From a virus: 64,000 nucleotides of DNA. Positions 1 to 64,000 of the stretch are shown one piece after another. Under the pieces are notes generated by a model. The model made no database searches, was not told the origin of the DNA, and worked only from the letters and a program-made list of their open reading frames with translations. The DNA lies in the IMG/VR virus record IMGVR_UViG_3300005683_000016, positions 78,039-142,038 of that record; one strand, given 5' to 3'. The position numbers and the translations under genes were made by a program. The stretch's first letter is position 1. Every line of letters begins with the position of its first letter.

Positions 1-121
1 TGGAGTGGTACGACCTCAACTCGTATAATCTTTGTTGCAGATATTGATGAAAACATGAAAAGATGTTCTGAGAGTCTTTTAAAAAGGTATCAAAAAGCAA
101 AAGAAATTTTATTAAAAATAT

Positions 122-556
122 AAAACATTCACTCCGTAAAGTCTCAGTCTTTAACAGGACTCATCACAATTCCTTTAACGTAACATAAGTTGGTGGAACA
201 ACAGGCTTAGGTCTGTCTCACAAGTATGGTGGAAGTTTGGTTGGTAAAGACAGGAGATAATGTAATCCGAAAGGATTGGCAGCAGATGGACATTGTGTTC
301 TTAGAACATAAATAGGTCAATACAAGATGAACAGATTAAATGCTGTTATGCTTGGACGTTTCCTTATCTGCCTTTTCAAGGTAACACTTTCAAACCAGTA
401 ATGGTGAGATAATGAAGAGTATACATGTGGCAAAAGTGTTCCAGTAAGAGCATACCCACCTGACAGGGTAATTCCAGTTTCCAAATTGTATAAGGAAACA
501 AACGGGTTAGGATATAATTGTGCAGACGCCCTAATAGTTAGGCTAAGGGTGTAACA
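122..556 (+). ncRNA. Large structured ncRNA, unit A (unknown family)
   Basis: No credible ORF. Shares ordered conserved blocks with unit C (1199-1638), including an identical 30-mer at 395-424 and 1511-1540, with compensatory changes in helices. Confidence 0.75.
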
Positions 557-1192
557 ACTCCCAATCATTGGGTTAAATGGTAGTTATCAGTTACTTTAAC
601 TGATTTAGTTTACCTGTTTGTATAAATTTAACAGGAGTTCTTGTACATACAAGTGTTGTTACTTTTTCCAGCAGTCAGAAAAAAGCGTGTAATCTACGAG
701 ATAAGATTAACCTACTGTACTTAGGTTTGAGGGTAGTTCCATGTACAACATTGAACCGAAAGGTATCATGTAAGCCCTTAAGTGGGATAAATTGAGTTAA
801 ATTGTGTTAGGTTGAAAATATACCTGTAAGAAATAATACATTTTTCGCATTTGTGAGATTTGTTAAGGTTCTTCCACAATAATATCCTACACTCAACGAT
901 GGCAGCCGGGTTGGAACCCACAGTAGATAAATAACTATACTCTTTTAGGGAGTGAAGTCAGTGTAGTTTTACTGAAAAAGTTAGTATTTATTAGACTGTT
1001 TAATAGGCGTTTTGTATATTGTAAAGTTGAATTTGTATCATAGAGAATCTGTGGGTGGATTTGCCTAATGTTAGGTGAGAGTAAGTTCGATCCTTACCGT
1101 TGATATAAATTTAACAGATATACAATCCTATACTATATAAGTCTGATCAACTTATGTAGTAATTGTGCGACCCACATTATTGTGGGTGACAT
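557..1192 (+). ncRNA. Large structured ncRNA, unit B (divergent paralog or distinct ornate RNA)
   Basis: Dense hairpins; T-loop-like GTTCGATCC at ~1085; shares TGGCAGC...TGCC and TATAC-helix-TAATTGTGC-hairpin-ACA with units A and C. Confidence 0.6.
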
Positions 1193-1198
1193 TTTTTA

Positions 1199-1638
1199 AA
1201 AACATCCACTCTGTAAAGTCTTGTAATTCGCGGAAGGTTTAACCAAATATTCTCTCTTTGGGGATAAAAAAGGTGAGAATCCTTTTTCTGTGTATAGACA
1301 GGAGATGATGTAAACCAATAATATGGTTTGGCAGCAGATGGACATTGTTATTTCTTAAATGAACTAATAAATAGGTTACTGTTCAACTTATATAAGTTGA
1401 AAGAGATTTCCTTATCTGCCTCTTCACGTTAATAGCGTTCAAGATACACTATGACCGTTGTGAAATTCAACAGGAACTACTGATTCTATACCAATCAGAG
1501 TAGTGTACATCCAGTAATGGTGAGATAATGAAGAGTATACTAAGGGTAGTCCGTAATTCAGAAATGAATTAGAGTGGGAAAATAGACTTATAAAAATCCT
1601 ACCTTAGTAATTGTGCGGCATCCCAAGTGGATGCAACA
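1199..1638 (+). ncRNA. Large structured ncRNA, unit C (paralog of unit A)
   Basis: Blocks ACATCCACTCTGTAAAGTCT, AGACAGGAGAT, TTGGCAGCAGATGGACATTGT, TTTCCTTATCTGCCT and CCAGTAATGGTGAGATAATGAAGAGTATAC recur in the same order as in unit A. Confidence 0.75.
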
Positions 1639-1651
1639 TTTATTAACAAAA

Positions 1652-1685
1652 TTTTAACTTTTAACTTTTAACTTTTAACTTTTAA
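1652..1685. repeat. Tandem heptamer repeat (TTTTAAC) x ~4.9
   Basis: ttttaacttttaacttttaacttttaacttttaa read directly. Confidence 0.9.
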
Positions 1686-1698
1686 AATTGTAACGGAC

Positions 1699-2076
1699 AT
1701 GCAATTTACATTAGATCACAAAGTAGGAACAAACTATGTAACTGTCACTTTAAGTGGAAAAGTATCTCCACTTATATGGTGTGAGTTTTTCACAAAACTC
1801 CAATATCTTGGAGGAAAACAAGCAGTAGAAGGACAGTCGGATATTTGGCTGTTACCTACTTTTGTTACATCACAAGTCATTGAAGAAATCATCCATAACA
1901 CATGTTTCGTGTGTGGTGGATTGATGAAAGATTCTACTGCATTTTTGAATGACTGTGTATCATTCGATGATTTTGGTAATGATGCTGGACAACGAGGTAC
2001 AACACAATCACGTGTTGGAGAAGCAAAACAAGTCAAAGTTCGCAAGTGCTCTTCTTGCGGACACTCACACACTTAA
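1699..2076 (+). CDS. Hypothetical protein with two CxxC pairs (putative zinc ribbon)
   Basis: CFVC and CSSC motifs. Confidence 0.6.
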   Translation: MQFTLDHKVGTNYVTVTLSGKVSPLIWCEFFTKLQYLGGKQAVEGQSDIWLLPTFVTSQVIEEIIHNTCFVCGGLMKDSTAFLNDCVSFDDFGNDAGQRGTTQSRVGEAKQVKVRKCSSCGHSHT

Positions 2077-2080
2077 AAAC

Positions 2081-2247
2081 AAAACAGGTGTAAGGGGGTG
2101 GAACCTTACTTTAAATGCTACCAACATTGGTTGGCCTCCAGGCATGGATGGGTCTAAAGTTCTTAAAGAACAGGGGTGAATAATGCTTAGAAGTCTGTTA
2201 AAAGACAACTTATAGTAGAATATCTCCCATGAAGGCATTACTGTTTT
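2081..2247 (+). ncRNA. Putative ~165 nt structured intergenic RNA
   Basis: Closing AAAACAG/CTGTTTT; internal stems GTAAGG/CCTTAC, CCAAC/GTTGG, GTTCT/AGAAC, TAATGCTT/AGGCATTA, CATGG/CCATG. Confidence 0.45.
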
Positions 2248-2444
2248 TAAAACAAGCAAACTATGAACAAGATATTGGGAGCATTTAATATAACACGAGA
2301 GTATGATGGACGTGAAGTAGACTATATTGGATTTTTATCTTGTACAGACGGAGAATGGGTCGGATCAGGAGAATCTACATGTATACGATATGTAGAATGG
2401 TTGATCCACACCAATCAGATTCCAAATTAAAAAAACAATAAAAT

Positions 2445-2828
2445 ATGAATCAACCAATCATTTTCAACAAAAATAACCCAACAGAAAAATACATTATTAC
2501 CGAAAAATGGGAGTTTAACCCCAACGGTATAACCGTCTTTGATATGGAAGTTGGAGGAATCACAGATAACGGATTTTACCATTTTTCAGAAATCGAAAAT
2601 TGGAAAAATTTAGTTAAGCAGGATTTAAAACCTAAAGTCGTAGAAGCAATTCAATCACAAAACCTTGAAAAGGTATTATCGTTGCTTCATTTTATGTCAG
2701 ATAACGGTGTATTATATCAAGGAAGATATAACGCTCTAAAGAAACAGTATACTATGGGCATGATTGAATCCTCAGAATATACAAGAGGAATTGCTCAAAT
2801 AGGTTACGACATTTTGAAAAAATTTTAA
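2445..2828 (+). CDS. Protein with C-terminal effector-associated domain 11 (EAD11)-like region
   Basis: VVEAIQSQNLEKVLSLL...LYQGRYNALKKQYTMGMIESSEYTRGIAQIGYDIL resembles the EAD11 pattern as I recall it. Confidence 0.6.
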   Translation: MNQPIIFNKNNPTEKYIITEKWEFNPNGITVFDMEVGGITDNGFYHFSEIENWKNLVKQDLKPKVVEAIQSQNLEKVLSLLHFMSDNGVLYQGRYNALKKQYTMGMIESSEYTRGIAQIGYDILKKF

Positions 2829-2906
2829 AAACCATTGTTAAACACCCACCCCAAAATTCCAAATGATTTATTAGTTATTGAGGAGCGGGTTTATTAAAAA
2901 AATTGT

Positions 2907-3341
2907 ATGAAAATACCAGAACAATTTATCAATAAAAATCAACTTAAAAACCTTCCTATAGGTGCTATAGGCTATGCTGTTCCTTGGGTAATGTGGGTAG
3001 ATATGGAAGGGAATGCTTTTCTTAATGAGAATTACGATTTACACCCTTCAAAAGGAGGTACAGTAAATCTTCAGATTACAAAAGTACCTGAAGGATATGT
3101 TGTGCATTTAGATAAATTCAGGTATTATGACAGAGAATATACTTGGACAAAACAAGAAAGTCCAGGATTTGCTTCCCCAAACGAAGTTTGCTATGGTAGA
3201 GTAGTTGCTTTTTCAGATAAAGAATATCAAGCATTGCAAAAAGATCCTGAGAGAATTAGGAATCTTATTAACGAATGTATTCTTAACGAGAATTATGAAC
3301 AAGCAAGAGAGTACCAAAACATTCTCGATCAATTGAATTAA
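2907..3341 (+). CDS. Hypothetical protein with C-terminal UVR (UvrB/UvrC) motif
   Basis: LINECILNENYEQAREYQNILDQL. Confidence 0.65.
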   Translation: MKIPEQFINKNQLKNLPIGAIGYAVPWVMWVDMEGNAFLNENYDLHPSKGGTVNLQITKVPEGYVVHLDKFRYYDREYTWTKQESPGFASPNEVCYGRVVAFSDKEYQALQKDPERIRNLINECILNENYEQAREYQNILDQLN

Positions 3342-3348
3342 CTGGTTT

Positions 3349-3434
3349 GCTCCTGTGGCGAAATTGGCAGCACGCTGCGGTCTTAAACACCGTTGGAGAA
3401 ATCCGTAAGGGTTCAAGTCCCTTCAGGAGCACCA
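3349..3434 (+). tRNA. trnL: tRNA-Leu (TAA)
   Basis: Acceptor GCTCCTG/CAGGAGC plus ACCA; anticodon arm GCGGT-CTTAAAC-ACCGT; long variable arm; T loop GTTCAAGTC. Confidence 0.93.
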
Positions 3435-3568
3435 AACATTATTTTATGAACATTTACAACCGCATCAGAAAACGTACATCTTGGAAAACCAAATTAAAAG
3501 TTTGGGTCAAGATGCGTATTTTATTAATTTATAATTACTTTAAACAATGAGAACTTAGAACTTATAAA

Positions 3569-3656
3569 GGCCCCGTAACACATCATCGTTCTAAGGTGAC
3601 GCTTAAAAGAGTGTAATTGGAAACAGCGTTTGGGAGTTCGAGTCTCTCCGGGGTCA
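3569..3656 (+). ncRNA. Aberrant tRNA-like RNA (acceptor stem and T arm intact, inner arms rearranged)
   Basis: GGCCCCG/CGGGGTC-A acceptor; GGGAG-TTCGAGT-CTCTC T arm; no D arm at the normal position; no encoded CCA. Confidence 0.7.
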
Positions 3657-3669
3657 CGCTATTTGTTTT

Positions 3670-3701
3670 ATCCGTTTGTTGTAAAATGAACGGATTTTTT
3701 T
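3670..3701 (+). terminator. Intrinsic terminator after tRNA region
   Basis: ATCCGTT.../...AACGGAT stem followed by a T run. Confidence 0.7.
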
Positions 3702-3722
3702 GTTTTACAAACATCAGATTAA

Positions 3723-3968
3723 ATGAACAATTCTCAATTTGCAATCCTCCTATTAATTATAGTAGGAGGGTTGTTTTTCTTTCTCACAAAGCATCGTTCA
3801 GAAGATGCTGAACTCAAAATCGCCAAGGAAGTACTTGGCTCTGACAAAAGAATGTGGAATCTATTTAATGTTTCCTATTCTAATTATAAACGTGGCAAAA
3901 TAGTAGCACTTCTTGTTGCTGCTATCTTTGCTATTATCGTTGTATATGTAATTTTACCTGCAAAATAG
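3723..3968 (+). CDS. Small membrane protein (2 TM)
   Basis: Two hydrophobic segments. Confidence 0.6.
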   Translation: MNNSQFAILLLIIVGGLFFFLTKHRSEDAELKIAKEVLGSDKRMWNLFNVSYSNYKRGKIVALLVAAIFAIIVVYVILPAK

Positions 3969-3978
3969 AAAATATGAA

Positions 3979-4794
3979 ATGAATAAAGTAAGTCGTCAAA
4001 TCAGTTACGTTCCTGTTGTATACAGGAATAAAGAAATCAAAATCAAATTAATCCCATCAATAACTCTATTGGTGGGATTTTTTATTTTATCTATAGGATG
4101 TGGAAAGGCATTGTTTTCTACTCATACAGTAATTAAAGAAGCAGTTCCTTATAAAGTGGTGGAACGAGATACTGTTATCAAAACAGTAACCAAAATTAAA
4201 GTAGTAGAAAAACCAGATCCTCTTAGCAAGAGAATTGTTAGGGATTTTACTAAAAGTTACAAAAGCCTCCCAATTGAGAATAAAAATACTGCTGCTAAGT
4301 ATAAAGGATATACTCCTTACCAAATTATGATGTGGCACTTAAAAGCACACGAAAGTTTTAGACCTCATCAATATCCTGATGGAGATTATCCTTCTAAAGG
4401 ATTCGGTTTAAATCTTAGTCCAGAACACATTGCGTGGGCCAAATCTCAATTAGGATTTCATCCTAAAAAAAGAGACTGGACATTTGAAGAGGGTCAGAAA
4501 TTGTTAATTGCGTACTGTAAAGAACATACGCTCGACCCACTTAGGAAACAATATCCTAAATTAAATCAGTTTCAAATTGTTGCTTATGCTTGTCATAAAT
4601 ACAACACAGGTAACACAAGAAACTTTGGATTTTGTTGTGGAGGTAAGTCTACAAAAATGAGATGTGGAAGGAAAAGTAAAGCACATCATGCTCGTAGAGT
4701 ATTTGAAGTGCAATTATTTAACGGAACATTACCTGCTTCTAAGATTGAAGCAGATCGTGTTAAAGCAATAAATCTACAACAAACATATCAATAA
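3979..4794 (+). CDS. Membrane-anchored lysozyme-fold muramidase (GH24-like)
   Basis: N-terminal TM segment; HLKAHESFRPHQYPDGDYPSKGFG resembles phage lysozyme HEGxRxxxYxD..GYG; later YNTG and RR..E motifs. Confidence 0.6.
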   Translation: MNKVSRQISYVPVVYRNKEIKIKLIPSITLLVGFFILSIGCGKALFSTHTVIKEAVPYKVVERDTVIKTVTKIKVVEKPDPLSKRIVRDFTKSYKSLPIENKNTAAKYKGYTPYQIMMWHLKAHESFRPHQYPDGDYPSKGFGLNLSPEHIAWAKSQLGFHPKKRDWTFEEGQKLLIAYCKEHTLDPLRKQYPKLNQFQIVAYACHKYNTGNTRNFGFCCGGKSTKMRCGRKSKAHHARRVFEVQLFNGTLPASKIEADRVKAINLQQTYQ

Positions 4795-4798
4795 TATT

Positions 4799-5065
4799 AT
4801 GGGAGGAATCGAAGTATTTGAATTTGAAGGAAATATGAAACTTGTTTATAAAGTGGCATTATATTTTCCTCAAGACATAACCGCTTTAAATGAAATGGCA
4901 ACCAATTTAGAAAAAATAGCACAGTGGAACGGGTTTGTTCTGAAAAGTACTGTACAAGTAAACTATGGTGTCAAACCTCGTAGAGATGGTTTAATTACTC
5001 TGTATATAGACGTAGAATATAAAGAAAATCATCCTTTTAGAACCACTACTTCTTTGTTAGGATGA
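4799..5065 (+). CDS. Hypothetical protein
   Basis: ORF in tightly packed operon. Confidence 0.55.
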   Translation: MGGIEVFEFEGNMKLVYKVALYFPQDITALNEMATNLEKIAQWNGFVLKSTVQVNYGVKPRRDGLITLYIDVEYKENHPFRTTTSLLG

Positions 5066-5397
5066 AAATTTTTCTTATATTAAGTGTTATTGGTATCTGT
5101 TTATGGGAATCTTATTCACCTCTCCCTGATTTTAGTAAGAAAGAGTTCGAATATTATTATCCCATTTGTTCACAATTTAAATCAAACGTACCTGTATCTA
5201 TTTTGATTCTTTACAAGATTCAATCTAAAGATCAGGTACGTTTGTTTAAGAAAAAACATTTACTTAGATCAAAATCTTTAAAGGACTGGATTCAATATAT
5301 GAATCTTTCTGACGAAGAAATTGAAAAATTACTAAAATATGAGAATTACGAAAACAGTCTTCGTAGTCGTAGTTCTTCTATTAGGATATACCGTTAA
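5062..5397 (+). CDS. Secreted/membrane hypothetical protein
   Basis: Signal-peptide-like N-terminus; ATGA overlap with upstream gene. Confidence 0.55.
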   Translation: MKIFLILSVIGICLWESYSPLPDFSKKEFEYYYPICSQFKSNVPVSILILYKIQSKDQVRLFKKKHLLRSKSLKDWIQYMNLSDEEIEKLLKYENYENSLRSRSSSIRIYR

Positions 5398-5923
5398 CTC
5401 TTATACTGTTGAGTTGGGTTCTCCTCGAATAGAAGAACCTGAAACAATCGAAGAGAAATACAAAGTGATACAAGAATGGAGTCACGGGCTAAAAGAAAAA
5501 GGATTGATTTCGATTAGTCCTGATTCTTTTGCTAAGGCTGCAATTATTGTAATGTGGTGCGAAAGTAGACTTGAAACTAAATCTCAAGATAAGTTGGGAA
5601 GTCAAGGATTAAATCAACTGCTTCCTTCTACAAGAAAGTTGATTGGTGCTCCTAATGATATTCGAAATAAATCATTTAGAGAACATCTTGAATACTTTGA
5701 GGCCTACCTTGTATTAACTGGAAAGAGCAATCAAATCGAGTGTAGTATAGATCTCCACGCACTTAATTTTGCACCATCAAGATTTCACAAAGAAGTGTTT
5801 TGCAAGACTTCTAAAGGGTTAAAGGCCCTTGACAAGAATCAAGACGGTGTAATCAGTCGTCAAGATTTACACTTGTTTCAACAAAAGAAAATTATAAAAA
5901 ATTCTTTTTTAAAATCTCTATAA
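5339..5923 (+). CDS. SLT-like lytic transglycosylase with N-terminal anchor and EF-hand-like loop
   Basis: MWCESRL (catalytic ES), GLNQLLPST motif II, DKNQDGVIS loop. Confidence 0.7.
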   Translation: MRITKTVFVVVVLLLGYTVNSYTVELGSPRIEEPETIEEKYKVIQEWSHGLKEKGLISISPDSFAKAAIIVMWCESRLETKSQDKLGSQGLNQLLPSTRKLIGAPNDIRNKSFREHLEYFEAYLVLTGKSNQIECSIDLHALNFAPSRFHKEVFCKTSKGLKALDKNQDGVISRQDLHLFQQKKIIKNSFLKSL

Positions 5924-6437
5924 CAAACCAAATGGAAAGGCCCGTAGCATATTAATAACTACATTAAAGGTCAGGAAAAATGACAATAGAAGAAAAAGTT
6001 CAGTTTCTTAAGTCTTATACAAATGAAGCATGGTATTATGAATACATGCTACAAAATGAAAAAGACGAGAAAAGAAAAGAGTTGATCATCAAAAAAATTA
6101 ACGACACTTATGCGTATATTGTCGCACAAGATTCTAACTTACACCAACTATGAAGTACAGTTTTTTAACTAAGATACAAGTCTATCTTGTGTCTCTATTT
6201 TCAATCTTTAAATTGTTTAAAAAATGACTATCCTTACAATAATACTACTTATAGCAGGTATAATTGGTTTGTTTGGAGGACTCCTTTCTTTCCTCGGTAT
6301 ATTTGATTATACCGATGATTGACCCACACTATTGTCACCTATCAAAAGCAAGGAACGATAATGATGGTAGTAGGTTTTATTCTACTAATATTATCGTTTG
6401 GAAATATTTATCACTAATCTTGTTTAATTTAATTAAT

Positions 6438-6797
6438 ATGAAACGTATTTTTAGTATCGTCTTTTTTTTGACAGTGTGGTTTACCTGTCAGAGTCAAAAT
6501 TTTAGTTTGGTTTCCCCATCATTCCAAGATGAACCTCTTGTAATGATTGATAACAACGGAGAGTTTTTGTTTGAAAAACCTTACCAAACTTCAAACAGTG
6601 AGTATCTTCCGTACACTCGAATTGTACATCAAAATAATGAGATCGAGATCAACCTTGGTGGTAGTTATGTAATGTGTATTTCATTGACAGAAGACTGTCA
6701 GTGGATTTCCAAATATGATCTCTACCAAGATTGGAATTGGATTGAAGGGTTTGTTTTCGTAATCGCGGAAGATGTTATTATGTATGGAAAAGATTAA
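6438..6797 (+). CDS. Secreted hypothetical protein
   Basis: Likely start MKRIFSIVFF at 6438 with signal peptide. Confidence 0.55.
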   Translation: MKRIFSIVFFLTVWFTCQSQNFSLVSPSFQDEPLVMIDNNGEFLFEKPYQTSNSEYLPYTRIVHQNNEIEINLGGSYVMCISLTEDCQWISKYDLYQDWNWIEGFVFVIAEDVIMYGKD

Positions 6798-6972
6798 TGC
6801 TTTAACAGCAATGAAAGCAATAACAGCCATAGTATGTGTATTGTATACTTTGGCTTATTTCGAAGAAGGATGGACAATTCTACAGTTGGTAGAAAAAGTT
6901 CTCTCTTCTTTGTGTGTAATATGGGTGTCATATTCGCTTGGTTGGTTCCAAGCGATGTCGCAGATAAAATAA
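6784..6972 (+). CDS. Small membrane protein
   Basis: Two hydrophobic stretches. Confidence 0.5.
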   Translation: MEKINALTAMKAITAIVCVLYTLAYFEEGWTILQLVEKVLSSLCVIWVSYSLGWFQAMSQIK

Positions 6973-6998
6973 ATTTTTTCATGTGAATAATTTTGTTG

Positions 6999-7030
6999 AA
7001 CCTCCTTGATGAAAATCAAGGAGGTTTTTT
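6999..7030 (+). terminator. Intrinsic terminator
   Basis: AACCTCCTTGAT-GAAA-ATCAAGGAGGTT followed by a T run. Confidence 0.85.
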
Positions 7031-7063
7031 CTTTTGAACTTTTCACTTTTAAATAGTATAAAA

Positions 7064-7435
7064 ATGTTCTTTGTAGTTAAAGTAAACATGTTTAACGGTA
7101 CTACCGACAATCCTGCTCGTCCTGACAAAAACGGACTTTATCCAGTGCTTTTGACCTCTTATAACGGTACAATTCCTTCTAACACAAGAGTTATCGCAGG
7201 TACAGTTGCACATAGGGCTGGGCTGGAACCTGGTAAAAACTTTGCAATCCAATTGACTAAAACGAGTGTTGATCCTCAATACGGAGATCGGTATCAAATT
7301 GATGTAATCGGTGAAGTAACTACACTGGAAATTGTTACCAAGATTCGTGAATTTGGTCAAGGTCAGGTTCAAGTTGCTCCCGGAGTAAAATCTGAAACAC
7401 GGGTGTTGGATACCGTAACAGTTGAAGAAGACTAA
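7064..7435 (+). CDS. Hypothetical protein flanked by hairpins
   Basis: ATG at 7064 in A-rich context; hairpin at 7455-7476 follows. Confidence 0.65.
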   Translation: MFFVVKVNMFNGTTDNPARPDKNGLYPVLLTSYNGTIPSNTRVIAGTVAHRAGLEPGKNFAIQLTKTSVDPQYGDRYQIDVIGEVTTLEIVTKIREFGQGQVQVAPGVKSETRVLDTVTVEED

Positions 7436-7489
7436 TTTAATTTCTAATTTAACCGGGAGGAGGTAACACTCCTCCCAAAACTTTCTTAT

Positions 7490-7993
7490 ATGATAATGAC
7501 ACCTATGAGCAAAGTACTGCTCAATCTTTTGGTATCTCATCAATACTTTATTAAAAAGGGAAAAACCGAGGCTGCTAAGTTTGTAGAGTCGCAAATCCTT
7601 GCTTTCTATAATAGTAAATGCGGAGAAATTTCCAGCCAAGTATATTGGCTTGAAACTGAAGGGTATATCTTGAGAGATGGGAAGATCACTAAAAAAGGAC
7701 GGCAGGTAATTGCACCTGTTGAGCAAGTGATTCAACAAGAGTCTTTTCTTGATACTCTTTACGAACTTCCATCAAACACTTTGATTAAATTGATGTCCGA
7801 TGTCCTCACAATTTCAGCAGATAGAATTCGAGAAGAAGGGATTGAGATTGTAAGTCAAGACTGCGTAGATGCCCTTAATAATATGAACGAAGTGTACAAC
7901 CGTTGTATCACTCCGTTTGTACTTGACGACAGTGTTGTAGAAGACGAAGATATGTTCCATGAAGAAGTTGTCACTCAACTGCAAATGGCATAG
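7490..7993 (+). CDS. Hypothetical protein, possible N-terminal winged helix
   Basis: LETEGYILRDGKITKKGRQ wHTH-like tail; acidic C-terminus. Confidence 0.55.
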   Translation: MIMTPMSKVLLNLLVSHQYFIKKGKTEAAKFVESQILAFYNSKCGEISSQVYWLETEGYILRDGKITKKGRQVIAPVEQVIQQESFLDTLYELPSNTLIKLMSDVLTISADRIREEGIEIVSQDCVDALNNMNEVYNRCITPFVLDDSVVEDEDMFHEEVVTQLQMA

Positions 7994-8015
7994 GGTTATT
8001 TTGGTGAAAATTGAT

Positions 8016-8053
8016 AGGAAGGTAAGTAGCAATATTTACCTTCCTTATTTTTT
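8016..8053 (+). terminator. Intrinsic terminator
   Basis: AGGAAGGTAAGTA-GCAA-TATTTACCTTCCT followed by a T run. Confidence 0.85.
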
Positions 8054-8071
8054 AATTTCTAAAACAAAAAA

Positions 8072-8437
8072 ATGAAATATATCATTTTTCTATTATTTTT
8101 GCCTCTTACCTTAAGAAGTCAAAATACGACTTCTTATGAGTCCTACTTTCAGACTATTACTGACAACGAATCTGTAAACATCTATCACGTTAAAATGGTA
8201 ATTAAAGTGACAGATGATTACGTAGAAGTTCTTAGTGATGTAGAAAGCGAGTTTATGTCACTTGCTAAAGTTGAAGTAGAATGGCAATTAGGAACAGGAT
8301 TTTTAATGTCTGCTAATAAAGAACATACTGTGTTCTATTATCCTAAAATTAATAAACTTGTAATTATCAATTTAAACAATCAAACAGAAAGTATATTTTA
8401 TGGAAATATCCCAAAGTCCGTTGAAATCTCAAAATAA
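8072..8437 (+). CDS. Secreted hypothetical protein
   Basis: Bacteroidota-type signal peptide ending ...SQ. Confidence 0.6.
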   Translation: MKYIIFLLFLPLTLRSQNTTSYESYFQTITDNESVNIYHVKMVIKVTDDYVEVLSDVESEFMSLAKVEVEWQLGTGFLMSANKEHTVFYYPKINKLVIINLNNQTESIFYGNIPKSVEISK

Positions 8438-8465
8438 TAAATTTAGAATTTATTAAAAATTGTCA

Positions 8466-8473
8466 TACTTTTG
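8466..8473 (+). promoter_or_regulatory. Bacteroidota housekeeping -7 promoter element upstream of LAGLIDADG gene
   Basis: TACTTTTG matches TAnnTTTG. Confidence 0.6.
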
Positions 8474-8581
8474 TTCTGCTTTTGTAATATCAGTAACACA
8501 AAATAATAATTATATAGCCACACTCAAGGTATTACCAGGCTGGTATTACAAAAGCACTTGAGATGTGGCTTTTTATTTATT

Positions 8582-9523
8582 ATGAAGATTAAAAGTTGGA
8601 CAGTAGAACAGTTAAAGTTATTAAAAAATCATTATGCGGACTCTAATATAAGTATAAAGGAGTTAAGCAAACTCATTGGTAGATCAGAACAGGCTATTAT
8701 CCAAAAGGCTTGTAAATTAAAAATTCATAGATTTAGTCAAATTAAGGATAGTAGTATAGAATTTTTAAAAAATAATTATCATAATTTACAAATACCTCAT
8801 AAAATCTTTGAAGCAGAGATTGGAAGGAGTTGGCCCACCATATTACTGCTTGCAAAAAGTTTAGGATTAAAGCGGACTATTTCTTATACACCCAACTCTA
8901 ATTATTTTAATAGTATTGACTGTTGGGAAAAATCTTACATAATAGGATTATTTTGGGCTGATGCGCATAATAGTATTATAGAAAATAGAATTTCAATAGG
9001 ATTACAGGAGCAAGATAAGCATATTCTCGAATCAATCAATAATATCATACAAAAAGATACACCTTTAATGTTTAAACCTGGTAGAATAGCGAAAGGTTAT
9101 AGACAAAAAAGTAAAAATCAATATGTTCTTAGAATAAGAGACAAAACAATTTCTCAGAAACTGTTAGAATATGGAATGACTTCGAATAAAACTAAAACTT
9201 TAAAATTTCCAACTTGTATCCCTGATCAATTTCTTTCTGCTTTTATCTTAGGTTATTTTGATGGAGATGGGTGTATTTATTTAGGTAAGAAATGTAGTAA
9301 TAAAGTATCTATTTGTGGGACTCTAAGTATGTTAACGGAAATAAAGAGGATATTAATTGAAAACTGTAATGTATCTGATGTTAAAATCAGACAAGTAGGA
9401 AATATATACGACATTGCTTGGAGTAAAAAAGAAGATTTAAAAAATATTAGAAGTTTTTTATACTCAAATGCTACTTTATATTTACAACGAAAATATAATA
9501 AATTTCATTCTATAGAAAATTAA
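8582..9523 (+). CDS. Free-standing LAGLIDADG homing endonuclease
   Basis: YIIGLFWADA and FILGYFDGDG motifs; N-terminal helical repeats; likely ATG at 8582. Confidence 0.9.
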   Translation: MKIKSWTVEQLKLLKNHYADSNISIKELSKLIGRSEQAIIQKACKLKIHRFSQIKDSSIEFLKNNYHNLQIPHKIFEAEIGRSWPTILLLAKSLGLKRTISYTPNSNYFNSIDCWEKSYIIGLFWADAHNSIIENRISIGLQEQDKHILESINNIIQKDTPLMFKPGRIAKGYRQKSKNQYVLRIRDKTISQKLLEYGMTSNKTKTLKFPTCIPDQFLSAFILGYFDGDGCIYLGKKCSNKVSICGTLSMLTEIKRILIENCNVSDVKIRQVGNIYDIAWSKKEDLKNIRSFLYSNATLYLQRKYNKFHSIEN

Positions 9524-9527
9524 CTAT

Positions 9528-10250
9528 ATGAATAATCTAATAACAATCAACGTTATCACATATAATGAGTCTGTAATGATTCAGTTTTTTATTGACCATT
9601 ACAGAAAAATGTTTCCTGATTGCAGAATCAGAGTATACGATAATTATTCTACAGATAATACGGTAGAGATTGCTTTAGCCAATAATTGCGAAGTAATACC
9701 TTATGATTCTGGTAATGAAATTAGAGATGATATTTATATTGATATAAAAAATAATTGTCACAAGTATTGTAATACTCCTTTTGTCTTTATTGGAGATTGT
9801 GACGAAATAGTATTTATAACTCAAGAACAGTTATTAAAAGAGCAAGAAAAAGGTACAACTGTTATTTCTTTTGAGGGGTGGAATATGATAACTATGAGTG
9901 ATGATCCAGACATTATTGATTTAGATTTACATTGGGCCTCTCGTGCTTCGCAGTATGACAAAATTTACATATACAATAGAGAAGAGATTTCTCATGTAAG
10001 TTATAGTGCGGGAGCACATTTTTGTGCTTTAACTGGTAATGTAAAATATAGTGAACACTTTTATTTAATGTGTCATTTTAAAGCCCTTGGTTTAAATTAT
10101 ATGATTAATCGTCACACAGAATTCGGTAAGAGACTTAGTAAACAAAATTTAGTTGCTGGACATGGTATACACTACCTTGATAGCGAACAACAGATTAGGA
10201 ACAATTGGAAGTTTTATCAAACTCATCCAGATTTAGTTAAAGTGCTATGA
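9528..10250 (+). CDS. Glycosyltransferase family 2-like
   Basis: ITYNE, YDNYSTDNT and DCDE (DxD) motifs. Confidence 0.85.
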   Translation: MNNLITINVITYNESVMIQFFIDHYRKMFPDCRIRVYDNYSTDNTVEIALANNCEVIPYDSGNEIRDDIYIDIKNNCHKYCNTPFVFIGDCDEIVFITQEQLLKEQEKGTTVISFEGWNMITMSDDPDIIDLDLHWASRASQYDKIYIYNREEISHVSYSAGAHFCALTGNVKYSEHFYLMCHFKALGLNYMINRHTEFGKRLSKQNLVAGHGIHYLDSEQQIRNNWKFYQTHPDLVKVL

Positions 10251-10894
10251 TAACTTTTTGTATTACTTCTTGCGGAAGATGGAAATTACTCGAACAAACT
10301 TTAGATTCGTTTTTAAAGTTAAATATGTTTCCTATCGAGAAATTTATCCTCAATGAAGATAGTGGAGACACAGGAATTGTAAAGAGGATTTTGGATAAAT
10401 ATGGGGATAAATTTCACATTATTCGAAGTCCTAAAAACCAAGGACTACTTAAATCTGCTGACAATCTAATGTCCTTGGTAGATACACCGTATGTATTTTG
10501 GGCAGAAGATGATTGGTTATTTCAAGGAAACTCTAATTTCATTCAGGAATCTTTGCAAATCTTATCTACAAGAGAAGACATTCATCAGGTATGGATAAGA
10601 TCAGGTATTCCTAAAGACTGGCTTGAAACAGAGGATTTAGGAGGGTTTAGAATGGTTAAAGATTGTCATTTTGGAGATTGGTGCGGATTTAGTTTCAATC
10701 CCGGTCTTCGAAGACTTAGAGATTACAAAATAATGTTTCCTCAAGGATATAATGCTTTAAACACTCATGGAACAAACTCTGCTCTTAATGAACACGAATG
10801 TAACCAAGTAGCATCTACTTTTGGTTACAGAGCAGCAATTTTAAACAATCCTTCTTGCCAACACATAGGAGAAGGTAAATCAACGTACAAATGA
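10247..10894 (+). CDS. Glycosyltransferase family 2-like
   Basis: ITSCGR, EDSGD, WAEDDW and C-terminal HIG motifs. Confidence 0.85.
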   Translation: MITFCITSCGRWKLLEQTLDSFLKLNMFPIEKFILNEDSGDTGIVKRILDKYGDKFHIIRSPKNQGLLKSADNLMSLVDTPYVFWAEDDWLFQGNSNFIQESLQILSTREDIHQVWIRSGIPKDWLETEDLGGFRMVKDCHFGDWCGFSFNPGLRRLRDYKIMFPQGYNALNTHGTNSALNEHECNQVASTFGYRAAILNNPSCQHIGEGKSTYK

Positions 10895-11421
10895 TTGATA
10901 TACATAATGCCTATGTAATGAAGCATGGAAACAAAGTCTGTATTGTTACTTTTATGGATGCAGATAGATTTCCTGTTAATTTTAGTCACGGGTTTGTAGA
11001 ATGTACTACTCAGACAAATATTTATTCAAATATGCTTCCATACATTACAGTTAATGTAGACACTTTAATTGATGCAGATGAATGGGGACTTAAAACAGAT
11101 GGAATGCCGTGTAAAGGAGCAGGTCTTATTGGAATTGTTACCCGTGCGTTATTTTATATGAAACGAGTAAAAGGATTTCTTGGAGGAATTTTGTATGAAG
11201 AAAAAATTATCAATATGATTGATACAAATATCAAAGAGTTTTGTCGGGTAGTAATTCGAATAAATGAGATAAATGAATACTTAGATAAAGAAAAAGAATC
11301 TTTTTATGACGGAAGACACTCATTTGAAGAGGTTTATTCAAATTCGATTAATGAATTAAAAGATTTACAAAAAGAGTTTCTTTTTGTATTTACAGTGCTT
11401 AAAATAAAGACAGCAAATTAA
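10891..11421 (+). CDS. Hypothetical protein
   Basis: Translationally coupled ORF. Confidence 0.55.
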   Translation: MIDIHNAYVMKHGNKVCIVTFMDADRFPVNFSHGFVECTTQTNIYSNMLPYITVNVDTLIDADEWGLKTDGMPCKGAGLIGIVTRALFYMKRVKGFLGGILYEEKIINMIDTNIKEFCRVVIRINEINEYLDKEKESFYDGRHSFEEVYSNSINELKDLQKEFLFVFTVLKIKTAN

Positions 11422-11777
11422 TGACTGAATTAAAATTTTATAGATACGACTCTGTAGAATATGCTTCATTAGACTTTGATGGAGACGCTATAGTTCCTCC
11501 TTTTCCAAATCCTACAATAGAATTGCGTACATTTGATCTATTTAAAGAAACTTCAAAAGGATATTGGATTATTTCAAGTGGTTTAAAATTTTTCTCTCGA
11601 TACAAGAAATGGGTATCTAAAACTGCTAAAAAAAGATATGCTTATCCTTCTAAAAAAGAAGCATTGAACAGTTTTATTAAACGAAATCAAAGAAGATTAG
11701 AAATACTTGAAAGACAACTTGAATTGTGTAAGGCAAACTTAGCAAAAGCAGAACTCATAAAAACGGACGATAATTAA
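11421..11777 (+). CDS. Hypothetical phage protein
   Basis: Coupled ORF with C-terminal coiled coil. Confidence 0.6.
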   Translation: MTELKFYRYDSVEYASLDFDGDAIVPPFPNPTIELRTFDLFKETSKGYWIISSGLKFFSRYKKWVSKTAKKRYAYPSKKEALNSFIKRNQRRLEILERQLELCKANLAKAELIKTDDN

Positions 11778-11805
11778 TGTTTAAAGTAAAAATCTATTAT
11801 GAAAA

Positions 11806-11988
11806 ATGAGCAATAAAAAAATATTTATTATTCTATTTATAACCCTACTTGTAATAGGACTCTGGTTTGTTCCTTTACTTGGATTTAAAGTTGTTTACGG
11901 TACATGGGGATTACTGTATGTTCCTATTTTTATAATTAATATGATGTGGTTTTCATACCTAACAGAAGTCTTAAAGCAAGTAGAATGA
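11806..11988 (+). CDS. Small membrane protein
   Basis: Two TM segments. Confidence 0.55.
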   Translation: MSNKKIFIILFITLLVIGLWFVPLLGFKVVYGTWGLLYVPIFIINMMWFSYLTEVLKQVE

Positions 11989-12935
11989 AAGATAAACGAG
12001 TATTAGTTACTGGAATAGGATCTATAGGATCTGAGGTTGTTCGACAAATTTGTTTTAATGGAGCAGATACTGTTATTCTATTTGATAGAAACGAGGAGAA
12101 AATCTTTTACCTTGAAAGAGAGATCAATAAAGACTATCCTAATATCAAAGTAATCCCTCGAATAGGATCAATTACTGACAAGAAGAGAGTGGATATGATA
12201 TTTGAGGAAACTCGGCCTCAAATAGTTATTCACACAGCAGCAATGAAACACGTTCCCCTTTGTGAGGAAAACCCTCACGAATGTATTATTAATAACGTAG
12301 GAGGAACTAAAAACTTAGTTGAAGTTTCAGTTAAATACAATGTGGAGCAATTCTTTTTCATCTCTACAGATAAGGCAGTGCAACCCATATCTGTAATGGG
12401 TATGAGTAAACGGTTATGTGAGTTATTTATTATGTCTATTTGGGACAGATACTTAACTAAATTTACTATTGTAAGATTTGGTAATGTATATGGATCAAGT
12501 GGTAGTGTAATTGAAATATTTAAAAAACAACTTCCCACAGGAGTTCTTACAGTAACTCATCCAGAAATGGAACGTTACTTTATTAGTGTAGAAGAAGCAG
12601 TTTACAAGTTGATTAGAATTAAAGAGTCTGGACTATATGTTCTCAATATGGGAAAACCAGTAAATATTTTCAATCTTGCTAATCAACTAATAGAAGCATC
12701 TGGTAAACCCTGTAAAATAGAAATTACTGGAATAAGGCCCGGTGAAAAACTTAAAGAAAAACTTTTGTATAATTATGAAGTTTCCAACAATAATAAAGAT
12801 GTAATGCGAATAGCAAACACATATCCTTTTAATAAAGGAGATGATTATTTAAACATCTGTCTTCTAATAAATGATTGTGATAATATGAGTAAAGAAAACC
12901 TATTGATTGAAATAGACGAGATTATCAATGGATAA
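11985..12935 (+). CDS. CapD/PglF-like nucleotide-sugar 4,6-dehydratase (extended SDR)
   Basis: VLVTGIGSIGSE, HTAAMKHVP, STDKAV, MGMSK, VRFGNVYGSSGSV and RPGEKL motifs; likely start 11985. Confidence 0.92.
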   Translation: MKDKRVLVTGIGSIGSEVVRQICFNGADTVILFDRNEEKIFYLEREINKDYPNIKVIPRIGSITDKKRVDMIFEETRPQIVIHTAAMKHVPLCEENPHECIINNVGGTKNLVEVSVKYNVEQFFFISTDKAVQPISVMGMSKRLCELFIMSIWDRYLTKFTIVRFGNVYGSSGSVIEIFKKQLPTGVLTVTHPEMERYFISVEEAVYKLIRIKESGLYVLNMGKPVNIFNLANQLIEASGKPCKIEITGIRPGEKLKEKLLYNYEVSNNNKDVMRIANTYPFNKGDDYLNICLLINDCDNMSKENLLIEIDEIING

Positions 12936-13072
12936 AGAAATTTTAATTCTGGCTGAAAGATTAGCAACAGTGACCCAACGTGTATTATCTGCTAATATAT
13001 GTAACTTAAGTTACAGATTATTTGAATTAGAACAAGCATTAAACGAATACAATAAAATAATAGAAATAAGTA

Positions 13073-13645
13073 ATGAAAGCAAAAATCAGTAAAACTGGAT
13101 ATTGGGAAGGAGATAAAGCCCATATTCACCATGCGCATTCTAAAGAATTGGCAGAGTACATTACCACTATTTTACGAGGTGCAGAAAACGATCCTATTTA
13201 TGATTTAGGTTGTGGACAAGGATATTATCTTAAACACCTTGAAGACAACGGGTTTAAATATCTCCTCGGATTTGAGGGAGAAGTTCCTGCTAAAAAATTC
13301 TTTATCAATATTATTCAGCAAGATCTTGCTCAAGACTTAGATATTCCTGTTAAAGGACATGTCATTTGTCTTGAAGTTCTTGAGCATATTCCTCAAGAAT
13401 ATGAAAAAAAAGTCGTTAACAACATTAAAGATGCAATAGGATTAGATTGTCTGTTAATTCTTTCTTGGGCTGTAGAAGGTCAAGAGGGTTATGGACACGT
13501 TAACTGTCGTAACAATGATTATGTTATTGATTTGTTTGAGCGTAAAGGATTTAAATACTTACCCTATCTTTCTAACAAAGCACGAGAATCAGTAGGTGAT
13601 GATACTCCTTGGTTTCGTAACACTCTAATGATTTTTAAAAAATGA
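13073..13645 (+). CDS. Class I SAM-dependent methyltransferase
   Basis: DLGCGQG, CLEVLEHIP and GHVNC motifs. Confidence 0.88.
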   Translation: MKAKISKTGYWEGDKAHIHHAHSKELAEYITTILRGAENDPIYDLGCGQGYYLKHLEDNGFKYLLGFEGEVPAKKFFINIIQQDLAQDLDIPVKGHVICLEVLEHIPQEYEKKVVNNIKDAIGLDCLLILSWAVEGQEGYGHVNCRNNDYVIDLFERKGFKYLPYLSNKARESVGDDTPWFRNTLMIFKK

Positions 13646-14229
13646 GATATTTAGCAAGACTGTTTAAGTTTCATTGGATGCTTTTTAGAAAGCATAATAA
13701 AAGCATCTGGAGTAGGGAGAGTGTTTCGGAGTTGAACATACCTATTCCTTGGTATACTTATGGAGCCATTTACTTCTTAATGAGGATAAATGCCGAGAAT
13801 ATATTTGAATACGGCTGTGGAAACTCTACTCTTTTTTGGAGTAAAAGATGTAAAAATCTTTACTTTGTAGAGCACGATTCCAAATGGTTTGAAAAAATCA
13901 TAGAAAAGTGTCCAAAAAACGTAGAGGGATACGAAACCTCTAATTTGAGTGTGGCTTATCCAAACTCGATCTCTATACCAGAGAAAAAGTTTGACATGAT
14001 AATAATTGACGGAGAAGAAAGAATGAGATGTGCAGCGGTCTGTATTCCTTACCTTTCTGAAAATGGAGTAATCGTTCTTGACAACTCCGACAGATTTCTC
14101 GAAGTATCTTTTTTCCTACAAGGAGAAGGATTTGTAGAAATTCCTTTTAAGGGTATTGGGCCTATCAATGAGTATGAGTGGACTACCAGTGTGTTTGTTA
14201 AGAACCTTAATTTATGGAAGATAGCATAA
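13642..14229 (+). CDS. Class I SAM-dependent methyltransferase (glycan-locus type)
   Basis: PWYTY, FEYGCGNST, VEHD, IIIDG and VLDNSDR motifs. Confidence 0.85.
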   Translation: MRYLARLFKFHWMLFRKHNKSIWSRESVSELNIPIPWYTYGAIYFLMRINAENIFEYGCGNSTLFWSKRCKNLYFVEHDSKWFEKIIEKCPKNVEGYETSNLSVAYPNSISIPEKKFDMIIIDGEERMRCAAVCIPYLSENGVIVLDNSDRFLEVSFFLQGEGFVEIPFKGIGPINEYEWTTSVFVKNLNLWKIA

Positions 14230-14230
14230 T

Positions 14231-15874
14231 ATGTACAGAATTCTTGCTATAGGAAAGATGAAAGGAGGTTCGGTTTATCACAGACTGAACCTTCTAAAGT
14301 ATTCTAACTATTCGGTAGACTTTGTTGATCAAATGGATATACAACTGGTTCAAAAGTATGACCTTTTGTATATCCGTCAAAGTAATGTAAAGGCTGCTAC
14401 TTTAAGTATGTGGCAGTCTTTGTTTGGACTTAAGATAATTGTAGATAGGGACGATTCTTTTATTATTCCTAAAGATTACCCTAACAAACACTTGTTTAAA
14501 GATCAAGAAGATCTCAAAGATTTACTTAGAGTAGCAGATTGTGTAACTACTACTACGGAGTTCTTAAAGAAAGAATTCTTAGAATACAACGAGAACGTAC
14601 AAGTGATTCCTAATCGAATCCCTTATGGGAGGGAACAGTTTCAGATTAACCCTGAAACCAAAGAGCAATTTATGTCTCGTAAGATTCGAGTAGGATTGGT
14701 GGGATCATTCTATCACCATCAAGATTGGTTTTCAATTAAGGGTTGGTTGATGACCCTTACGCGAAATCAGTGGTTTCGAGAAAATTGTGAGTTTTTGTTG
14801 TGTGGATATGACGAATCTACCAAACTATTCTGGAAAGATCTTGAATCTTTGGGAAGATTAGTTAACGCAAGAAAAGATGTTACTGACTATATAAGTCTTT
14901 ATAACAATCTGGACATAATTCTCTGCCCTCTTAAAGATAATCACTTTAACAGAGCCAAGTCTTCACTTAGAATAATGGAGGCAGGAGTTTCTAACTCTTT
15001 GTGTCTATTGAGTCCTTTATACAAAGAGAAGGGAGATTTTCCTGACTGTGGACACATTTACATTAACGAAGAGAAAGAATGGTTTACCAAAACTCTTGAA
15101 GTCTGTCAGAATAAAGAGTTGTTGTGGAACCTAAAGAGCGAAACTGGTGTAAAAGCAAGGGAAGTCCTTTTTACTAATACAATAGAATTGAGAGATTCTC
15201 TTATTGACTTTGTTATTTATCTTCCAAAAGATGAAATAACCAACAACCTTTACACTATCAGATATTCTCAAGAACAACCTTATGAGTACATCCCCGTACT
15301 CAATAAGATCAAAACCGTTGAACAAAAGAGTTGGAGATTTGAGTACAATATTATCATCAACTTAATCAATGATGTTGATAATAACAAACAATGGACAGGG
15401 TTTTTCTCTTGGAAGTTTCCTATCAAGACTCATCTTTTTAGAAAGAAGGTAGAGAAAATCTTAGATGAGAAATACGACTGTATCAATTTTTGTAGACCTT
15501 TAAAAGATCCTTACTTAAAGTTTACAGAAAGAGCACATCCTGGATTTATGAATCTTTTTAAATTGATTTGTAAAGACTTGAACCTTCCTGTGAGTGAACC
15601 TAAGAACATAATTTATTCTAATTTTTTTGTACTTAAAACTCCATTATATAAAAGGTACGTCCAAGAAGTTTTAATTCCTGCTCTCTATCTCTTAGAAGGT
15701 AAGTATTGGAACTGGGCAAACAAAGATGCTCAGTATAAATCAGGACTTCCTTCCGATAAACTTAAAATGTACACAGGGTTAGAATATTATAATTTTGTAA
15801 CTTTTATCTGTGAACGTCTTATAGGACAGTGGATTGAGAAAAATAATATCAAAACATTAAACTGTTTTAAATGA
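14231..15874 (+). CDS. Two-domain glycosyltransferase (GT-B/GT4-like N-terminus, second glycan-enzyme-like C-terminus)
   Basis: DRDD, PLKDNHFNRAKSSLRIMEAG (GT4-like); C-terminal YSNFFV...FICERL. Confidence 0.75.
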   Translation: MYRILAIGKMKGGSVYHRLNLLKYSNYSVDFVDQMDIQLVQKYDLLYIRQSNVKAATLSMWQSLFGLKIIVDRDDSFIIPKDYPNKHLFKDQEDLKDLLRVADCVTTTTEFLKKEFLEYNENVQVIPNRIPYGREQFQINPETKEQFMSRKIRVGLVGSFYHHQDWFSIKGWLMTLTRNQWFRENCEFLLCGYDESTKLFWKDLESLGRLVNARKDVTDYISLYNNLDIILCPLKDNHFNRAKSSLRIMEAGVSNSLCLLSPLYKEKGDFPDCGHIYINEEKEWFTKTLEVCQNKELLWNLKSETGVKAREVLFTNTIELRDSLIDFVIYLPKDEITNNLYTIRYSQEQPYEYIPVLNKIKTVEQKSWRFEYNIIINLINDVDNNKQWTGFFSWKFPIKTHLFRKKVEKILDEKYDCINFCRPLKDPYLKFTERAHPGFMNLFKLICKDLNLPVSEPKNIIYSNFFVLKTPLYKRYVQEVLIPALYLLEGKYWNWANKDAQYKSGLPSDKLKMYTGLEYYNFVTFICERLIGQWIEKNNIKTLNCFK

Positions 15875-16516
15875 TAGGTAAATATACTGATGTTGAGTTT
15901 ACATCTATATGTCAAAAAGCACCTTGGTATCATATAGATTACATTAAAAAAACTGCTGTTGTTCAATATGGGAAAAACACTTTAAACTATTATAAACAAG
16001 AATCGGATTATAATTGGACTAATTATGCGTGTAGAACAAAGTAAATTTACTATAAAAAAGATAATTGAAGAGTTAGAAAAAAGACCCACCTTTTATCAGA
16101 AAAAAAAATTTTTAAAAGAACACAATTTTAAAATTTATCAAGGTTATAGTAGAGCAGTTATTCAGGTAAGTAAACATAAGGTTTTAAAAATAGCAAAAGA
16201 CAACGAAGATGTTTTTCAGAATAGACAAGAAGTAGAAAATTGGGTTTACGGTACTAAAAAACAACGCAAATATTTAGCAACAATTTATAGTTATGATAAT
16301 AATTATAAATGGTTACTTATGGAGAAAGTAAAACCTTGTAAACGCAGTACTTCGGAAAAACTTATAAGAGAAAATAATAACTTACATAACATTTTTTGGC
16401 ATGAATTAGACGCAGACCCTTGGGAAACAGTGCGTCAATGTGGTTTTAACAAAAGAGGAAAACTAAAAGTATATGATTACGGTTATTAACTAACATATTA
16501 AACTGTTTTAAATGAT
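15856..16516. repeat. 20-bp direct repeats flanking a kinase module
   Basis: ATTAAACTGTTTTAAATGAT at 15856-15875 and 16497-16516. Confidence 0.85.
16025..16489 (+). CDS. Minimal protein kinase-like protein
   Basis: QGYSRAV, VLKIA, QNRQE, WLLME and VYDYG motifs. Confidence 0.7.
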   Translation: MRVEQSKFTIKKIIEELEKRPTFYQKKKFLKEHNFKIYQGYSRAVIQVSKHKVLKIAKDNEDVFQNRQEVENWVYGTKKQRKYLATIYSYDNNYKWLLMEKVKPCKRSTSEKLIRENNNLHNIFWHELDADPWETVRQCGFNKRGKLKVYDYGY

Positions 16517-16739
16517 TGAACAAAAATTAGATTTTGAGCGCATCACTTTTTCTGATGAATTCAACACAGAAATAGCTGTTGGAATTGATTACCTTAGTAA
16601 AGAGGCTGAATTCATAACATCCAAAACGACATATAGAATACCTACTCACACAGGTACAATCTTAGCATTTAAACAAGAAATATCATTACTTTTAGTAGTA
16701 ATCAAAACTGTTGAACAAAAATTAAATAATGTAGAATGA
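16512..16739 (+). CDS. Hypothetical protein
   Basis: ORF in operon. Confidence 0.5.
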   Translation: MIEQKLDFERITFSDEFNTEIAVGIDYLSKEAEFITSKTTYRIPTHTGTILAFKQEISLLLVVIKTVEQKLNNVE

Positions 16740-17215
16740 AAAAACTTTTCTTTTTAGTATTGCTCGTACCTTTTATTTCGTGTCAACCAGATACGATTTC
16801 TCGTCAAGTTGTAGTTCCTGCTACTCTTGAAACAGTTAAAACCCATCAAGAAGGGTTTAACGTAGTAACCACTCTACAACTTCTTAAAGATAGTGTATCT
16901 GTTTGGAGTAACTGTAAGATCGTTCAAGATGAGGTTATGTCTGATAAGACAGACTTCATTCATAAAGTAGATCGTACAGTATGCTCTAAGTACGAAGGAA
17001 TTTATTACGCTTACAAAGGTGTTCTTATTGCTGAAATGAACGGTACTCAGACTCCTTTGGAAATCGTATTTATTTCCAAGTCCTTGCTCGGTAAAGAAGA
17101 TTTGATTGATGACGGTATCGGAACTTATGTTAAAGTTCGTGCTGTTCAAGATTTTGAACTAACAAATTGGCCTTCTAATACCAGTGATAAAATCTTTGTA
17201 TATGAAGAAAATTAA
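16736..17215 (+). CDS. Putative lipoprotein
   Basis: MKKLFFLVLLVPFISC lipobox-like signal. Confidence 0.65.
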   Translation: MKKLFFLVLLVPFISCQPDTISRQVVVPATLETVKTHQEGFNVVTTLQLLKDSVSVWSNCKIVQDEVMSDKTDFIHKVDRTVCSKYEGIYYAYKGVLIAEMNGTQTPLEIVFISKSLLGKEDLIDDGIGTYVKVRAVQDFELTNWPSNTSDKIFVYEEN

Positions 17216-17395
17216 TTGGTTAAGAGTAAGTGCTTGGTGTATTGGATTGCTGTTGGTAGGAATTTATATCAATGGCTGCACCAAGAAATACAAAGCAGAG
17301 AAAGAGCATCAAACTATTGATGCTAAAAAAGCATACAGAATTACTATTAAAAGGGCTATGAATATGGCTCGAAAATAAAAAACAATTTTAATCCG

Positions 17396-19324
17396 ATGAA
17401 GAAACAGTTAATTGATATAGAGGTGTTTAGAAATTATTTCCTTTTAGGAATTAAAGATTACAACACCAAACAATTAATAAGCATTGAGGTTTCTCCTTGG
17501 AAAGACGAGCGAGAAACCTTAATTAACTGGTTAAATACCAACAATGGATTTGTGATCTCATTTAACGGGATACATTATGATAACATGGTTCTTGCTTATA
17601 TAAAGCAAGATTGGGATTTAATCAAATATCTGGATGCAGAAAATTTTTGCAATCAAATTAAAATATTTTCTGATAAAGTAATTAATTCAGATTCTTATTG
17701 GGAAGAACTTAAGCCTTATAAGTATGTATTTTCTAAGCAATGGACAGATATAGACCTATATTTATATTGGGCACAGATGCTTAGAATGAGTAAAAAAATA
17801 TCTCTTAAAGGTTTAGGAATTCAAATGGGTTATCCTGTTGTAATGGAACTTCCTTACGAACCAGAAACAATTCTAACTCAATCAGAATCTGAAGAGATTA
17901 AAATTTATAACCTTCAACACGATTTAGGTATTCTTGATTTACTTACTCTTCAATTTGAAGGTAAAGGTAGTATACCTCTTGGGGCATTAGGAACCATTCA
18001 GTTAAGACACCAAGTAGTTAAAGATTATAAAATTAACGCTTGGTCTATGGATGGGCCAAAAATAGCATCTGAAACTCTCCTTGATACTTATTGTAAAATC
18101 ACCAAAAAAGACAAACAAGAAGTAAGAAGGTTAAGATTTGATAGACCCACAATAAAATTTCGAGATATTTTAACAGATATTAATCCTGAGTTTCAAGCAC
18201 CTGAATTTAAACAAGTGTATGAAAAGTGGTTAAATGCTGTTGATACTTTTAGTACAGAATTTATTACAGGTACAAAAAATCATCCAATAAAAATTTCTGT
18301 TGGTGTAGGTGGAATACACAGTATAAACAAGAACGAAATATACGAATCCAATGACGAGTATATTATTGTTACTGACGATATATCTGCTATGTATCCAACT
18401 AATATTGAAAACTGGAAAGCATTTAGATTTTCTGAAGTATTAGAAACTTATGTAGGATTTAAACACAAACGAATACATGAGTCAAAACCCGGAATGAAAA
18501 AATACCCTAAAGGATCTCCAGAATGGACAGATTTTTATCAAAAAGATTTGTTCTTTAAACTTGTGTTAAATGGAACATCAGGATTAATTGACATGGAACA
18601 CTCATGGTTATATAATCCTCCAGGTATAATGAAAGTAAGATGTGGGGGTCAATTAATTTTAATGTACTTGATAGAACAATGTATTATTAATAACATTGAT
18701 GTTATTAGCACAAACACGGACGGAGTAGAAGTAAAAGTTAAAAAATCAGACTTTGACCTCTACTTGTCTTTAGTAAAAAAAACTGAAGAAAAATTCAACG
18801 TTACCTTTGAAAGAGAAATCTATAAAAAAATCATTTATAGTAACGTTAATAACTATCTGGCAGTATTAGAAAATGGATCTCTAAAGAAAAAAGGTCATTT
18901 TGTTACCTTACCAGAGTTAGGTAACTCAGTAGACTTTCTTGTTATACCCAAATGTCTCGAACTCTATTTTACTAAAGGAATAAAACCAGAAGAAGTTCTT
19001 GATGATCCAGTTAAATACAATTTACACATTTATGATTTTTGTGCTGCTTTTAAATGTTCTAAGCAATATACAGTATTGTGGAACAACCAAAAGCAACAAA
19101 GACTAAACCGTTTCTATGTAAAGAAAAACGCTCCCTATTTATATAAACTAAAAAACACTAAAGATAAACCAGACAACATGTTAAAAGGATGGGGAGTCCA
19201 ACTTTATAACAACCATGTAGAACAATCGTTTGAAAATTATCAAATAAATAAAACCTTTTATCTTTCTAAGATTAATGAGATAATTGGAGATTTAGAACAT
19301 CACAATCAACTACAACTATTTTAA
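17396..19324 (+). CDS. polB: DNA polymerase family B with 3'-5' exonuclease domain
   Basis: ExoI DIE, ExoII FNGIHYD, ExoIII Y..HD; region II DISAMYP, region III KLVLNGTSG, region I NTDG. Confidence 0.92.
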   Translation: MKKQLIDIEVFRNYFLLGIKDYNTKQLISIEVSPWKDERETLINWLNTNNGFVISFNGIHYDNMVLAYIKQDWDLIKYLDAENFCNQIKIFSDKVINSDSYWEELKPYKYVFSKQWTDIDLYLYWAQMLRMSKKISLKGLGIQMGYPVVMELPYEPETILTQSESEEIKIYNLQHDLGILDLLTLQFEGKGSIPLGALGTIQLRHQVVKDYKINAWSMDGPKIASETLLDTYCKITKKDKQEVRRLRFDRPTIKFRDILTDINPEFQAPEFKQVYEKWLNAVDTFSTEFITGTKNHPIKISVGVGGIHSINKNEIYESNDEYIIVTDDISAMYPTNIENWKAFRFSEVLETYVGFKHKRIHESKPGMKKYPKGSPEWTDFYQKDLFFKLVLNGTSGLIDMEHSWLYNPPGIMKVRCGGQLILMYLIEQCIINNIDVISTNTDGVEVKVKKSDFDLYLSLVKKTEEKFNVTFEREIYKKIIYSNVNNYLAVLENGSLKKKGHFVTLPELGNSVDFLVIPKCLELYFTKGIKPEEVLDDPVKYNLHIYDFCAAFKCSKQYTVLWNNQKQQRLNRFYVKKNAPYLYKLKNTKDKPDNMLKGWGVQLYNNHVEQSFENYQINKTFYLSKINEIIGDLEHHNQLQLF

Positions 19325-19501
19325 TGAAAAAAGAAACTAAATTCAGAGATTCTCTTCAACATGAAGAAAGTAAAATAGTCTATGATGTCTTAATGGAGCA
19401 CATAAACGAACTTAAAGATGAAGTTACTCTCTTAAAACTAAAAATCGCTTTAGGTAGTCAATATGAAATAGTAAAGCATAACTTTCAAACTACCATGTAA
19501 T

Positions 19502-19876
19502 ATGAAAATAATAGATATTTCAAAGTTTACAGATACTACTACAGTAGCAGAGATTAAAGAACATATTAAATTAGAAGAAAAAGAAAAAAGTAAACAAGAA
19601 AAAGAGCATCAAGAACTTTTAGATTCTTTTATAGGAAAATATATATTTTGCAATCACAACGGAACTCACGGGTTTGTAACTAAACTTACAGAATGGAATA
19701 GAGAACATGATATGATCTCAATTACTAACAGTGGGTTTCATTACGAAAAAGGTTCAGTAAGTCAAAATTGGATAGATAGTATTAAAGTAATCACAGAGGA
19801 ACAATATCTTGAAGTAGACCGACTTGCTCAAGAAGTTAAAAAATTAAGAAATAGTATAACACTTTTTAACAAATAA
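19502..19876 (+). CDS. Hypothetical protein
   Basis: ORF in operon. Confidence 0.55.
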   Translation: MKIIDISKFTDTTTVAEIKEHIKLEEKEKSKQEKEHQELLDSFIGKYIFCNHNGTHGFVTKLTEWNREHDMISITNSGFHYEKGSVSQNWIDSIKVITEEQYLEVDRLAQEVKKLRNSITLFNK

Positions 19877-19879
19877 TAA

Positions 19880-20176
19880 ATGGCACAAATAAAATATTTT
19901 GACAAAACCCTTGATGAGATATTGGAAATTATTTCTGATATTAATGAAGAACTCCAAACGTGGCTTATTACACCAGATGACTGGTTTTTAGGATTATCTT
20001 GTGAGTTTAATGAATGGTGGGCTTCTATTAAATTTCAGGATGTTGAACTTTTTAACACTGAAGTAGATGAGAGGAAATACCTTGGTGAAGAAATTGATGA
20101 CTATGAGGATTTGAAAGATTGTATTAAAAGAGTTCTAAAGGAAAAATTTGCATATTACTCTCAGTTTAAAATTTAA
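19880..20176 (+). CDS. Acidic hypothetical protein
   Basis: ORF in operon, D/E-rich. Confidence 0.55.
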   Translation: MAQIKYFDKTLDEILEIISDINEELQTWLITPDDWFLGLSCEFNEWWASIKFQDVELFNTEVDERKYLGEEIDDYEDLKDCIKRVLKEKFAYYSQFKI

Positions 20177-20181
20177 ACAAA

Positions 20182-20418
20182 ATGAATGTTGAAAAACTCA
20201 TAGAAAGCGATGAGTATTTTAAAGGTTGTTCTTCTTTGATGCTACTTATCAAAAAAGACATTATTGAATTTGCAAAAGCCTATGCCAAACAAATGTGTGA
20301 CAAGCAACGCAAGATTTGTAGTGACAGATTTTGTGACTACAAGAAACTTGACACACACGACATTTATATTCCAGATATTATCAGTAACTCACCTTATCCA
20401 GAAGAATTAAATATATAA
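20182..20418 (+). CDS. Hypothetical protein
   Basis: ORF in operon. Confidence 0.5.
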   Translation: MNVEKLIESDEYFKGCSSLMLLIKKDIIEFAKAYAKQMCDKQRKICSDRFCDYKKLDTHDIYIPDIISNSPYPEELNI

Positions 20419-20420
20419 CA

Positions 20421-20642
20421 ATGTATAAAGAACAAGAAATTAACGATCTAAGAGAAGTTCTTCTTCAAAAAGGAATAGTAACAGAGGAAGACCTTATTAC
20501 TTACCTTAATGTGAGTTCTGTCAAAGACCGAATGGTTCTTACTTACTTAGAACTTACTCGTCTTTTAGGAGAACGAACAGGTTTCAGTATCGGTCAATCT
20601 TTTTTAAGAACTAAAGTTCAAAACGTATTAGATGAAGAATAA
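20421..20642 (+). CDS. Hypothetical protein
   Basis: ORF in operon. Confidence 0.5.
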   Translation: MYKEQEINDLREVLLQKGIVTEEDLITYLNVSSVKDRMVLTYLELTRLLGERTGFSIGQSFLRTKVQNVLDEE

Positions 20643-20976
20643 TTACGCTAAAGTAAAAGACCTGTCTCCAGATAAAGTGATTCATCTAACTAATACAATG
20701 ATTCGTGCATGTAGACTGAAAGATCAGTCTCTATATGTACTTAGTCATAAGTTTGAAAAGGAAGGAAAAATCTGGTTTAAAGGATTTATTTGTTTACCCG
20801 ATCAACTCTTACAAACTGCTTATTGGTGTGAACAAGTCTTGGTGAACAAAAGTATTATCTTAGATTTTACTTCTTCTATTAACGTTCCCGTTCTAAAAGG
20901 AGGAGTTGATTGTATAATGAATCCTAATAGAGTAGGATTTGGTAATCAGAAGTTGTTAAAAACTTATGCTGAATGA
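20632..20976 (+). CDS. Hypothetical protein
   Basis: ORF coupled to helicase. Confidence 0.5.
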   Translation: MKNNYAKVKDLSPDKVIHLTNTMIRACRLKDQSLYVLSHKFEKEGKIWFKGFICLPDQLLQTAYWCEQVLVNKSIILDFTSSINVPVLKGGVDCIMNPNRVGFGNQKLLKTYAE

Positions 20977-23246
20977 CACGATTTGAATATGCACAAGAAG
21001 TGGCTATGCTTAGTGATAGGTATAGCCACTTTCTTTTAGATCTGGTTCCGAGATTCGGGAAAAGTTTAATATGTACAGAGTTGATTAAGAGATGGAATCC
21101 TGAAAAGATTCTAATCTTAAGTGGAGCAAATTCTACTAATAGTCAGTGGATTGAAAATCTTGAAAAATATAATCCTGATCTTCTTGAGATCACTGACATC
21201 TATTGTTATCAGTCTGCCCACAAACTTGAGGACATATATGATGTAATTTGTTTGGATAAGTTGCTTTGTCCAATTAAAACCTATTTAACTCAGGGAAACT
21301 CCTAATGGTTTATATACCAACTTTTCATAGTAATATAGAAAAGGGCTGAACTAACTACTCAGATATGGTAAAAAGTGTAAACATAGATGTAAATCTTAAT
21401 GGACAATCCTGATCCAAGCGTCTTTAAAGAAAGATGAAGGAGCAACGACTATCCCGGAAGGGAGTACACTTAATAATTTAAGTGGAAAAGGTAGGAATTT
21501 TATATACGCAAAACTTATTTTTGCATCTTAATATAAAACTTAAGATGCAATGAAAAATTATCAAATTTATTGTTTAAAAGATCCTATATCACTTGAAATA
21601 CGATATATAGGAGTAACACAACGTTCTTTAAAAGAAAGGTTTTATCAACATTTATGGGAATCTAAAAACTTAAACGGTACTCATAAAAGACATTGGATTA
21701 AAACTCTTCTTTCTGAAAAATTAAAACCTATTATTGAAACAATTGAATATTGTAGTGAAGATACATGGGAAGAGAGAGAACAATATTGGATTTCTCAATA
21801 CAAAAATCTTACTAATACTAAAGAAGGAGGAACTGGTGTAGTAATAAATAGAGAAATATCTTCTGTAGAAAGAAGTGCGGCTGCTCATAAAAAACAAATT
21901 TGTCAATTAGATCACCAAGGTAAATTTATAAGATTTTGGGACAGTGTGGCCGATGCTGCCAGAGGACTTAATTCGAAAAAAGATGCTATTTACAGAGCCA
22001 TTAGGAAACTAAATAACTCTGCGGTGGGCTTTTGTTGGTGTTACCCGCATGAATTAGAAACTTTTATATCAAAAGTAAAAAATAAAGAAGATCTAATTAG
22101 TAATTTTCAAAAAACATACAAGGTGAAAATTATTGACTATGATGGTATTGAACATTACTTTGATTCAGCAACAAAAGCAGCAAATCATTTTAAATGTAAC
22201 GTTTCTTTTATCTCTATGTTACTATCAGGTATAAGAAAATCTAAAAAAATTTTTTTAATCGAGCGTATATAAAATTAAGATATAGTCTACTGTAGGAAGC
22301 AGACCTTCTTACGACAAATAGATTAGACTATCTCAAAGAGTTAAATCCAAGGCATTGGATTGGAATGAGTGGAACTCTTGAGGAAGAGCATATAGACTTC
22401 TTCAGGTTCTTAACTAAAGGAAAATTCTACCATGCTAAAGTTGAGTTTGAACAAGCAGTTGAATGGGGAATATTACCTGCTCCCAAGATTTATTCGGTGA
22501 GTCTTCAAATGGACAACACTAAAAGGTATCTTTTATTTGAGAAAGGGAAGGACAAGAAAAAAAAGAATCTTATCGTTCCTTTTAATGAGAGATGGACTGC
22601 TTTTAAGGACAAATCTAAAAATGCTCTGATTCAGTGTACTGAATTAGAATACCATCAGTTGATTTGCGAAGAGTTCGAAAAGTGGAAAGGATTCGAATCC
22701 GAGTTTGAACTCCCTTACAACGAAAGAAGCGAGTTTATTAGGATGATGCAAACCAAGGGATTTAATCAAGTCACTTGTCGAGACAAAAAAATGAGAATAG
22801 GCAATGACAGAAAGAAGTTTTTTGCAAACATCAAAAACAGATGGTTCACTAAACTTTATACGCAGTTACCTAAAGGGTCACGGGTGTTGGTTTTCTGCAA
22901 TGATATTGCACAGGCAGAACTCCTTAACAAAGAGTTCAGTGTGCATTCCAAGAATGATTCAGAAACCAACGAAAGTCTTATTGAGAGATTTAACAACAAA
23001 GAGATTAACGTCTTACACAGCGTTAATTCTTTAGCACGAGGAGTGGATTTTGTAGATGTGGACTATTTGATTATAGTTCAGTCTTCTATGAAACAAGGTA
23101 CTCAGATTCAAAAGTTTGCAAGGAGCGGTCTTAGTATTGCTCCCAAGACTATTCTGATGTACTATCCACAGACTCAAGATGAGAAATACGTTAATAAATT
23201 TTTAGAACAGTTTAAACCAGAATGGATAATCAGGAAAACACTGTAA
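20973..23246 (+). CDS. SF2 DEAD-type helicase, spliced: join(20973..21257,22296..23246), 411 aa
   Basis: Walker A PRFGKS; splicing joins ICLD to EADLL in frame, restoring DEAD; motif III MSGT; motif V ARGVD. Confidence 0.88.
21516..21550 (+). promoter_or_regulatory. Internal promoter plus start-sequestering hairpin for intron endonuclease
   Basis: TATTTTTG (21516-21523) overlaps the 5' arm of the perfect 11-bp stem TTGCATCTTAA/TTAAGATGCAA, which ends on the A of the ATG. Confidence 0.7.
21550..22272 (+). CDS. Intron-encoded GIY-YIG homing endonuclease with NUMOD1-like repeats
   Basis: QIY...RYIG...R..QH, EQYWI, and WDSVADAARGL / FDSATKAANHF repeats. Confidence 0.9.
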   Translation: MKNYQIYCLKDPISLEIRYIGVTQRSLKERFYQHLWESKNLNGTHKRHWIKTLLSEKLKPIIETIEYCSEDTWEEREQYWISQYKNLTNTKEGGTGVVINREISSVERSAAAHKKQICQLDHQGKFIRFWDSVADAARGLNSKKDAIYRAIRKLNNSAVGFCWCYPHELETFISKVKNKEDLISNFQKTYKVKIIDYDGIEHYFDSATKAANHFKCNVSFISMLLSGIRKSKKIFLIERI

Positions 23247-23545
23247 TTTTATATCCGTGTATTATAGGATTTAAACAATTTTTCTCCACTTCTCCTGCGC
23301 ACTGGTGCAGGCTGCAAAACGGCACTTATTCTGCAAAAGTAACTGATCTTCAATATGGGTATATTACTATTGAAAACAAAGTAGGAGTGAAAGGTTTTAC
23401 AATCAAATATTATTCTATTGTTTATAACAACAACGATATACCTTACGATTTCAGTCACTATATCAATGCTTTAGGAGAAATTACAGATTTAAATAGATTT
23501 CTAATAAAACATCCAGTAAGATCAATAAGTAATTTATATTCATAA
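23222..23545 (+). CDS. Hypothetical protein
   Basis: ORF in operon. Confidence 0.5.
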   Translation: MDNQENTVILYPCIIGFKQFFSTSPAHWCRLQNGTYSAKVTDLQYGYITIENKVGVKGFTIKYYSIVYNNNDIPYDFSHYINALGEITDLNRFLIKHPVRSISNLYS

Positions 23546-23555
23546 AAACAGGTAG

Positions 23556-23813
23556 ATGGAAACATTTGACAGATACAATGAAAAAGGAAAGTCAGGAACA
23601 AGGATTATCGAAGTGAGTAAGTGTTGGGATTGTCCTTTTGCAAATTTTTCAAGGGGGCTTGGGTTTGGATTCTTTGTGACTTGTAAACTCACAGACAAAG
23701 ATTATCACTTTGATGACAATGGTATCCACTTTTCAACACCACACGATTGTCCTTTAGAATTAAAAGAAGATTATTTAAAAGAAAATGACTTGGAACTACA
23801 GAATAGCAACTAA
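23556..23813 (+). CDS. Cys-rich hypothetical protein
   Basis: CWDCPF...C...CPL pattern. Confidence 0.55.
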   Translation: METFDRYNEKGKSGTRIIEVSKCWDCPFANFSRGLGFGFFVTCKLTDKDYHFDDNGIHFSTPHDCPLELKEDYLKENDLELQNSN

Positions 23814-24057
23814 AATTGTAAAACCCGAAAACTCTAAAATGTATCCAACCGGATGGAGAGAGTTTTTAATTATAGAATGTTATTATGAAAACGGAATACC
23901 TACCTCTTATGTCGAAAGAAATCCTGTAGGTGGGTGGGAAGATATTAATGATCTAACAAATACAATAAAAAAACTTTACGAGACAATTAATAAATACAAA
24001 CCAATTATTGACTTAGATAACTTTCCGCATGAATTTACTGAAACTACTAATAGTTAG
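23785..24057 (+). CDS. Hypothetical protein
   Basis: MTWNYR N-terminus; coupled ORF. Confidence 0.55.
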   Translation: MTWNYRIATKIVKPENSKMYPTGWREFLIIECYYENGIPTSYVERNPVGGWEDINDLTNTIKKLYETINKYKPIIDLDNFPHEFTETTNS

Positions 24058-24286
24058 TCTATTATTCTCTTCGTGTGTCATTTCTCAACCTAAATATCGG
24101 TTTTACTACTCTCCTTCAATGGAGAAGAAAATAGGTATTCAAGGTTATTGTAAAGTAGGAAACAAAGTGTTTCCTGCAACACACATTATCGAACATAAAT
24201 TAATTAGAAAAGATGCTCTCTTAGTAGGAGAGTCAGATACAATTTTTTATAATTACGATAAAACAAAAGTAATATGGTCAAAATAG
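24029..24286 (+). CDS. Putative lipoprotein
   Basis: LLFSSC lipobox. Confidence 0.55.
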   Translation: MNLLKLLIVSLLFSSCVISQPKYRFYYSPSMEKKIGIQGYCKVGNKVFPATHIIEHKLIRKDALLVGESDTIFYNYDKTKVIWSK

Positions 24287-24606
24287 GAACATTTTATATT
24301 GATGAAGATTCAGGCGATGTTTATTTAACAAGTCAAGTTTCAGAAAATAACTTACTTTTTATAAACATTAAATCAGCAAACAGGTATTCTGATTTTTCAA
24401 TCAGACCTAACGAAGATCCTCCTAAAGAGTTTAAAAAGTTTTTTGGTGAAATTAGTATTCAAGTATATCAAAATGAAACTACAATTAAAATTGTAGAAGA
24501 CAATTTTGAAGAAGTCCTTAAAGAAAAATACGCTCAAGGAATTACAAGAGATGAGATTCGTAAACTTTTAAAAGAATATCGAAAGGATGAACACCCAAAC
24601 GTTTAA
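24274..24606 (+). CDS. Hypothetical protein
   Basis: ORF in operon. Confidence 0.5.
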   Translation: MVKIGTFYIDEDSGDVYLTSQVSENNLLFINIKSANRYSDFSIRPNEDPPKEFKKFFGEISIQVYQNETTIKIVEDNFEEVLKEKYAQGITRDEIRKLLKEYRKDEHPNV

Positions 24607-25015
24607 TACTAAAGAAGAATTCTTTTTAGACATGCTTGAGTTTTATACTCAAGACACAGATAGAAGGTGTATTGATGAAAATGACAACTGTCTTTATTAT
24701 TTTGAAGGTAAAGAAGGATGTGCCATCGGTAGATTTTTAGATAAAAAAGTTGCTCAAGATCTTGATGATGGAGAGTTAAAAATTCAAACTGCTATAAATA
24801 GAAATGTTGCAGGTATTCCCGAATGGATGCTCGGTCTTGAAGCAGTCTTTTTACAAGACATACAACTATTCCATGATCAAGATATATATTGGGATTTAAC
24901 GAACAAAACATTGTCTAATGAAGGAAAACAACAAGTTGAAAAAATTTTAAGAGATTACGATATTAGTGAAGAAAAATTTAAAAATATATTGAATGAATGT
25001 AAACGAAGAATTTAA
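24587..25015 (+). CDS. Hypothetical phage protein
   Basis: C..Y....CAIG and Q..HD pattern. Confidence 0.55.
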   Translation: MNTQTFNTKEEFFLDMLEFYTQDTDRRCIDENDNCLYYFEGKEGCAIGRFLDKKVAQDLDDGELKIQTAINRNVAGIPEWMLGLEAVFLQDIQLFHDQDIYWDLTNKTLSNEGKQQVEKILRDYDISEEKFKNILNECKRRI

Positions 25016-25544
25016 AGACTTATGTAAAGAAAATGAAATCCCTCTTAGTGAGGGATTTGTATTTGGTATTTTTATAGATTTCAAAGATATTGTACCTGGA
25101 CTGGAATCTTTAATTTGGAAAGATGATAATGGTGAAGGAATACTTAATTATGAAAGGTATCAACCTCTTCAGATCAATCTTTGTACTACCAATCCTGAAA
25201 CCTTAAAACCTGAACTTAAAGTACCTTTGTTCGGCGGAGTTGTGGACGGGGAGTATGAGATTTTTATCACTTCCGTCGTAGAACAAATTGGTTCTACAAT
25301 TAAAGGAAAAGAAACCTCTTATTCATTATTTACAAAAGAAGGTATTGAAAAAAACTGTTTTTATAAAGTAAAAAACAGTATTGAAAACTTTGACTTAAAT
25401 CGTTTGGTTAAAAGTATTGTCCTTTATTATGGACAGACCATGATGGCCAAACAATTGGGTAATTATCTTAGAAGTGAGGAATGTTTAATTAACTATAAAA
25501 CACTTCAAGAAGAAAATTATGGAAGACTTCTTAATAAGGGTTGA
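24993..25544 (+). CDS. Hypothetical protein directly upstream of replicative helicase
   Basis: Overlaps the DnaB-like start. Confidence 0.6.
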   Translation: MNVNEEFKDLCKENEIPLSEGFVFGIFIDFKDIVPGLESLIWKDDNGEGILNYERYQPLQINLCTTNPETLKPELKVPLFGGVVDGEYEIFITSVVEQIGSTIKGKETSYSLFTKEGIEKNCFYKVKNSIENFDLNRLVKSIVLYYGQTMMAKQLGNYLRSEECLINYKTLQEENYGRLLNKG

Positions 25545-26652
25545 AGAAGGAAGGAAAGGCTTGAATGAAGGATTACTTACTGATCCTCCAATATTTTCAG
25601 AGGCGATTAACAACATTCAAAAAAAAATGATTTATGTTGTATTTGCAGCACCTAAAGCATTTAAGACTAAGTTTGTAGACTCTTTCTTTGTCCTTCACCC
25701 TTTCTTGAAAAACCCAAACAAAAACATTGAATGGGATTACTTTAGTTTTGAAATAGACAGAATAAATAAAGTTGCAGATTGGATTGCCTTTTTCTTTTGG
25801 ACAGATTATAAAATAAAATATAGTTCAAATCACATTTTATTTAGAGGAATACATAAAGTTAAAGATGAACATCTTAAACTTATGGATGAAATTCTTACAA
25901 AAAGAATTATTCCTTTGATGGGAAATTATAATGCTAAAGGAGAGAAAACAAGTCAAGGTAAACTTAATTTTGTGGAAGATAGAGAAAATCCCACAGGGGT
26001 CAGAAATTATCTTTTGTCTAAAATTAAAGCAGAAGGAGAGATGGTTTATGAAGATTATGAAATGGAGGAAGAAGGTAAAACAGTAAAGAAAAAAAGACTT
26101 ACTGGATTTCACCATTCTAATCCTGAAAAGTACAGAATCGTAATAACTGATCACATCAGGAAACTAAAGAGAGAAAGAGGCTTTACTATGAAAGAGAATA
26201 TGGACAAATATTCTGACTACCAGGTTAGTTTAAGAAACATATTTGGATACACATTTGTAAATATCGTTCACTCTAATAGAGCAATATCGGACACTTCCAG
26301 AGTTTCTTTGAACGAAGGTAAATATCTAACTCCCCACTTAGACGATATAAAAGATTCTGGCAATATAGGTGAAGATTTATCAGTAGCAATTTCTTTGCTT
26401 AATCCTGAAGCATATAAGATTAGAAATCACTTTGACTACAATGTTGCTGAATGGCAAGGTATGTATAGAAGCCTTCATTTAATTGCTTCAAGAGATACTG
26501 AAGCACCTAAAGACATGGCTTTAATTGGAGATGGTGCTAATAATTTTTTTAAGGCTCTTCCGTCTCCTACTGATAGAGAGGAACTAATCAAGTTTAAGAA
26601 GATGTTTAGTGCGTACAGAGCGCTTCCTTTTGGAGAAGTATTTAATGTGTAG
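25519..26652 (+). CDS. dnaB: DnaB-like (SF4) replicative helicase
   Basis: Walker A variant AAPKAFKT, YFSFE, Walker B IVITDH, HSNR and DIKDSG motifs. Confidence 0.8.
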   Translation: MEDFLIRVEEGRKGLNEGLLTDPPIFSEAINNIQKKMIYVVFAAPKAFKTKFVDSFFVLHPFLKNPNKNIEWDYFSFEIDRINKVADWIAFFFWTDYKIKYSSNHILFRGIHKVKDEHLKLMDEILTKRIIPLMGNYNAKGEKTSQGKLNFVEDRENPTGVRNYLLSKIKAEGEMVYEDYEMEEEGKTVKKKRLTGFHHSNPEKYRIVITDHIRKLKRERGFTMKENMDKYSDYQVSLRNIFGYTFVNIVHSNRAISDTSRVSLNEGKYLTPHLDDIKDSGNIGEDLSVAISLLNPEAYKIRNHFDYNVAEWQGMYRSLHLIASRDTEAPKDMALIGDGANNFFKALPSPTDREELIKFKKMFSAYRALPFGEVFNV

Positions 26653-26860
26653 ATTATGAGTGGCGAAACGATTGGAATGATATTATAGATTTACACTTTA
26701 ATAGAAACTCATCCGATGGAATTGCTGCCATTCATACAAGTTGTTGGGATGGTGAAATTCCAAAAAAACAAAGTGAAGACGACCCTGAACAAGGACGGGG
26801 TAAAATAAAAAGGGCTAAATCAAAAATCAGTTTTCATAAATTTTATAAAACAATAGAAAA

Positions 26861-27073
26861 ATGATACCTTACCCTGAAAATAAACCAACAGATTATGGAA
26901 TGTATGAAGTCCAACTATCTGACAATTCTATTACAATAGGAAAATGGAATGGATGTGGATGGGTCAATCCAAGATTTAATACCACTGTGGTTAAATTTAA
27001 TCCTCATCGAAAAGACAATCCTGTTCAGATATGGACATTTGATAAAGTAACTAAACAATTAATAAAAATATAA
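26861..27073 (+). CDS. Hypothetical protein
   Basis: Small ORF with A-rich start context. Confidence 0.5.
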   Translation: MIPYPENKPTDYGMYEVQLSDNSITIGKWNGCGWVNPRFNTTVVKFNPHRKDNPVQIWTFDKVTKQLIKI

Positions 27074-27081
27074 AATATACA

Positions 27082-27771
27082 ATGTTTCAAAAAGCAGAAA
27101 GAGGAACACGAGTTCCTAAAATTCTTTTAACTGGCCCTGCTGGTGCTGGTAAAACAAAAAGTGCTCTTTATCTAATGCAGGGTCTTATAGGTAAGGGGAA
27201 AATTGCATTGGTGGATTCTGAGAACAACTCAGCAACTATTTATGCAAACGAGTTTGATTTTCTACATGCCAATATTCCTCCAGAAAAACAACATATCAAC
27301 GGGTATATTGAATTTATGGTAGAAGCATTTAATGCTGGTGTTGACGGACTTGTTATTGACTCTATTAGTCCTGCTTGGGACAATCTTGTTGCTCTTGCAA
27401 ATAATATGCAGGGAAATTCTTTTACAAATTGGGGTAAATTGACTCCGCTACAGAAATTGTTTGGTCAAAAAATTGTGGGTTTTCCCAAACCTTTGATCTG
27501 TACGGCTCGAAGTAAGCAATCTTATGTTCTTGAAGCAAACGCTCAAGGTAAAATGGTTCCTAAAAAAGTAGGACTTGAGGTTGTACAGGGAAAAGACATT
27601 GACTATGAATTTGACATTGTGTTTGCAATAGATCAATCTACTCATAATGCTAAGATTGATAAATGTCGTTATACGGAAATTGAGACTTACTTTGCTGAAC
27701 GTGGTGGAGAAGTAAAACTTTCTGTAGAATTGGGAGAATTTATCAATAAAGTTCTTAAATCCAATGGATAA
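27082..27771 (+). CDS. Sak4-like AAA ATPase / single-strand annealing protein
   Basis: GPAGAGKT, VDSE, VIDSIS and YEFD motifs. Confidence 0.85.
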   Translation: MFQKAERGTRVPKILLTGPAGAGKTKSALYLMQGLIGKGKIALVDSENNSATIYANEFDFLHANIPPEKQHINGYIEFMVEAFNAGVDGLVIDSISPAWDNLVALANNMQGNSFTNWGKLTPLQKLFGQKIVGFPKPLICTARSKQSYVLEANAQGKMVPKKVGLEVVQGKDIDYEFDIVFAIDQSTHNAKIDKCRYTEIETYFAERGGEVKLSVELGEFINKVLKSNG

Positions 27772-27985
27772 AGTTTATGTAGTCTTTAATATTAACGGAG
27801 ATATTATAGGTGTTGCTAATTCTTATTAAAACCTATACAATGACTTGGGAAGAATATCTCGAAATAAAGAACCTCCTAACTCAATGGGAGTTAGAAGACG
27901 AATTTAGTTATCAATCAGACAAATTAGATAAAGAACAAAACATTTTTGAATATTAAAATTAAAACTGATTATTAATCACAACAAA

Positions 27986-28342
27986 ATGGCACAATTTAAA
28001 TTTAGTCAAGAAGCAAAACAAATTTTTATTGATTGTTACAACAATCCAGAAATTCCCTCTATTAATCTTCACAAAGAAATTACCCTTAAACTTCACGAAG
28101 AAGGATTTCTTCAACCCGATGTAGAACTGTCTAAAGACCTTGTAAGGGAGGCTTTGGAGAATAAGTTAGGATTAGTTTATCGTAAACGTCCTCGTAAAAA
28201 ATCTGAAGAAATTTCAATTTCTTTTGAAGGGGATGAGGTAACAGTTGTTGATACTGAAGAAGTAGAAGAACTGGATGACGTAGAAGATACACAACCTCAA
28301 GTTTGGGAACCTCGTCAAGAACCTGTAAAATTTGAATTTTAA
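27986..28342 (+). CDS. Hypothetical protein with acidic tail
   Basis: Basic RKRPRKK then D/E-rich C-terminus. Confidence 0.6.
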   Translation: MAQFKFSQEAKQIFIDCYNNPEIPSINLHKEITLKLHEEGFLQPDVELSKDLVREALENKLGLVYRKRPRKKSEEISISFEGDEVTVVDTEEVEELDDVEDTQPQVWEPRQEPVKFEF

Positions 28343-28385
28343 AAAAATAACTAATTTATATAATTATTAACAATAATAACAATTT

Positions 28386-29066
28386 ATGCAAGAACAACAA
28401 CAGAATCAACAACAGAGTATGATGGATGTTTTCACTTCTACTGGTGGAAGCAAAACAATTTTTAAGTTTGGACTTAACGAAGGAGTTAAGATCAAAGAGT
28501 GGACTATTAATCACGGTGCTGATAACAGCGCTTTGAAAGTAGTTTATTCTAAACCTAATCCTGGTGAAGAAGGCTCTACAATTATTCAATTTATGAACTT
28601 CCCTAAACCCAAAATGGGGGAGACAGCAGTAAATCCTGTTGCAATTACTACCTTTCTGAATCAAATTCGTAGTTTGGTGGGTCAGTTTGCAAATGTCGCA
28701 GATATTAAGGCTGCTGAAAATCAAGGTGCTGTACTTGCTTGTCAAGAACTTAAAATTGACACTATCGCACAAATTACTCAAAGTATGTCTATGTGTCACC
28801 AAGCCCTTGCTACAATTCTTCGTAGTATGTTTCAACTGGCTGAAACCAAGGGACTTTATCAACTTGAAGGAAGTCTTGTTCTTGGTTACAATAAAAATGG
28901 ATACCTAACACCTCCTAATTGGGGTGAGGGTGGAGTTTGGAGTTCTCCCTTTTATATTGGTGGGATTCCTGTTGTTCCTGCTGCAAGTGAAAAGTTTCTT
29001 CATGTGCGTCCTGTAAAACAATCTGCTACACAACCTGCTGAAACTACATCTACTCCAGGATGGTAG
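28386..29066 (+). CDS. Putative ssDNA-binding protein
   Basis: Position between Sak4-like gene and primase; flexible tail ending in aromatic residue (PGW). Product inferred from context. Confidence 0.45.
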   Translation: MQEQQQNQQQSMMDVFTSTGGSKTIFKFGLNEGVKIKEWTINHGADNSALKVVYSKPNPGEEGSTIIQFMNFPKPKMGETAVNPVAITTFLNQIRSLVGQFANVADIKAAENQGAVLACQELKIDTIAQITQSMSMCHQALATILRSMFQLAETKGLYQLEGSLVLGYNKNGYLTPPNWGEGGVWSSPFYIGGIPVVPAASEKFLHVRPVKQSATQPAETTSTPGW

Positions 29067-29188
29067 AGTATAACTAATTAACCTTTAACACAGCCCTAAA
29101 TAGGATCACAAGCAGGACATGTACTGATAGCCTAACTTGTGTTAAGGTAGAGTGGCGATCTATCCCGGCTGTATTTTTTTTAACTATT

Positions 29189-29521
29189 ATGGATACACCA
29201 ATGTTAAAAAAACTTAGAGAGTATTTAAGGATTACTCCTAAAAAACAAAAGGAGCAAGATTGGAAAGAGGTTAAGGAGATGGGATTAAAAGGTGTTACCG
29301 CAGAAGAACTTATTAATAACACTTATTTTAGGTTAGTGTGGTGTTTTGTAAATGACGAAAAAAATATTTATTACGGGACACCTATAAAAAACAGTTGGTA
29401 TGGAACTCCTGATGTATATGGTAATACATCACTCTTAGAAATGTGGAGAACACAATGTGAAATTGCAAACAAACAATACCCTCATTTAAAACATTGGATT
29501 GAACTTGTAAATAATGCTTGA
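29189..29521 (+). CDS. Hypothetical protein
   Basis: ORF upstream of primase. Confidence 0.5.
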   Translation: MDTPMLKKLREYLRITPKKQKEQDWKEVKEMGLKGVTAEELINNTYFRLVWCFVNDEKNIYYGTPIKNSWYGTPDVYGNTSLLEMWRTQCEIANKQYPHLKHWIELVNNA

Positions 29522-30449
29522 TGAATTCAGGTATATCCCTTATCAGGAACTACTACTAAAAATAGATCAGTTTCAAGTCTGGAGGTATCTAATAGGTAAT
29601 ATAGAGATTGGAGATTTTTTTTTAAATCCCTTTAGGAATGATCGTTCTAAAGGGAGTTGTTGTCTTTATTGGACAGGAGAAGTCCTTAGATTAAAGGACT
29701 TCGCTGATACTTCTACTGATAAGATGGACTGTATCCGAGGATATATGAGAATGTATCCAAATTTAAGTTGGAATCAAGTATGTTCCAATTTGATTAATCT
29801 TACTATTCCAAAGTTAACTACTTCTTCTTACAAAATACTTCCAGGAATAGTAAAGACTGAATACGAACTATTTTACAAAGAATGGACAAACGATTTAGAA
29901 TATTGGATTAATAGAGGTGTGACAATAGATCAACTCAATCGAAAGGAAACTTTAGTTAAGCCTATAAATGGTTTTATCCAAAAAGGAAAATTTACTCAAG
30001 AGACTCATTTTAATGATCTTGTTTTTGTATATCATTTTGATACTCGAATTAAAATCTATTTTCCTACTCGATCAAAACCAAGGTTTATAGGTAATGCTAA
30101 AGGATCAGACTTGTGGCATCTTAGAAGAGGATCTGATACACTGGTAATTCAAAAGTCTCACAAAGATTTTCTTATACTTGAGAATCTTTGTGACTACGAT
30201 TTATTAGTAACTCAAAATGAAACTCCTGTTCTTTCTTCAGATACGATGTTTGATCTTGAAACGTATAGTAAGGTCTTAATTTGGTACGATCCTGATCCAG
30301 CAGGAGTAGAGGGTGCTAACAAGTTAAAAAATCAGTTTATCTATACTCCTGTAAAGATTATTACTTCTTCAGGAGGAAAAGATCTTGACGAAATGTATAT
30401 AAATCATGGAGAAAAGTATTGTTTAAATTTTATAAAAAACAATCTATGA
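29514..30449 (+). CDS. DNA primase (TOPRIM)
   Basis: NPFRND..SC, KDF, KSHKD, QNE, WYDPDPAG and KDLDE motifs. Confidence 0.82.
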   Translation: MLDEFRYIPYQELLLKIDQFQVWRYLIGNIEIGDFFLNPFRNDRSKGSCCLYWTGEVLRLKDFADTSTDKMDCIRGYMRMYPNLSWNQVCSNLINLTIPKLTTSSYKILPGIVKTEYELFYKEWTNDLEYWINRGVTIDQLNRKETLVKPINGFIQKGKFTQETHFNDLVFVYHFDTRIKIYFPTRSKPRFIGNAKGSDLWHLRRGSDTLVIQKSHKDFLILENLCDYDLLVTQNETPVLSSDTMFDLETYSKVLIWYDPDPAGVEGANKLKNQFIYTPVKIITSSGGKDLDEMYINHGEKYCLNFIKNNL

Positions 30450-30584
30450 TAGAAATTTTAAAATTCATGTTTAGTAATGTATGGATATTTTTTGGATGTT
30501 TGGTATTATGGATAAGTACATTAGTCATAATGTTTAAAGGTATAGAAGATATTATACTTGCTATTAAACAACAACCAGAAGATT

Positions 30585-30839
30585 ATGACTGAAAAACAAT
30601 TCAAATCAGAAGTAGAACAAGACTGTGCATATCTTGAAATTGATTTCACAGACGAAACTTATTTATGTGCAAAATGTGGTTCACCAGATATTGATGGACA
30701 ACAATGGGTAGGAGTAAACACGGGTTTTATAGGAGAAATTATCGACGAAGATGAAATTTGGTGTAACAACTGTGAACAAAAGGTGGAAATGGAGCAATAT
30801 GCTACTTTTCTTAAAGAAAAATTGTATGAAAATTTGTAA
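30585..30839 (+). CDS. Zinc-ribbon protein
   Basis: CAKCGS and WCNNC motifs. Confidence 0.6.
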   Translation: MTEKQFKSEVEQDCAYLEIDFTDETYLCAKCGSPDIDGQQWVGVNTGFIGEIIDEDEIWCNNCEQKVEMEQYATFLKEKLYENL

Positions 30840-30841
30840 TT

Positions 30842-31219
30842 ATGTTTAACCTCCCCCCTAATAAAATCAAAACCGTGTTCATAGTATCAAAAGAAAAGGA
30901 AGATGGTTTTCTTTCTTTTATGTTTGATTTTGGACAAAGTTGGGTCGAAAGAGACTTTGACTTCTTATTTAAAAAATTAGAACCTCACGGAGTTCTATTA
31001 TTGAGAGAAAATGACAGTAGATTATCAAAAGTTTTTCAAAAGTTGTATGATGTGGTTGGGGTTACTTATTATACTGTTGGTGCAGAGCACCTGCTTGGCA
31101 CTTCCACAGTAGATCCCTTTATTCACAATTTATTTACCACAAGTAAGCAGTGGAAAGAGTTTGAACACTGCTTTAAAAACCAACATGGTATCACATTTAA
31201 ACAACTATTAAATGAGTAA
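30842..31219 (+). CDS. Hypothetical protein
   Basis: ORF in operon. Confidence 0.5.
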   Translation: MFNLPPNKIKTVFIVSKEKEDGFLSFMFDFGQSWVERDFDFLFKKLEPHGVLLLRENDSRLSKVFQKLYDVVGVTYYTVGAEHLLGTSTVDPFIHNLFTTSKQWKEFEHCFKNQHGITFKQLLNE

Positions 31220-31568
31220 AGAAGAAAAATTTAGACAAGTTGTTGTCGAATGTATAAATCAACAACTTCTTCCTTATGATTTAACTTACGACGATGTTAA
31301 AAAAGGAGGTCAAAAAGAGTTTATTAAAGTGTTTAAACCTAAACTAAATACTTTGTGGGGATTTATCAAATACCCCACCTTTTATGAAAAAGTACCTTGG
31401 TATCAATATTACACTTTTAAGACCAAAGAACAGTTTGAAGATTGGAAAACTTTTTGTATCCTTAAAATAATGAAATGTGGATACACCAAAGCACAAGCAG
31501 AGTTTGAATTTTCTTGGCTTAATCTAAATTGGGGTTTAAAAGAAGAATACTTGTATGCCAAAGTTTAA
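31212..31568 (+). CDS. Hypothetical protein
   Basis: ORF in operon. Confidence 0.55.
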   Translation: MSKEEKFRQVVVECINQQLLPYDLTYDDVKKGGQKEFIKVFKPKLNTLWGFIKYPTFYEKVPWYQYYTFKTKEQFEDWKTFCILKIMKCGYTKAQAEFEFSWLNLNWGLKEEYLYAKV

Positions 31569-31752
31569 AATTAACTGTACTGTTCTTGGTAAAGAATATA
31601 ACGTAACTATAGAAGCAAAAGACTCTGCTGAAGCACAGCGTATATTGTTTCAAGAGATAGCAAAAGCAACTGTAATTAATTCTATACAAGAACAGACTTC
31701 CGAGAAATCTAAAGATTTTAATATTGGAGACATTTTTAACTTTTTAAAATGA
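31555..31752 (+). CDS. Hypothetical protein
   Basis: ORF in operon. Confidence 0.5.
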   Translation: MPKFKINCTVLGKEYNVTIEAKDSAEAQRILFQEIAKATVINSIQEQTSEKSKDFNIGDIFNFLK

Positions 31753-32078
31753 TAATTCACGACAAACTAATTGAACCTTTTGTAATTGAGATTACAGAAG
31801 ATCAGTATATTCTTAAAGAAATTAAACCTATAGATACTTCTCACCATAAGAGTAAGGGAGAAGAAGGAGAGAGGGAAGTTATTCATGGTTATTTTGTAGA
31901 GTTAAGTCCGATAGTTAAAAAAATTATCAGATTGAAACTCGCAAAAGAAGAGAGTGTAGTAACTCTTAAGGAGTTTGCTACCAAGTGGGTAGATTTTTAC
32001 ATAAAGTTTAACGAATTATTTAATGATAAAGTATATCAAGGGGAATCTGATCCAGATGTTCAAGGAGAATCAATTTGA
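31749..32078 (+). CDS. Hypothetical protein
   Basis: ORF in operon. Confidence 0.55.
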   Translation: MIIHDKLIEPFVIEITEDQYILKEIKPIDTSHHKSKGEEGEREVIHGYFVELSPIVKKIIRLKLAKEESVVTLKEFATKWVDFYIKFNELFNDKVYQGESDPDVQGESI

Positions 32079-32511
32079 CTATCTCTTACATCAGTGTAAT
32101 TGTTTTAATTCAGGAGTAGGTTTTGCTGGAGCACTTTTTAACGAGTATCCAGATACTAAACCTTTACCTCAGTATTCATACACACATGTTCGACTTGGTA
32201 CAAACGATTACAAACCTACTCTGAACGGAATGATAGTGAATATGTTTTCACAATACAATCCCGGAGGCTGTACCGACACTGGTGTAGATTCTTTTCCTAT
32301 CAGAATTAAAGCATTAGAATTATGTCTAAAGGAAATAAACGATTCAATAAGCGTATATGCAAAGATAGGAATGCCCTTAATTGCATCAGGAATTGCAGCA
32401 GATAAAGTAAACAAACAAGGTAAAACTGATTTAGAATACTTTTTACGTTATATTGCTCCGTTAGTAAACCATTGTTTACCCGATAGAGATATAACTGTAG
32501 TATACCTATAA
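32023..32511 (+). CDS. Macro domain protein (ADP-ribose binding/hydrolase)
   Basis: IKGNL, HQCNC..GVGFAG, VNMFSQ and MPLIASGIA motifs. Confidence 0.82.
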   Translation: MIKYIKGNLIQMFKENQFDYLLHQCNCFNSGVGFAGALFNEYPDTKPLPQYSYTHVRLGTNDYKPTLNGMIVNMFSQYNPGGCTDTGVDSFPIRIKALELCLKEINDSISVYAKIGMPLIASGIAADKVNKQGKTDLEYFLRYIAPLVNHCLPDRDITVVYL

Positions 32512-32589
32512 ATTATGAACAGTTAAGTAGACTTACATAATTATAAAAATGTTTTTTGGTGCTAATATTGATATAAAGAAATTTCGCTT

Positions 32590-32597
32590 TATCTTTG
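32590..32597 (+). promoter_or_regulatory. Bacteroidota -7 promoter element
   Basis: TATCTTTG upstream of GIY-YIG gene. Confidence 0.6.
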
Positions 32598-32612
32598 CAT
32601 CAAAACATTTTT

Positions 32613-33674
32613 ATGAGAGATTTAATTTTACAACTGTTAGTTTTAGAACATCACTGTCATCTGTATAAAACAGGTATATATAAAATAATAAACAAGAGAA
32701 CTAATAAATTTTATATAGGATCTGCCAGTAGAGAAGGAAATAAAAAACCTTGTGATAATGGTTTTTATGCAAGATTCTATGAACATCTTTGCAGACTAAA
32801 GAAGAACAAGCACAATAGTATTTATTTACAAAGATCTTGGAATAAGTATAATATTCAAGATTGGAAAATAGAAATACTTGAAGTATGTGATAAGCAAGAT
32901 TGCGTAATTAAAGAGCAATATTATCTAAATAACTTGTTATTTGCTGAAGAATTTATTAAAAGTAAAGGAAAGGATAGGAGATTCTTAAACTTAGGATACA
33001 ATGTCAGCCCCTCTTCTATAAGACCTGTTAGAAATAGAAAAAATTATAAAAAAGTATATCAATATGATTTAGAAGGAAACCTTATTAGAGGATGGGAATC
33101 TTTGACAAAGGCTGCTGAGTTTTACGACGACGTGTGTTCTAATATAATTAGAAGTTGTAAAAAAGGAACAACTTGTAAAGGATATAGATGGAAATATGAA
33201 AAAGAAAGAAAGTTAAAATTTTCAGATAAAAATCCAATTTATTTATTTTATGAAACTGGCGAGTTTTATAAATATTTTTCTTCTTATGAAGAAGTAATAC
33301 ATTATTTTAAAACTCAGTTTGATATTACGTTACAGAAACAAGTTATTAGAAAATCAATACGAGGACTTGTCAATATTTATAGAGGGTTTATTTGGAAAAA
33401 CTCTAATACTATTACAGTAAAAGATGTAGAAAAAAACGCTATTGTGTTTAAAAACAAAAAATTTGTTGGAGTCTACAGCACTTTAAAAACCCTAAGAAAA
33501 TTAAACTTGATACCTCATTGTAATTGGAACATGGGGTATACTAATCACTATGGGTATATTAAAACAAAGTCAGGATATGAAGTTTTTAAAAGATGTTCCG
33601 TTGAGATTTATACAGATATAGAGAAATATTATGAACTATTACCAAACATTACAAAATCTGCACGACTATCTTAA
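32613..33674 (+). CDS. Free-standing GIY-YIG homing endonuclease with NUMOD1 repeats
   Basis: TGIYKI...FYIGS, EQYY and VYQYDLEGNLIRGWES motifs; likely ATG at 32613. Confidence 0.9.
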   Translation: MRDLILQLLVLEHHCHLYKTGIYKIINKRTNKFYIGSASREGNKKPCDNGFYARFYEHLCRLKKNKHNSIYLQRSWNKYNIQDWKIEILEVCDKQDCVIKEQYYLNNLLFAEEFIKSKGKDRRFLNLGYNVSPSSIRPVRNRKNYKKVYQYDLEGNLIRGWESLTKAAEFYDDVCSNIIRSCKKGTTCKGYRWKYEKERKLKFSDKNPIYLFYETGEFYKYFSSYEEVIHYFKTQFDITLQKQVIRKSIRGLVNIYRGFIWKNSNTITVKDVEKNAIVFKNKKFVGVYSTLKTLRKLNLIPHCNWNMGYTNHYGYIKTKSGYEVFKRCSVEIYTDIEKYYELLPNITKSARLS

Positions 33675-34686
33675 TAGTTCTGCAATTAATCAGTCTTTTT
33701 TAAAATTAGTATTATCTAACAGAGTAAACACAAAGTTTAAGGAAACTCCTTTACTTGCAATCGGCTCTTACGTGGACTGTCTTTTGACCTCACCTCATCT
33801 TAAAGAAGACCTGTTTATAGACGATCTTGATAAAAGACCTTCTGAAACCATCAGGGGGTTTTTGATTCAACTTAGAGATATTCTTTTGTCTACAGAATCT
33901 TCCATAGGAGAACTCAAGGATCACAAAGACTTAGTGATTCAAATTGCAAAAGACGCTAACTACAATTCTAAATGGGGTGATGACGCCATTTGGAACGCTA
34001 TTGAAAAGGATGGAAGTACTTATTGGGAATTTCTTCTTAAAAGTAATGGAAAATCAATCCTTACTAAGGAGGAGAAAGAGTTATCTAACAGAGTAGTTAG
34101 TTTAACGTTAGACCATTATGTTACAGGAAAGTATTTTATTGAACAGCCCAATGTAGATAAGTATTTTCAAAAAGACATTTATTGGACATATAATGGATTA
34201 AATTGTAAAGGTCTTATAGACTTACTTATTGTAGAGCACGAGACTAAATCCATCTATCTAATAGATATTAAATCAACCACCGTCTCATCTATCGAGGAAT
34301 GGTTTAGAGTTTGTAAGTCTAAAAACTATCCTTTTCAACTTGCTTTTTATAAGGAAGGAATTGAACAAAATTTTAACTTGGAAGGCTATACTGTTTATTG
34401 TAGATGGATGGTTCTTCCTTTAAAAGGAGAGATATTTAAACCTTGGATTATTCCCTGTACAGATTTAATGTTAGAAGTAGGAAAATACGGCTATGAGGAG
34501 GAAAAGAAAATTTATGTTCAAGGGAGTAAGTATCTTTCTGATGTAAGTTATCCTGGTTATAATACAGCGATAAATAACTACTTATGGGCTACACGAGCAG
34601 GATTAAAAGACTTTGACATCCTTTATGACACTGAGGGTGGAAAAATGGGTGAGTTTACAGCAGATCAGTATTTTATAACTAAATAA
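33631..34686 (+). CDS. PD-(D/E)XK exonuclease (RecE/ExoVIII-like)
   Basis: INQSFLK, GSYVDCLLT, KGLID, IDIKS and QLAFY motifs. Confidence 0.85.
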   Translation: MNYYQTLQNLHDYLNSSAINQSFLKLVLSNRVNTKFKETPLLAIGSYVDCLLTSPHLKEDLFIDDLDKRPSETIRGFLIQLRDILLSTESSIGELKDHKDLVIQIAKDANYNSKWGDDAIWNAIEKDGSTYWEFLLKSNGKSILTKEEKELSNRVVSLTLDHYVTGKYFIEQPNVDKYFQKDIYWTYNGLNCKGLIDLLIVEHETKSIYLIDIKSTTVSSIEEWFRVCKSKNYPFQLAFYKEGIEQNFNLEGYTVYCRWMVLPLKGEIFKPWIIPCTDLMLEVGKYGYEEEKKIYVQGSKYLSDVSYPGYNTAINNYLWATRAGLKDFDILYDTEGGKMGEFTADQYFITK

Positions 34687-34693
34687 AAAATGT

Positions 34694-35380
34694 GTGTATA
34701 CGAGAAATCAGACCACTAAATACCTTTTACCATGTGTTAATACGTTTGGGTCAACTTTTTTCAAAGAGTTGGACTCATTAACTAATTACGCTCTTGGTCA
34801 CACTATTCTCAGTAGTGCGACTCAAATAGGAATAGGAGACGCTCTTTATTTCCGAGCAAAGAAATTTCCCAAAAAAAGTCTTTTATTCATAGTCTTTGAC
34901 ACTTTAGGGCCTTACAATGACCATAAAAATTTCTACATAGATGTAAACAAGGGAAAGTTGAGATTTCAAAACTTTCTTTCTTATGTAAGGAACACATCTT
35001 TTTATGTAGATGATTACTGGTTCAATAAAAACCAGCATTGTGTTGTATTTAATCTTGCAAAGTTTGAACACAGTTACAACATGTTCTTAAAGTCACGTTA
35101 CTCTTTAATGTATACTTTAGAGCAGATTAAACAACTCCAAATTCCTGCCAAGATTAAAAAAAAAGATCGAGAATATGATGGAGGAGTATATACCGTGCTT
35201 ACAAAAGGAAAGTCTGGTAAAACTTTTCTTAAATCTGTAGTAGAAGAAAAGTTTGGTGTTACTGCCATTGCAGATAACCCACTGGAGTACGATATAAATT
35301 GGCTTCCTCAAGATGAGATTTTTTTATGGGAACTATTAGATGAACAAGAAAAACAAAAAATTTATGACCTTAAGTGTTAG
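34694..35380 (+). CDS. Hypothetical phage protein
   Basis: ORF following the nuclease; N.T..YLLP and F..S.YS pattern. Confidence 0.6.
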   Translation: MYTRNQTTKYLLPCVNTFGSTFFKELDSLTNYALGHTILSSATQIGIGDALYFRAKKFPKKSLLFIVFDTLGPYNDHKNFYIDVNKGKLRFQNFLSYVRNTSFYVDDYWFNKNQHCVVFNLAKFEHSYNMFLKSRYSLMYTLEQIKQLQIPAKIKKKDREYDGGVYTVLTKGKSGKTFLKSVVEEKFGVTAIADNPLEYDINWLPQDEIFLWELLDEQEKQKIYDLKC

Positions 35381-35642
35381 ACAAGAGATGGAAACTTCTA
35401 CTAAATATTACAAGGTAGAGTTTTCTACTGGAGGTAAATCCTTCAAAGGAGTAGTTAAGTTCTATCCGGGAGATCGTTACTGGATAGGGATATTTCCAGA
35501 TGGAAACAATTTTATGGTTCGTAAAGAACCTATTAGTCAATTTCTATTGGATCACGGAGAAGAAACCTACAAAGAAGTTTTCCAGCATCTGTGGGAAAAA
35601 GTTAAACTAAATATAGATGGACAAAATCCTAATAGTAATTAA
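35340..35642 (+). CDS. Hypothetical protein
   Basis: ORF in operon; start uncertain. Confidence 0.5.
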   Translation: MNKKNKKFMTLSVRQEMETSTKYYKVEFSTGGKSFKGVVKFYPGDRYWIGIFPDGNNFMVRKEPISQFLLDHGEETYKEVFQHLWEKVKLNIDGQNPNSN

Positions 35643-35817
35643 CAACGGAGTAGTAACGTCTATAATTAAAAATTTTCAACCTGAAGTTGAAGCAATAATT
35701 ATAGACTTGGATAACCGACAAGTAGGAGAAGAATACATCGAAAGAGTAAATGTTCCTACTAATCTTGATCCTTACATCGAAGAATATATTAACTCATTAG
35801 AAATTCAAGAAGCATGA
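35617..35817 (+). CDS. Hypothetical protein
   Basis: ORF in operon. Confidence 0.5.
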   Translation: MDKILIVINNGVVTSIIKNFQPEVEAIIIDLDNRQVGEEYIERVNVPTNLDPYIEEYINSLEIQEA

Positions 35818-35956
35818 CACTTACTAATGATTACGATTGGAACGTTTTTGTAACTCAAGTAAATAATGATTTACTTAATTATATTCCTTTTAAAACACTT
35901 TTACAAATTTTTATCTAATTTTTTTCTAAATTGTTTTATGATAACATATAATTATG

Positions 35957-35964
35957 TATTTTTG
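35957..35964 (+). promoter_or_regulatory. Bacteroidota -7 promoter element
   Basis: TATTTTTG upstream of GIY-YIG gene. Confidence 0.6.
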
Positions 35965-35981
35965 CAGGAAATATATGATAT

Positions 35982-36974
35982 ATGTCAGAAACAATTTTCA
36001 AAGAAAAAGGAGTTTACAAAATAACATTTAGTCACTCTAACAAGTGTTACATAGGTTCTACATATTCTTCACAGGGTTTTAAAAAACGATGGGATTGTCA
36101 CTTACGAGACCTAAAAAGAGGAATCCATCATAATTCTCACTTACAGAATACCTACAACAAATATCCTAATTCTGTTATTATATTTGATGTTGTCGAATCT
36201 TTAGATACAGATTGTGAACATATTTTAAAAAGAGAAGAGTACTGGATTGATTATTACGACTCCGTAAAAAGCGGATATAATTTATCACCTCATGCTGATG
36301 ATAGTAGAAGAATTTTAGAATTTGTACAAAAGGCTAAAAAGAGATTATTACAATATGATTTAGATGGAAACTTTATTAAGGAATGGGACTCGGTTACTGA
36401 AGCCCATAAATACGGATACATAGTGTCTTTTCGATCAAATCATTCGAAAAAAACAGGTATTTGTTTTACAAAAAATAGTCAGTGGATGAGATGGAGAAAG
36501 AATTATCCTTTAACAATACCTCCGTACGTTAATCCTGCAAATAAAAAAGTATTATGTTATAGAATTGATGGTTCTTTTTATAAAATTTATGAATCTCTTT
36601 CAGAATTTAGTGACGAGTGGAAAATAGATCATGGATTTTTAAGTCATCACATGTTAGGGAAATCTCGATATGTACGAGAATTTGTGTTAAAACCGTTTAC
36701 TGAAGATTACCCTTTATATATAGATCCTGTTTGCAGACAACACCCTTTTCAATTTCCTGTTCTTTTAGTGGAAAAAGAAACTAATAAACAGTCTTTGTTT
36801 TATTCATTAAATGAAGCAGTAAAAGAGAAGTTTAACAGACAGTTAATCTTAAAATCAATTAACACTAACAAACCTTTTAAATGTAGAAGTCGAAACAACA
36901 CGTTATTTTTTGCTCGAAAAATATCTTATCAAGAATACTTAACATTAAAGTATGAAAAAAATAAAAAGCATTAG
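35982..36974 (+). CDS. Free-standing GIY-YIG homing endonuclease
   Basis: GVYKI...YIGS, R...H, REEYWI, GYN and QYDLDGNFIKEWDS motifs. Confidence 0.9.
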   Translation: MSETIFKEKGVYKITFSHSNKCYIGSTYSSQGFKKRWDCHLRDLKRGIHHNSHLQNTYNKYPNSVIIFDVVESLDTDCEHILKREEYWIDYYDSVKSGYNLSPHADDSRRILEFVQKAKKRLLQYDLDGNFIKEWDSVTEAHKYGYIVSFRSNHSKKTGICFTKNSQWMRWRKNYPLTIPPYVNPANKKVLCYRIDGSFYKIYESLSEFSDEWKIDHGFLSHHMLGKSRYVREFVLKPFTEDYPLYIDPVCRQHPFQFPVLLVEKETNKQSLFYSLNEAVKEKFNRQLILKSINTNKPFKCRSRNNTLFFARKISYQEYLTLKYEKNKKH

Positions 36975-37686
36975 TAGATCCGAAGTTTTTTCTATTCCTA
37001 TTCCAGAAAAAACAGACTCTTATTCTCCAATAGAAAATGGTTTTTTAATTTCAAAAATTATCGAAGAGTGTAGAAACAGAAATTGTGAAATTGTTAAAGA
37101 AGAATATGAAGCAGCATCTGGAGGAATGCAAGTTAAAATGAAATTCTTTATTCAACCCGAATTGAATAATAATGGATTTCAAATATCGGTTTTGAATTCA
37201 TATAACAAAACTATAGCAGCAAGAATGTGTGGTGGAATATTTGCCCATATTTGTTGGAATTTAAATTATATTGGAGAAATTACTGACTATAGAAAACATA
37301 CAGGAGATGCTAAAGAGGATGTCCAAAATTTTATTACAAATGTGTTTGATAATCAACGTAATAAGTTTATAAACGCACAAACTCTGGAAAACGCAATGAA
37401 AGTAGTTCCTCTCTCGAAGAGAGAACAAGCAGAATTAGCAGGTAGGATGTTGATTGATGAAGAAATAATTGCTATAAATCAATTAAGTCTGATTCAGAAG
37501 CAGATTAAATCTCCAGACTTTAAATACGATTTTAATAATGACAGTTTGTGGGGGTTATATAACCACACAACTCACGCTATCAAAACAGAGCATCCAATGT
37601 TTTACCTACAAACTCAACAAGCCGTTCAAGAATTCTTTGTAGAAACCTACGAAGAAGTAACCCAAAACAAACTCATTCTTATCTAA
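36952..37686 (+). CDS. DUF932-like protein
   Basis: YSPI, NSYNKT, ICWN, RKHTG and SLWGLYNHTTH motifs. Confidence 0.7.
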   Translation: MKKIKSISRSEVFSIPIPEKTDSYSPIENGFLISKIIEECRNRNCEIVKEEYEAASGGMQVKMKFFIQPELNNNGFQISVLNSYNKTIAARMCGGIFAHICWNLNYIGEITDYRKHTGDAKEDVQNFITNVFDNQRNKFINAQTLENAMKVVPLSKREQAELAGRMLIDEEIIAINQLSLIQKQIKSPDFKYDFNNDSLWGLYNHTTHAIKTEHPMFYLQTQQAVQEFFVETYEEVTQNKLILI

Positions 37687-39884
37687 TGATTGTAAACATA
37701 AATGGAGAAGCAGGGATTTCTAAAGGCACATTTAAAGATATAGATGTGTCTTTAGATATTCAAAGTCAAGAGAAACTCCTTTATCTATTAAGTCAAGGTC
37801 AGTATGAAACTCCTATCCATTCTTCTATTCGAGAAGTACTTGCTAACGCTTTGGACTCTCATATAGAAGCAGGTATTAATTCTTTGGAAAAACCTGTAAT
37901 AGTTGATCTCGACTATTATAAGTTTTGGGTACAAGACTTTGGTGTGGGGATAGATGATGCTCGAATGGAGATAATCTCAAAATTCGGAGCATCTACCAAA
38001 GAACAATCTGCGGAGCAGTTTGGATGTTGGGGAATCGGATTCTTTACTCCTTTGAGTACTTCTTTGAGAAAATTTACTTGTGACTCTGCAAAGGATGGAA
38101 TAAAAAGGTCTTGGTTAATTCAAAAAAACGGGTCTAAAACTCAAATTCTTAAAATCAACGAAGAACCTTCTGATGAGGAGAATAACACGATTATTACTAT
38201 TCCTATCAATGATCGTAGAAGTTGGGAAAATGCTTTAGAAGAAACTGTACCTTATTTTAAAGGAGTATATTATCCTTCTCACTCTAATCTTAACAGTCGA
38301 GTTTTATTTGAAGGAAAGAATTTTATTATAGACAGTCATAGTTCCGTTAGAAGGTTTCATATCGTATTGGATCAAGTAGTTTACAATATTGACCCCATAG
38401 ACTTAGAATTACCTAATAACGAATTTCCAATAGGAATTAAGTTTGGACTTAACGAAGGATTGATTCCTACTCCTTCAAGAGAAAAGATTATTCTCGATGA
38501 CAATAGTATTGAGAAAATACGTCAAAGAGTTTCCGATGCTTTAGTAGAGTTGATGGAGTATTCTGATACTACTTTCAAAGATTATTTGTATTATGTTCAC
38601 TTTTTTGATAAGAACAACATAACTTTTAAGTTTGGTGAATTTTCTATCAAATTAAGTAGGAAGATAATTAACTCTTTTTCAAAAACTTTAAATCTGGAAT
38701 TTAAATCAAATATGGTTTTAAATCCAGTTTTAGATCAATTGAATCAGATAAAACTTGCTAACACTTGGGTTGCTGTCTTTCCTTGTGTAACAAAGTTTAA
38801 TTCTTATTATCAAAGATTCGAATCAATCAATTATAATTATCACACTCTAACTATTTTCAAAGAAGTTGTTTTACTTGATATTCCTTTAACTACCAGACAT
38901 AAGGAATTTTTTAAACAAAGAGGTAAAGAAACTTCTTTCTTAAAACATAATCCTATTACTTCTTTGAAAGGAAGAAGTTCTTTTTTCTCTTTCTTAGACC
39001 TTTCTGTAATTCCTAAAAAAAATTGGCGAGAAATTATTACGGAGTTTCGTAAAGAAGAACAAAAGATACTTAACAATTGGAAAAAGTTATCTGATTTTAA
39101 AGATGAGATGGACGTTTACTTTAGTTCAAAGAAAAAGACTGTCTCTAAAATTACTAATGTCAGAGAAGAAGTAGTGTTGAGACTTCCAATAGACGAGGCT
39201 TCTACTACTTATAACTTTAAGTTGATTCCTACAGGGTTTAAAGTAGATCAAATCCCTAAGGACAAACTATATATTTACTCTTCAGACAGGACTGAAATAG
39301 ATCAACTTCTTGACTTAATGAGAAATAGACCTAACATCAGTCCAACTCAAATAATCGAAAAGGATATTCCGAAAATCCAACACTTAAGTAATTTTATGGA
39401 CTTTCAAACTTTTAAAAATGGAAAAACTCGATTTAGTAAAAATTGGGTTACAGCATACATTATAAAAAAACAGATCAAAGAAAACAAAGCACTAACTAAC
39501 GTTTTTGACTACAGTGCAAGTTGGAGAAATCCAGGATTGTGTATTCAAAACTCTACTATTTTTAAAAGAGGAGAACAATACAAACTAAAGTCTTCTCCTT
39601 TGTTAGAGAATATTTCAAATGTTTATAAATTTGTCGACAAGTGGTATAAGTCAGATGTAGATGAAACATTTGTCAAATCTGTTGTTGATACTTATATCAG
39701 TTTAGGTCTAATCAATAAGCCTGTTTTAGATGAGTTTGAATACATTAAAAGTCAAATTCTAAAGTACGAAAAAATTTACGCTAAAGTAGACTTTGGCAGA
39801 GACATCGTTTATATGTTCGATCAATGGTATATCGCAAACAAGCAAAAAGAATTTTATAAAAAAAAAGTTAAAAAATGCAAATAA
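37686..39884 (+). CDS. rIIA: rIIA-like protein (GHKL ATPase N-terminus)
   Basis: IREVLANALDSH, DFGVG, GASTK, GCWGIG and PSRE motifs; adjacent to rIIB. Confidence 0.85.
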   Translation: MIVNINGEAGISKGTFKDIDVSLDIQSQEKLLYLLSQGQYETPIHSSIREVLANALDSHIEAGINSLEKPVIVDLDYYKFWVQDFGVGIDDARMEIISKFGASTKEQSAEQFGCWGIGFFTPLSTSLRKFTCDSAKDGIKRSWLIQKNGSKTQILKINEEPSDEENNTIITIPINDRRSWENALEETVPYFKGVYYPSHSNLNSRVLFEGKNFIIDSHSSVRRFHIVLDQVVYNIDPIDLELPNNEFPIGIKFGLNEGLIPTPSREKIILDDNSIEKIRQRVSDALVELMEYSDTTFKDYLYYVHFFDKNNITFKFGEFSIKLSRKIINSFSKTLNLEFKSNMVLNPVLDQLNQIKLANTWVAVFPCVTKFNSYYQRFESINYNYHTLTIFKEVVLLDIPLTTRHKEFFKQRGKETSFLKHNPITSLKGRSSFFSFLDLSVIPKKNWREIITEFRKEEQKILNNWKKLSDFKDEMDVYFSSKKKTVSKITNVREEVVLRLPIDEASTTYNFKLIPTGFKVDQIPKDKLYIYSSDRTEIDQLLDLMRNRPNISPTQIIEKDIPKIQHLSNFMDFQTFKNGKTRFSKNWVTAYIIKKQIKENKALTNVFDYSASWRNPGLCIQNSTIFKRGEQYKLKSSPLLENISNVYKFVDKWYKSDVDETFVKSVVDTYISLGLINKPVLDEFEYIKSQILKYEKIYAKVDFGRDIVYMFDQWYIANKQKEFYKKKVKKCK

Positions 39885-41047
39885 CATACAGTAACGGTTC
39901 AATTTTTATACGCTTTTCAAGTGGAAACACCCTCTTAGCACCTTGTACAAAAGCACTTGCTTCTGAAATTCTCGCTATAGATGAAAACGAAGTAGAAATA
40001 ACTGCTCTTTTGTATCCAGACTTTAAAGAGGCTTTTGAAGATTACACAAAGAAGGCTACCGAAAATCAATTTCTTGAAACTTTAAATCACGAAAGGTTTG
40101 AGTTCAAGGAAGGAAAACTTTATCGTAAAGGAATTCCCCTTAGTATTCCTAAAGTTCTTGCTGATAAAATTCAAGAGGCTATTACTAATAATGACGAGAG
40201 AGAACTTTCCAAACTTGAAAAGTTTTGGGGATGGTCTTCCTTGATTCGTCATCCTGAATCTCGTGAGAGTCTTTTTCCTTTTATTCAGCGTCAGAAAATT
40301 CAACTCACTGATGGAGGTGAAATGATTACATACCGTCGTGTTCAGAAAAAAGAAAGCAGTAATGTTGAACTGGTAAAGTTTATTACTGATACTTTTTATA
40401 AAAAGCGTGCTTCTAAAAAATCTACCAATGTAGATATTTGGGGATGTAGAGACAACAATAATTTTAGTATTTCCTCAGACGGGTCTGAACATAACTCGCC
40501 TTATTATGTAGGTAATTTAAAAGAACTGTTTCATTCTATTGATACCCTTGACGGAAATAATTTTACCGACAACTACACTAAGAAAAAAACTTATGTCATA
40601 GGACAACCTGTTCCAATTATGAATCCTCAAGATGCTGATTGGAACATTAATGATATTTGTTCTAAAGGTTATCATTCCTCAGGAACCGCCTTTGCGTATG
40701 ATGGTTTTGGAGACACTCCTATTGCTTGCATTGTGAACCCTCGACATGTAGTAGCGTGTGTCGAAAACTCTTACAAGATGAGATCTTTGACATTTACTCC
40801 TATTGCAATTCTTAATTCCGATTGTGAATGGCAAGATAATGAAGAAATTCAAAAAATTGTTTCTGAACATTACCAAACAAGTGTTGAAGAATTAGAAAGA
40901 GAACTTCAAAGTGCTACTTTTGAAGAGTGGAACGAAGGGCACACTCTTTTGAACGAGTTGAAAAAATTAGATATTAAAAGTATGTTCACTAACGTTAAGA
41001 ACGTAGTAACACCGCCCAACCTTTCTAATAAAGTTATCAAACTTTAA
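39875..41047 (+). CDS. rIIB: rIIB-like protein
   Basis: KFW...LFPF....LTDGG....YRRV, CSKGYH and VNPRHVV motifs. Confidence 0.85.
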   Translation: MQITYSNGSIFIRFSSGNTLLAPCTKALASEILAIDENEVEITALLYPDFKEAFEDYTKKATENQFLETLNHERFEFKEGKLYRKGIPLSIPKVLADKIQEAITNNDERELSKLEKFWGWSSLIRHPESRESLFPFIQRQKIQLTDGGEMITYRRVQKKESSNVELVKFITDTFYKKRASKKSTNVDIWGCRDNNNFSISSDGSEHNSPYYVGNLKELFHSIDTLDGNNFTDNYTKKKTYVIGQPVPIMNPQDADWNINDICSKGYHSSGTAFAYDGFGDTPIACIVNPRHVVACVENSYKMRSLTFTPIAILNSDCEWQDNEEIQKIVSEHYQTSVEELERELQSATFEEWNEGHTLLNELKKLDIKSMFTNVKNVVTPPNLSNKVIKL

Positions 41048-41051
41048 TTTA

Positions 41052-41618
41052 ATGTATAATCAAATCACGGAGACACTCGAAAGGGTGTCTCCTAATCTTT
41101 TTCAAGAAGGAATACAATGGTATTCCAGGGCTAATCAGTTTTGTTTGAATCTCTCTAATGAGTACAACGTTCCTTTAAGATACGTTACTGGGTTAACTTC
41201 TTTATTTTCTCCACTAAAGAGTTGGGAAATAAATAAACATATGGTTAAAGAATATCTTGAATGCCAAGAGTGTAAAACTTTTTCTTATCAAAAAAAGAAG
41301 TCTGTAAAACTCTGGGCTAATGTAATATCTAACTTGGATGATGAGGAAGCACAAGACCGTTTCATTATGAAAACACTAAATGGGTTTAAAACAAAATCGT
41401 TCTATCACAATATAACCTATCCTTTGACTTCAGATAAAGTTACTTTAGATAGTCACATGTTAAAACTGGCTCCATATAAACATCTTACTCCAAAAAGATA
41501 TTTAGATTACGAAAAAACTATTCAACGGATTGCAAAAGAAAGAAATCTTATCCCCAATCAAATACAAGCAATTGTCTGGTTAAAACTTAAAGATGGAAAT
41601 ACAACTCAAAGGAAGTAA
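41052..41618 (+). CDS. Phage helix-hairpin-helix glycosylase-like protein
   Basis: WY, SP..SW..N, G.KT..F, VTLDSHM and QAIVW motifs. Confidence 0.6.
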   Translation: MYNQITETLERVSPNLFQEGIQWYSRANQFCLNLSNEYNVPLRYVTGLTSLFSPLKSWEINKHMVKEYLECQECKTFSYQKKKSVKLWANVISNLDDEEAQDRFIMKTLNGFKTKSFYHNITYPLTSDKVTLDSHMLKLAPYKHLTPKRYLDYEKTIQRIAKERNLIPNQIQAIVWLKLKDGNTTQRK

Positions 41619-41994
41619 ACAAACTTCTGAAGGACAACCGTATGCTAAATTTGATTTAAAAAAATTAAAAGAATGGTTGTCAGAACTTAAGGATGGTGAG
41701 GAGTTAGTAATTAGTGTAGCAGTTAAGCGTTCGTTAAGTCAAAACCGCACATTCCATCAGTGGTGTTCTATAATTGGAGAATATATGGGGGAGTCCCCTT
41801 CTATTGTTAAGCACTATCTTAAGTGTAAATTTTTAGGTTGTATTGAAGAAGAAATAGAGGGACACGTTTATCAAATTCCACCAGAGACTTCTAAACTTAA
41901 TAAAAAACAAATGTCGGACTTTATGCAACAAGTATATATCTTTGCTACCACAGAAATGGAAATTAAACTACCTACCAACGATTTATTTAACTAA
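41593..41994 (+). CDS. NinB/Orf-like recombination protein
   Basis: KRSLSQN..FH.W and TSKL...MSDF motifs. Confidence 0.75.
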   Translation: MEIQLKGSKQTSEGQPYAKFDLKKLKEWLSELKDGEELVISVAVKRSLSQNRTFHQWCSIIGEYMGESPSIVKHYLKCKFLGCIEEEIEGHVYQIPPETSKLNKKQMSDFMQQVYIFATTEMEIKLPTNDLFN

Positions 41995-42005
41995 ACTATA
42001 TTTTA

Positions 42006-42359
42006 ATGAAATTTTTAAAAACAGTACATCAAGAAGAACGCTTTAAAGCAACCTATTACATTCCTGTAGAACCGAGCAACATTATGTATTTTACACATAT
42101 TATTGCTCAAAAAATTGTTCAAGAAGGAGAAGAACAAGTTATCAAGGAAGATGAGTTTGTTAATGTTGCTTTTGGAGCAGTAATTGAACAACCTTATCCT
42201 GTTAACCTCAAAGCAATGCGTAAGGTTAAACAAACCAAAACAGAAGAATTTTTTATTCTTGAAGATGTAAAGACTGCTAATCAGCCGATGATGCAGAAGA
42301 TTGACGACAAGCAAGAAATTGAAGCCTTGTTGGAAAAACTTGAATCTAACTTGTTCTAA
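42006..42359 (+). CDS. Hypothetical protein
   Basis: ORF in operon. Confidence 0.55.
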   Translation: MKFLKTVHQEERFKATYYIPVEPSNIMYFTHIIAQKIVQEGEEQVIKEDEFVNVAFGAVIEQPYPVNLKAMRKVKQTKTEEFFILEDVKTANQPMMQKIDDKQEIEALLEKLESNLF

Positions 42360-43006
42360 TGCAGACTCGTCAGAAAAAACCTCCTCAACCTAAAATTTGT
42401 CAATGCTGTGGAAAACCGTTTCCAGCACTTTGGCGAACATTCACAATTGACGGAGTTAAAAAGAAGTGTTGTAAAGTTTGTTCAGACAAGGCTCTTAGAT
42501 TAAAAGAGAAAGAAAAGAAAGAGAAGGTTAAAGTTAAAAAAAGGATTAAACGAGAACGAATTACAGAGAAGAAGTTAGATACTGTCTTTTCTCGATTAGT
42601 TCGAAATATTTATCCTTATATGTGTCACTCTACTTTGGTTCCAGTAGAACCAAATGGTTCTCACGCTGCACATTTAGTCTCCAGACGTGTAAGATGTGTA
42701 AGATTTGACTTACGGAACGTTTTTCCTACTCTTCCTGAAGAGAATATGTACAACAGTCTTCATGTTATTCAATTAGCAAAAAGACTCAAAGAATACTATG
42801 GAATCGAGATAGACGAGTGGGAAGCAGTAACTAAACAAAGTTCTTGTAAACTCACTGAATACGAAAGAAGAGAAATGTACGAAGTATTTAAATCGGGTTT
42901 AGATACTACTATGGATCTCAGAAGTAGATATTCAGGAGAAGAATTAAATAAGAGGTTAACCCAACTACGGTTGGAAATTATAGAAAAAACAAAAAAAGTT
43001 ATGTAA
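42359..43006 (+). CDS. NinG/Rap-like nuclease
   Basis: CxxC pairs, LDTVFSRLVR, AHLVSR and RFDLRNV motifs. Confidence 0.7.
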   Translation: MQTRQKKPPQPKICQCCGKPFPALWRTFTIDGVKKKCCKVCSDKALRLKEKEKKEKVKVKKRIKRERITEKKLDTVFSRLVRNIYPYMCHSTLVPVEPNGSHAAHLVSRRVRCVRFDLRNVFPTLPEENMYNSLHVIQLAKRLKEYYGIEIDEWEAVTKQSSCKLTEYERREMYEVFKSGLDTTMDLRSRYSGEELNKRLTQLRLEIIEKTKKVM

Positions 43007-43278
43007 TGCTTACTCCAATAGTATTAATAGCGTTGGTTACAGCAGTAGTTTTCTTTTTTCGATTTTACAAAGAAAAATGTTACTGTTATACTACTTCAGG
43101 TCTGGTCACAAGAAAGATAAAAGACCATTACACTATAATAATTAATGTTCACGAAGGTCTTTTCATGGAAGGCTCTGTAAGTAAAGAAGATTTCGATAAA
43201 ATCCAAGTTGGAAGATTCTATACTTGTGAACTGATTTCTTGTGGAGAAAATGTTACTTTTCATCAAATTAAATTGTAA
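43006..43278 (+). CDS. Membrane-anchored hypothetical protein
   Basis: N-terminal TM segment. Confidence 0.55.
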   Translation: MLTPIVLIALVTAVVFFFRFYKEKCYCYTTSGLVTRKIKDHYTIIINVHEGLFMEGSVSKEDFDKIQVGRFYTCELISCGENVTFHQIKL

Positions 43279-43286
43279 TTAATTAA

Positions 43287-43568
43287 ATGAAAATTTTAGA
43301 TCAAAGCATTGAGAATATAATTTCTGTAAGAGAGCAGGTTTTAGGTGAGTTAATTTCAAAAATAGAAAAAAGACCAGCAGAATATTCTGATGCTAAAAAT
43401 CTAATACTTGAACAAATACAATTAGATATTTTAACATCTACAACACGAGTCTTTTATAAAAACATTTATCTTGGAAACATTATTGTTTCATTTGAAACAG
43501 CAAATGTTTCTTTTATCCCGTACACAGAATTAGACAATCCACATATAGAATTAAACAGGTTAATATAA
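43287..43568 (+). CDS. Hypothetical protein
   Basis: ORF in operon. Confidence 0.5.
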   Translation: MKILDQSIENIISVREQVLGELISKIEKRPAEYSDAKNLILEQIQLDILTSTTRVFYKNIYLGNIIVSFETANVSFIPYTELDNPHIELNRLI

Positions 43569-43569
43569 A

Positions 43570-44037
43570 ATGAATATTCAAAAAGACGTATATAAATGGC
43601 TTAAAGTAGCCGGAATTGAGCATCAAGATACTTTTGAACAACAGAAGTTAGGACTTGACCTTGTTGAGGAAGAAAAAGAAGAATTAGCCAACGCTATACT
43701 TTTTGGTGACAAACAAGAAATTCTCGACGCATGTGTTGATTTGTTTTGGGTAGTCACTAACAACTTGGTTTTCAATGGAATAACTCTTGAGGAGTTTGAA
43801 GAATATGCTCAAAAGGTGAGTTACAGTAACTGGTCTAAATTCTGTATCTCAGAAGAAGATGCTATTAATACAGTTAAGGCTTATGCTGAAGGTACTCATC
43901 CTGACAAACCCGGACATCAAATTGAATGTTATTGGAAACAAGTGGGTAAACTCTACGTTATTTATCGAACAGAAGATAACAAGATTATGAAATCTATTTT
44001 TTACGAAACACCACAACAGGTTAATTACAATGTATAG
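43570..44037 (+). CDS. MazG-like / PRA-PH nucleotide pyrophosphohydrolase
   Basis: LVEEEKEEL, EILDACVD, SNWSKF and KIMKS motifs. Confidence 0.82.
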   Translation: MNIQKDVYKWLKVAGIEHQDTFEQQKLGLDLVEEEKEELANAILFGDKQEILDACVDLFWVVTNNLVFNGITLEEFEEYAQKVSYSNWSKFCISEEDAINTVKAYAEGTHPDKPGHQIECYWKQVGKLYVIYRTEDNKIMKSIFYETPQQVNYNV

Positions 44038-44039
44038 TT

Positions 44040-44288
44040 ATGAAAACAGTTGATCTCTCAGACATTTGTTTTACAGATATAGATGTAGAAGATATGGATT
44101 CTTTTCGTTTGTATCATGTTGCTTTTGTAAACAGACTCCGCAAAGAGTTTGGTAGTCTTAATCAAGAAGTTGTTGATATTATCGACAACATTGAAGACGC
44201 TGATGATTACTCGGAGTTTACTTTACAAGTAGATAAACTTGATCTTTATTGTAGGCTTAATCACATTCACTTAATTCTTTGCTTTTAA
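44040..44288 (+). CDS. Acidic hypothetical protein
   Basis: ORF in operon. Confidence 0.5.
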   Translation: MKTVDLSDICFTDIDVEDMDSFRLYHVAFVNRLRKEFGSLNQEVVDIIDNIEDADDYSEFTLQVDKLDLYCRLNHIHLILCF

Positions 44289-44585
44289 ATGGGAGAAAAG
44301 GAAATAGAAGGTAAAGTTTCTTACCAAGAAATAGATTGGAGATATATTACTATGATGGCCAATCGGATGAATCAAAACAAAGTAAAATATGGTAAGGACA
44401 ACTATAAACTTCCAATGGATATAGACCTTCTTAAAGATGCTTTGCTGAGACACACTATTGCTATTCTACAACCTAAAGCAAACGATGAAGATTCTTTTGA
44501 AGATCATCTTGCAGCAATAGGATGTAATGCAATGATTATTAATTATCAAATTAAAAACAATAAAAATACAGATGATAGTCACTAA
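44289..44585 (+). CDS. dATP/dGTP diphosphohydrolase-like protein
   Basis: KYGKDNYK, DALLRH and HLAAIGCNAM motifs. Confidence 0.75.
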   Translation: MGEKEIEGKVSYQEIDWRYITMMANRMNQNKVKYGKDNYKLPMDIDLLKDALLRHTIAILQPKANDEDSFEDHLAAIGCNAMIINYQIKNNKNTDDSH

Positions 44586-44769
44586 TGTAAACCTTGAGGA
44601 CAGTAATAACACCGATTTAATGATAGCGTGTGATATAGATCGTAATTTCTATATTTCTATAGACGACAGTACGAATTTTTATATTAAACCTTCTGAATGG
44701 GATTCTTTTATAGAAAAACTTCAACAAGCAAAAAAACTTTTACAACAAAATGAAAGTAAAGATCAATAA
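44572..44769 (+). CDS. Hypothetical protein
   Basis: ORF in operon. Confidence 0.45.
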   Translation: MIVTNVNLEDSNNTDLMIACDIDRNFYISIDDSTNFYIKPSEWDSFIEKLQQAKKLLQQNESKDQ

Positions 44770-45022
44770 TCAAGACTATTGGATCACCTTTAACTATAAG
44801 GTGAGTGGCCACGAATTGGCTCGTTCTAATTCAGTAATTACAAGGTGTGTAATTGAAACACGGGGTTTTTCTGAAATCACTTCTGGAGTTGCTGTATGTA
44901 ATCTTGAACATGACAGGTTTGTTAAAGAAACAGGTCGTAAACTATCTTTAGCAAGAGCACTTAAGTTCTTTGATAGAGATACTCGTAAACTATTTTGGGA
45001 CGCTTATCTAAATAGAAAGTGA
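44750..45022 (+). CDS. Hypothetical phage protein
   Basis: D.F.K..GRK.SL.RAL pattern. Confidence 0.6.
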   Translation: MKVKINNQDYWITFNYKVSGHELARSNSVITRCVIETRGFSEITSGVAVCNLEHDRFVKETGRKLSLARALKFFDRDTRKLFWDAYLNRK

Positions 45023-45110
45023 ACACTATTATAGGAGTTTTGTTAGTTTTCATTGTTCTTGCTATTCCTTTAGGGTGGTGGGAATACATTCACACAAAAT
45101 ATAAAAACAA

Positions 45111-45317
45111 ATGAGTAATCAAAACAAAGTTTTCGACTTTCTTAAAGAAAATCCTAAGTACGGTTATCAGGCAAAATATATTGCTAAGAAACTGAAACTA
45201 TCTCTTCAAGATGTCTACAATTGCAGATATGCAAAAAGTGCTGAAGTTTCTTCCTATAAAGTAGGAAAATCCGTATATTATATGTATGAAACAAAAACTG
45301 ATCAATTGGGTAATTAG
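45111..45317 (+). CDS. Small winged-helix-like protein
   Basis: KVFDFLK...IAKKLKLSLQDV HTH-like segment. Confidence 0.5.
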   Translation: MSNQNKVFDFLKENPKYGYQAKYIAKKLKLSLQDVYNCRYAKSAEVSSYKVGKSVYYMYETKTDQLGN

Positions 45318-45861
45318 TGGGTTATTAGGATTCCTTGGATGTCTATGGTTTACAGACAAAGGATGTCTTTATGTACCACAAGAGTCTAAAATTATTGATA
45401 ACACTTGGATTGAACACCACACAGATACTATTTATATACCTGTACCTGTAGAGGTTCCTAAGCCAAAAACAGTATATCAAACAGTATATAAAGACTCTAT
45501 ACCTAATTGGGTTTTTGATTTCACTATTGATTCCTTGGGAGATACTCTTGTTACTATTCCTTATAATATGTACATAGACTCCATAGAAACTTCTGAATAT
45601 AAATTTACTTATAGTGCAGAAGTTATGGGAGAACTTGTATCTTTGAACCCTGTAATTACTCTTTATCAAGATAGCACTGCGATTATTCGAGAGGAAAAAG
45701 TGTTTATTCCTAAAATTCCTGATTGGGGATTAACTGTCGGAGTTAGTAACAGATTAAACTTTTATACTGGTGTGAGTTACAAAGGTTGGGGATTAGGAAC
45801 AGAGTATAATTTTAACAGAATTAATCAATTTTATATTACAAAAACTTTTAAACTAAATTAA
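45286..45861 (+). CDS. Membrane-anchored protein (possible spanin-type)
   Basis: N-terminal TM, DTIY/Pro-rich linker, beta-rich C-terminus. Confidence 0.5.
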   Translation: MKQKLINWVISGLLGFLGCLWFTDKGCLYVPQESKIIDNTWIEHHTDTIYIPVPVEVPKPKTVYQTVYKDSIPNWVFDFTIDSLGDTLVTIPYNMYIDSIETSEYKFTYSAEVMGELVSLNPVITLYQDSTAIIREEKVFIPKIPDWGLTVGVSNRLNFYTGVSYKGWGLGTEYNFNRINQFYITKTFKLN

Positions 45862-45873
45862 ATTAACTAAAAA

Positions 45874-46221
45874 ATGAAGTACTTTTATCTTTTTATTTTT
45901 CTACTCTTTACTTCTACTGTGTTTGCTCAAAGTGGTAAACCTGCTTCAACTCTTAAGTCTACTACTTTACCTAAGGATTCTGTAGTATATATGACTCCTT
46001 CAGGGTTTGTGTTTGACACCATCCAAATCTATGCGGTTTTGGTAGATTTGAAAGCACCTCTTGGTGTAAGTTCTTATAACGTTATCAGCAAAAACTGGAC
46101 TTACGAAGATGGTAAAAAACAACTTGCTGAACAATGGTTGGAAACAGGAGCAGGAGTAAAGATTAATGAATGGCGTAAAAAACTGCTTTGGTATATTAAC
46201 CGAGCAGATTGGAAAGATTAA
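45874..46221 (+). CDS. Secreted hypothetical protein
   Basis: Signal peptide ending FAQ. Confidence 0.6.
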   Translation: MKYFYLFIFLLFTSTVFAQSGKPASTLKSTTLPKDSVVYMTPSGFVFDTIQIYAVLVDLKAPLGVSSYNVISKNWTYEDGKKQLAEQWLETGAGVKINEWRKKLLWYINRADWKD

Positions 46222-46250
46222 TTCCATTGTCGAAGATGTGATTAGATACG

Positions 46251-46294
46251 CCCCTACCGATGCAATATTGGTAGGGGTTAATTTTTTTTTTTTT
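46251..46294 (+). terminator. Intrinsic terminator
   Basis: CCCCTACCGAT.../ATTGGTAGGGG followed by a long T run. Confidence 0.85.
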
Positions 46295-46318
46295 AGATCC
46301 TGTTCAATAGACATTAAA

Positions 46319-46522
46319 ATGAAAAAAGACCTTGGATATTATCTTATAATATGGAGTTATCAATTTGGAGTACTCGCTTTGTTTTTCTTGGTAACCACTT
46401 TGTTTGGAGATTTATATAAACCAGAAGCAGTATTCTGTAGTAGTGTTTCAGTTGTTTGCTATGCAGCAACAGAAATCTTCATCTACTTTAAAGATAGAAA
46501 TGCAAAAAATACTACCGATTGA
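46319..46522 (+). CDS. Small membrane protein
   Basis: Likely start MKKDLG; two TM segments. Confidence 0.5.
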   Translation: MKKDLGYYLIIWSYQFGVLALFFLVTTLFGDLYKPEAVFCSSVSVVCYAATEIFIYFKDRNAKNTTD

Positions 46523-47105
46523 AGAATCTGCTTTTATTCTTAGTAGAACGTTTTCTGGAGTAATGAATGGTTCTTTCTATGGAACAGAAGATTGGTTAGC
46601 ACCAATAGGATTAGGATTTACCCTAATCTTTACTTGGATCAGTCTTAGACGTACTAAGAAACAGAGAAAAAGAGCAGGAAAGAAAAACAACTTTCTTTGG
46701 TGGTTGTCCTTAATAGGATCTTTACTGAGTACCTTATGTGTATTTTTAGCATTTGTGTTTCCTCCTCTAATGTTTGATGTCCACTTATTTACTCTTTTAG
46801 CACAGACTTTTCAAACATTGGGAATGTTTCTTAATAACCCTAAAAAGTGGTGGAGATTGATCTTATTAGTAACTCCTGCTGTGTTTTTTCAAAAACTCTT
46901 TATTAATCTTTTGGGAGGAAATCCTTGGTATTATCAAGGAACTAATGTGAATTCAGGTGCTTACTACTCAATATTCGGAATTAAAATTCCAAGGTTATTT
47001 AACGGAAACATGGGGTTCAGACTGGCCTTAACTGTGTTCAATCTAATAATTCTAATTTTTAGTTATCATGACAAAGGTTCTAAACCAACAGCAAAAAACT
47101 CCTGA
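46500..47105 (+). CDS. Multi-pass membrane protein
   Basis: Likely start MQKILP; about 5 hydrophobic segments. Confidence 0.6.
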   Translation: MQKILPIEESAFILSRTFSGVMNGSFYGTEDWLAPIGLGFTLIFTWISLRRTKKQRKRAGKKNNFLWWLSLIGSLLSTLCVFLAFVFPPLMFDVHLFTLLAQTFQTLGMFLNNPKKWWRLILLVTPAVFFQKLFINLLGGNPWYYQGTNVNSGAYYSIFGIKIPRLFNGNMGFRLALTVFNLIILIFSYHDKGSKPTAKNS

Positions 47106-47206
47106 TTGGCTTGCTTATCTAATGCTAATTAGTCTGCTACTTTTTTTAGGTATCTCACGGTGTAATCAAGAGAAATTATTTAACAAGTTTGAAGAAAAGT
47201 ATATTA

Positions 47207-47611
47207 ATGAATAAATGGGATCAACTATTTATAGACATTGCTATTAGAATGTCTAAAGAAAGTAAATCTAAAAGACTTCAAGTAGGTGCTGTTGCAGTTA
47301 AAAATAATCACATTCTTGTATGTTCTTATAACGGAACTGTTGCTCATTACGGTGATGAAGTCTTAGAGGATGAGAACGGTAATACTAAACCAGATGTACT
47401 TCACAGTGAAGAAAATCTTGTAGCACAAGCAGCAATACATGGTATTAGTTTAAAAGGTGCTACGGTTTACTGCACCCATAACTGTTGTCGTCATTGTGCA
47501 TCTGTTCTCGGACAAGTAGGTATTTCAGAATTTAAATATCTTGAAGAATATCGTGATCTTTCTGGAATAGAAAAACTTAAACAATATAACATTAAAGTAA
47601 CAAAACTATGA
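47207..47611 (+). CDS. dCMP deaminase
   Basis: QVGAV, YNGT, HSEEN and CRHC zinc motifs. Confidence 0.9.
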   Translation: MNKWDQLFIDIAIRMSKESKSKRLQVGAVAVKNNHILVCSYNGTVAHYGDEVLEDENGNTKPDVLHSEENLVAQAAIHGISLKGATVYCTHNCCRHCASVLGQVGISEFKYLEEYRDLSGIEKLKQYNIKVTKL

Positions 47612-47988
47612 ATCGAGATAGATTTAAATTTAGAGCGTGGGATCAAAGGTTGAAAAAAATAGTTTATCCTGACGTATTAACTCATAGTATTAATCTTGGG
47701 TTGTTTATACAAAAAGCATTTGACTTTACAACTGGTGATTTTTATTACCCGTTTGACAGTGATCTTATTCTAATGCAGTCCACAGGACTTAAAGATTCTG
47801 AAGGAACACTTATTTACGAAGGGGATGTTATAGAAATAAACTATTGTTCCAAGCATTACACTGTTGTTTTTAGAGGAATAGGATTCTGGTTTGTAGATGA
47901 GGAAGATGATGGATTTGTATTCGTAACTCCTACTTATTTTATCAAAGTAATTGGAAATATTTATGAAAATCCAAGCCTTAAACATTAG
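47608..47988 (+). CDS. YopX family protein
   Basis: KFRAWD, MQSTGLKD...IYEGD and VIGNIYENP motifs. Confidence 0.9.
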   Translation: MNRDRFKFRAWDQRLKKIVYPDVLTHSINLGLFIQKAFDFTTGDFYYPFDSDLILMQSTGLKDSEGTLIYEGDVIEINYCSKHYTVVFRGIGFWFVDEEDDGFVFVTPTYFIKVIGNIYENPSLKH

Positions 47989-48427
47989 AAATAAAGTTGC
48001 ATTTATCAACTCTTTAGACCTTACTCATATTCCTTCTAAAAATGTGGCCATTATAAAGAAACTTCCTTGTAAAAAACATCAAGGATGTTCAAGAATAGTA
48101 ATCTATCTAAATGATAAGTGGGTATTGAAAGTTGCTAAAAATGATTCAGGATTATACGACAATTATTCAGAGTGGCTGACTTACAACCTATGTAACAAGT
48201 ATGAAAGAAGATTTCTGTGTAAAGTATTAAAACTTGGGTCAGGTTATACGTGGATTATACAAGAAAGGGTTTTACATAAAAAAAGAAGAGAGATGAATCA
48301 ATCACATAGAATCGCCAAAGATATAAAAAACAACGTTCAAAGTCTTCGTCATCGTAGTACCTTAGAATTGTCACAATTAGGTAAAACAAAAAACAGTAAA
48401 TATTATAAAATTTACGACTATGCTTAA
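47963..48427 (+). CDS. Minimal protein kinase-like protein (paralog of 16025-16489)
   Basis: QGCSRIV, VLKVA, N..E, WIIQE and IYDYA motifs. Confidence 0.65.
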   Translation: MKIQALNIRNKVAFINSLDLTHIPSKNVAIIKKLPCKKHQGCSRIVIYLNDKWVLKVAKNDSGLYDNYSEWLTYNLCNKYERRFLCKVLKLGSGYTWIIQERVLHKKRREMNQSHRIAKDIKNNVQSLRHRSTLELSQLGKTKNSKYYKIYDYA

Positions 48428-48570
48428 TAAAGAGGAACTTATAAACGTTTTTGATGATTTTATAAATGAAAATGGTTTATGGGATGTATTTATAGAGTAC
48501 TTGAATAAGTTAGGTTATTCTGAAGAAGAAATTTATGAAATTGAAGATTTTTTAAATAAACTTTAAAACT

Positions 48571-49176
48571 ATGTTCAACGAAGTAAAATCAGCATTTGAA
48601 TCTATCGTATCTCATCAAGGATACGCTACTACTTCTCAAATCTATAAGAAACTTACTCAAGATGGAGTCAAAACAACTCCTTTTGAAGTAAGCCAAGTTC
48701 TTAAAGAGAATAAAGTTTACTATATTCCCGGATCAAATCCTCGTAAATGGAGCAAGATTCTAACCTCTAAAAGTCAAATTAAAGCAGAGTTGGTAAACTT
48801 TGTGACCATGTGGGATCATAGTAAACCCATCACTACTAAAGTTGTACGAAAGTATCTTGAGGCTCTCAATGTGATTTATACTAAGAAAGAATTTGAATAT
48901 ACCTTTGGAGATTTCTTTGAATTTACTGGAATTTACAATCGGGAAAATCACAAACAATATCGTTATCGTAAACCAGAAACTCATTTCAGTGAGTCAAAGG
49001 GAGAAGTTATGGATATTAATGAGATGCACCCTGATCACATCTACAAGACAATTCAAAAGAAATATCCTCATGTCCTTGTTAAGGACGCTTTCACCAGATC
49101 GTCAGAAATCTTTCAACTCCTAAAAGCCTATTTTATTTACGACATTAAGATGACGATTAAAAACTGGTTAAAATAA
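48571..49176 (+). CDS. Hypothetical protein, possible winged-helix repeats
   Basis: ORF in operon. Confidence 0.55.
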   Translation: MFNEVKSAFESIVSHQGYATTSQIYKKLTQDGVKTTPFEVSQVLKENKVYYIPGSNPRKWSKILTSKSQIKAELVNFVTMWDHSKPITTKVVRKYLEALNVIYTKKEFEYTFGDFFEFTGIYNRENHKQYRYRKPETHFSESKGEVMDINEMHPDHIYKTIQKKYPHVLVKDAFTRSSEIFQLLKAYFIYDIKMTIKNWLK

Positions 49177-50031
49177 ATGATAAAAGAGGTTTATAAGAAA
49201 CCACAAATAAGAAAGTCTGGAAGAAGTTCTGATTACATTTCTCCTTCTTTTATTTACGGATGTTTATACAAATGTGCATATTGTTATTGTCAACGTTATA
49301 CTGATGATATTTCTATTGGAACTAATGCAGATCAACTACTTACTTGTATTGATAAGCATGTTGCTTCCTTAGGAGAAAGGAAACCTAATCAAACTCACGA
49401 TAAGTATTGGACTTATGATATAGGTTGTAACACAGATATTCCTTTAATGTGGAAATATTATGATTGGTTGAAAGTGTTTGATTTTTTTAAAAATCATCCA
49501 AGAGCATTTGGTACATTTGCTACTAAACGTGTCAATCCACAACTCTTAGAGTATAATCCAGATAGGAAACTCAGGATTAGGTTTAGTTTGATGCCACAAC
49601 AGTTATCTTATTTGTTGGAACCTAATACATCCTTAATTCAAGATAGAATTAATGCTATTGAAGATTTCTATAAGGCTGGATACGACGTTCATGTAAACTT
49701 TTCCCCTGTCATTATTAACTCTGAAAGTAAAGAACTTTACAGAGAATTATTCCATCAACTTAATTCTATTCCAGACTATCTTAAAGAGCATGTAAAAGCA
49801 GAAGTAATTATGCTTACACATAATGAAGGAAAGCACTTAAAGAATTTAGAAGCAGGAAGAATAGAGGAGGAAGAGTTACTTTGGGTTCCAGAAAGACAAG
49901 AATCTAAAATTAGTTCTTATGGTAATGAAAATCTTCGATATAAACGAGAGTTGAAATACCAATATGTGCAATCATTTAGACAACTTCACTCTGAAATAAT
50001 TCCTTGGAATACTATTAGATATATATTCTAA
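49177..50031 (+). CDS. Spore photoproduct lyase-like radical SAM protein
   Basis: GCLYKCAYCY, FATK, RIRFSL, NFSPVI and LRY motifs. Confidence 0.85.
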   Translation: MIKEVYKKPQIRKSGRSSDYISPSFIYGCLYKCAYCYCQRYTDDISIGTNADQLLTCIDKHVASLGERKPNQTHDKYWTYDIGCNTDIPLMWKYYDWLKVFDFFKNHPRAFGTFATKRVNPQLLEYNPDRKLRIRFSLMPQQLSYLLEPNTSLIQDRINAIEDFYKAGYDVHVNFSPVIINSESKELYRELFHQLNSIPDYLKEHVKAEVIMLTHNEGKHLKNLEAGRIEEEELLWVPERQESKISSYGNENLRYKRELKYQYVQSFRQLHSEIIPWNTIRYIF

Positions 50032-50046
50032 TTTAAACATAACGCT

Positions 50047-50571
50047 ATGATTAATATTGCATATCAAACTGCTACAGGACAGTATGACTCCGATGGAAGA
50101 CAAATTACACATTGGGATGAAAAGCGATGTTCTTGGATAGTTAATAAACCTTTTATTAAAGATTATAAAAATAATCAGATTAATTGGTGGGGAAAAGACA
50201 ATGATTTTCCAGTAGGTACTACTAAACAAGAATACGACAAACATAACCCCGGATGCTCTAATTATCCTGATATATCTTTATACTGTGTATTTGATCAAGA
50301 AGGTTTCAAAAAAGGATTTCCCAGAGAAGATTACAATAAATATCCAAACGGATATTCTTATTCTAAAAGTTGGGGGCATTTGAATTATTTTTTTGAAGAT
50401 GCGTTGAGATTAAAAAATTATCTTCCTTGTAATAAATACGCAGATAAAATTGTAATTACATGGAAAAGAAACTCAGGTAAAAACAAAAAACTATGTAGAA
50501 TTTGTACTTTTACAAAAGTCAATGAAGAATTTGTTCAAAGTTTTGAAACTAAAACCTTAACTACAAAATGA
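50047..50571 (+). CDS. Hypothetical protein
   Basis: ORF in operon. Confidence 0.55.
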   Translation: MINIAYQTATGQYDSDGRQITHWDEKRCSWIVNKPFIKDYKNNQINWWGKDNDFPVGTTKQEYDKHNPGCSNYPDISLYCVFDQEGFKKGFPREDYNKYPNGYSYSKSWGHLNYFFEDALRLKNYLPCNKYADKIVITWKRNSGKNKKLCRICTFTKVNEEFVQSFETKTLTTK

Positions 50572-50584
50572 TAACACCAACATT

Positions 50585-50839
50585 ATGTATATAACTTTTT
50601 TACATGGGGGTTCTCCTAAATTTTGGGAAACATTAGTTGATTTTGCTACAATTGAATTAGGAATGAAAATCTCTAACGAAGGAGTAGTAACGTTTGGTTC
50701 TGAAAAAGTTTCTCACAGTTATAAAATGGATCTTTGGTCTGAATTTGGTGTTAAACACGATGTAGTTCAAACAGCATGGTTTCATCAATATTGTAAAAGT
50801 AAAGATTATACTATTTATAAAGCAGAACGAATAATATGA
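50585..50839 (+). CDS. Hypothetical protein
   Basis: ORF in operon. Confidence 0.5.
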   Translation: MYITFLHGGSPKFWETLVDFATIELGMKISNEGVVTFGSEKVSHSYKMDLWSEFGVKHDVVQTAWFHQYCKSKDYTIYKAERII

Positions 50840-51042
50840 AAATAACAATAGTTGAATTAACTCAGTGGTTACTAAGTTTAAATCAAGAACAAAAAGAAGT
50901 TGCAATAGAACTGATTAAAGAGATGGGTAGTTATCCTTCTGATCTACATTTAACAGATTCTGATGTTATGGATATTCTTACTCCTTATTTAGAAGATGAA
51001 AACGAGGAAGATTTTCCAGACTTTCACGCAAGTTATCCTTAA
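50836..51042 (+). CDS. Acidic hypothetical protein
   Basis: ORF in operon. Confidence 0.5.
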   Translation: MKITIVELTQWLLSLNQEQKEVAIELIKEMGSYPSDLHLTDSDVMDILTPYLEDENEEDFPDFHASYP

Positions 51043-51044
51043 AT

Positions 51045-51356
51045 ATGATTCCAGAACACAAGTATATTGAATGCAAATGGCTTACTTTTCAAGGATTTAA
51101 TTCATCAGAGTGGGAACAGTTTAAAAAGGACTTTCTTCCTTTTAAATCTTTGTTTACCTTGGATGGAATAGATGAAGAAGAGTATGCCATTTGCTTCAAA
51201 TTTAATAAGTTTGTACCTCGTACAGAGAAAGAAATTCCTTTGTGTAAAAAGAACAATCTTTATCTAAAAAGAGAGTTTTTAAAGGCTCTTGAGATAGATA
51301 TGCCAAAGGAACTTTATTTCAACGTAGGTAAAGGTATTGTAAAAAAATTAAGATGA
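51045..51356 (+). CDS. Hypothetical protein
   Basis: ORF in operon. Confidence 0.5.
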   Translation: MIPEHKYIECKWLTFQGFNSSEWEQFKKDFLPFKSLFTLDGIDEEEYAICFKFNKFVPRTEKEIPLCKKNNLYLKREFLKALEIDMPKELYFNVGKGIVKKLR

Positions 51357-51362
51357 ATTATA

Positions 51363-51800
51363 ATGAATTACAAACAACTTAGAGTCCTTCATATAGAAGG
51401 AGATATAGTCACAGCAAAATTGGTAGACACAGATATACCTGCTTATTCTAAAAGAATTGAAGTAGCCCACGATTATGTAAGATTTTCCGGTGATTGTCCT
51501 CTTGTAACGGATCACGGAACAACTGTTAGTATTCCTATTTTAGGAAGTTGGAGTGCTAATATTTATGACTTTTATAAATTTATTCTTCCACTTTTAACTA
51601 ACCATGAATATTTACAAAAAGTACATGCTAACTGCTTAAACGATAGGGGTAAAATAAACTACGCATATCAAGACTGTATTATACATTTTTTTGACAGAGA
51701 AACAAAGACTAATAAAGTAGCAATGAGAGCAGCAAATGAAGCAGAGTTTACAATAGTATCGTATGATTTTTACAAGCAGTTTATACTAAAACAAAGTTAG
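51363..51800 (+). CDS. Hypothetical protein
   Basis: ORF in operon. Confidence 0.5.
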   Translation: MNYKQLRVLHIEGDIVTAKLVDTDIPAYSKRIEVAHDYVRFSGDCPLVTDHGTTVSIPILGSWSANIYDFYKFILPLLTNHEYLQKVHANCLNDRGKINYAYQDCIIHFFDRETKTNKVAMRAANEAEFTIVSYDFYKQFILKQS

Positions 51801-51801
51801 A

Positions 51802-52074
51802 ATGACAAAAGAACAAATAGATGAATTGTTAACAGGACTTGGTATTGAGTTTTATCCAGATGGAATGTGTAAAAGAACACACTTCACTCGTTTGGATTTT
51901 GAAGACTTGATTGAACAAGTTTGGAATCAAGCAATTCAAACAGCAGCAGATAGTGCTGATGCAGACTTTATGTGTCTTGTAGGGGAAGATGAAGAAAAGA
52001 TAAAAGGAATGTTCGCTAAAGGAAACATCGAAGTATATGTTCTTAAAGAGTCAATTTTAAAACTAAAAATGTAA
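51802..52074 (+). CDS. Hypothetical protein (probable paralog of next gene)
   Basis: Shares G..F..D and VWN.A...A with 52077-52295. Confidence 0.55.
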   Translation: MTKEQIDELLTGLGIEFYPDGMCKRTHFTRLDFEDLIEQVWNQAIQTAADSADADFMCLVGEDEEKIKGMFAKGNIEVYVLKESILKLKM

Positions 52075-52076
52075 CA

Positions 52077-52295
52077 ATGACAAACGAAGAATTATTTCAT
52101 CCAATACTAATAGACTTTGGTTATATCTTTGAAGATAAACCAAACATTACTCCTTCTTATTTTCTAAATGAACAAGATATGCTTGAATTGTGTAGAGAAG
52201 TTTGGAACAGAGCAGTGCTTAAATGTGCTGCTACTGGATACAATTTTGGAAGAGGAGTAGAAACAGAACAAGCAATTTTAAAACATAAAGCATGA
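52077..52295 (+). CDS. Hypothetical protein (probable paralog of previous gene)
   Basis: EVWNRAVLKCA versus QVWNQAIQTAA. Confidence 0.55.
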   Translation: MTNEELFHPILIDFGYIFEDKPNITPSYFLNEQDMLELCREVWNRAVLKCAATGYNFGRGVETEQAILKHKA

Positions 52296-52428
52296 ACCAG
52301 TTTCTAATTAGAAGTGTAAAATTTAACAAACTAATTAACTTGTGGGAAACTGTTCTGGATAACGGAGCAGTTTTCTACAATCGTTATCAACCAGTGTATC
52401 AAAAAGGAGACGTAATTAAAAAATTAAA

Positions 52429-53307
52429 ATGAACTTACAATTTGATGGTGAATTACGGTTTAATGATTATTACTCAACTATTTTCGAAGAAGAACGATTA
52501 GGTGTGTTTTTATATGATAAAAATATACTATATGGTTGGAACAAGTCTTACGGTATTCAAACCTATAAATTTAGGGTAGAAGTTTTTCCACAAGATTTAA
52601 ATACTGTTTTACCTGAATACCTTGAATTCATTTGTAACTGTGATCTTAAAGATTATGTTATTAAACAAGACGATATTCTTAAAGGTGAACTTTGGACTAT
52701 TGAAAGATTAGATTGGATGAAACTACTTCAAACTTTTCGCCCAGAGTTATTATCAAGAACACTTGAAAGATTAAATAGAAAACTTAATCCTAATACTAAC
52801 CCCAATATTGATAAAAATTATCTTCAGGTAGATAACGAATCTAACTTTGGTGGTAACTACGAGATAGAAAGTAAGCAAGCATGTACTATATCTTTTGGTC
52901 GTAATGATTCAGTTTCTATTTTTTACGAATTGAATATTCCAACTGATTGGCAGAGTTATAATCTACCACATCATTTACAAAAAGACATTGAGCAAGGTAA
53001 AGAAAAACCTTATTATAACATTGTTTGTAAATGGAGTAGAACACAAAAGCAGGAGTTTTTTAAAAGTTTATCTTTAGAAAATAAAAACTATATTTCTGTT
53101 TCTGTATTAGAACGTACTCTTCAACACTTTAAAGACAAACATTACTATCCTTATGAGGTTTATATTGCTGGAAATGATGATGAAAGTTGGACTAAATACT
53201 TTGCAACAGAAGAAGAGATGATTCAAGAAGTTAATTACTTAAGAATGATGGAACCTATCAATAAAAATTTAGATATTTGCTCACGAGATTACGTTTTTAC
53301 AAATTAA
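52429..53307 (+). CDS. Hypothetical protein
   Basis: 292 aa ORF with no recognised motif. Confidence 0.6.
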   Translation: MNLQFDGELRFNDYYSTIFEEERLGVFLYDKNILYGWNKSYGIQTYKFRVEVFPQDLNTVLPEYLEFICNCDLKDYVIKQDDILKGELWTIERLDWMKLLQTFRPELLSRTLERLNRKLNPNTNPNIDKNYLQVDNESNFGGNYEIESKQACTISFGRNDSVSIFYELNIPTDWQSYNLPHHLQKDIEQGKEKPYYNIVCKWSRTQKQEFFKSLSLENKNYISVSVLERTLQHFKDKHYYPYEVYIAGNDDESWTKYFATEEEMIQEVNYLRMMEPINKNLDICSRDYVFTN

Positions 53308-53312
53308 AATAA

Positions 53313-53585
53313 ATGACACCACAAGATATTTTAGGGGAAGTCGTAAAAGAATACTACGACTATAAACAATCAAGTCCTTTTATAAAGGAAGATGAAACCT
53401 TAACCAAGGACATATTTGAACGTCTTGAATATGAAGCATTTCTTTCAGGATGGACAAAGGGTAGAAACTTGATGTGGAAAGACCACCTTAAAGAGTCTGT
53501 AACGTATGTAAGAGAAAAACAAGCACTTTTAAATAAACAAAAACAATCCCTATGGTCGAAACTAAAATCTTGGCTGACTCAGTAA
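53313..53585 (+). CDS. Hypothetical protein
   Basis: ORF in operon. Confidence 0.5.
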   Translation: MTPQDILGEVVKEYYDYKQSSPFIKEDETLTKDIFERLEYEAFLSGWTKGRNLMWKDHLKESVTYVREKQALLNKQKQSLWSKLKSWLTQ

Positions 53586-54583
53586 ATCCTTTTGGAGGTC
53601 GAGTTACCACTTTTAAAATTAAGTTTCCTCGTATTATTGAAGCAGAAATTCTAAGGCACCGTATGCTCAGTTTCAGTGCTGCGAGTTCCCGTGCGGTTAA
53701 TTTAGAAAAACATATTGAAAAAGTAGGAAAAGACCCCTTTGTTCCTACTCAATTCACTAAAGATTGTAAAGGAATGAGTGCTAAAGAATATCTTTCTGAC
53801 ATTCATAATCCTTCTGCTGAAGATGCTTGGAGATGTGCTTTGGAAAATACTCTTGATGTTGTAAAAAGACTCAATCGTTTGGGTGTACATAAACAACACG
53901 CAAGTAGATTACTTCAACCCTTTGAGTATCAGGAGATGATTGTTACAGGAACTGATTGGGAAAACTTTTTCTCTCTTCGGTGTCCTCAGTATTATATCTT
54001 AGGTCTTGAAGAAGATACTTATCGTAGTCAACAGGATGTCCAAAGGATAATCAAAAAGTACGACACAAAAGGTTTTAATCCTCTTAAACATAATAAATCT
54101 ACAGCACAACCTGAAATTCAAGAACTTGCTGAGATGATGTGGGATGAATATCAAAATAGTGTTCCTGAAATGCTTTTACCGGGAAATTGGCATATTCCCT
54201 TGTGTCCAGACTTTGATGAACTTCACGATTTCCTAATTGGAGAAAACGGAAATGTAAATCAAGACATATACGATAAGACTTGTATTATGGTTGCGTGTGC
54301 TCGAATAGCAAGAATCAGTTATTTATCAAAAGTAAATGACTTTAAAAAAGATATTGATTTGTATAACAAACTGATTCAAATGGGTCATTACAGTCCTACG
54401 GAACATGTGTGCAGGTCAATGACTGAAGAAGAGTATTATAGTTTTCAAAGAGGAAAGTTAGAACAATATACTGACGATTTTTTAATTACCTTTCAATGTA
54501 ATTCAAGAACAATAGGCTACTGTAATAATTTCAGAGGATTTATTCAACAACGTTATTTAGTAGAAACTAAAAATGAACAGTAA
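53552..54583 (+). CDS. thyX: FAD-dependent thymidylate synthase
   Basis: RHRMLSFSAASSR (RHRx7S), HKQ...RLL.P, AQPEI, ARISY and H.SP.EH motifs. Confidence 0.9.
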   Translation: MVETKILADSVNPFGGRVTTFKIKFPRIIEAEILRHRMLSFSAASSRAVNLEKHIEKVGKDPFVPTQFTKDCKGMSAKEYLSDIHNPSAEDAWRCALENTLDVVKRLNRLGVHKQHASRLLQPFEYQEMIVTGTDWENFFSLRCPQYYILGLEEDTYRSQQDVQRIIKKYDTKGFNPLKHNKSTAQPEIQELAEMMWDEYQNSVPEMLLPGNWHIPLCPDFDELHDFLIGENGNVNQDIYDKTCIMVACARIARISYLSKVNDFKKDIDLYNKLIQMGHYSPTEHVCRSMTEEEYYSFQRGKLEQYTDDFLITFQCNSRTIGYCNNFRGFIQQRYLVETKNEQ

Positions 54584-54869
54584 AGAATTAATTGGAGATT
54601 GTAGAAAAAGATTTGATGAACTTCAAGAGGAAGAAGACTCCTTAAAAAAAGAAATTAAAAATTTAATCATTTATTGGATAGATACATACTCAAAAGAAAA
54701 AGATTTTAGAAGTGAAAATATTGATTTGTTTAATCGTAGATTAACAGAAGACATAGAATATTTACTTCAAACTACAAGATCTCTTCATTGGAAATCTTTC
54801 TACAACGGATGGTTGGAAGGAAGAGTTGATTTGACCAAAGATAATAATTTAAGTAAGGATGAAACCTAA
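54573..54869 (+). CDS. Hypothetical protein
   Basis: ORF in operon. Confidence 0.5.
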   Translation: MNSKELIGDCRKRFDELQEEEDSLKKEIKNLIIYWIDTYSKEKDFRSENIDLFNRRLTEDIEYLLQTTRSLHWKSFYNGWLEGRVDLTKDNNLSKDET

Positions 54870-55425
54870 GAGCGATATTTTACAAAAATTCCAAAAGAAA
54901 TACAGTCATCATATTAATCAAGGTTTGTCTTATCATCAAACCAGTAAATTAAAAGATTCTATAGATTTTGACTTTGATGTATTTTTACCAACTAAGGGAG
55001 TCAATCTACAAAGAGACTTGTGTTGGAATTCTATTCAAAAAGAATCTTTGATTTACACAATACTTAGAGACATGAGTATTAACTCTATTGTAGTGTGTCA
55101 ATTTAAGGAGAGGGGTTTTGGAACCGATGATAAATACTTATTTAAAGTGATAGACGGTAAACAAAGGTTAACTACTGTTTTTGATTACTTGGATAATAAG
55201 TTTTCAATAAACATTGACGACAAACCTTATTTTTTTGAAGACTTGCCAGAAGATTGTCAAAAACAAATATCGTGGTATTCTTTTAGGTTTGACGTACACT
55301 ATAGTTATAGTGACAATCCTATATCAGATGACACCTTAATTAGTATTTTCGAAGACTGTAATTTCTTGGGAACTCCTCAAGATAAAAACCACTTAGAGTG
55401 GTTAAAAACAAGAACAAATATTTAA
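54859..55425 (+). CDS. DUF262 (ParB/Srx-like, GmrS N-terminal-type) domain protein
   Basis: QRDLCW, VIDGKQRLTT and F...N..GTP motifs. Confidence 0.85.
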   Translation: MKPKSDILQKFQKKYSHHINQGLSYHQTSKLKDSIDFDFDVFLPTKGVNLQRDLCWNSIQKESLIYTILRDMSINSIVVCQFKERGFGTDDKYLFKVIDGKQRLTTVFDYLDNKFSINIDDKPYFFEDLPEDCQKQISWYSFRFDVHYSYSDNPISDDTLISIFEDCNFLGTPQDKNHLEWLKTRTNI

Positions 55426-55436
55426 ATAAATAACGT

Positions 55437-55745
55437 ATGACATCAGAACAAATAAACAAAGAGATTACCTTTGACATGATTTCTCAGTCTGTATCTTATC
55501 CTGATGCAGAATCTACACTACCTAAAGAATGGGAATATGTTGATTCAATAGAAAAAGGTTACGATCTTGTAAAAGGTCTTGCTTACGAAGACTTGATTCT
55601 TAGACACATTCCTACAAATACTTATTGGAAGACAGAACTTGTTTACGAAGGAGGAGAAGGATATATAAATAAAGAAAGGAAATGGAAACAAGTTATTCCA
55701 ACAGAAACTACTTCTACTGTTACTACTTATGAAGAATATAATTAA
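55437..55745 (+). CDS. Hypothetical protein
   Basis: ORF in operon. Confidence 0.55.
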   Translation: MTSEQINKEITFDMISQSVSYPDAESTLPKEWEYVDSIEKGYDLVKGLAYEDLILRHIPTNTYWKTELVYEGGEGYINKERKWKQVIPTETTSTVTTYEEYN

Positions 55746-56061
55746 AAAAATTGAACAGGTATCTGTTGAAGAACTGGAGCACGAGAGGGACTATAATAAC
55801 ATAAGTCTTTCAGAGGCACTTCTTATTAAGAAGGATACAAGTAAAGTTTATATGACTTTAGAAGAGTTTGCAAAGACTTATGAAGGAGATACTCTAAGCA
55901 TTCTTTATAAGGATGGTGTTCAAAGAGGGTTTGTAAGACTAACTTCTACTGATAAACATAGTTTGTTTCCTCTCTCAACAGATCAAAACATTATTCTTGA
56001 AATTGAAAATCCTCCTGAAACAGGATTGGTTTGTTTTGAACTTAAAAATTACAGAAAATGA
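55729..56061 (+). CDS. Hypothetical protein
   Basis: ORF in operon. Confidence 0.5.
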   Translation: MKNIIKKIEQVSVEELEHERDYNNISLSEALLIKKDTSKVYMTLEEFAKTYEGDTLSILYKDGVQRGFVRLTSTDKHSLFPLSTDQNIILEIENPPETGLVCFELKNYRK

Positions 56062-56447
56062 TTATAATGTCTTGGTATTGGATAATATATTTTTTAAACA
56101 TCATTCCTAAAATAGGAAGTGTTTTATTTGCAGTAGGTGTAGCATTTTTAGTATTGTCTTTTCTTTTATTTATTTGGTATGCTCAACCTAAAGAATATGA
56201 TGAAGAACCAGATCCACCTGCTTTTACAAAAACGTATAAGAAGAAGTTTTACATAGGAATCTTTTGTTTGTTACTTGCCATATTTACTCCAACTAAATCC
56301 GATATAATCAATATTGCTGGTGCTGGAACAGTACTTGAATATGTTGAAAAAGACTCTTCCTTACAGCAAATTCCTTACGAACTTAGTTCTTATCTAAAAG
56401 AGCAGATTCAAGATTTGCGAAAAGAGATAAATGAAACCGAGAAGTGA
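56058..56447 (+). CDS. Membrane protein
   Basis: Hydrophobic segments followed by P.K motif. Confidence 0.6.
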   Translation: MIIMSWYWIIYFLNIIPKIGSVLFAVGVAFLVLSFLLFIWYAQPKEYDEEPDPPAFTKTYKKKFYIGIFCLLLAIFTPTKSDIINIAGAGTVLEYVEKDSSLQQIPYELSSYLKEQIQDLRKEINETEK

Positions 56448-56868
56448 CTTTCTTATACTGTTTCTTTTACATCTAATCAGTATAGTTAGTATTGTCTCCT
56501 ATTATGAGAACAAAAAGAAGATCATAGTTGGAGATATTATTGAGGTAAATAAAGTAATTAAAAATCTCAATAGAGGAGGTTGTGGAGTATTTGCTTGGAA
56601 TCTCTATCAAAGACTGGACACCAATAGATATAGTTTAAAAATTATTGAAAGAGGATTACATGTTATGATATTTGATTCTCGAAACGAGTATTTTATAGAC
56701 TCTGGTGGTATAAGGGATACCCTTTGGGTACATCTAAATTACGGTAAAAGAATCGAAGATATTAGTCAAGACTCGCTTTTAAGTATGATTAACAACCCAA
56801 GTATTTGGAACAAAGATTATGATCGAGCACAAGACTCAATACTAATTGAATACGTTAATAAACTTTAA
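56431..56868 (+). CDS. Membrane-anchored protein with Cys-His-Asp (papain/transglutaminase-like) pattern
   Basis: TM segment, then N.GGCG.FA, HVM and FIDS.G. Confidence 0.45.
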   Translation: MKPRSDFLILFLLHLISIVSIVSYYENKKKIIVGDIIEVNKVIKNLNRGGCGVFAWNLYQRLDTNRYSLKIIERGLHVMIFDSRNEYFIDSGGIRDTLWVHLNYGKRIEDISQDSLLSMINNPSIWNKDYDRAQDSILIEYVNKL

Positions 56869-56883
56869 TTAATATAAATTTAA

Positions 56884-56924
56884 AAGGGGTTCTCACCAAG
56901 TCGGTGGAACCCCTTCCTTATTTT
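56884..56924. terminator. Terminator at the convergence of the two genome arms
   Basis: AAGGGGTTC-TCACC...GGTG-GAACCCCTT between convergent genes. Confidence 0.75.
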
Positions 56925-56940
56925 AAATTTTCTTAATAGA

Positions 56941-57117
56941 TTAACAGTTTTTGATCTTGTTTGATTTAACTAACCCACCCTTGGATTTTACTTTACCATA
57001 ATCTTTGTGATCCATATTGACAGAACCATTACCTGCGTAACCCATCATGTTGCTAATGGTAGTGTCTTCACTATTCTTGGATTTGGGTTTTTGTTTATAC
57101 TTTTTATACAGTCCCAT
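56941..57117 (-). CDS. Small basic protein (58 aa, not in ORF track)
   Basis: MGLYKKYKQKPKSKNSEDTT...KSNKIKNC; overlaps the end of the upstream gene. Confidence 0.5.
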   Translation of the reverse strand: MGLYKKYKQKPKSKNSEDTTISNMMGYAGNGSVNMDHKDYGKVKSKGGLVKSNKIKNC

Positions 57118-57385
57118 TTTTAAGAGCAGTTGTACGAGGGCCTATGATAGCCATCAATGCGCCAAGTAAACCTATTACAACATTATCTGTAGCCAAATCT
57201 GCTGTCAGATTTACCAAGAACTGAACGTTGGGGAGGTTGATAACATCAGTAGCAAACAAGGTCAAGAGTGTACCCAAAGTAGATTGCACAAGGATAAACA
57301 CTACAGGATTTGCTATCTTAAGTTTATCGAGTTGAGTGGCTAAAAAGGTAGCAACCCAATTATAGAAACCTTCAAATTGTGCCAT
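57104..57385 (-). CDS. Holin-like membrane protein
   Basis: Two TM segments at the end of the late arm. Confidence 0.45.
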   Translation of the reverse strand: MAQFEGFYNWVATFLATQLDKLKIANPVVFILVQSTLGTLLTLFATDVINLPNVQFLVNLTADLATDNVVIGLLGALMAIIGPRTTALKNGTV

Positions 57386-57406
57386 TTTTTTAATTTAAAT
57401 TTAAAA

Positions 57407-57628
57407 TTATTTTTTAATAAGTTCAAGAATCATTTTTCTAATTTCTTCTACTTCTTTTTCTAACTGAACTACTCTTTGATTAAAAGTAGCACCGTCAATT
57501 AAAGACTGCTTTACTTCTTTTTCAAGATTGTCGAATCTTTCATAAAGAGATCGAAGAAAAAAAGCGATTACTGCTAAAAGCAGGGGAGTTACAATAAGGC
57601 TGATCTGCACAAGTGGAGTATTATTCAT
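57407..57628 (-). CDS. TM plus coiled-coil protein (holin/haemolysin-like)
   Basis: N-terminal TM, heptad-rich C-terminus. Confidence 0.5.
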   Translation of the reverse strand: MNNTPLVQISLIVTPLLLAVIAFFLRSLYERFDNLEKEVKQSLIDGATFNQRVVQLEKEVEEIRKMILELIKK

Positions 57629-57656
57629 GGTTAGTGACTACTTGTGGGGAGTTGGA

Positions 57657-57980
57657 TTAAGAGTTATCACCGAGATCAAATGCTGTACTTGCTGAGTCTT
57701 TTACCCATACATACCAATCTTCTGCTGTAGCAGATTCTTTAGCAACAAACATACCTCCAATAGGTATGTTTTTCATCTCAGATTCAGTAGGAGCAGTAGC
57801 ATCTGCAACAATCAAGTGGGGAATCATTGGATAAAAATTACAACAATTTACTGTTCCAATAATACCTCGATTCTCAAGAGTGTCTGTAACTGCTTTTGCT
57901 AAATCAAGACCTGGTTGTTTTTCTTTCTTTTTGTGACTGTAAGTACCTAAGTTAAGTACCCATTCTGGTTTGTTTGCCAT
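57657..57980 (-). CDS. Hypothetical late-arm protein
   Basis: ORF on structural strand. Confidence 0.55.
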   Translation of the reverse strand: MANKPEWVLNLGTYSHKKKEKQPGLDLAKAVTDTLENRGIIGTVNCCNFYPMIPHLIVADATAPTESEMKNIPIGGMFVAKESATAEDWYVWVKDSASTAFDLGDNS

Positions 57981-58000
57981 AATTGCTTATAAATATTTAG

Positions 58001-58216
58001 TTAAACGGTTGTCCAAGTTGCTGACCGATAAATCTGTACTTCAGTAGCATTGGTGTTAAAAATCATAAGTCCTTCTACAGGAGTTAAAGCATCTCTTTCT
58101 GCTTCCGTATAGAAAGGTAAAATAGTTTTAGTAGTAATTTGTCTTTTTAGTTGATCTATTTGACGCTGTAGATCTCCTAAAATAGAATCCAGATTAATAA
58201 TCGTACTTGTATTCAT
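58001..58216 (-). CDS. Small tail-fibre-like module protein
   Basis: T.AERDAL...EGLMIFNT....QIY...TW motif typical of Bacteroidota fibre proteins. Confidence 0.55.
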   Translation of the reverse strand: MNTSTIINLDSILGDLQRQIDQLKRQITTKTILPFYTEAERDALTPVEGLMIFNTNATEVQIYRSATWTTV

Positions 58217-58284
58217 GTCTAAATATACTAAGAATTAAGAATAGATTTTGTAAATAATTTTAATTATTATAATAATTAAGATGA

Positions 58285-61200
58285 TTATCTTTTAATGTTA
58301 CTAATCACTGATCTGATTTTTTGTTCTGGATCTTCATTAATAAGAATGTCGTCAAACTGAGTAATCTTAAGTAAGTGTCTAAAAAACTTGGTGTCTCCCT
58401 TTTCAATATCAAACTGTGGCATATTTCTCTGGTAATAAGCATCGGGAGAACCCGTCACCAAGTCATACAAAGAGTTAGTGAGTTTCCAAGTATTGTCAAT
58501 AATTGAAAGCCCGATAGTAGGACTTTCTAACCACTTAACACCCTCAGTTAGGACAGGAGGAACAAAAGATTCCTCAAGATTAAAGAACGGCATTGCAGAT
58601 AAAGCCTCAGTTTCATTCTTTGCTTGAATTATCATTAAGATAGCGTAGTTTTCAGCGAAAGAGTTCTTTTTGAGTTTTTTAAACTTGTCAGGATCATCTG
58701 CTTCAAACCCAAACACTAAGGAAAGGATTGCAAGAGTAGCCATCATTACACCTATTTCTTTAACTGCTGTGATATACTCTCTTTGTTCTCGTGGAGTCAT
58801 AGCATGCCAGTTTGCTCTACCTGTAGTTAAGATGTCTCTAAGAAGATTAAGAGAGGACTTAAAGAAAACGTTCCAGTATCCTTCAAAGTCTTCACCCATC
58901 ATATAGTTAGCCCTCTTCTTGTCGAATCTTCTTCTAAGCATTGGAATAAGCCAGTTCTTAAAGTAAAGAACTGCTTGACCTATCGTAGTTGTAGACAAAA
59001 AAGTTTTGTTAGAGACTCTACCTTGAACATACTCTACTACTGTTTTGTAAGCAAGACGAGTGTCCATCATGTAATCCATGTCAATAGTTCTACCTGTTTT
59101 TACATCCTTCCATCCGGGTTCTACTCTCATCACTTCATCAGAGGTGATAATGTCGTATAAAGATTTTTGTTCTCCCTTGTCATTCTTTACTTGGACGTGA
59201 TAAAGTCTTGCATACATCAAATTAACACTGATACTAAATTCCATCATTTCGTTAAAAGCCATTATCCCCTTAGTGGAGAGGTTTTTAAGAGTGGCTCCTT
59301 TTGAGAGGTTGTTGAAAATATTCGAGTCCAAAGAAGGATCTAACCAAGTGATAATATGGTAGTCCTTGTCTCTTTTCTCTAAAGGTTTTTCTGCTTGACT
59401 TAAGTAATGAGCATAACTCGTATTAAAATTAAGCGATGCTTTAGTCATTGCTTTGTTTGAAGACCAATCTCCAAACTGAGCACCTATCATATTTTGAAGC
59501 CTACCTTGAAGGTTGTTTTTAACTACGTTGGGAATGTTGAAACCAAGAGAACCTATTGTGTTTATTTTACGAATCGTCCTTAAGGTGTTTTCAGCGAATT
59601 TACCTACTTCTTCTTGTTGGTTGATTCCGTAGATAATGTTCTCTTTACCAAATCTTAAAGCGTTTAACCTGTTCTTGGTCTTAGAGTTGGTTACCATAGA
59701 ATTCTCAATCAAAGAAATAATAGGTAACGATTTCATTAGTTTATCTGCGGTTTTAGTTGATGCAGAAAATCTGATTACACTCATTAAAACATCTTTGGAA
59801 ACTACCTCTGGTTCGTGATATTTGGTAAAAGGAACCGCTACTCGTAATGCTCTTTCAGTATCAGTTTTGGATTCTTCTTCTTGTTCTTGATTTCTCCACC
59901 ATGCCAAGAATTTATCCTTTATTCCTTTGAATCCCGGCATTTTAGATGCTTGTTCATCGTAGTTACCAGCACCTTCTTCGAACCTGTTAGAGGAGTCAAA
60001 GAAATCCTTTTTTAGACTTTTAAGGTATCCTTCTTCGTAAACTTGCTTTTTGATGTAAGGAAGGACGTATCCTATATTTCCTTCTGCTATGGTAGTAGAG
60101 GCTTGAGTATTTAAATGATAATCAGTAACTTGCTTAAGAATACGAGAAGCGGCTACATCCTTGGGGTTACTTGAGTTAAGAAGTCTTTTATATTCAGGGT
60201 TTTGAAACTCTTCAGACTTTGGATTCCACTTATTTAAACGTTCGTTAAAAGTAAGGGGTATTTTTTCTGTGTGCCACTTTTCTCTAACGGTTTGATTAGA
60301 ATATTTATGTGAAGGACTTAAAAGAATGTACTCACTGTTAACAGGTTCAATCTTATGCCAGATATAAGTAGGTGTCCATCTTTTAAACTCTCCTTCGGGA
60401 GTAAATTTTGTCTTTAAAAAGTGATTATCGTAAAACCACTTAGTAAATTTATGATCAGGATTCTCTCTTAGGGTTTTGTGAAAGTCAGGTCTTGTGATGA
60501 AGTCTGTTATTTTAAGTCCTTGTACCCACATATAACTTGCTGAGTCGTTATGTAATTCAGCAAAACCTGTGCGAGTAATCATCTCATTGAAAGCGTCCTT
60601 ATAAGAATCAGTTACATCCTTGGATTGAATTTCATCCAACTTGGATACTAAGTCTCTGATTTGTTTTTTTACTTCCTTTAATTCGGCATTTTTAATTTCT
60701 TTAGATTCTTCACGAGTTAATCTTTTAATTTCTTCTATTTCTTCGTCTATCTCTTTAACTAATTTTTGAATCTCTGGAGTAGATTGAATTCCATCAAAGA
60801 CATTATCCTCATCTCTAAGATGAGAAGTAAGATCAAACATTTGTTCCCAAAGATCACCTAACTTACTCTTGTTATCTACTCCAGTAATTTCAATTACTCG
60901 ATCAGTTAAGGTTTGGATTTGGTCACTTATTTCTTTTCGTTGGTTGTACCAGTCTTGGTGGAATTTAGTTACCGTATTATTATCTAACCATTCTATTACG
61001 TCTATTAGATTTTTCTCCTTTGCGTACTTATAGAGGTTTACAAAATTGTCCTTACCCTCAATCAATTTAAGTTCGAGAGTATCTTTAATTTCTGGACTAA
61101 GAAGCAAAGTAGTTAGAAAGACTTGGAACTCTACCCTAAACTTGGATACATCAGGTCTATACTCGTAGAATTCTCTGTCAATCTCAGCCTTCCTCTGAAG

Positions 61201-64000
61201 GAATAGAGCCTTTTCTAAATCCTTACCTACCTTAGGATCACCATTAGAATAGGTAGGTCTTTTTATTTCTTTAAGTTCGTTTCTTAAAGCAAGAATCTTC
61301 CGATTGGTTTCCCTTAGGGAAAGTCCTTCTTCCATCCTTGCGTTGTCGGAAAGTTCTCTTATTTTATCGTAGATAGAAGATTGTTCCTCCCTAATTTCTT
61401 CAAAGAGTTCTTTATTCTCTTCAAGTAGAGCGTCGTACTTAGTATAGAATTCGGGTTTATATTCTCTGTGCCAATTGATAGTTAACCACTTATCAAAGTC
61501 ATCTCGAATCTTAATATATTCTTCGTGGGCTTTTTTCACTTCTTCATCTGAAGAAGAGTTGTTGTTCTTAATTTCTAACCACTTTTCTTTTGCTTGTCTA
61601 ACTTCATATTGTTTTTCATCTCTCTTCCACTCGTTCATATAAGGATGAAGTAAAGTCCATGCTTTCTTTGGAACCATTTTACCATTCTCATATTCAAGAG
61701 TGTCATCCAAATAAAGGATTTTGTCTTGCCATTCCTTAGAAGTTAATCCGCTTTTAGATTCTTCATCAGAAATAAACTGACCCAATCTTTGAGCAGGAGC
61801 AATCTCTTCCACACTAACTGTAGCCTTAATCTTTTCCAAGTGTACAAACAAAGTACCTATCAAAGGATCAGAGGAGTTGTGCAAAACTTTGACCCAAATT
61901 GTCAAGGGGGAAATGTCTTCAGTTTCACCGTTAAGGATTTTTACTATATCTTCAGCAGATACAAAATGTCCTTCCTTATCTTTTATTTTCTCAAGTTTAT
62001 CAATAGATTTTTGAATTTCTACTTTTGCTGCTTCTGGTGCTTTTGCTAATCTTTCTTTGAGTTCATCTATTTCGAACTGTTTGTGAACATTATAAGAATC
62101 TAAATAAGGAGCAAGTTTAGACGCTATTACCTTAACGCTTAAGTCCCTACTCTTGAGTTTAGTGGATTCTATTTGAGCAAGAAGTTCTCCCAATAAAGAG
62201 TTAAGAATGTCTGTATTAGGTACATTCTTAGTGACTTCTCTAAGGTCATCTATATAAGATTTCCATTTGTTACCCATCTTGGTAACTAATGCAAGTTCTT
62301 GAATAGCAATGTCTATATCTTTTTGCTCACCTGAGGCTAACCTATTTTTTATGTCTTCGTAATCAGCGTTATTTCTACGTCTGAAAAATTCAGTCATTGC
62401 TTCAAGTGTCCCAACAAAATGAGTTAAGAGTTCTTCATACTTTTCAATCTTGTCTAAAAGTTGTTTTCCTTGAGCAGCCTTGGTAGTGGGTAATAATAAA
62501 TCTCCCTCATCCCTAAACAGGGATGAAAATTCTTCTTCTATGAGTTGTTTACCCAATCTTTGTTCTAAGCGAGTAATATCTTTGGACTCACTCGTAATAA
62601 TTGAGAAGGCTCTACCAATACTCTTGGTTAGGGTAGGTTGATCTGCTCCTTTTAAAGTTTTTAAGAGTGTTTGAATATTGCTTCTTTGGGCTTCTATTCT
62701 GTCTTTTCTTTTAACCCTATCTAAGAAAGGTTTGTAAGGTTGTTTTATTTTACTCTTGTTATAAAGTTTAAATTTAAAGTCTTTACCTGCATAAGGAGGT
62801 TCGTTGTCAATAAAGAGAGAGTCTTTGTTATTTTCAATAAGACTTTCTACAGGATTCGTCATTGCGGTTCCCATAGGATTTCCCTGCTCGTCAAAAATCT
62901 CTACTTCTCGATTTACGAAATTGATCTCAACTCCGGGAAACAAAAGACTCAACTTCTCGATAAGATTAGGGTGAGAAGGTAACGAGGTATAAAATTCAAG
63001 ATTCTCAATTACCTGTGCTTTGTCCTTAAGTTCAAGACCTAACTGAGTAAACTCTACTTTTTCGTAAAATTCACCGAGAGCATCCATATCAAATCCCATC
63101 AAAACCTTAGACTTTTCTCCTTTATTTTTCCAAGGATAAGAAGCACTTTTAAACACAGTGTCGCTAAGATTTATAAAAACCTTAGGATAATACTTGGTGT
63201 CTATATTTCCTACTGTGGTGAGAATAGTAGCCTCCTTTACAAAGTCACCTAAAGAGTACATGTCTTCGAGCATCATAGACCTCTCTCTGTAAAGTTCACT
63301 GGTGTCAAGATTAGTTATCTTTTCTGCGGACTTTATAAAAGCACCTATTGAAGTAGTCTGACCTTTAACCCATCTAAAGAAGTCTTTGATCCAACGAACC
63401 ACATTTTCTACTAAGGAATCAGAACCTGTCCAATATTTAAACAACTCCTTATCAGTAAGATAAAGACTTACGAGTTTAGCCATTGCTTCTCTTTTGAGTC
63501 TGTCTACATCATTACCATAAATCTTACGATAGTCTGCTACTACTTTTTTATATAATCGAGTACGGGTAACTTCATCCCTCATAGTTTTTTTAAGAGGGTT
63601 GTCATCTTTCATCAACTCAATTAGAAAGTGTGAAACCTCTTCAGCCAAGGCTCCTTCTTTACCTTTCTGAAGTTGGATTACAAAGTCTTTAATTTGAGCA
63701 AGCCCATTAACTCCCTTACGTTCAAGCAGGTCATCCAAGACTTCTACCTTAAAGTCAGGATTTAACTTGGTTACAAATTGTTCTAACTTTGAATATAAAG
63801 ATTCATCCTTTACTACTTGGGAAGGTGATAACGCTATAAATATGTCTGTTGTAAAATTATCATGTACGTTTTTTACGATAACTCCGTCATTACCATTTTC
63901 TATGGCTCTGTCTACAAGATTTTTAAAACCTTCTTTCTCTCTGGAGTACCCATCCTTAGTATCTACTATAAGTGGATTATTTAAAGTAATAATATATTGA
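58285..64000 (-). CDS. Giant polyvalent virion/ejection protein, 5'-truncated (ART-PolyVal-like and zincin-like domains, long helical C-terminus)
   Basis: Frame stays open from 63999 through 63738, adding ...TLNNPLIVD...AIENGNDGVIVKNVHD...FIALSPSQV; then LAEEVSHF...REAMAK. Confidence 0.75.
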   Translation of the reverse strand, partial: QYIITLNNPLIVDTKDGYSREKEGFKNLVDRAIENGNDGVIVKNVHDNFTTDIFIALSPSQVVKDESLYSKLEQFVTKLNPDFKVEVLDDLLERKGVNGLAQIKDFVIQLQKGKEGALAEEVSHFLIELMKDDNPLKKTMRDEVTRTRLYKKVVADYRKIYGNDVDRLKREAMAKLVSLYLTDKELFKYWTGSDSLVENVVRWIKDFFRWVKGQTTSIGAFIKSAEKITNLDTSELYRERSMMLEDMYSLGDFVKEATILTTVGNIDTKYYPKVFINLSDTVFKSASYPWKNKGEKSKVLMGFDMDALGEFYEKVEFTQLGLELKDKAQVIENLEFYTSLPSHPNLIEKLSLLFPGVEINFVNREVEIFDEQGNPMGTAMTNPVESLIENNKDSLFIDNEPPYAGKDFKFKLYNKSKIKQPYKPFLDRVKRKDRIEAQRSNIQTLLKTLKGADQPTLTKSIGRAFSIITSESKDITRLEQRLGKQLIEEEFSSLFRDEGDLLLPTTKAAQGKQLLDKIEKYEELLTHFVGTLEAMTEFFRRRNNADYEDIKNRLASGEQKDIDIAIQELALVTKMGNKWKSYIDDLREVTKNVPNTDILNSLLGELLAQIESTKLKSRDLSVKVIASKLAPYLDSYNVHKQFEIDELKERLAKAPEAAKVEIQKSIDKLEKIKDKEGHFVSAEDIVKILNGETEDISPLTIWVKVLHNSSDPLIGTLFVHLEKIKATVSVEEIAPAQRLGQFISDEESKSGLTSKEWQDKILYLDDTLEYENGKMVPKKAWTLLHPYMNEWKRDEKQYEVRQAKEKWLEIKNNNSSSDEEVKKAHEEYIKIRDDFDKWLTINWHREYKPEFYTKYDALLEENKELFEEIREEQSSIYDKIRELSDNARMEEGLSLRETNRKILALRNELKEIKRPTYSNGDPKVGKDLEKALFLQRKAEIDREFYEYRPDVSKFRVEFQVFLTTLLLSPEIKDTLELKLIEGKDNFVNLYKYAKEKNLIDVIEWLDNNTVTKFHQDWYNQRKEISDQIQTLTDRVIEITGVDNKSKLGDLWEQMFDLTSHLRDEDNVFDGIQSTPEIQKLVKEIDEEIEEIKRLTREESKEIKNAELKEVKKQIRDLVSKLDEIQSKDVTDSYKDAFNEMITRTGFAELHNDSASYMWVQGLKITDFITRPDFHKTLRENPDHKFTKWFYDNHFLKTKFTPEGEFKRWTPTYIWHKIEPVNSEYILLSPSHKYSNQTVREKWHTEKIPLTFNERLNKWNPKSEEFQNPEYKRLLNSSNPKDVAASRILKQVTDYHLNTQASTTIAEGNIGYVLPYIKKQVYEEGYLKSLKKDFFDSSNRFEEGAGNYDEQASKMPGFKGIKDKFLAWWRNQEQEEESKTDTERALRVAVPFTKYHEPEVVSKDVLMSVIRFSASTKTADKLMKSLPIISLIENSMVTNSKTKNRLNALRFGKENIIYGINQQEEVGKFAENTLRTIRKINTIGSLGFNIPNVVKNNLQGRLQNMIGAQFGDWSSNKAMTKASLNFNTSYAHYLSQAEKPLEKRDKDYHIITWLDPSLDSNIFNNLSKGATLKNLSTKGIMAFNEMMEFSISVNLMYARLYHVQVKNDKGEQKSLYDIITSDEVMRVEPGWKDVKTGRTIDMDYMMDTRLAYKTVVEYVQGRVSNKTFLSTTTIGQAVLYFKNWLIPMLRRRFDKKRANYMMGEDFEGYWNVFFKSSLNLLRDILTTGRANWHAMTPREQREYITAVKEIGVMMATLAILSLVFGFEADDPDKFKKLKKNSFAENYAILMIIQAKNETEALSAMPFFNLEESFVPPVLTEGVKWLESPTIGLSIIDNTWKLTNSLYDLVTGSPDAYYQRNMPQFDIEKGDTKFFRHLLKITQFDDILINEDPEQKIRSVISNIKR

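What the first reader, a model, noticed from the sequence alone, without database searches (positions are those of the whole stretch)
122..1640. Tandem array of three paralogous large, ornate non-coding RNAs of unrecognised family
Seen in sequence: ~1.5 kb has no credible ORF in an otherwise gene-dense phage. Units A (122-556) and C (1199-1638) share short conserved blocks in the same order: ACAtyCACTCyGTAAAGTCT, AGACAGGAGATrATGT, TTGGCAGCAGATGGACATTGT, ATAAATAGGT, TTTCCTTATCTGCCT, an identical 30-mer CCAGTAATGGTGAGATAATGAAGAGTATAC, and TAATTGTGC. The spacers differ in sequence and length but each folds as a hairpin. Covariation is visible: ACATT/AATGT vs ACATC/GATGT; AATCC-GAAA-GGATT vs AAACCA-ATAATA-TGGTTT; CTTTTCA/TGAAGAG vs CTCTTCA/TGAAGAG; and different terminal hairpins after GTGC. 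Unit B (~557-1192) keeps TGGCAGC...TGCC and TATAC-helix-TAATTGTGC-hairpin-ACA, and adds a T-loop and a GNRA hairpin. Inference: a conserved core with expandable peripheral helices is what large ribozymes and ornate phage RNAs (GOLLD/ROOL/OLE class) look like. Three diverged tandem copies near tRNA genes suggest an RNA-based system, either catalytic or a multimeric scaffold or decoy.
Basis: partly seen in the sequence, partly recalled or inferred. Interest (0 to 1): 0.93.

Follow-up and report, generated by a model that had tools for sequence, protein, structure and literature searches.

The report
New large structured phage RNAs
A 1.5-kb gene-free stretch of an uncultivated crAss-like phage encodes tandem, elaborately folded non-coding RNAs of two related, previously uncatalogued classes that sit beside tRNA genes and self-cleaving ribozymes, much like the enigmatic GOLLD and ROOL phage RNAs.

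Summary
All the conserved blocks exist in the same order in units A and C. No Rfam 15 family matches the stretch, even at E<=10.

I found homologs in about 15 other uncultivated phage contigs. They show two RNA classes:
- Type-1: A at 125-556 and C at 1202-1638.
- Type-2: B at 748-1191.
- A separate ~190-nt structured spacer, X, at 557-747.

Covariation is strong. For type-2, 91% of cells pair against 26-48% in slid controls, and 30 of 41 pairs carry compensatory changes. For type-1, 92% of cells pair and 17 of 45 pairs are compensatory. G-U pairs outnumber A-C mismatches three to one, and spacer lengths do not keep a reading frame. Together these point to RNA read from the + strand.

Both classes end in the same module, AUUGUGC-hairpin-ACA. 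The type-2 P6 loop held a self-complementary word in all 17 members: UGAUCA, GGCC, GUAC/UGUACA, UAAUUA or AGCU. This suggests kissing-loop dimerisation.

A Hatchet ribozyme lies 120 nt upstream. Relatives carry pistol, twister or hatchet ribozymes upstream, and all have tRNA genes within a few kb, usually downstream. Some type-1 members embed a tRNA-like domain.

The function is unknown. My best reading is a GOLLD/ROOL-like self-assembling RNA made together with the phage tRNAs. Other first-stage notes of this scan flag the same stretch, but none on other DNA.

The parts
1..3 (+). Last 3 nt of a Hatchet self-cleaving ribozyme. The whole element is at genome 77894-78041, which is window -144..3 and L128:5895-6042.
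   Evidence: Rfam RF02678 scores 67 bits against a gathering score of 51, E=2.5e-12, full model 1-133. It is on the same strand as the RNA array.
125..556 (+). Type-1 RNA, copy A. Order of elements: P1 domain (ACAUU..AAUGU), P2 (GAAA loop), P3 domain (GGCAG..CUGCC), P4 (UUUUCA..UGAAGA) enclosing the CCA-GUAA-UGG hairpin and UGAGAUAA, P6, AUUGUGC, P7 with the 13-nt loop AAUAGUUAGGCUA, ACA.
   Evidence: Blocks confirmed. nhmmer E=1.7e-98. Anchored pair counts over 10 homologs give 92% paired and 17 compensatory pairs.
557..747 (+). X, a structured spacer RNA. An 11-bp closing stem encloses several hairpins. It lies flush between the ACA end of A and the ACAUU start of B.
   Evidence: 79% identical to L205:3046-3245(-), where it lies between a type-2 and a type-1 unit. 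RNAalifold predicts 45 pairs, 8 with compensatory changes, from only two sequences.
748..1191 (+). Type-2 RNA (B). Order of elements: P1 hairpin with GAAA loop, P2, a variable domain, GGCAGC plus a T-loop-like hairpin, P4 (UUGUAUAU..AUAUACAA) enclosing an insert with a T-arm mimic (1081-1097), AAUCCUA, P6, AUUGUGC, P7, ACA.
   Evidence: Alignment A4 of 13 members. 91.4% of cells paired, 30 of 41 pairs compensatory, 0 of 500 shuffles reach this, slid controls 26-48%.
1131..1161 (+). P6 of B: a 12-bp stem with loop CUGAUCA, which contains the palindrome UGAUCA. This is the proposed kissing-loop dimerisation site.
   Evidence: All 17 true type-2 members carry a 4-6-nt palindrome here, in five varieties. 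Over all 20 pattern matches, 18 have a palindrome of 4 nt or more, against a mean of 9.1 in shuffled loops (0 of 5000 shuffles reach 18). 9 of 12 stem pairs are fully covarying.
1162..1197 (+). 3' module of B: AUUGUGC-G-P7(ACCCACA/UGUGGGU)-G-ACA followed by U6. It looks like an intrinsic terminator.
   Evidence: Motif scan; terminator-like site.
1202..1638 (+). Type-1 RNA, copy C. It has a shorter P1 insert, a three-way-junction insert in P5, and a CAAGU loop on P7, followed by a U-rich tail.
   Evidence: (E=4.4e-77).
1652..1685 (+). Tandem heptamer TTTTAAC x4.9 between unit C and the next gene.
   Evidence: TRF score 68, 100% matches.
1699..2076 (+). Conserved 125-aa protein with CxxC...CxxCGH. 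It is often, but not always, next to the RNAs.
   Evidence: 163 homologs. No Pfam hit for this copy. It is absent near the type-2 RNAs of L234 and L235.
3349..3434 (+). tRNA-Leu(UAA), the only tRNA of this genome, 1.7 kb downstream on the same strand.
   Evidence: ARAGORN and Rfam.

Best explanation
The stretch is a polycistronic ncRNA locus read on the + strand, at the start of the rightward gene block of a 142-kb crAss-like phage. It makes stable, highly structured RNAs of two related classes: type-1 (A, C; ~435 nt) and type-2 (B; ~445 nt). It also makes a structured spacer, X.

Shown:
- Both classes are conserved in related uncultivated phages. The usual order is type-2, then type-1, then tRNA genes.
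- Their helices covary.
- They share the 3' module AUUGUGC-P7-ACA.
- Peripheral helices expand or vanish between members.
- No catalogued RNA family matches them.

Inferred:
- The precursor is cut free of upstream mRNA by the Hatchet ribozyme. Relatives would use pistol, twister or hatchet for the same step.
- P7 plus a U-tract ends some units.
- The RNAs act in trans as self-assembling particles. Type-2 pairs with itself through the self-complementary P6 loop, like the HIV-1 dimerisation loop.
- The invariant GNRA loops and T-loop-like hairpins supply further contacts.
- The function is tied to the co-expressed tRNAs or to translation, as proposed for GOLLD and ROOL. Some type-1 members carry a tRNA-like domain in a peripheral arm.

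I put about 0.95 on 'genuine new structured RNA family'. The confidence given is for the whole statement, including self-assembly.
For: No Rfam hit in 1-2400 at E<=10.

Homologs were found by block patterns and by synteny. nhmmer E-values run from 1e-46 to 1e-112 for type-1 and from 1e-11 to 1e-100 for type-2.

Covariation:
- Type-2: 91.4% paired against 26-48% slid, and 30 of 41 pairs compensatory.
- Type-1: 92.1% paired, and 17 compensatory pairs against 8.9+-1.8 in shuffles. The first-pass tally gave 87% against 36-48% in slid controls.
- X: 8 compensatory pairs.

Strand and RNA nature:
- 33 G-U against 11 A-C in type-2 helices.
- GNRA loops are kept through changes (GUAA/GCAA; GAAA is invariant in type-2 P1).
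- Terminator-like P7 on the + strand.

The P6 loop was palindromic in 17 of 17 type-2 members, with five different words, and is flanked by unpaired purines. The two type-2 copies in one contig (L225) carry different words.

Context:
- Hatchet lies 120 nt upstream.
- Pistol, twister-P3 and hatchet lie upstream on the same strand in relatives, with tRNAs nearby, usually downstream.
- ARAGORN finds a tRNA-like cloverleaf with a 78-nt insert inside the type-1 RNA of L211.
- GOLLD and ROOL are phage RNAs near tRNA islands. GOLLD sometimes holds tRNAs in its linker, and both form RNA-only cages (PMC12286853).
Against: - No expression data.
- Single-sequence folding z-scores are weak.
- A palindromic loop can also be read as an inverted repeat running through the centre of a DNA palindrome. 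The unpaired flanking purines and the G-U pairs in the stem argue against that but do not exclude it.
- I found no clear palindromic loop in type-1.
- No covarying contact between type-1 and type-2 was found.
- Only 10 type-1 and 17 type-2 sequences are in hand, and many are related.
- The function is by analogy only.
Confidence: 0.5

Rival explanations
1. The units, or the spacer X, are new ribozymes. They would be either self-cleaving elements that cut the array into units at the flush ACA|ACU and RCA|ACAUU junctions, or trans-acting RNAs that process tRNA.
For: The neighbourhood is rich in self-cleaving ribozymes: hatchet and hammerhead here, and pistol, twister-P3 and hatchet in relatives. 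Such neighbourhoods are where pistol and hatchet were first found (my own knowledge of Weinberg et al. 2015). X sits flush between two units in two genomes. The junction strands UGAGAUAA and AUUGUGC are invariant.
Against: No known ribozyme model matches the units or X at E<=10. Most arrays lack X, and units often abut directly or are separated by U-tracts. The layout is a chain of adjacent hairpin domains rather than a compact multi-helix core.
Confidence: 0.13
2. They are tRNA-mimicking decoys or sponges that protect phage or host tRNAs, or titrate a host factor such as an anticodon nuclease, RNase, Ro-like protein or ribosome. They would act as monomeric RNPs rather than as assemblies.
For: Linkage to tRNA genes. 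T-arm mimics in B (1081-1097) and in L211. An embedded tRNA-like cloverleaf in L211, and one seen by eye in L214. The locus sits at the head of the rightward gene block among many small ORFs of unknown function; that this is an early or host-takeover region is only inferred from position.
Against: The tRNA-like parts are peripheral and absent from most members, including A and C. The conserved core has no tRNA likeness. No partner protein co-occurs consistently.
Confidence: 0.15
3. They are cis-acting leaders, meaning giant 5' UTRs or riboswitch-like elements, that control the downstream Zn-ribbon gene or the tRNA operon.
For: Type-1 or type-2 ends 20-60 nt before the Zn-ribbon ORF here and in L214, L220, L222 and L229.
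Against: In L225 and L227 the RNA is downstream of that ORF. In L211, L225 and L234 a unit is followed within about 20-240 nt by tRNA genes, and L234 and L235 have no such ORF nearby. Terminator-like P7 plus U-tract separates RNA from ORF. Three units in tandem are not needed for one leader.
Confidence: 0.06
4. It is a DNA-level element: a replication origin, packaging site or recombination site made of inverted repeats.
For: It lies within a few kb of the divergent strand-switch region. There are many inverted repeats, and the P6 centres are palindromic.
Against: Stems tolerate G-U but not A-C, 33 against 11. GNRA tetraloops are conserved as a class. Compensatory changes keep pairing while the sequence drifts freely. 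All features are on one strand, along with the ribozymes and tRNAs. No iterons are present apart from a heptamer repeat outside the units.
Confidence: 0.03

Closest known systems
GOLLD RNA (Rfam RF01998)
   Same: A large (>400 nt), ornate, phage-encoded RNA lying in or beside tRNA islands. It has a conserved 3' part with a more variable 5' part. Some members hold a tRNA or tRNA-like element inside a variable region. Function is unknown, and it self-assembles through RNA-RNA contacts (PMC12286853).
   Different: No match to the GOLLD covariance model even at E<=10. The RNAs here are shorter, come as two classes in tandem, and are built as a chain of adjacent hairpin domains. The hosts are crAss-like phages. 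Assembly is only inferred.
ROOL RNA (Rfam RF03087)
   Same: A phage or prophage RNA near tRNA islands, with no known protein partner, that forms an RNA-only cage.
   Different: No model match. I detected none of the multiple pseudoknots predicted for ROOL, though I did not search for pseudoknots systematically.
HIV-1 dimerisation initiation site and other kissing-loop dimers
   Same: A 7-9-nt hairpin loop with a central self-complementary 4-6-mer flanked by unpaired purines. The word differs between lineages but stays palindromic (the HIV comparison is from my own knowledge).
   Different: It is part of a ~450-nt phage RNA, not a retroviral genome. Dimerisation is untested.
phi29 packaging RNA (pRNA)
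   Same: A phage-encoded structured RNA whose loop-loop pairing covaries between phages while the sequence drifts. It oligomerises (my own knowledge; Ding et al. 2011 is cited in PMC12286853).
   Different: pRNA uses two different loops to form a ring on the portal and is ~170 nt. Here a single palindromic loop predicts symmetric dimers. There is no link to packaging genes.
Hatchet, pistol, twister and hammerhead ribozyme neighbourhoods
   Same: The locus sits in the kind of ribozyme-dense, phage-like context in which these ribozymes cluster.
   Different: The large RNAs themselves match none of these models.

Membership tests
GOLLD (RF01998) | Sequence and structure match to the family covariance model | tested here: not met
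   cmscan of window 1-2400 against all 4227 Rfam families at E<=10 gave only chance-level hits to unrelated small families. Gathering-threshold scans were also empty.
GOLLD (RF01998) | Phage-encoded and adjacent to tRNA genes, sometimes with an internal tRNA | tested here: met
   tRNAs lie within 0.02-4 kb in the loci examined. A tRNA-like cloverleaf lies inside the L211 type-1 RNA.
GOLLD/ROOL | Forms a closed homo-oligomeric RNA cage | not testable with these tools
   The only hint is the palindromic P6 loop in type-2.
ROOL (RF03087) | Match to the family covariance model | tested here: not met
Group I / group II introns | Match to the Rfam intron models, and interruption of a host gene | tested here: not met
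   No hit. There are no split ORFs or tRNA halves flanking the units.
Hatchet ribozyme (RF02678), upstream element only | Covariance-model score above the curated threshold over the full model | tested here: met
   67 bits against 51, model positions 1-133, L128:5895-6042.
Hatchet ribozyme (RF02678) | Self-cleavage at the base of P1 | not testable with these tools
   The cleavage position is taken from PMC6154101.
tRNA | Cloverleaf detected by ARAGORN or the Rfam tRNA model within units A, B or C | tested here: not met
   None in the window's units. B has only a T-arm-like hairpin at 1081-1097.
Kissing-loop dimerisation hairpin (DIS-like) | A self-complementary loop word that is conserved as a palindrome while its sequence varies | tested here: met
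   17 of 17 true type-2 members, with five different words. Over all 20 pattern matches, 18 have a palindrome of 4 nt or more, against a mean of 9.1 in shuffled loops (0 of 5000 shuffles reach 18).
Kissing-loop dimerisation hairpin (DIS-like) | Physical dimer formation | not testable with these tools
   Needs native gels, mass photometry or cryo-EM.
Protein-coding gene | A conserved open frame, with indels in multiples of three | tested here: not met
   The longest stop-free stretches are 44-96 codons and are not conserved. Inter-anchor lengths differ by non-multiples of 3, for example 105, 82, 109, 84, 26 and 113.

The most novel reading that the evidence does not exclude
Type-2 and type-1 RNAs are the two components of a new natural RNA quaternary assembly in crAss-like phages. 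Type-2 dimerises through its palindromic P6 loop and, with type-1, builds a particle that docks or sequesters tRNAs or ribosomes early in infection. That would make a third, structurally unrelated class of RNA-only nanostructure beside GOLLD and ROOL, and the first built from two different RNAs.
Probability: 0.25. Interest if true: 0.92.

Novelty: new variant of a known kind. Interest (0 to 1): 0.8.

Why it matters
Only a handful of large, ornate bacterial or phage RNA classes are known, among them GOLLD, ROOL, OLE, HEARO and raiA. The recent finding that GOLLD and ROOL form RNA-only cages has made each new class a prime target for cryo-EM.

This locus offers two related new classes with strong covariation. 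It includes naturally minimised members, such as the L214 type-1 RNA, in which the P1 insert is cut to a tetraloop and P6 to a 6-bp hairpin. It also offers a specific, testable dimerisation site.

It links three poorly understood features of phage genomes in one transcription unit: tRNA islands, clusters of self-cleaving ribozymes, and giant ncRNAs. The setting is a lineage related to the crAss-like phages, an abundant and widespread phage group.

Tried and rejected
- **Wasted scans.** A 14-mer scan of IMG/VR returned only chance matches. A mis-specified gapped pattern hit a coding family only.
- **Cultured phages.** blastn of 1-2400 against 50,697 GenBank phage records found no match.
- **Bacterial genomes.** A strict type-2 pattern hit one 4.4-kb contig binned with a Flavobacterium MAG. 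The type-2 HMM did not confirm it.
- **Folding energies.** They are not distinctive.
- **RNase P and T-box likeness.** I considered RNase P-like motifs (AAAGUC, CAGAUGGA, GGUGAGA..GAAGAG) and T-box or interdigitated T-loop likeness from memory. The block order does not fit RNase P and no Rfam model hits, so I dropped both.
- **Minus-strand ORF.** The 83-aa ORF at 317-568 gives tblastn matches to homologs. These follow the conserved nucleotide blocks, and the frame is not kept.
- **Palindromic loops in type-1.** I found only AT-rich 4-mers of no clear significance.
- **Type-1 to type-2 pairing.** UUAGG in the type-1 P7 loop could pair with CCUAA in type-2. Both are invariant, and L220 and the window's own B break the match, so this is unsupported.
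- **Sequence profiles (HMMs).** Each class's HMM fails to find the other class. Common descent therefore rests on shared layout and the shared 3' module.
- **Neighbouring proteins.** No RNA-repair or RNA-binding families turned up.
- **Literature.** I found no description of these RNAs. A 2023 catalogue of short candidate structured RNAs from IMG/VR (PMC10690425) could contain anonymous fragments of them. I could not check that.
Full report
**Setting.** The window is bases 78039-142038 of a 142,038-bp IMG/VR virus record rated complete. Its DNA polymerase is about 28% identical to those of crAss-like phages. Genes left of about 75 kb run on the minus strand and genes to the right run on the plus strand. 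The finding therefore sits near the head of the rightward block. G+C is 31-35%.

**The observation.** Positions 124-1698 contain no ORF longer than 83 aa. Rfam 15 finds only the tRNA at gathering thresholds over the whole window. At E<=10 over 1-2400 it gives only chance-level hits. Folding energies of single units are not striking, with z-scores of -1.4, -2.2 and -2.6.

**What lies just outside the window.** The ORF-free stretch begins at genome 77600.
- A Hatchet self-cleaving ribozyme lies at genome 77894-78041, on the same strand and 120 nt before unit A. It scores 67 bits against a threshold of 51.
- A type III hammerhead lies 3.3 kb further upstream.

**Homologs.** Exact-block scans of IMG/VR and JGI metagenomes recovered true relatives carrying the blocks in order: L130, L132/L211, L131/L195/L207, L205 and L206/L210. 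The downstream 125-aa CxxC protein has 163 homologs. Fetching their contigs gave further members: L214, L220, L222, L225 and others. A type-2 pattern added L234 and L235. No cultured phage record matches. One small contig binned with a Flavobacterium MAG matched the pattern but not the type-2 HMM, so the host hint is weak.

**Two classes and a spacer.**
- Positions 557-747 (X) are shared only with L205. There X again lies flush between the ACA end of one unit and the ACAUU start of the next.
- Positions 748-1191 belong to a distinct class, type-2. It occurs in all related loci and is usually directly upstream of a type-1 unit.
- Type-2 also occurs alone in more distant contigs: L216, L227, L229, L231, L232/L236, L234 and L235. 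It occurs twice in L225.
- This genome has one type-2 and two type-1 copies and no others.

**Type-1 architecture (10 distinct sequences).**
- P1 is a long irregular hairpin: ACAUU/AAUGU, CUCC/GGAG and GUCU/AGAC. Its distal insert ranges from 100 nt down to a UUUU tetraloop in L214.
- P2 is a variable hairpin, often with a GNRA loop. It is absent in L225.
- P3 is GGCAG/CUGCC and closes a variable domain.
- P4 is UCUUCA/UGAAGA. It encloses a variable P5, the hairpin CCA-GNRA-UGG and the invariant strand UGAGAUAA.
- P6 is a helix anchored between GAGUA and AUUGUGC. Its sequence is different in nearly every member.
- The 3' module is UGU-GC-R-P7-A-ACA.

With pairs defined only by distance from the conserved anchors, 92.1% of cells form standard pairs. 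Seventeen of 45 pairs show compensatory changes, against 8.9+-1.8 in shuffles, and 0 of 1000 shuffles reach that number.

**Type-2 architecture (13 aligned, 17 in all).**
- P1 is a hairpin with an invariant GAAA loop.
- P2 follows, then a variable domain closed by UUGAGU/ACUCAA in most members.
- GGCAGC is followed by a 5-bp hairpin with a 7-nt loop (UUGGAUA) that looks like a T-loop.
- P4 is UUGUAUAU/AUAUACAA and encloses a variable insert.
- AAUCCUA is followed by P6, a 12-bp hairpin.
- The 3' module is the same as in type-1, with P7 mostly capped by GNRA.

On the MAFFT alignment A4, 91.4% of cells pair, against 26-48% in slid controls. Thirty of 41 pairs have changes on both sides, the covariation score is 0.55 against at most 0.13, and no shuffle of 500 reaches any measure.

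**RNA, plus strand, not coding.**
- G-U pairs (33) outnumber A-C juxtapositions (11) in type-2 helices.
- Tetraloops vary within the GNRA class.
- The P7 hairpins of B and C are followed by U-tracts and score as terminator-like on the + strand.
- Distances between anchors differ by non-multiples of three, and open frames are short and not conserved.
- X gives 45 predicted pairs, 8 of them compensatory, from only two sequences.

**Relation between the classes.** Both classes start with ACAU-N-...-AUGU. In type-1, a distal helix that carries the variable insert stands where type-2 has its GAAA loop. Both then have a P2 hairpin, a GGCAGC motif, a long-range helix enclosing an expandable insert, a P6 helix and the identical 3' module. 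Neither class's sequence HMM finds the other class. Common descent is therefore likely but not proven.

**A dimerisation site.** In all 17 true type-2 members the 7-9-nt P6 loop contains a self-complementary word flanked by unpaired purines:
- UGAUCA in this genome, L214 and L235.
- GGCC in L130, L211, L220, L222 and L225a.
- GUAC or UGUACA in L205, L210, L225b, L232 and L234.
- UAAUUA in L216, L227 and L229.
- AGCU in L231.

In shuffled loops, a mean of 9.1 of the 20 pattern matches carry a palindrome of 4 nt or more, against 18 observed, and no shuffle of 5000 reaches 18. The two type-2 copies in L225 carry different words. This is the signature of a homotypic kissing loop. The alternative is a DNA palindrome, which fits poorly with the mismatched flanking purines and the G-U pairs in the stem. 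I found no convincing equivalent in type-1.

**Context.**
- tRNA genes lie on the same strand in every locus examined, usually downstream and from 20 nt to a few kb away.
- Self-cleaving ribozymes lie upstream on the same strand. This genome has Hatchet. L222 has pistol. L214, L220 and L225 have twister-P3. L218, which has the Zn-ribbon gene but no detectable unit, has hatchet.
- In L211 the P5 arm of type-1 holds a 164-nt element that ARAGORN reads as a class II tRNA-like cloverleaf with a 78-nt insert. L214 has a similar element, seen by eye.
- B and the type-2 RNA of L211 carry a T-arm mimic in their P4 insert.
- Neighbouring proteins give no RNA-related clue.

**Comparison with known RNAs.** GOLLD and ROOL are large ornate phage RNAs near tRNA islands. 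GOLLD has a conserved 3' and a variable 5' region and sometimes holds tRNAs in its linker. Both assemble into RNA-only cages, and their function is unknown (PMC12286853). The present RNAs behave alike in context and style but fail the membership test, because no covariance-model match exists. I therefore file them as new classes of that kind, not as members. I found no publication describing them. Anonymous short fragments may exist in a 2023 IMG/VR catalogue.

**Verdict.**
- It is a genuine, conserved locus of large structured RNAs that Rfam 15 does not catalogue. Probability about 0.95.
- The most likely mode of action is trans-acting, self-assembling RNAs released from a ribozyme-trimmed precursor and co-expressed with tRNAs. 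Confidence about 0.5.
- The rivals are catalytic RNAs (0.13), tRNA-mimic decoys (0.15), cis leaders (0.06) and a DNA element (0.03).

Noticed in passing
genome 77894-78041 (window -144..3; L128:5895-6042): A Hatchet self-cleaving ribozyme lies on the + strand, 120 nt upstream of unit A (67 bits against a threshold of 51).
   Followed up: partly
genome 74560-74614 (L128:2561-2615), before the window: A type III hammerhead ribozyme (49.7 bits against 48.5) lies on the + strand in the divergent intergenic region.
   Followed up: no
L222:3803-3866; L214:850-914; L220:2281-2342; L225:1494-1557; L218:4473-4537: Related phage contigs carry pistol, twister-P3 or hatchet ribozymes upstream of the RNA and tRNA region on the same strand. 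The lineage is unusually rich in self-cleaving ribozymes.
   Followed up: partly
window 2077-2262: A second ORF-free stretch of 186 nt lies after the Zn-ribbon gene. In L210 the matching position holds a tRNA (2527-2602). Here no tRNA is detected and the folding z-score is only -1.7. It may be a decayed tRNA or another small RNA.
   Followed up: partly
window 1652-1685: A perfect tandem heptamer TTTTAAC x4.9 lies between unit C and the Zn-ribbon gene. Relatives keep UUAAC...UAAAAUUGUAACGGAUAUG before that gene.
   Followed up: no
window 1699-2076: A 125-aa protein with an invariant NTCFxCGG...VRKCxxCGHSHT has 163 homologs in uncultivated phages, and one homolog carries a SEC-C motif. Its function is unknown. 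It is often but not always beside the RNAs.
   Followed up: partly
L214:1497-1662; L233:7900-8010; L235:103-174: Relatives carry tRNA genes with ~40-95-nt insertions, and one carries a suppressor-type tRNA with anticodon UUA. These hint at intron-bearing tRNAs and possible stop-codon recoding in the lineage.
   Followed up: no
window 8558-9523 and 21550-22272: ORFs for LAGLIDADG-like and GIY-YIG/NUMOD homing endonucleases lie among the replication and sugar-modification genes.
   Followed up: no
window 9528-15874: A cluster of glycosyltransferases, a polysaccharide-synthesis epimerase/dehydratase and two methyltransferases. It may serve DNA or surface glycan modification.
   Followed up: no
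window 616-634 and 1099-1117: A 19-nt repeat GUUKRUAUAAAUUUAACAG occurs once in a hairpin loop of X and once in the P4 insert of B. Its meaning is unknown.
   Followed up: no

Follow-up and report, generated by a model that had tools for sequence, protein, structure and literature searches.

What would a phage gain from an adaptor domain of bacterial conflict systems when it encodes none of the effectors to which that adaptor is joined in bacteria, and could such a protein act as a decoy? The question is raised by a 127-aa protein encoded in a 64,000-nucleotide stretch of viral DNA (hereafter the window), which covers bases 78039-142038 of a 142,038-bp IMG/VR record (IMGVR_UViG_3300005683_000016) that is judged complete by CheckV. 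The adaptor in question, EAD11, is an effector-associated domain of NTP-dependent conflict systems described by Kaur, Burroughs, Iyer and Aravind, who predicted that it binds homotypically and formulated an 'EAD principle', whereby the same EAD occurs on a core NTPase and on effectors, in at least two copies per locus or genome (eLife 2020, PMC7159879; eLife 2021, PMC8195603). The phage gene is not a member of such an EAD-coupled conflict system: its EAD11 is the only one in 142 kb, is accompanied by no NTPase core, and is not fused to TIR, SIR2, caspase, FGE-sulfatase (FGS) or any other effector. The features of the locus are as follows (window coordinates).

122..1640, plus strand: upstream non-coding structured-RNA cluster, free of ORFs, which marks the same island in related phages
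1699..2076, plus strand: 125-aa ORF with a CxxC...CxxC pattern, left conserved flank, with a homologue in the related phage fragment G410
2263..2430, plus strand: 55-aa ORF sharing the variable slot, 14 nt upstream of the EAD11 gene (ORF listing)
2445..2828, plus strand: EAD11-only gene (P0001), ATG start, 127 aa, TAA stop included (ORF listing)
2445..2591, plus strand: N-terminal region of its product, residues 1-49, β-rich, of uncertain fold and without family
2592..2819, plus strand: EAD11 domain, residues 50-125, four helices, Pfam PF19964
2907..3341, plus strand: 144-aa ORF, right conserved flank, 62% identical to its G410 homologue

A divergent EAD11 domain in a phage protein

Searches against Pfam-A recover a sole match for the 127-aa protein, EAD11 (PF19964; E-value 4.4e-8, 33.4 bits against a curated gathering cut-off of 26 bits), which aligns residues 50-125 with positions 3-74 of the 80 in the profile, and a six-frame search of the whole 142-kb record finds one EAD11, with 34.2 bits. 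Searched exhaustively with phmmer, 1.84 billion cluster representatives yielded 20 non-self matches, 17 of which carry the Pfam EAD11 domain; the relatives comprise EAD11-TIR, EAD11-CHAT and tandem-EAD11 proteins and a few short EAD11 proteins, and no full-length relative is among these matches. Judged by these comparisons, the match is far beyond chance and the C-terminal domain is a genuine, divergent member of the EAD11 family. The initial annotation had placed an EAD11 domain at the C-terminus and had proposed a comparison with the family profile; the score above the curated cut-off and the EAD11 proteins among the phmmer relatives bear it out. The motif on which it drew is matched at every letter (G93 R Y N x L98 ... 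G105 x I107 ... E111 Y112 ... I119), and its view that no enzymatic effector is present agrees with EAD11 being all that Pfam finds in the protein and with a phage genome that holds neither a second EAD11 nor a TIR domain. The position that it gave the domain stands; the length of about 65 residues is slightly short of the 70-76 or so that the domain spans.

Two of the phmmer matches (P0005 and P0006) are low-complexity repeat artefacts, and a further one (P0014) lies below Pfam detection yet aligns over the EAD11 domain; P0014 and P0010 are on contigs too short to tell whether these are phage or host genes. PADLOC and a tblastn search of 50,697 deposited phage genomes gave no match to the protein, and PHROG gave nothing significant; a marginal match there, phrog_30519, was set aside as it is not of the EAD11 family and does not match host EAD11 domains.

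An AlphaFold2 model built on an alignment of 14 sequences predicts four helices in the C-terminal domain (residues 53-70, 74-84, 86-103 and 109-126; pLDDT 77-97). With this model and no catalytic family detected, the protein displays the small, non-enzymatic, all-helical and terminal domain that characterizes the EAD11 family. The modelled domain has four helices against the six of Death-like domains and, in that part of the 2021 supplement which gives profile-profile searches, EAD11 recovers itself only and no Death-like domains (PMC8195603). Foldseek comparisons of the modelled protein with the PDB and with the viral models of BFVD returned no match, and VIA-align against 48,161 chains returned generic helical bundles only, with Z of 7.5 or less.

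Comparison with 73 other EAD11 domains gives 27 positions with at least 70% conservation; the phage domain keeps 16 of these and differs at 11. A central motif is kept (R94..K99..Y102..G105.I107...E111.xR114...Q118 I119.Y121..L124), and the changes cluster in helices 1-2 (I65V, L68A, G72Q, T74L, A77V) and at the C-terminal end (N120G, A122D, E125K); one might speculate that, as in capping decoys, the domain has retained one binding face while losing a second. Against the EAD11 profile the phage copy scores 33 bits, compared with 45-80 for most cellular copies, and with such divergence it may no longer bind host EAD11 at all, which counts against a decoy. Among residues invariant in 28 host proteins, G12, A17, A28 and E65 (host numbering) are changed in the phage protein. 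The joint loss of G12 and E65 in both of the crAss-like phage copies discussed below was discarded as a signal, its probability by chance being about 4 in 10 on a hypergeometric estimate.

Cellular relatives and their genomic contexts

Cellular relatives were collected by scanning one genome of each prokaryotic species with sequence patterns. The patterns were taken from the phage protein's own best matches, which had topped the unbiased phmmer search, and are therefore biased to this clade; on that footing, all 38 confirmed relatives (34-56% identity over residues about 60-125) fall in Saprospiraceae, Lewinellaceae, Chitinophagales or unclassified Bacteroidota MAGs. Pfam EAD11 is present in each of the 35 complete ORFs among the nearest relatives, of which 32 are EAD11-TIR and two EAD11-CHAT proteins. 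Closest to the phage domain among cellular proteins are the EAD11-TIR proteins of Saprospiraceae (about 275-290 aa; 35-48% identity over residues 60-125), which have its central motif in common; the phage protein differs from them in lacking TIR and in having EAD11 as its C-terminal domain, where theirs is N-terminal. An entry of the 2021 supplement lists EAD11 in Haliscomenobacter hydrossis, a filamentous sludge bacterium, in a ROCO-type LRR+AP-GTPase+COR+EAD11 architecture (PMC8195603). Thus, besides homology above threshold, a small all-helical fold and terminal position, the phage domain resembles the described family in that its nearest relatives belong to organisms of the same kind; it differs in being phage-encoded, effector-less, core-less, divergent, the only copy, and preceded by a β-rich orphan N-terminus.

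EAD11 is rare elsewhere: an even sampling of 301 Bacteroidota genomes found it in four, and of 121 genomes from the same order 10 have it. Each of five Saprospiraceae-type genomes holds 12-23 EAD11 matches, and the architectures sampled in them include LRR-EAD11-Roc-COR-TIR, EAD11-FGS (four proteins), EAD11-TIR-FGS and caspase-EAD11. One LRR-EAD11-Roc-COR-TIR protein of 1384 aa (L064 1684-5835, minus strand) is a ROCO-type GTPase with adaptor and TIR, in which EAD11 lies mid-chain. When the phage protein is used as the query, one EAD11 copy per genome is detected, namely the EAD11-TIR orthologue, with 41-48% identity.

The chromosomal position of the EAD11-TIR gene is usually conserved, with a convergent LytTR response regulator beside it. 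Four loci display a row of genes for SIR2-EAD11 (361 aa), nSTAND1 NTPase-FGS (851-863 aa) and EAD11-TIR (282-290 aa) proteins, at L016 2222-7696, L022 2264-6873, L023 2214-6852 and L028 1204-6849; the L028 row has a second EAD11-TIR, and in L016 an AbiGi-like gene comes after EAD11-TIR. This row looks like a STAND-centred defence cassette in which two NAD-targeting effectors are tied by one adaptor, and the Saprospiraceae rows follow the 'EAD principle' of Kaur et al. In the likely hosts EAD11 is carried by TIR, SIR2, caspase and FGS proteins that are linked to STAND NTPases or ROCO GTPases; vWA-MoxR ternary systems, where EADs were first defined, were not seen with EAD11 in the likely-host loci sampled.

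The domain also occurs away from effectors. Some proteins consist entirely of 2-5 tandem EAD11 repeats; two of these proteins (P0002 and P0003) are encoded by adjacent genes of one genome (L051 8911-11449), and two others (P0004 and P0009) have a lipoprotein-like signal peptide that would place EAD11 arrays outside the cytoplasm, an unexpected location for an intracellular adaptor. A Lewinellaceae EAD11-TIR orthologue of 131 aa (L021 5992-6384, contig G002:C12) has kept EAD11 and lost TIR, and several host genomes contain EAD11-only open frames of 81-145 aa; hosts may have adaptor-only regulators of their own, or decaying copies. Both the host EAD11-only frames and the secreted tandem proteins indicate that EAD11 need not serve to tether an effector, which counts against the decoy reading.

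A distant crAss-like phage and its likely host

The large terminase subunit (TerL) of the phage, located by tblastn, matches crAss-like phages only, for which the hosts named are Bacteroides and Flavobacterium, and a Pfam Terminase_6C search of the phage gave no match. For the DNA polymerase, too, crAss-like phages give the best matches (28-29% identity). These two proteins identify a distant crAss-like phage whose host very probably belongs to Bacteroidota. RIIA and RIIB, a glycosyltransferase, homing endonucleases and a thymidylate synthase are also encoded. At the end of the window a very long ORF (58285-63999, minus strand; at least 1817 aa) continues past the end of the window, which is also that of the record region, and the GC skew flips there.

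The DNA around the gene is complete in one bioreactor-sludge metagenome, and the gene region is partially present in sludge, digester and aquaculture runs from about ten other studies. The host is probably a filamentous bacterium of the Saprospiraceae or Lewinellaceae type within Bacteroidota. A Saprospiraceae-like host had been hinted at from the domain alone, and the crAss-like TerL and polymerase, the taxonomy of the nearest cellular EAD11 domains and the sludge source all point the same way. Candidate host MAGs have a GC content of about 47-54% against 33% for the phage, a gap that makes any more exact host assignment tentative and counts against the decoy reading.

The phage genome contains no TIR, NAPRTase/NamPT or Tad2-like gene and so offers no second sign of NAD-centred counter-defence. 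As its 142 kb hold a single EAD11 and no TIR, any like-with-like partner of the domain must be either the protein itself or a host protein.

The gene lies in a variable accessory slot

Two fragments of related phages retain parts of the same island. The closer relative, G410 (IMGVR_UViG_3300033066_000941, 29 kb), has a DNA polymerase 77% identical to that of the phage, and its nucleotide blocks in the RNA cluster are 73-97% conserved. Its left flank (L087 6883-7014) is 57% identical in amino-acid sequence to genome positions 79875-80006, and its two flanks enclose other small ORFs, about 5.3 kb in all, among which EAD11 is absent. As the flanks are kept and the content differs, the EAD11 gene lies in a variable accessory slot; that the closest relative does without it counts against the decoy reading. 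The more distant relative, G409 (IMGVR_UViG_3300033121_000926, 16.6 kb), shares the RNA-cluster block and an SLT-like ORF in the same order; its RNA cluster is conserved at 88% over 42 nt, with additional tblastx blocks at window positions 693-1029. The RNA-cluster counterparts (L085 15464-15793; L087 7449-8303) have nearby protein genes that are diverged or replaced, and Rfam finds no family other than tRNA in window positions 1-4000.

The neighbours of the EAD11 gene have no family match, and the 55-aa ORF before it has in addition no counterpart in G409 or G410 by tblastx; 78 nt separate the EAD11 gene from the next one. A tRNA-Leu(UAA) gene (3349-3434) directly follows the 144-aa ORF, with a terminator-like hairpin at 3670-3695, and a site at 1661-1688 matches a promoter consensus. 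By these consensus matches, 1699-3700 would be one unit that holds the EAD11 gene.

The EAD11 gene has a GC content of 31.5% and a GC3 of 30.5%, with 32-34% GC in the phage and 44-53% in host EAD11-TIR genes. A composition equal to that of the phage and unlike that of the host genes marks it as long resident, and neither an assembly chimera nor a fresh capture.

EAD11-only genes in other phage contigs

In the collinear slot, flanked by the shared RNA-cluster block and the SLT-like ORF, G409 encodes a different EAD11-only ORF of 121 aa, with an N-terminal EAD11 (47.7 bits) and a 55-aa tail and without TIR. This copy is 68% identical to the N-terminus of a host EAD11-TIR and 34% identical to the 127-aa protein, and its gene has a GC content of 43% on a contig of 35%. 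It was found only by an IMG/VR profile scan confirmed with a host sequence; the scan confirmed with the phage sequence found nothing. A third context is L091, a 15.4-kb phage-like contig with RecT, a DUF3799 exonuclease, HNH, an N6/N4 methylase and many small co-directional ORFs, which is unrelated to the crAss-like phage except for the EAD11 domain of a 114-aa EAD11-only ORF (P0018, EAD11 plus tail; L091 8001-8345). Neither the G409 nor the L091 protein tail aligns with TIR. An adaptor of host origin, enzyme-less and recurrent in viruses, as in viral adaptor-only proteins, is hence found in three phage contexts.

Seven loci from the first IMG/VR scan were rejected as EAD11, their matches being chance or coiled-coil motifs in 1186-aa tape-measure-like proteins. 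These proteins (L004-L010, 3709-7269) carry EEYNALKKQYSKGEISREDYEKKAYEIG, in which the short motif YNALKKQY..G.IS..DYEKK is common to all seven and which mimics the EAD11 helix-3/4 hairpin; on account of this resemblance it gives false positives in motif-based EAD11 searches.

Maximum-likelihood analysis nests the G409 copy (support 98/86) among Saprospiraceae EAD11-TIR proteins of the STAND-operon loci. The 127-aa protein lies on a long branch with a tandem-EAD11 repeat, the EAD11-TIR protein P0019, and P0020 (96/92), and this long-branch group falls inside a 19-row clade of Saprospiraceae EAD11-TIR and EAD11-CHAT proteins (98/91). The phage domain is not nested in one host clade, a further point against the decoy reading. 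A single origin of both crAss-like copies is not rejected by the AU test (p 0.11), and independent capture of the two is the favoured reading.

Possible functions of the phage protein

The interpretation that we hold to be about evenly balanced between right and wrong is that the phage protein acts as an adaptor-only decoy, or dominant-negative, against EAD11-coupled effectors, most plausibly those of the TIR class. It draws on the recurrence of enzyme-less EAD11 in phages, the origin of these copies in host EAD11-TIR/CHAT clades, the variable island, and the lack of a partner in the phage. In bacteria of the likely host type, TIR, SIR2, caspase/CHAT, FGS and ROCO-GTPase proteins carry EAD11 as their presumed docking module, which is predicted to bring effectors to NTPase sensors through like-with-like binding. 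After infection, the phage protein would bind EAD11 modules of the host, with the EAD11-TIR class, which it resembles, as the most likely target, and, having no effector, it would compete with or cap EAD11-EAD11 contacts. NAD-consuming or proteolytic effectors would then not be recruited or oligomerised, and abortive infection would be blunted. For the phage protein itself, binding, inhibition, expression time and exact host are all points that we infer.

The unexplained N-terminal region could carry the real function, and this too counts against a decoy. AlphaFold2 predicts strands in it (residues 5-7, 15-25, 28-40 and 43-46) at low confidence (pLDDT 38-53). Residues 1-49 have no Pfam, PHROG or PADLOC match, P0014 alone shares a weak motif with them (D..GG...G..H..EI), and a structure search of the ESM Atlas points to small barrels of the Sm/LSM- and SH3-like kinds (TM 0.6-0.69), a weak lead only. 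It is conceivable, though we consider it unlikely, that the EAD11-like domain is a self-association module which multimerises this N-terminal β domain, with no interplay with host EAD11; the N-terminus might then bind phage or host nucleic acid or protein, perhaps in connection with the conserved non-coding RNA cluster, about 800 nt downstream of which the gene lies. The uniqueness and predicted β-rich nature of the first 50 residues would fit such a function, as would the barrel-like matches and the tandem and secreted EAD11 proteins, in which the domain is used outside effector tethering. However, the N-terminal model is of low confidence and has no RNA-binding family match, and the G409 and L091 ORFs lack this N-terminus, having EAD11 first and then unrelated tails, so the part that recurs in phages is EAD11.

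A phage adaptor could also exploit the host network, docking on EAD11 effectors or sensors so as to trigger or redirect them; superinfection exclusion, the timing of lysis or host shut-off, or a defence component borne by the phage and dependent on host partners are possible ends. Homology and the single copy speak for this as much as for a decoy, but we regard it as rather improbable: the phage joins the domain to no effector, sensor or membrane anchor, a lytic phage would as a rule be harmed if NAD-depleting or caspase effectors were activated, and the gene lies in an island of small orphan ORFs and not near the RIIA/RIIB homologues. That the gene is a functionless fragment of host EAD11, gained by illegitimate recombination and not yet lost, is very improbable, for although it is divergent, absent from G410 and placed in a recombination-prone slot of a genome with homing endonucleases elsewhere, its frame is intact, its fully phage-like composition implies long residence, the central motif (R..K..Y..G.I...E.xR...QI.Y..L) is kept, EAD11 is fused to an additional domain, and at least two further phage contigs have intact EAD11-only ORFs of different origin. 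The remaining probability falls to functions beyond the decoy and these three alternatives.

The decoy reading has parallels in adaptor-only proteins of eukaryotic systems, such as the DED-only vFLIPs, the PYD-only proteins of poxviruses and the CARD-only and PYD-only proteins of cells. By analogy, the phage protein is a predicted homotypic adaptor without an enzyme, apparently copied from a host, that could poison assembly; it has no homology to these eukaryotic decoys. Among phage anti-defence proteins, the Tad1, Tad2 and Acb2 sponges, DSAD1 and the DNA mimics are comparable as small accessory proteins of variable islands, and the phage protein would likewise be aimed at NADase-type abortive-infection effectors; it matches none of them in sequence or fold. 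Docking-domain mimicry does not figure in the accessible part of the EVADES catalogue text (bioRxiv 10.1101/2025.06.06.658234), and full-text and keyword searches, as far as the searchable literature extends, returned no description of a phage-encoded EAD protein.

Implications

Taken further, the decoy reading leads to a broader proposal, to which we give slightly less than even credence: phages of filamentous Saprospiraceae-type bacteria would have copied EAD11 repeatedly and independently off the TIR and caspase suicide effectors of their hosts and kept it, enzyme-less, as a capping decoy. If true, such proteins would be the counterpart, among prokaryotes, of viral DED-, CARD- and PYD-only proteins; as a new class of phage anti-defence, they would extend phage counter-defence beyond sponges, DNA mimics and enzyme inhibitors to docking-domain mimicry, as in animal viruses.

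To our knowledge, the EAD-coupled conflict systems of multicellular bacteria are described from comparative genomics, and both EAD-EAD binding and defence against phages are predictions. An adaptor-only phage gene is the footprint to be expected if these systems act against phages and need adaptor contacts, and, if the decoy reading holds, it would provide a first direct handle on whether EADs work by like-with-like binding. Either the 127-aa protein or its 78-aa domain is a small expressible reagent for EAD11-EAD11 binding and for the STAND, SIR2 and TIR cassettes of Saprospiraceae. Finally, the EAD11 kinship supports the assignment of a host to an environmental crAss-like lineage, and Saprospiraceae are key filamentous bacteria of activated sludge.
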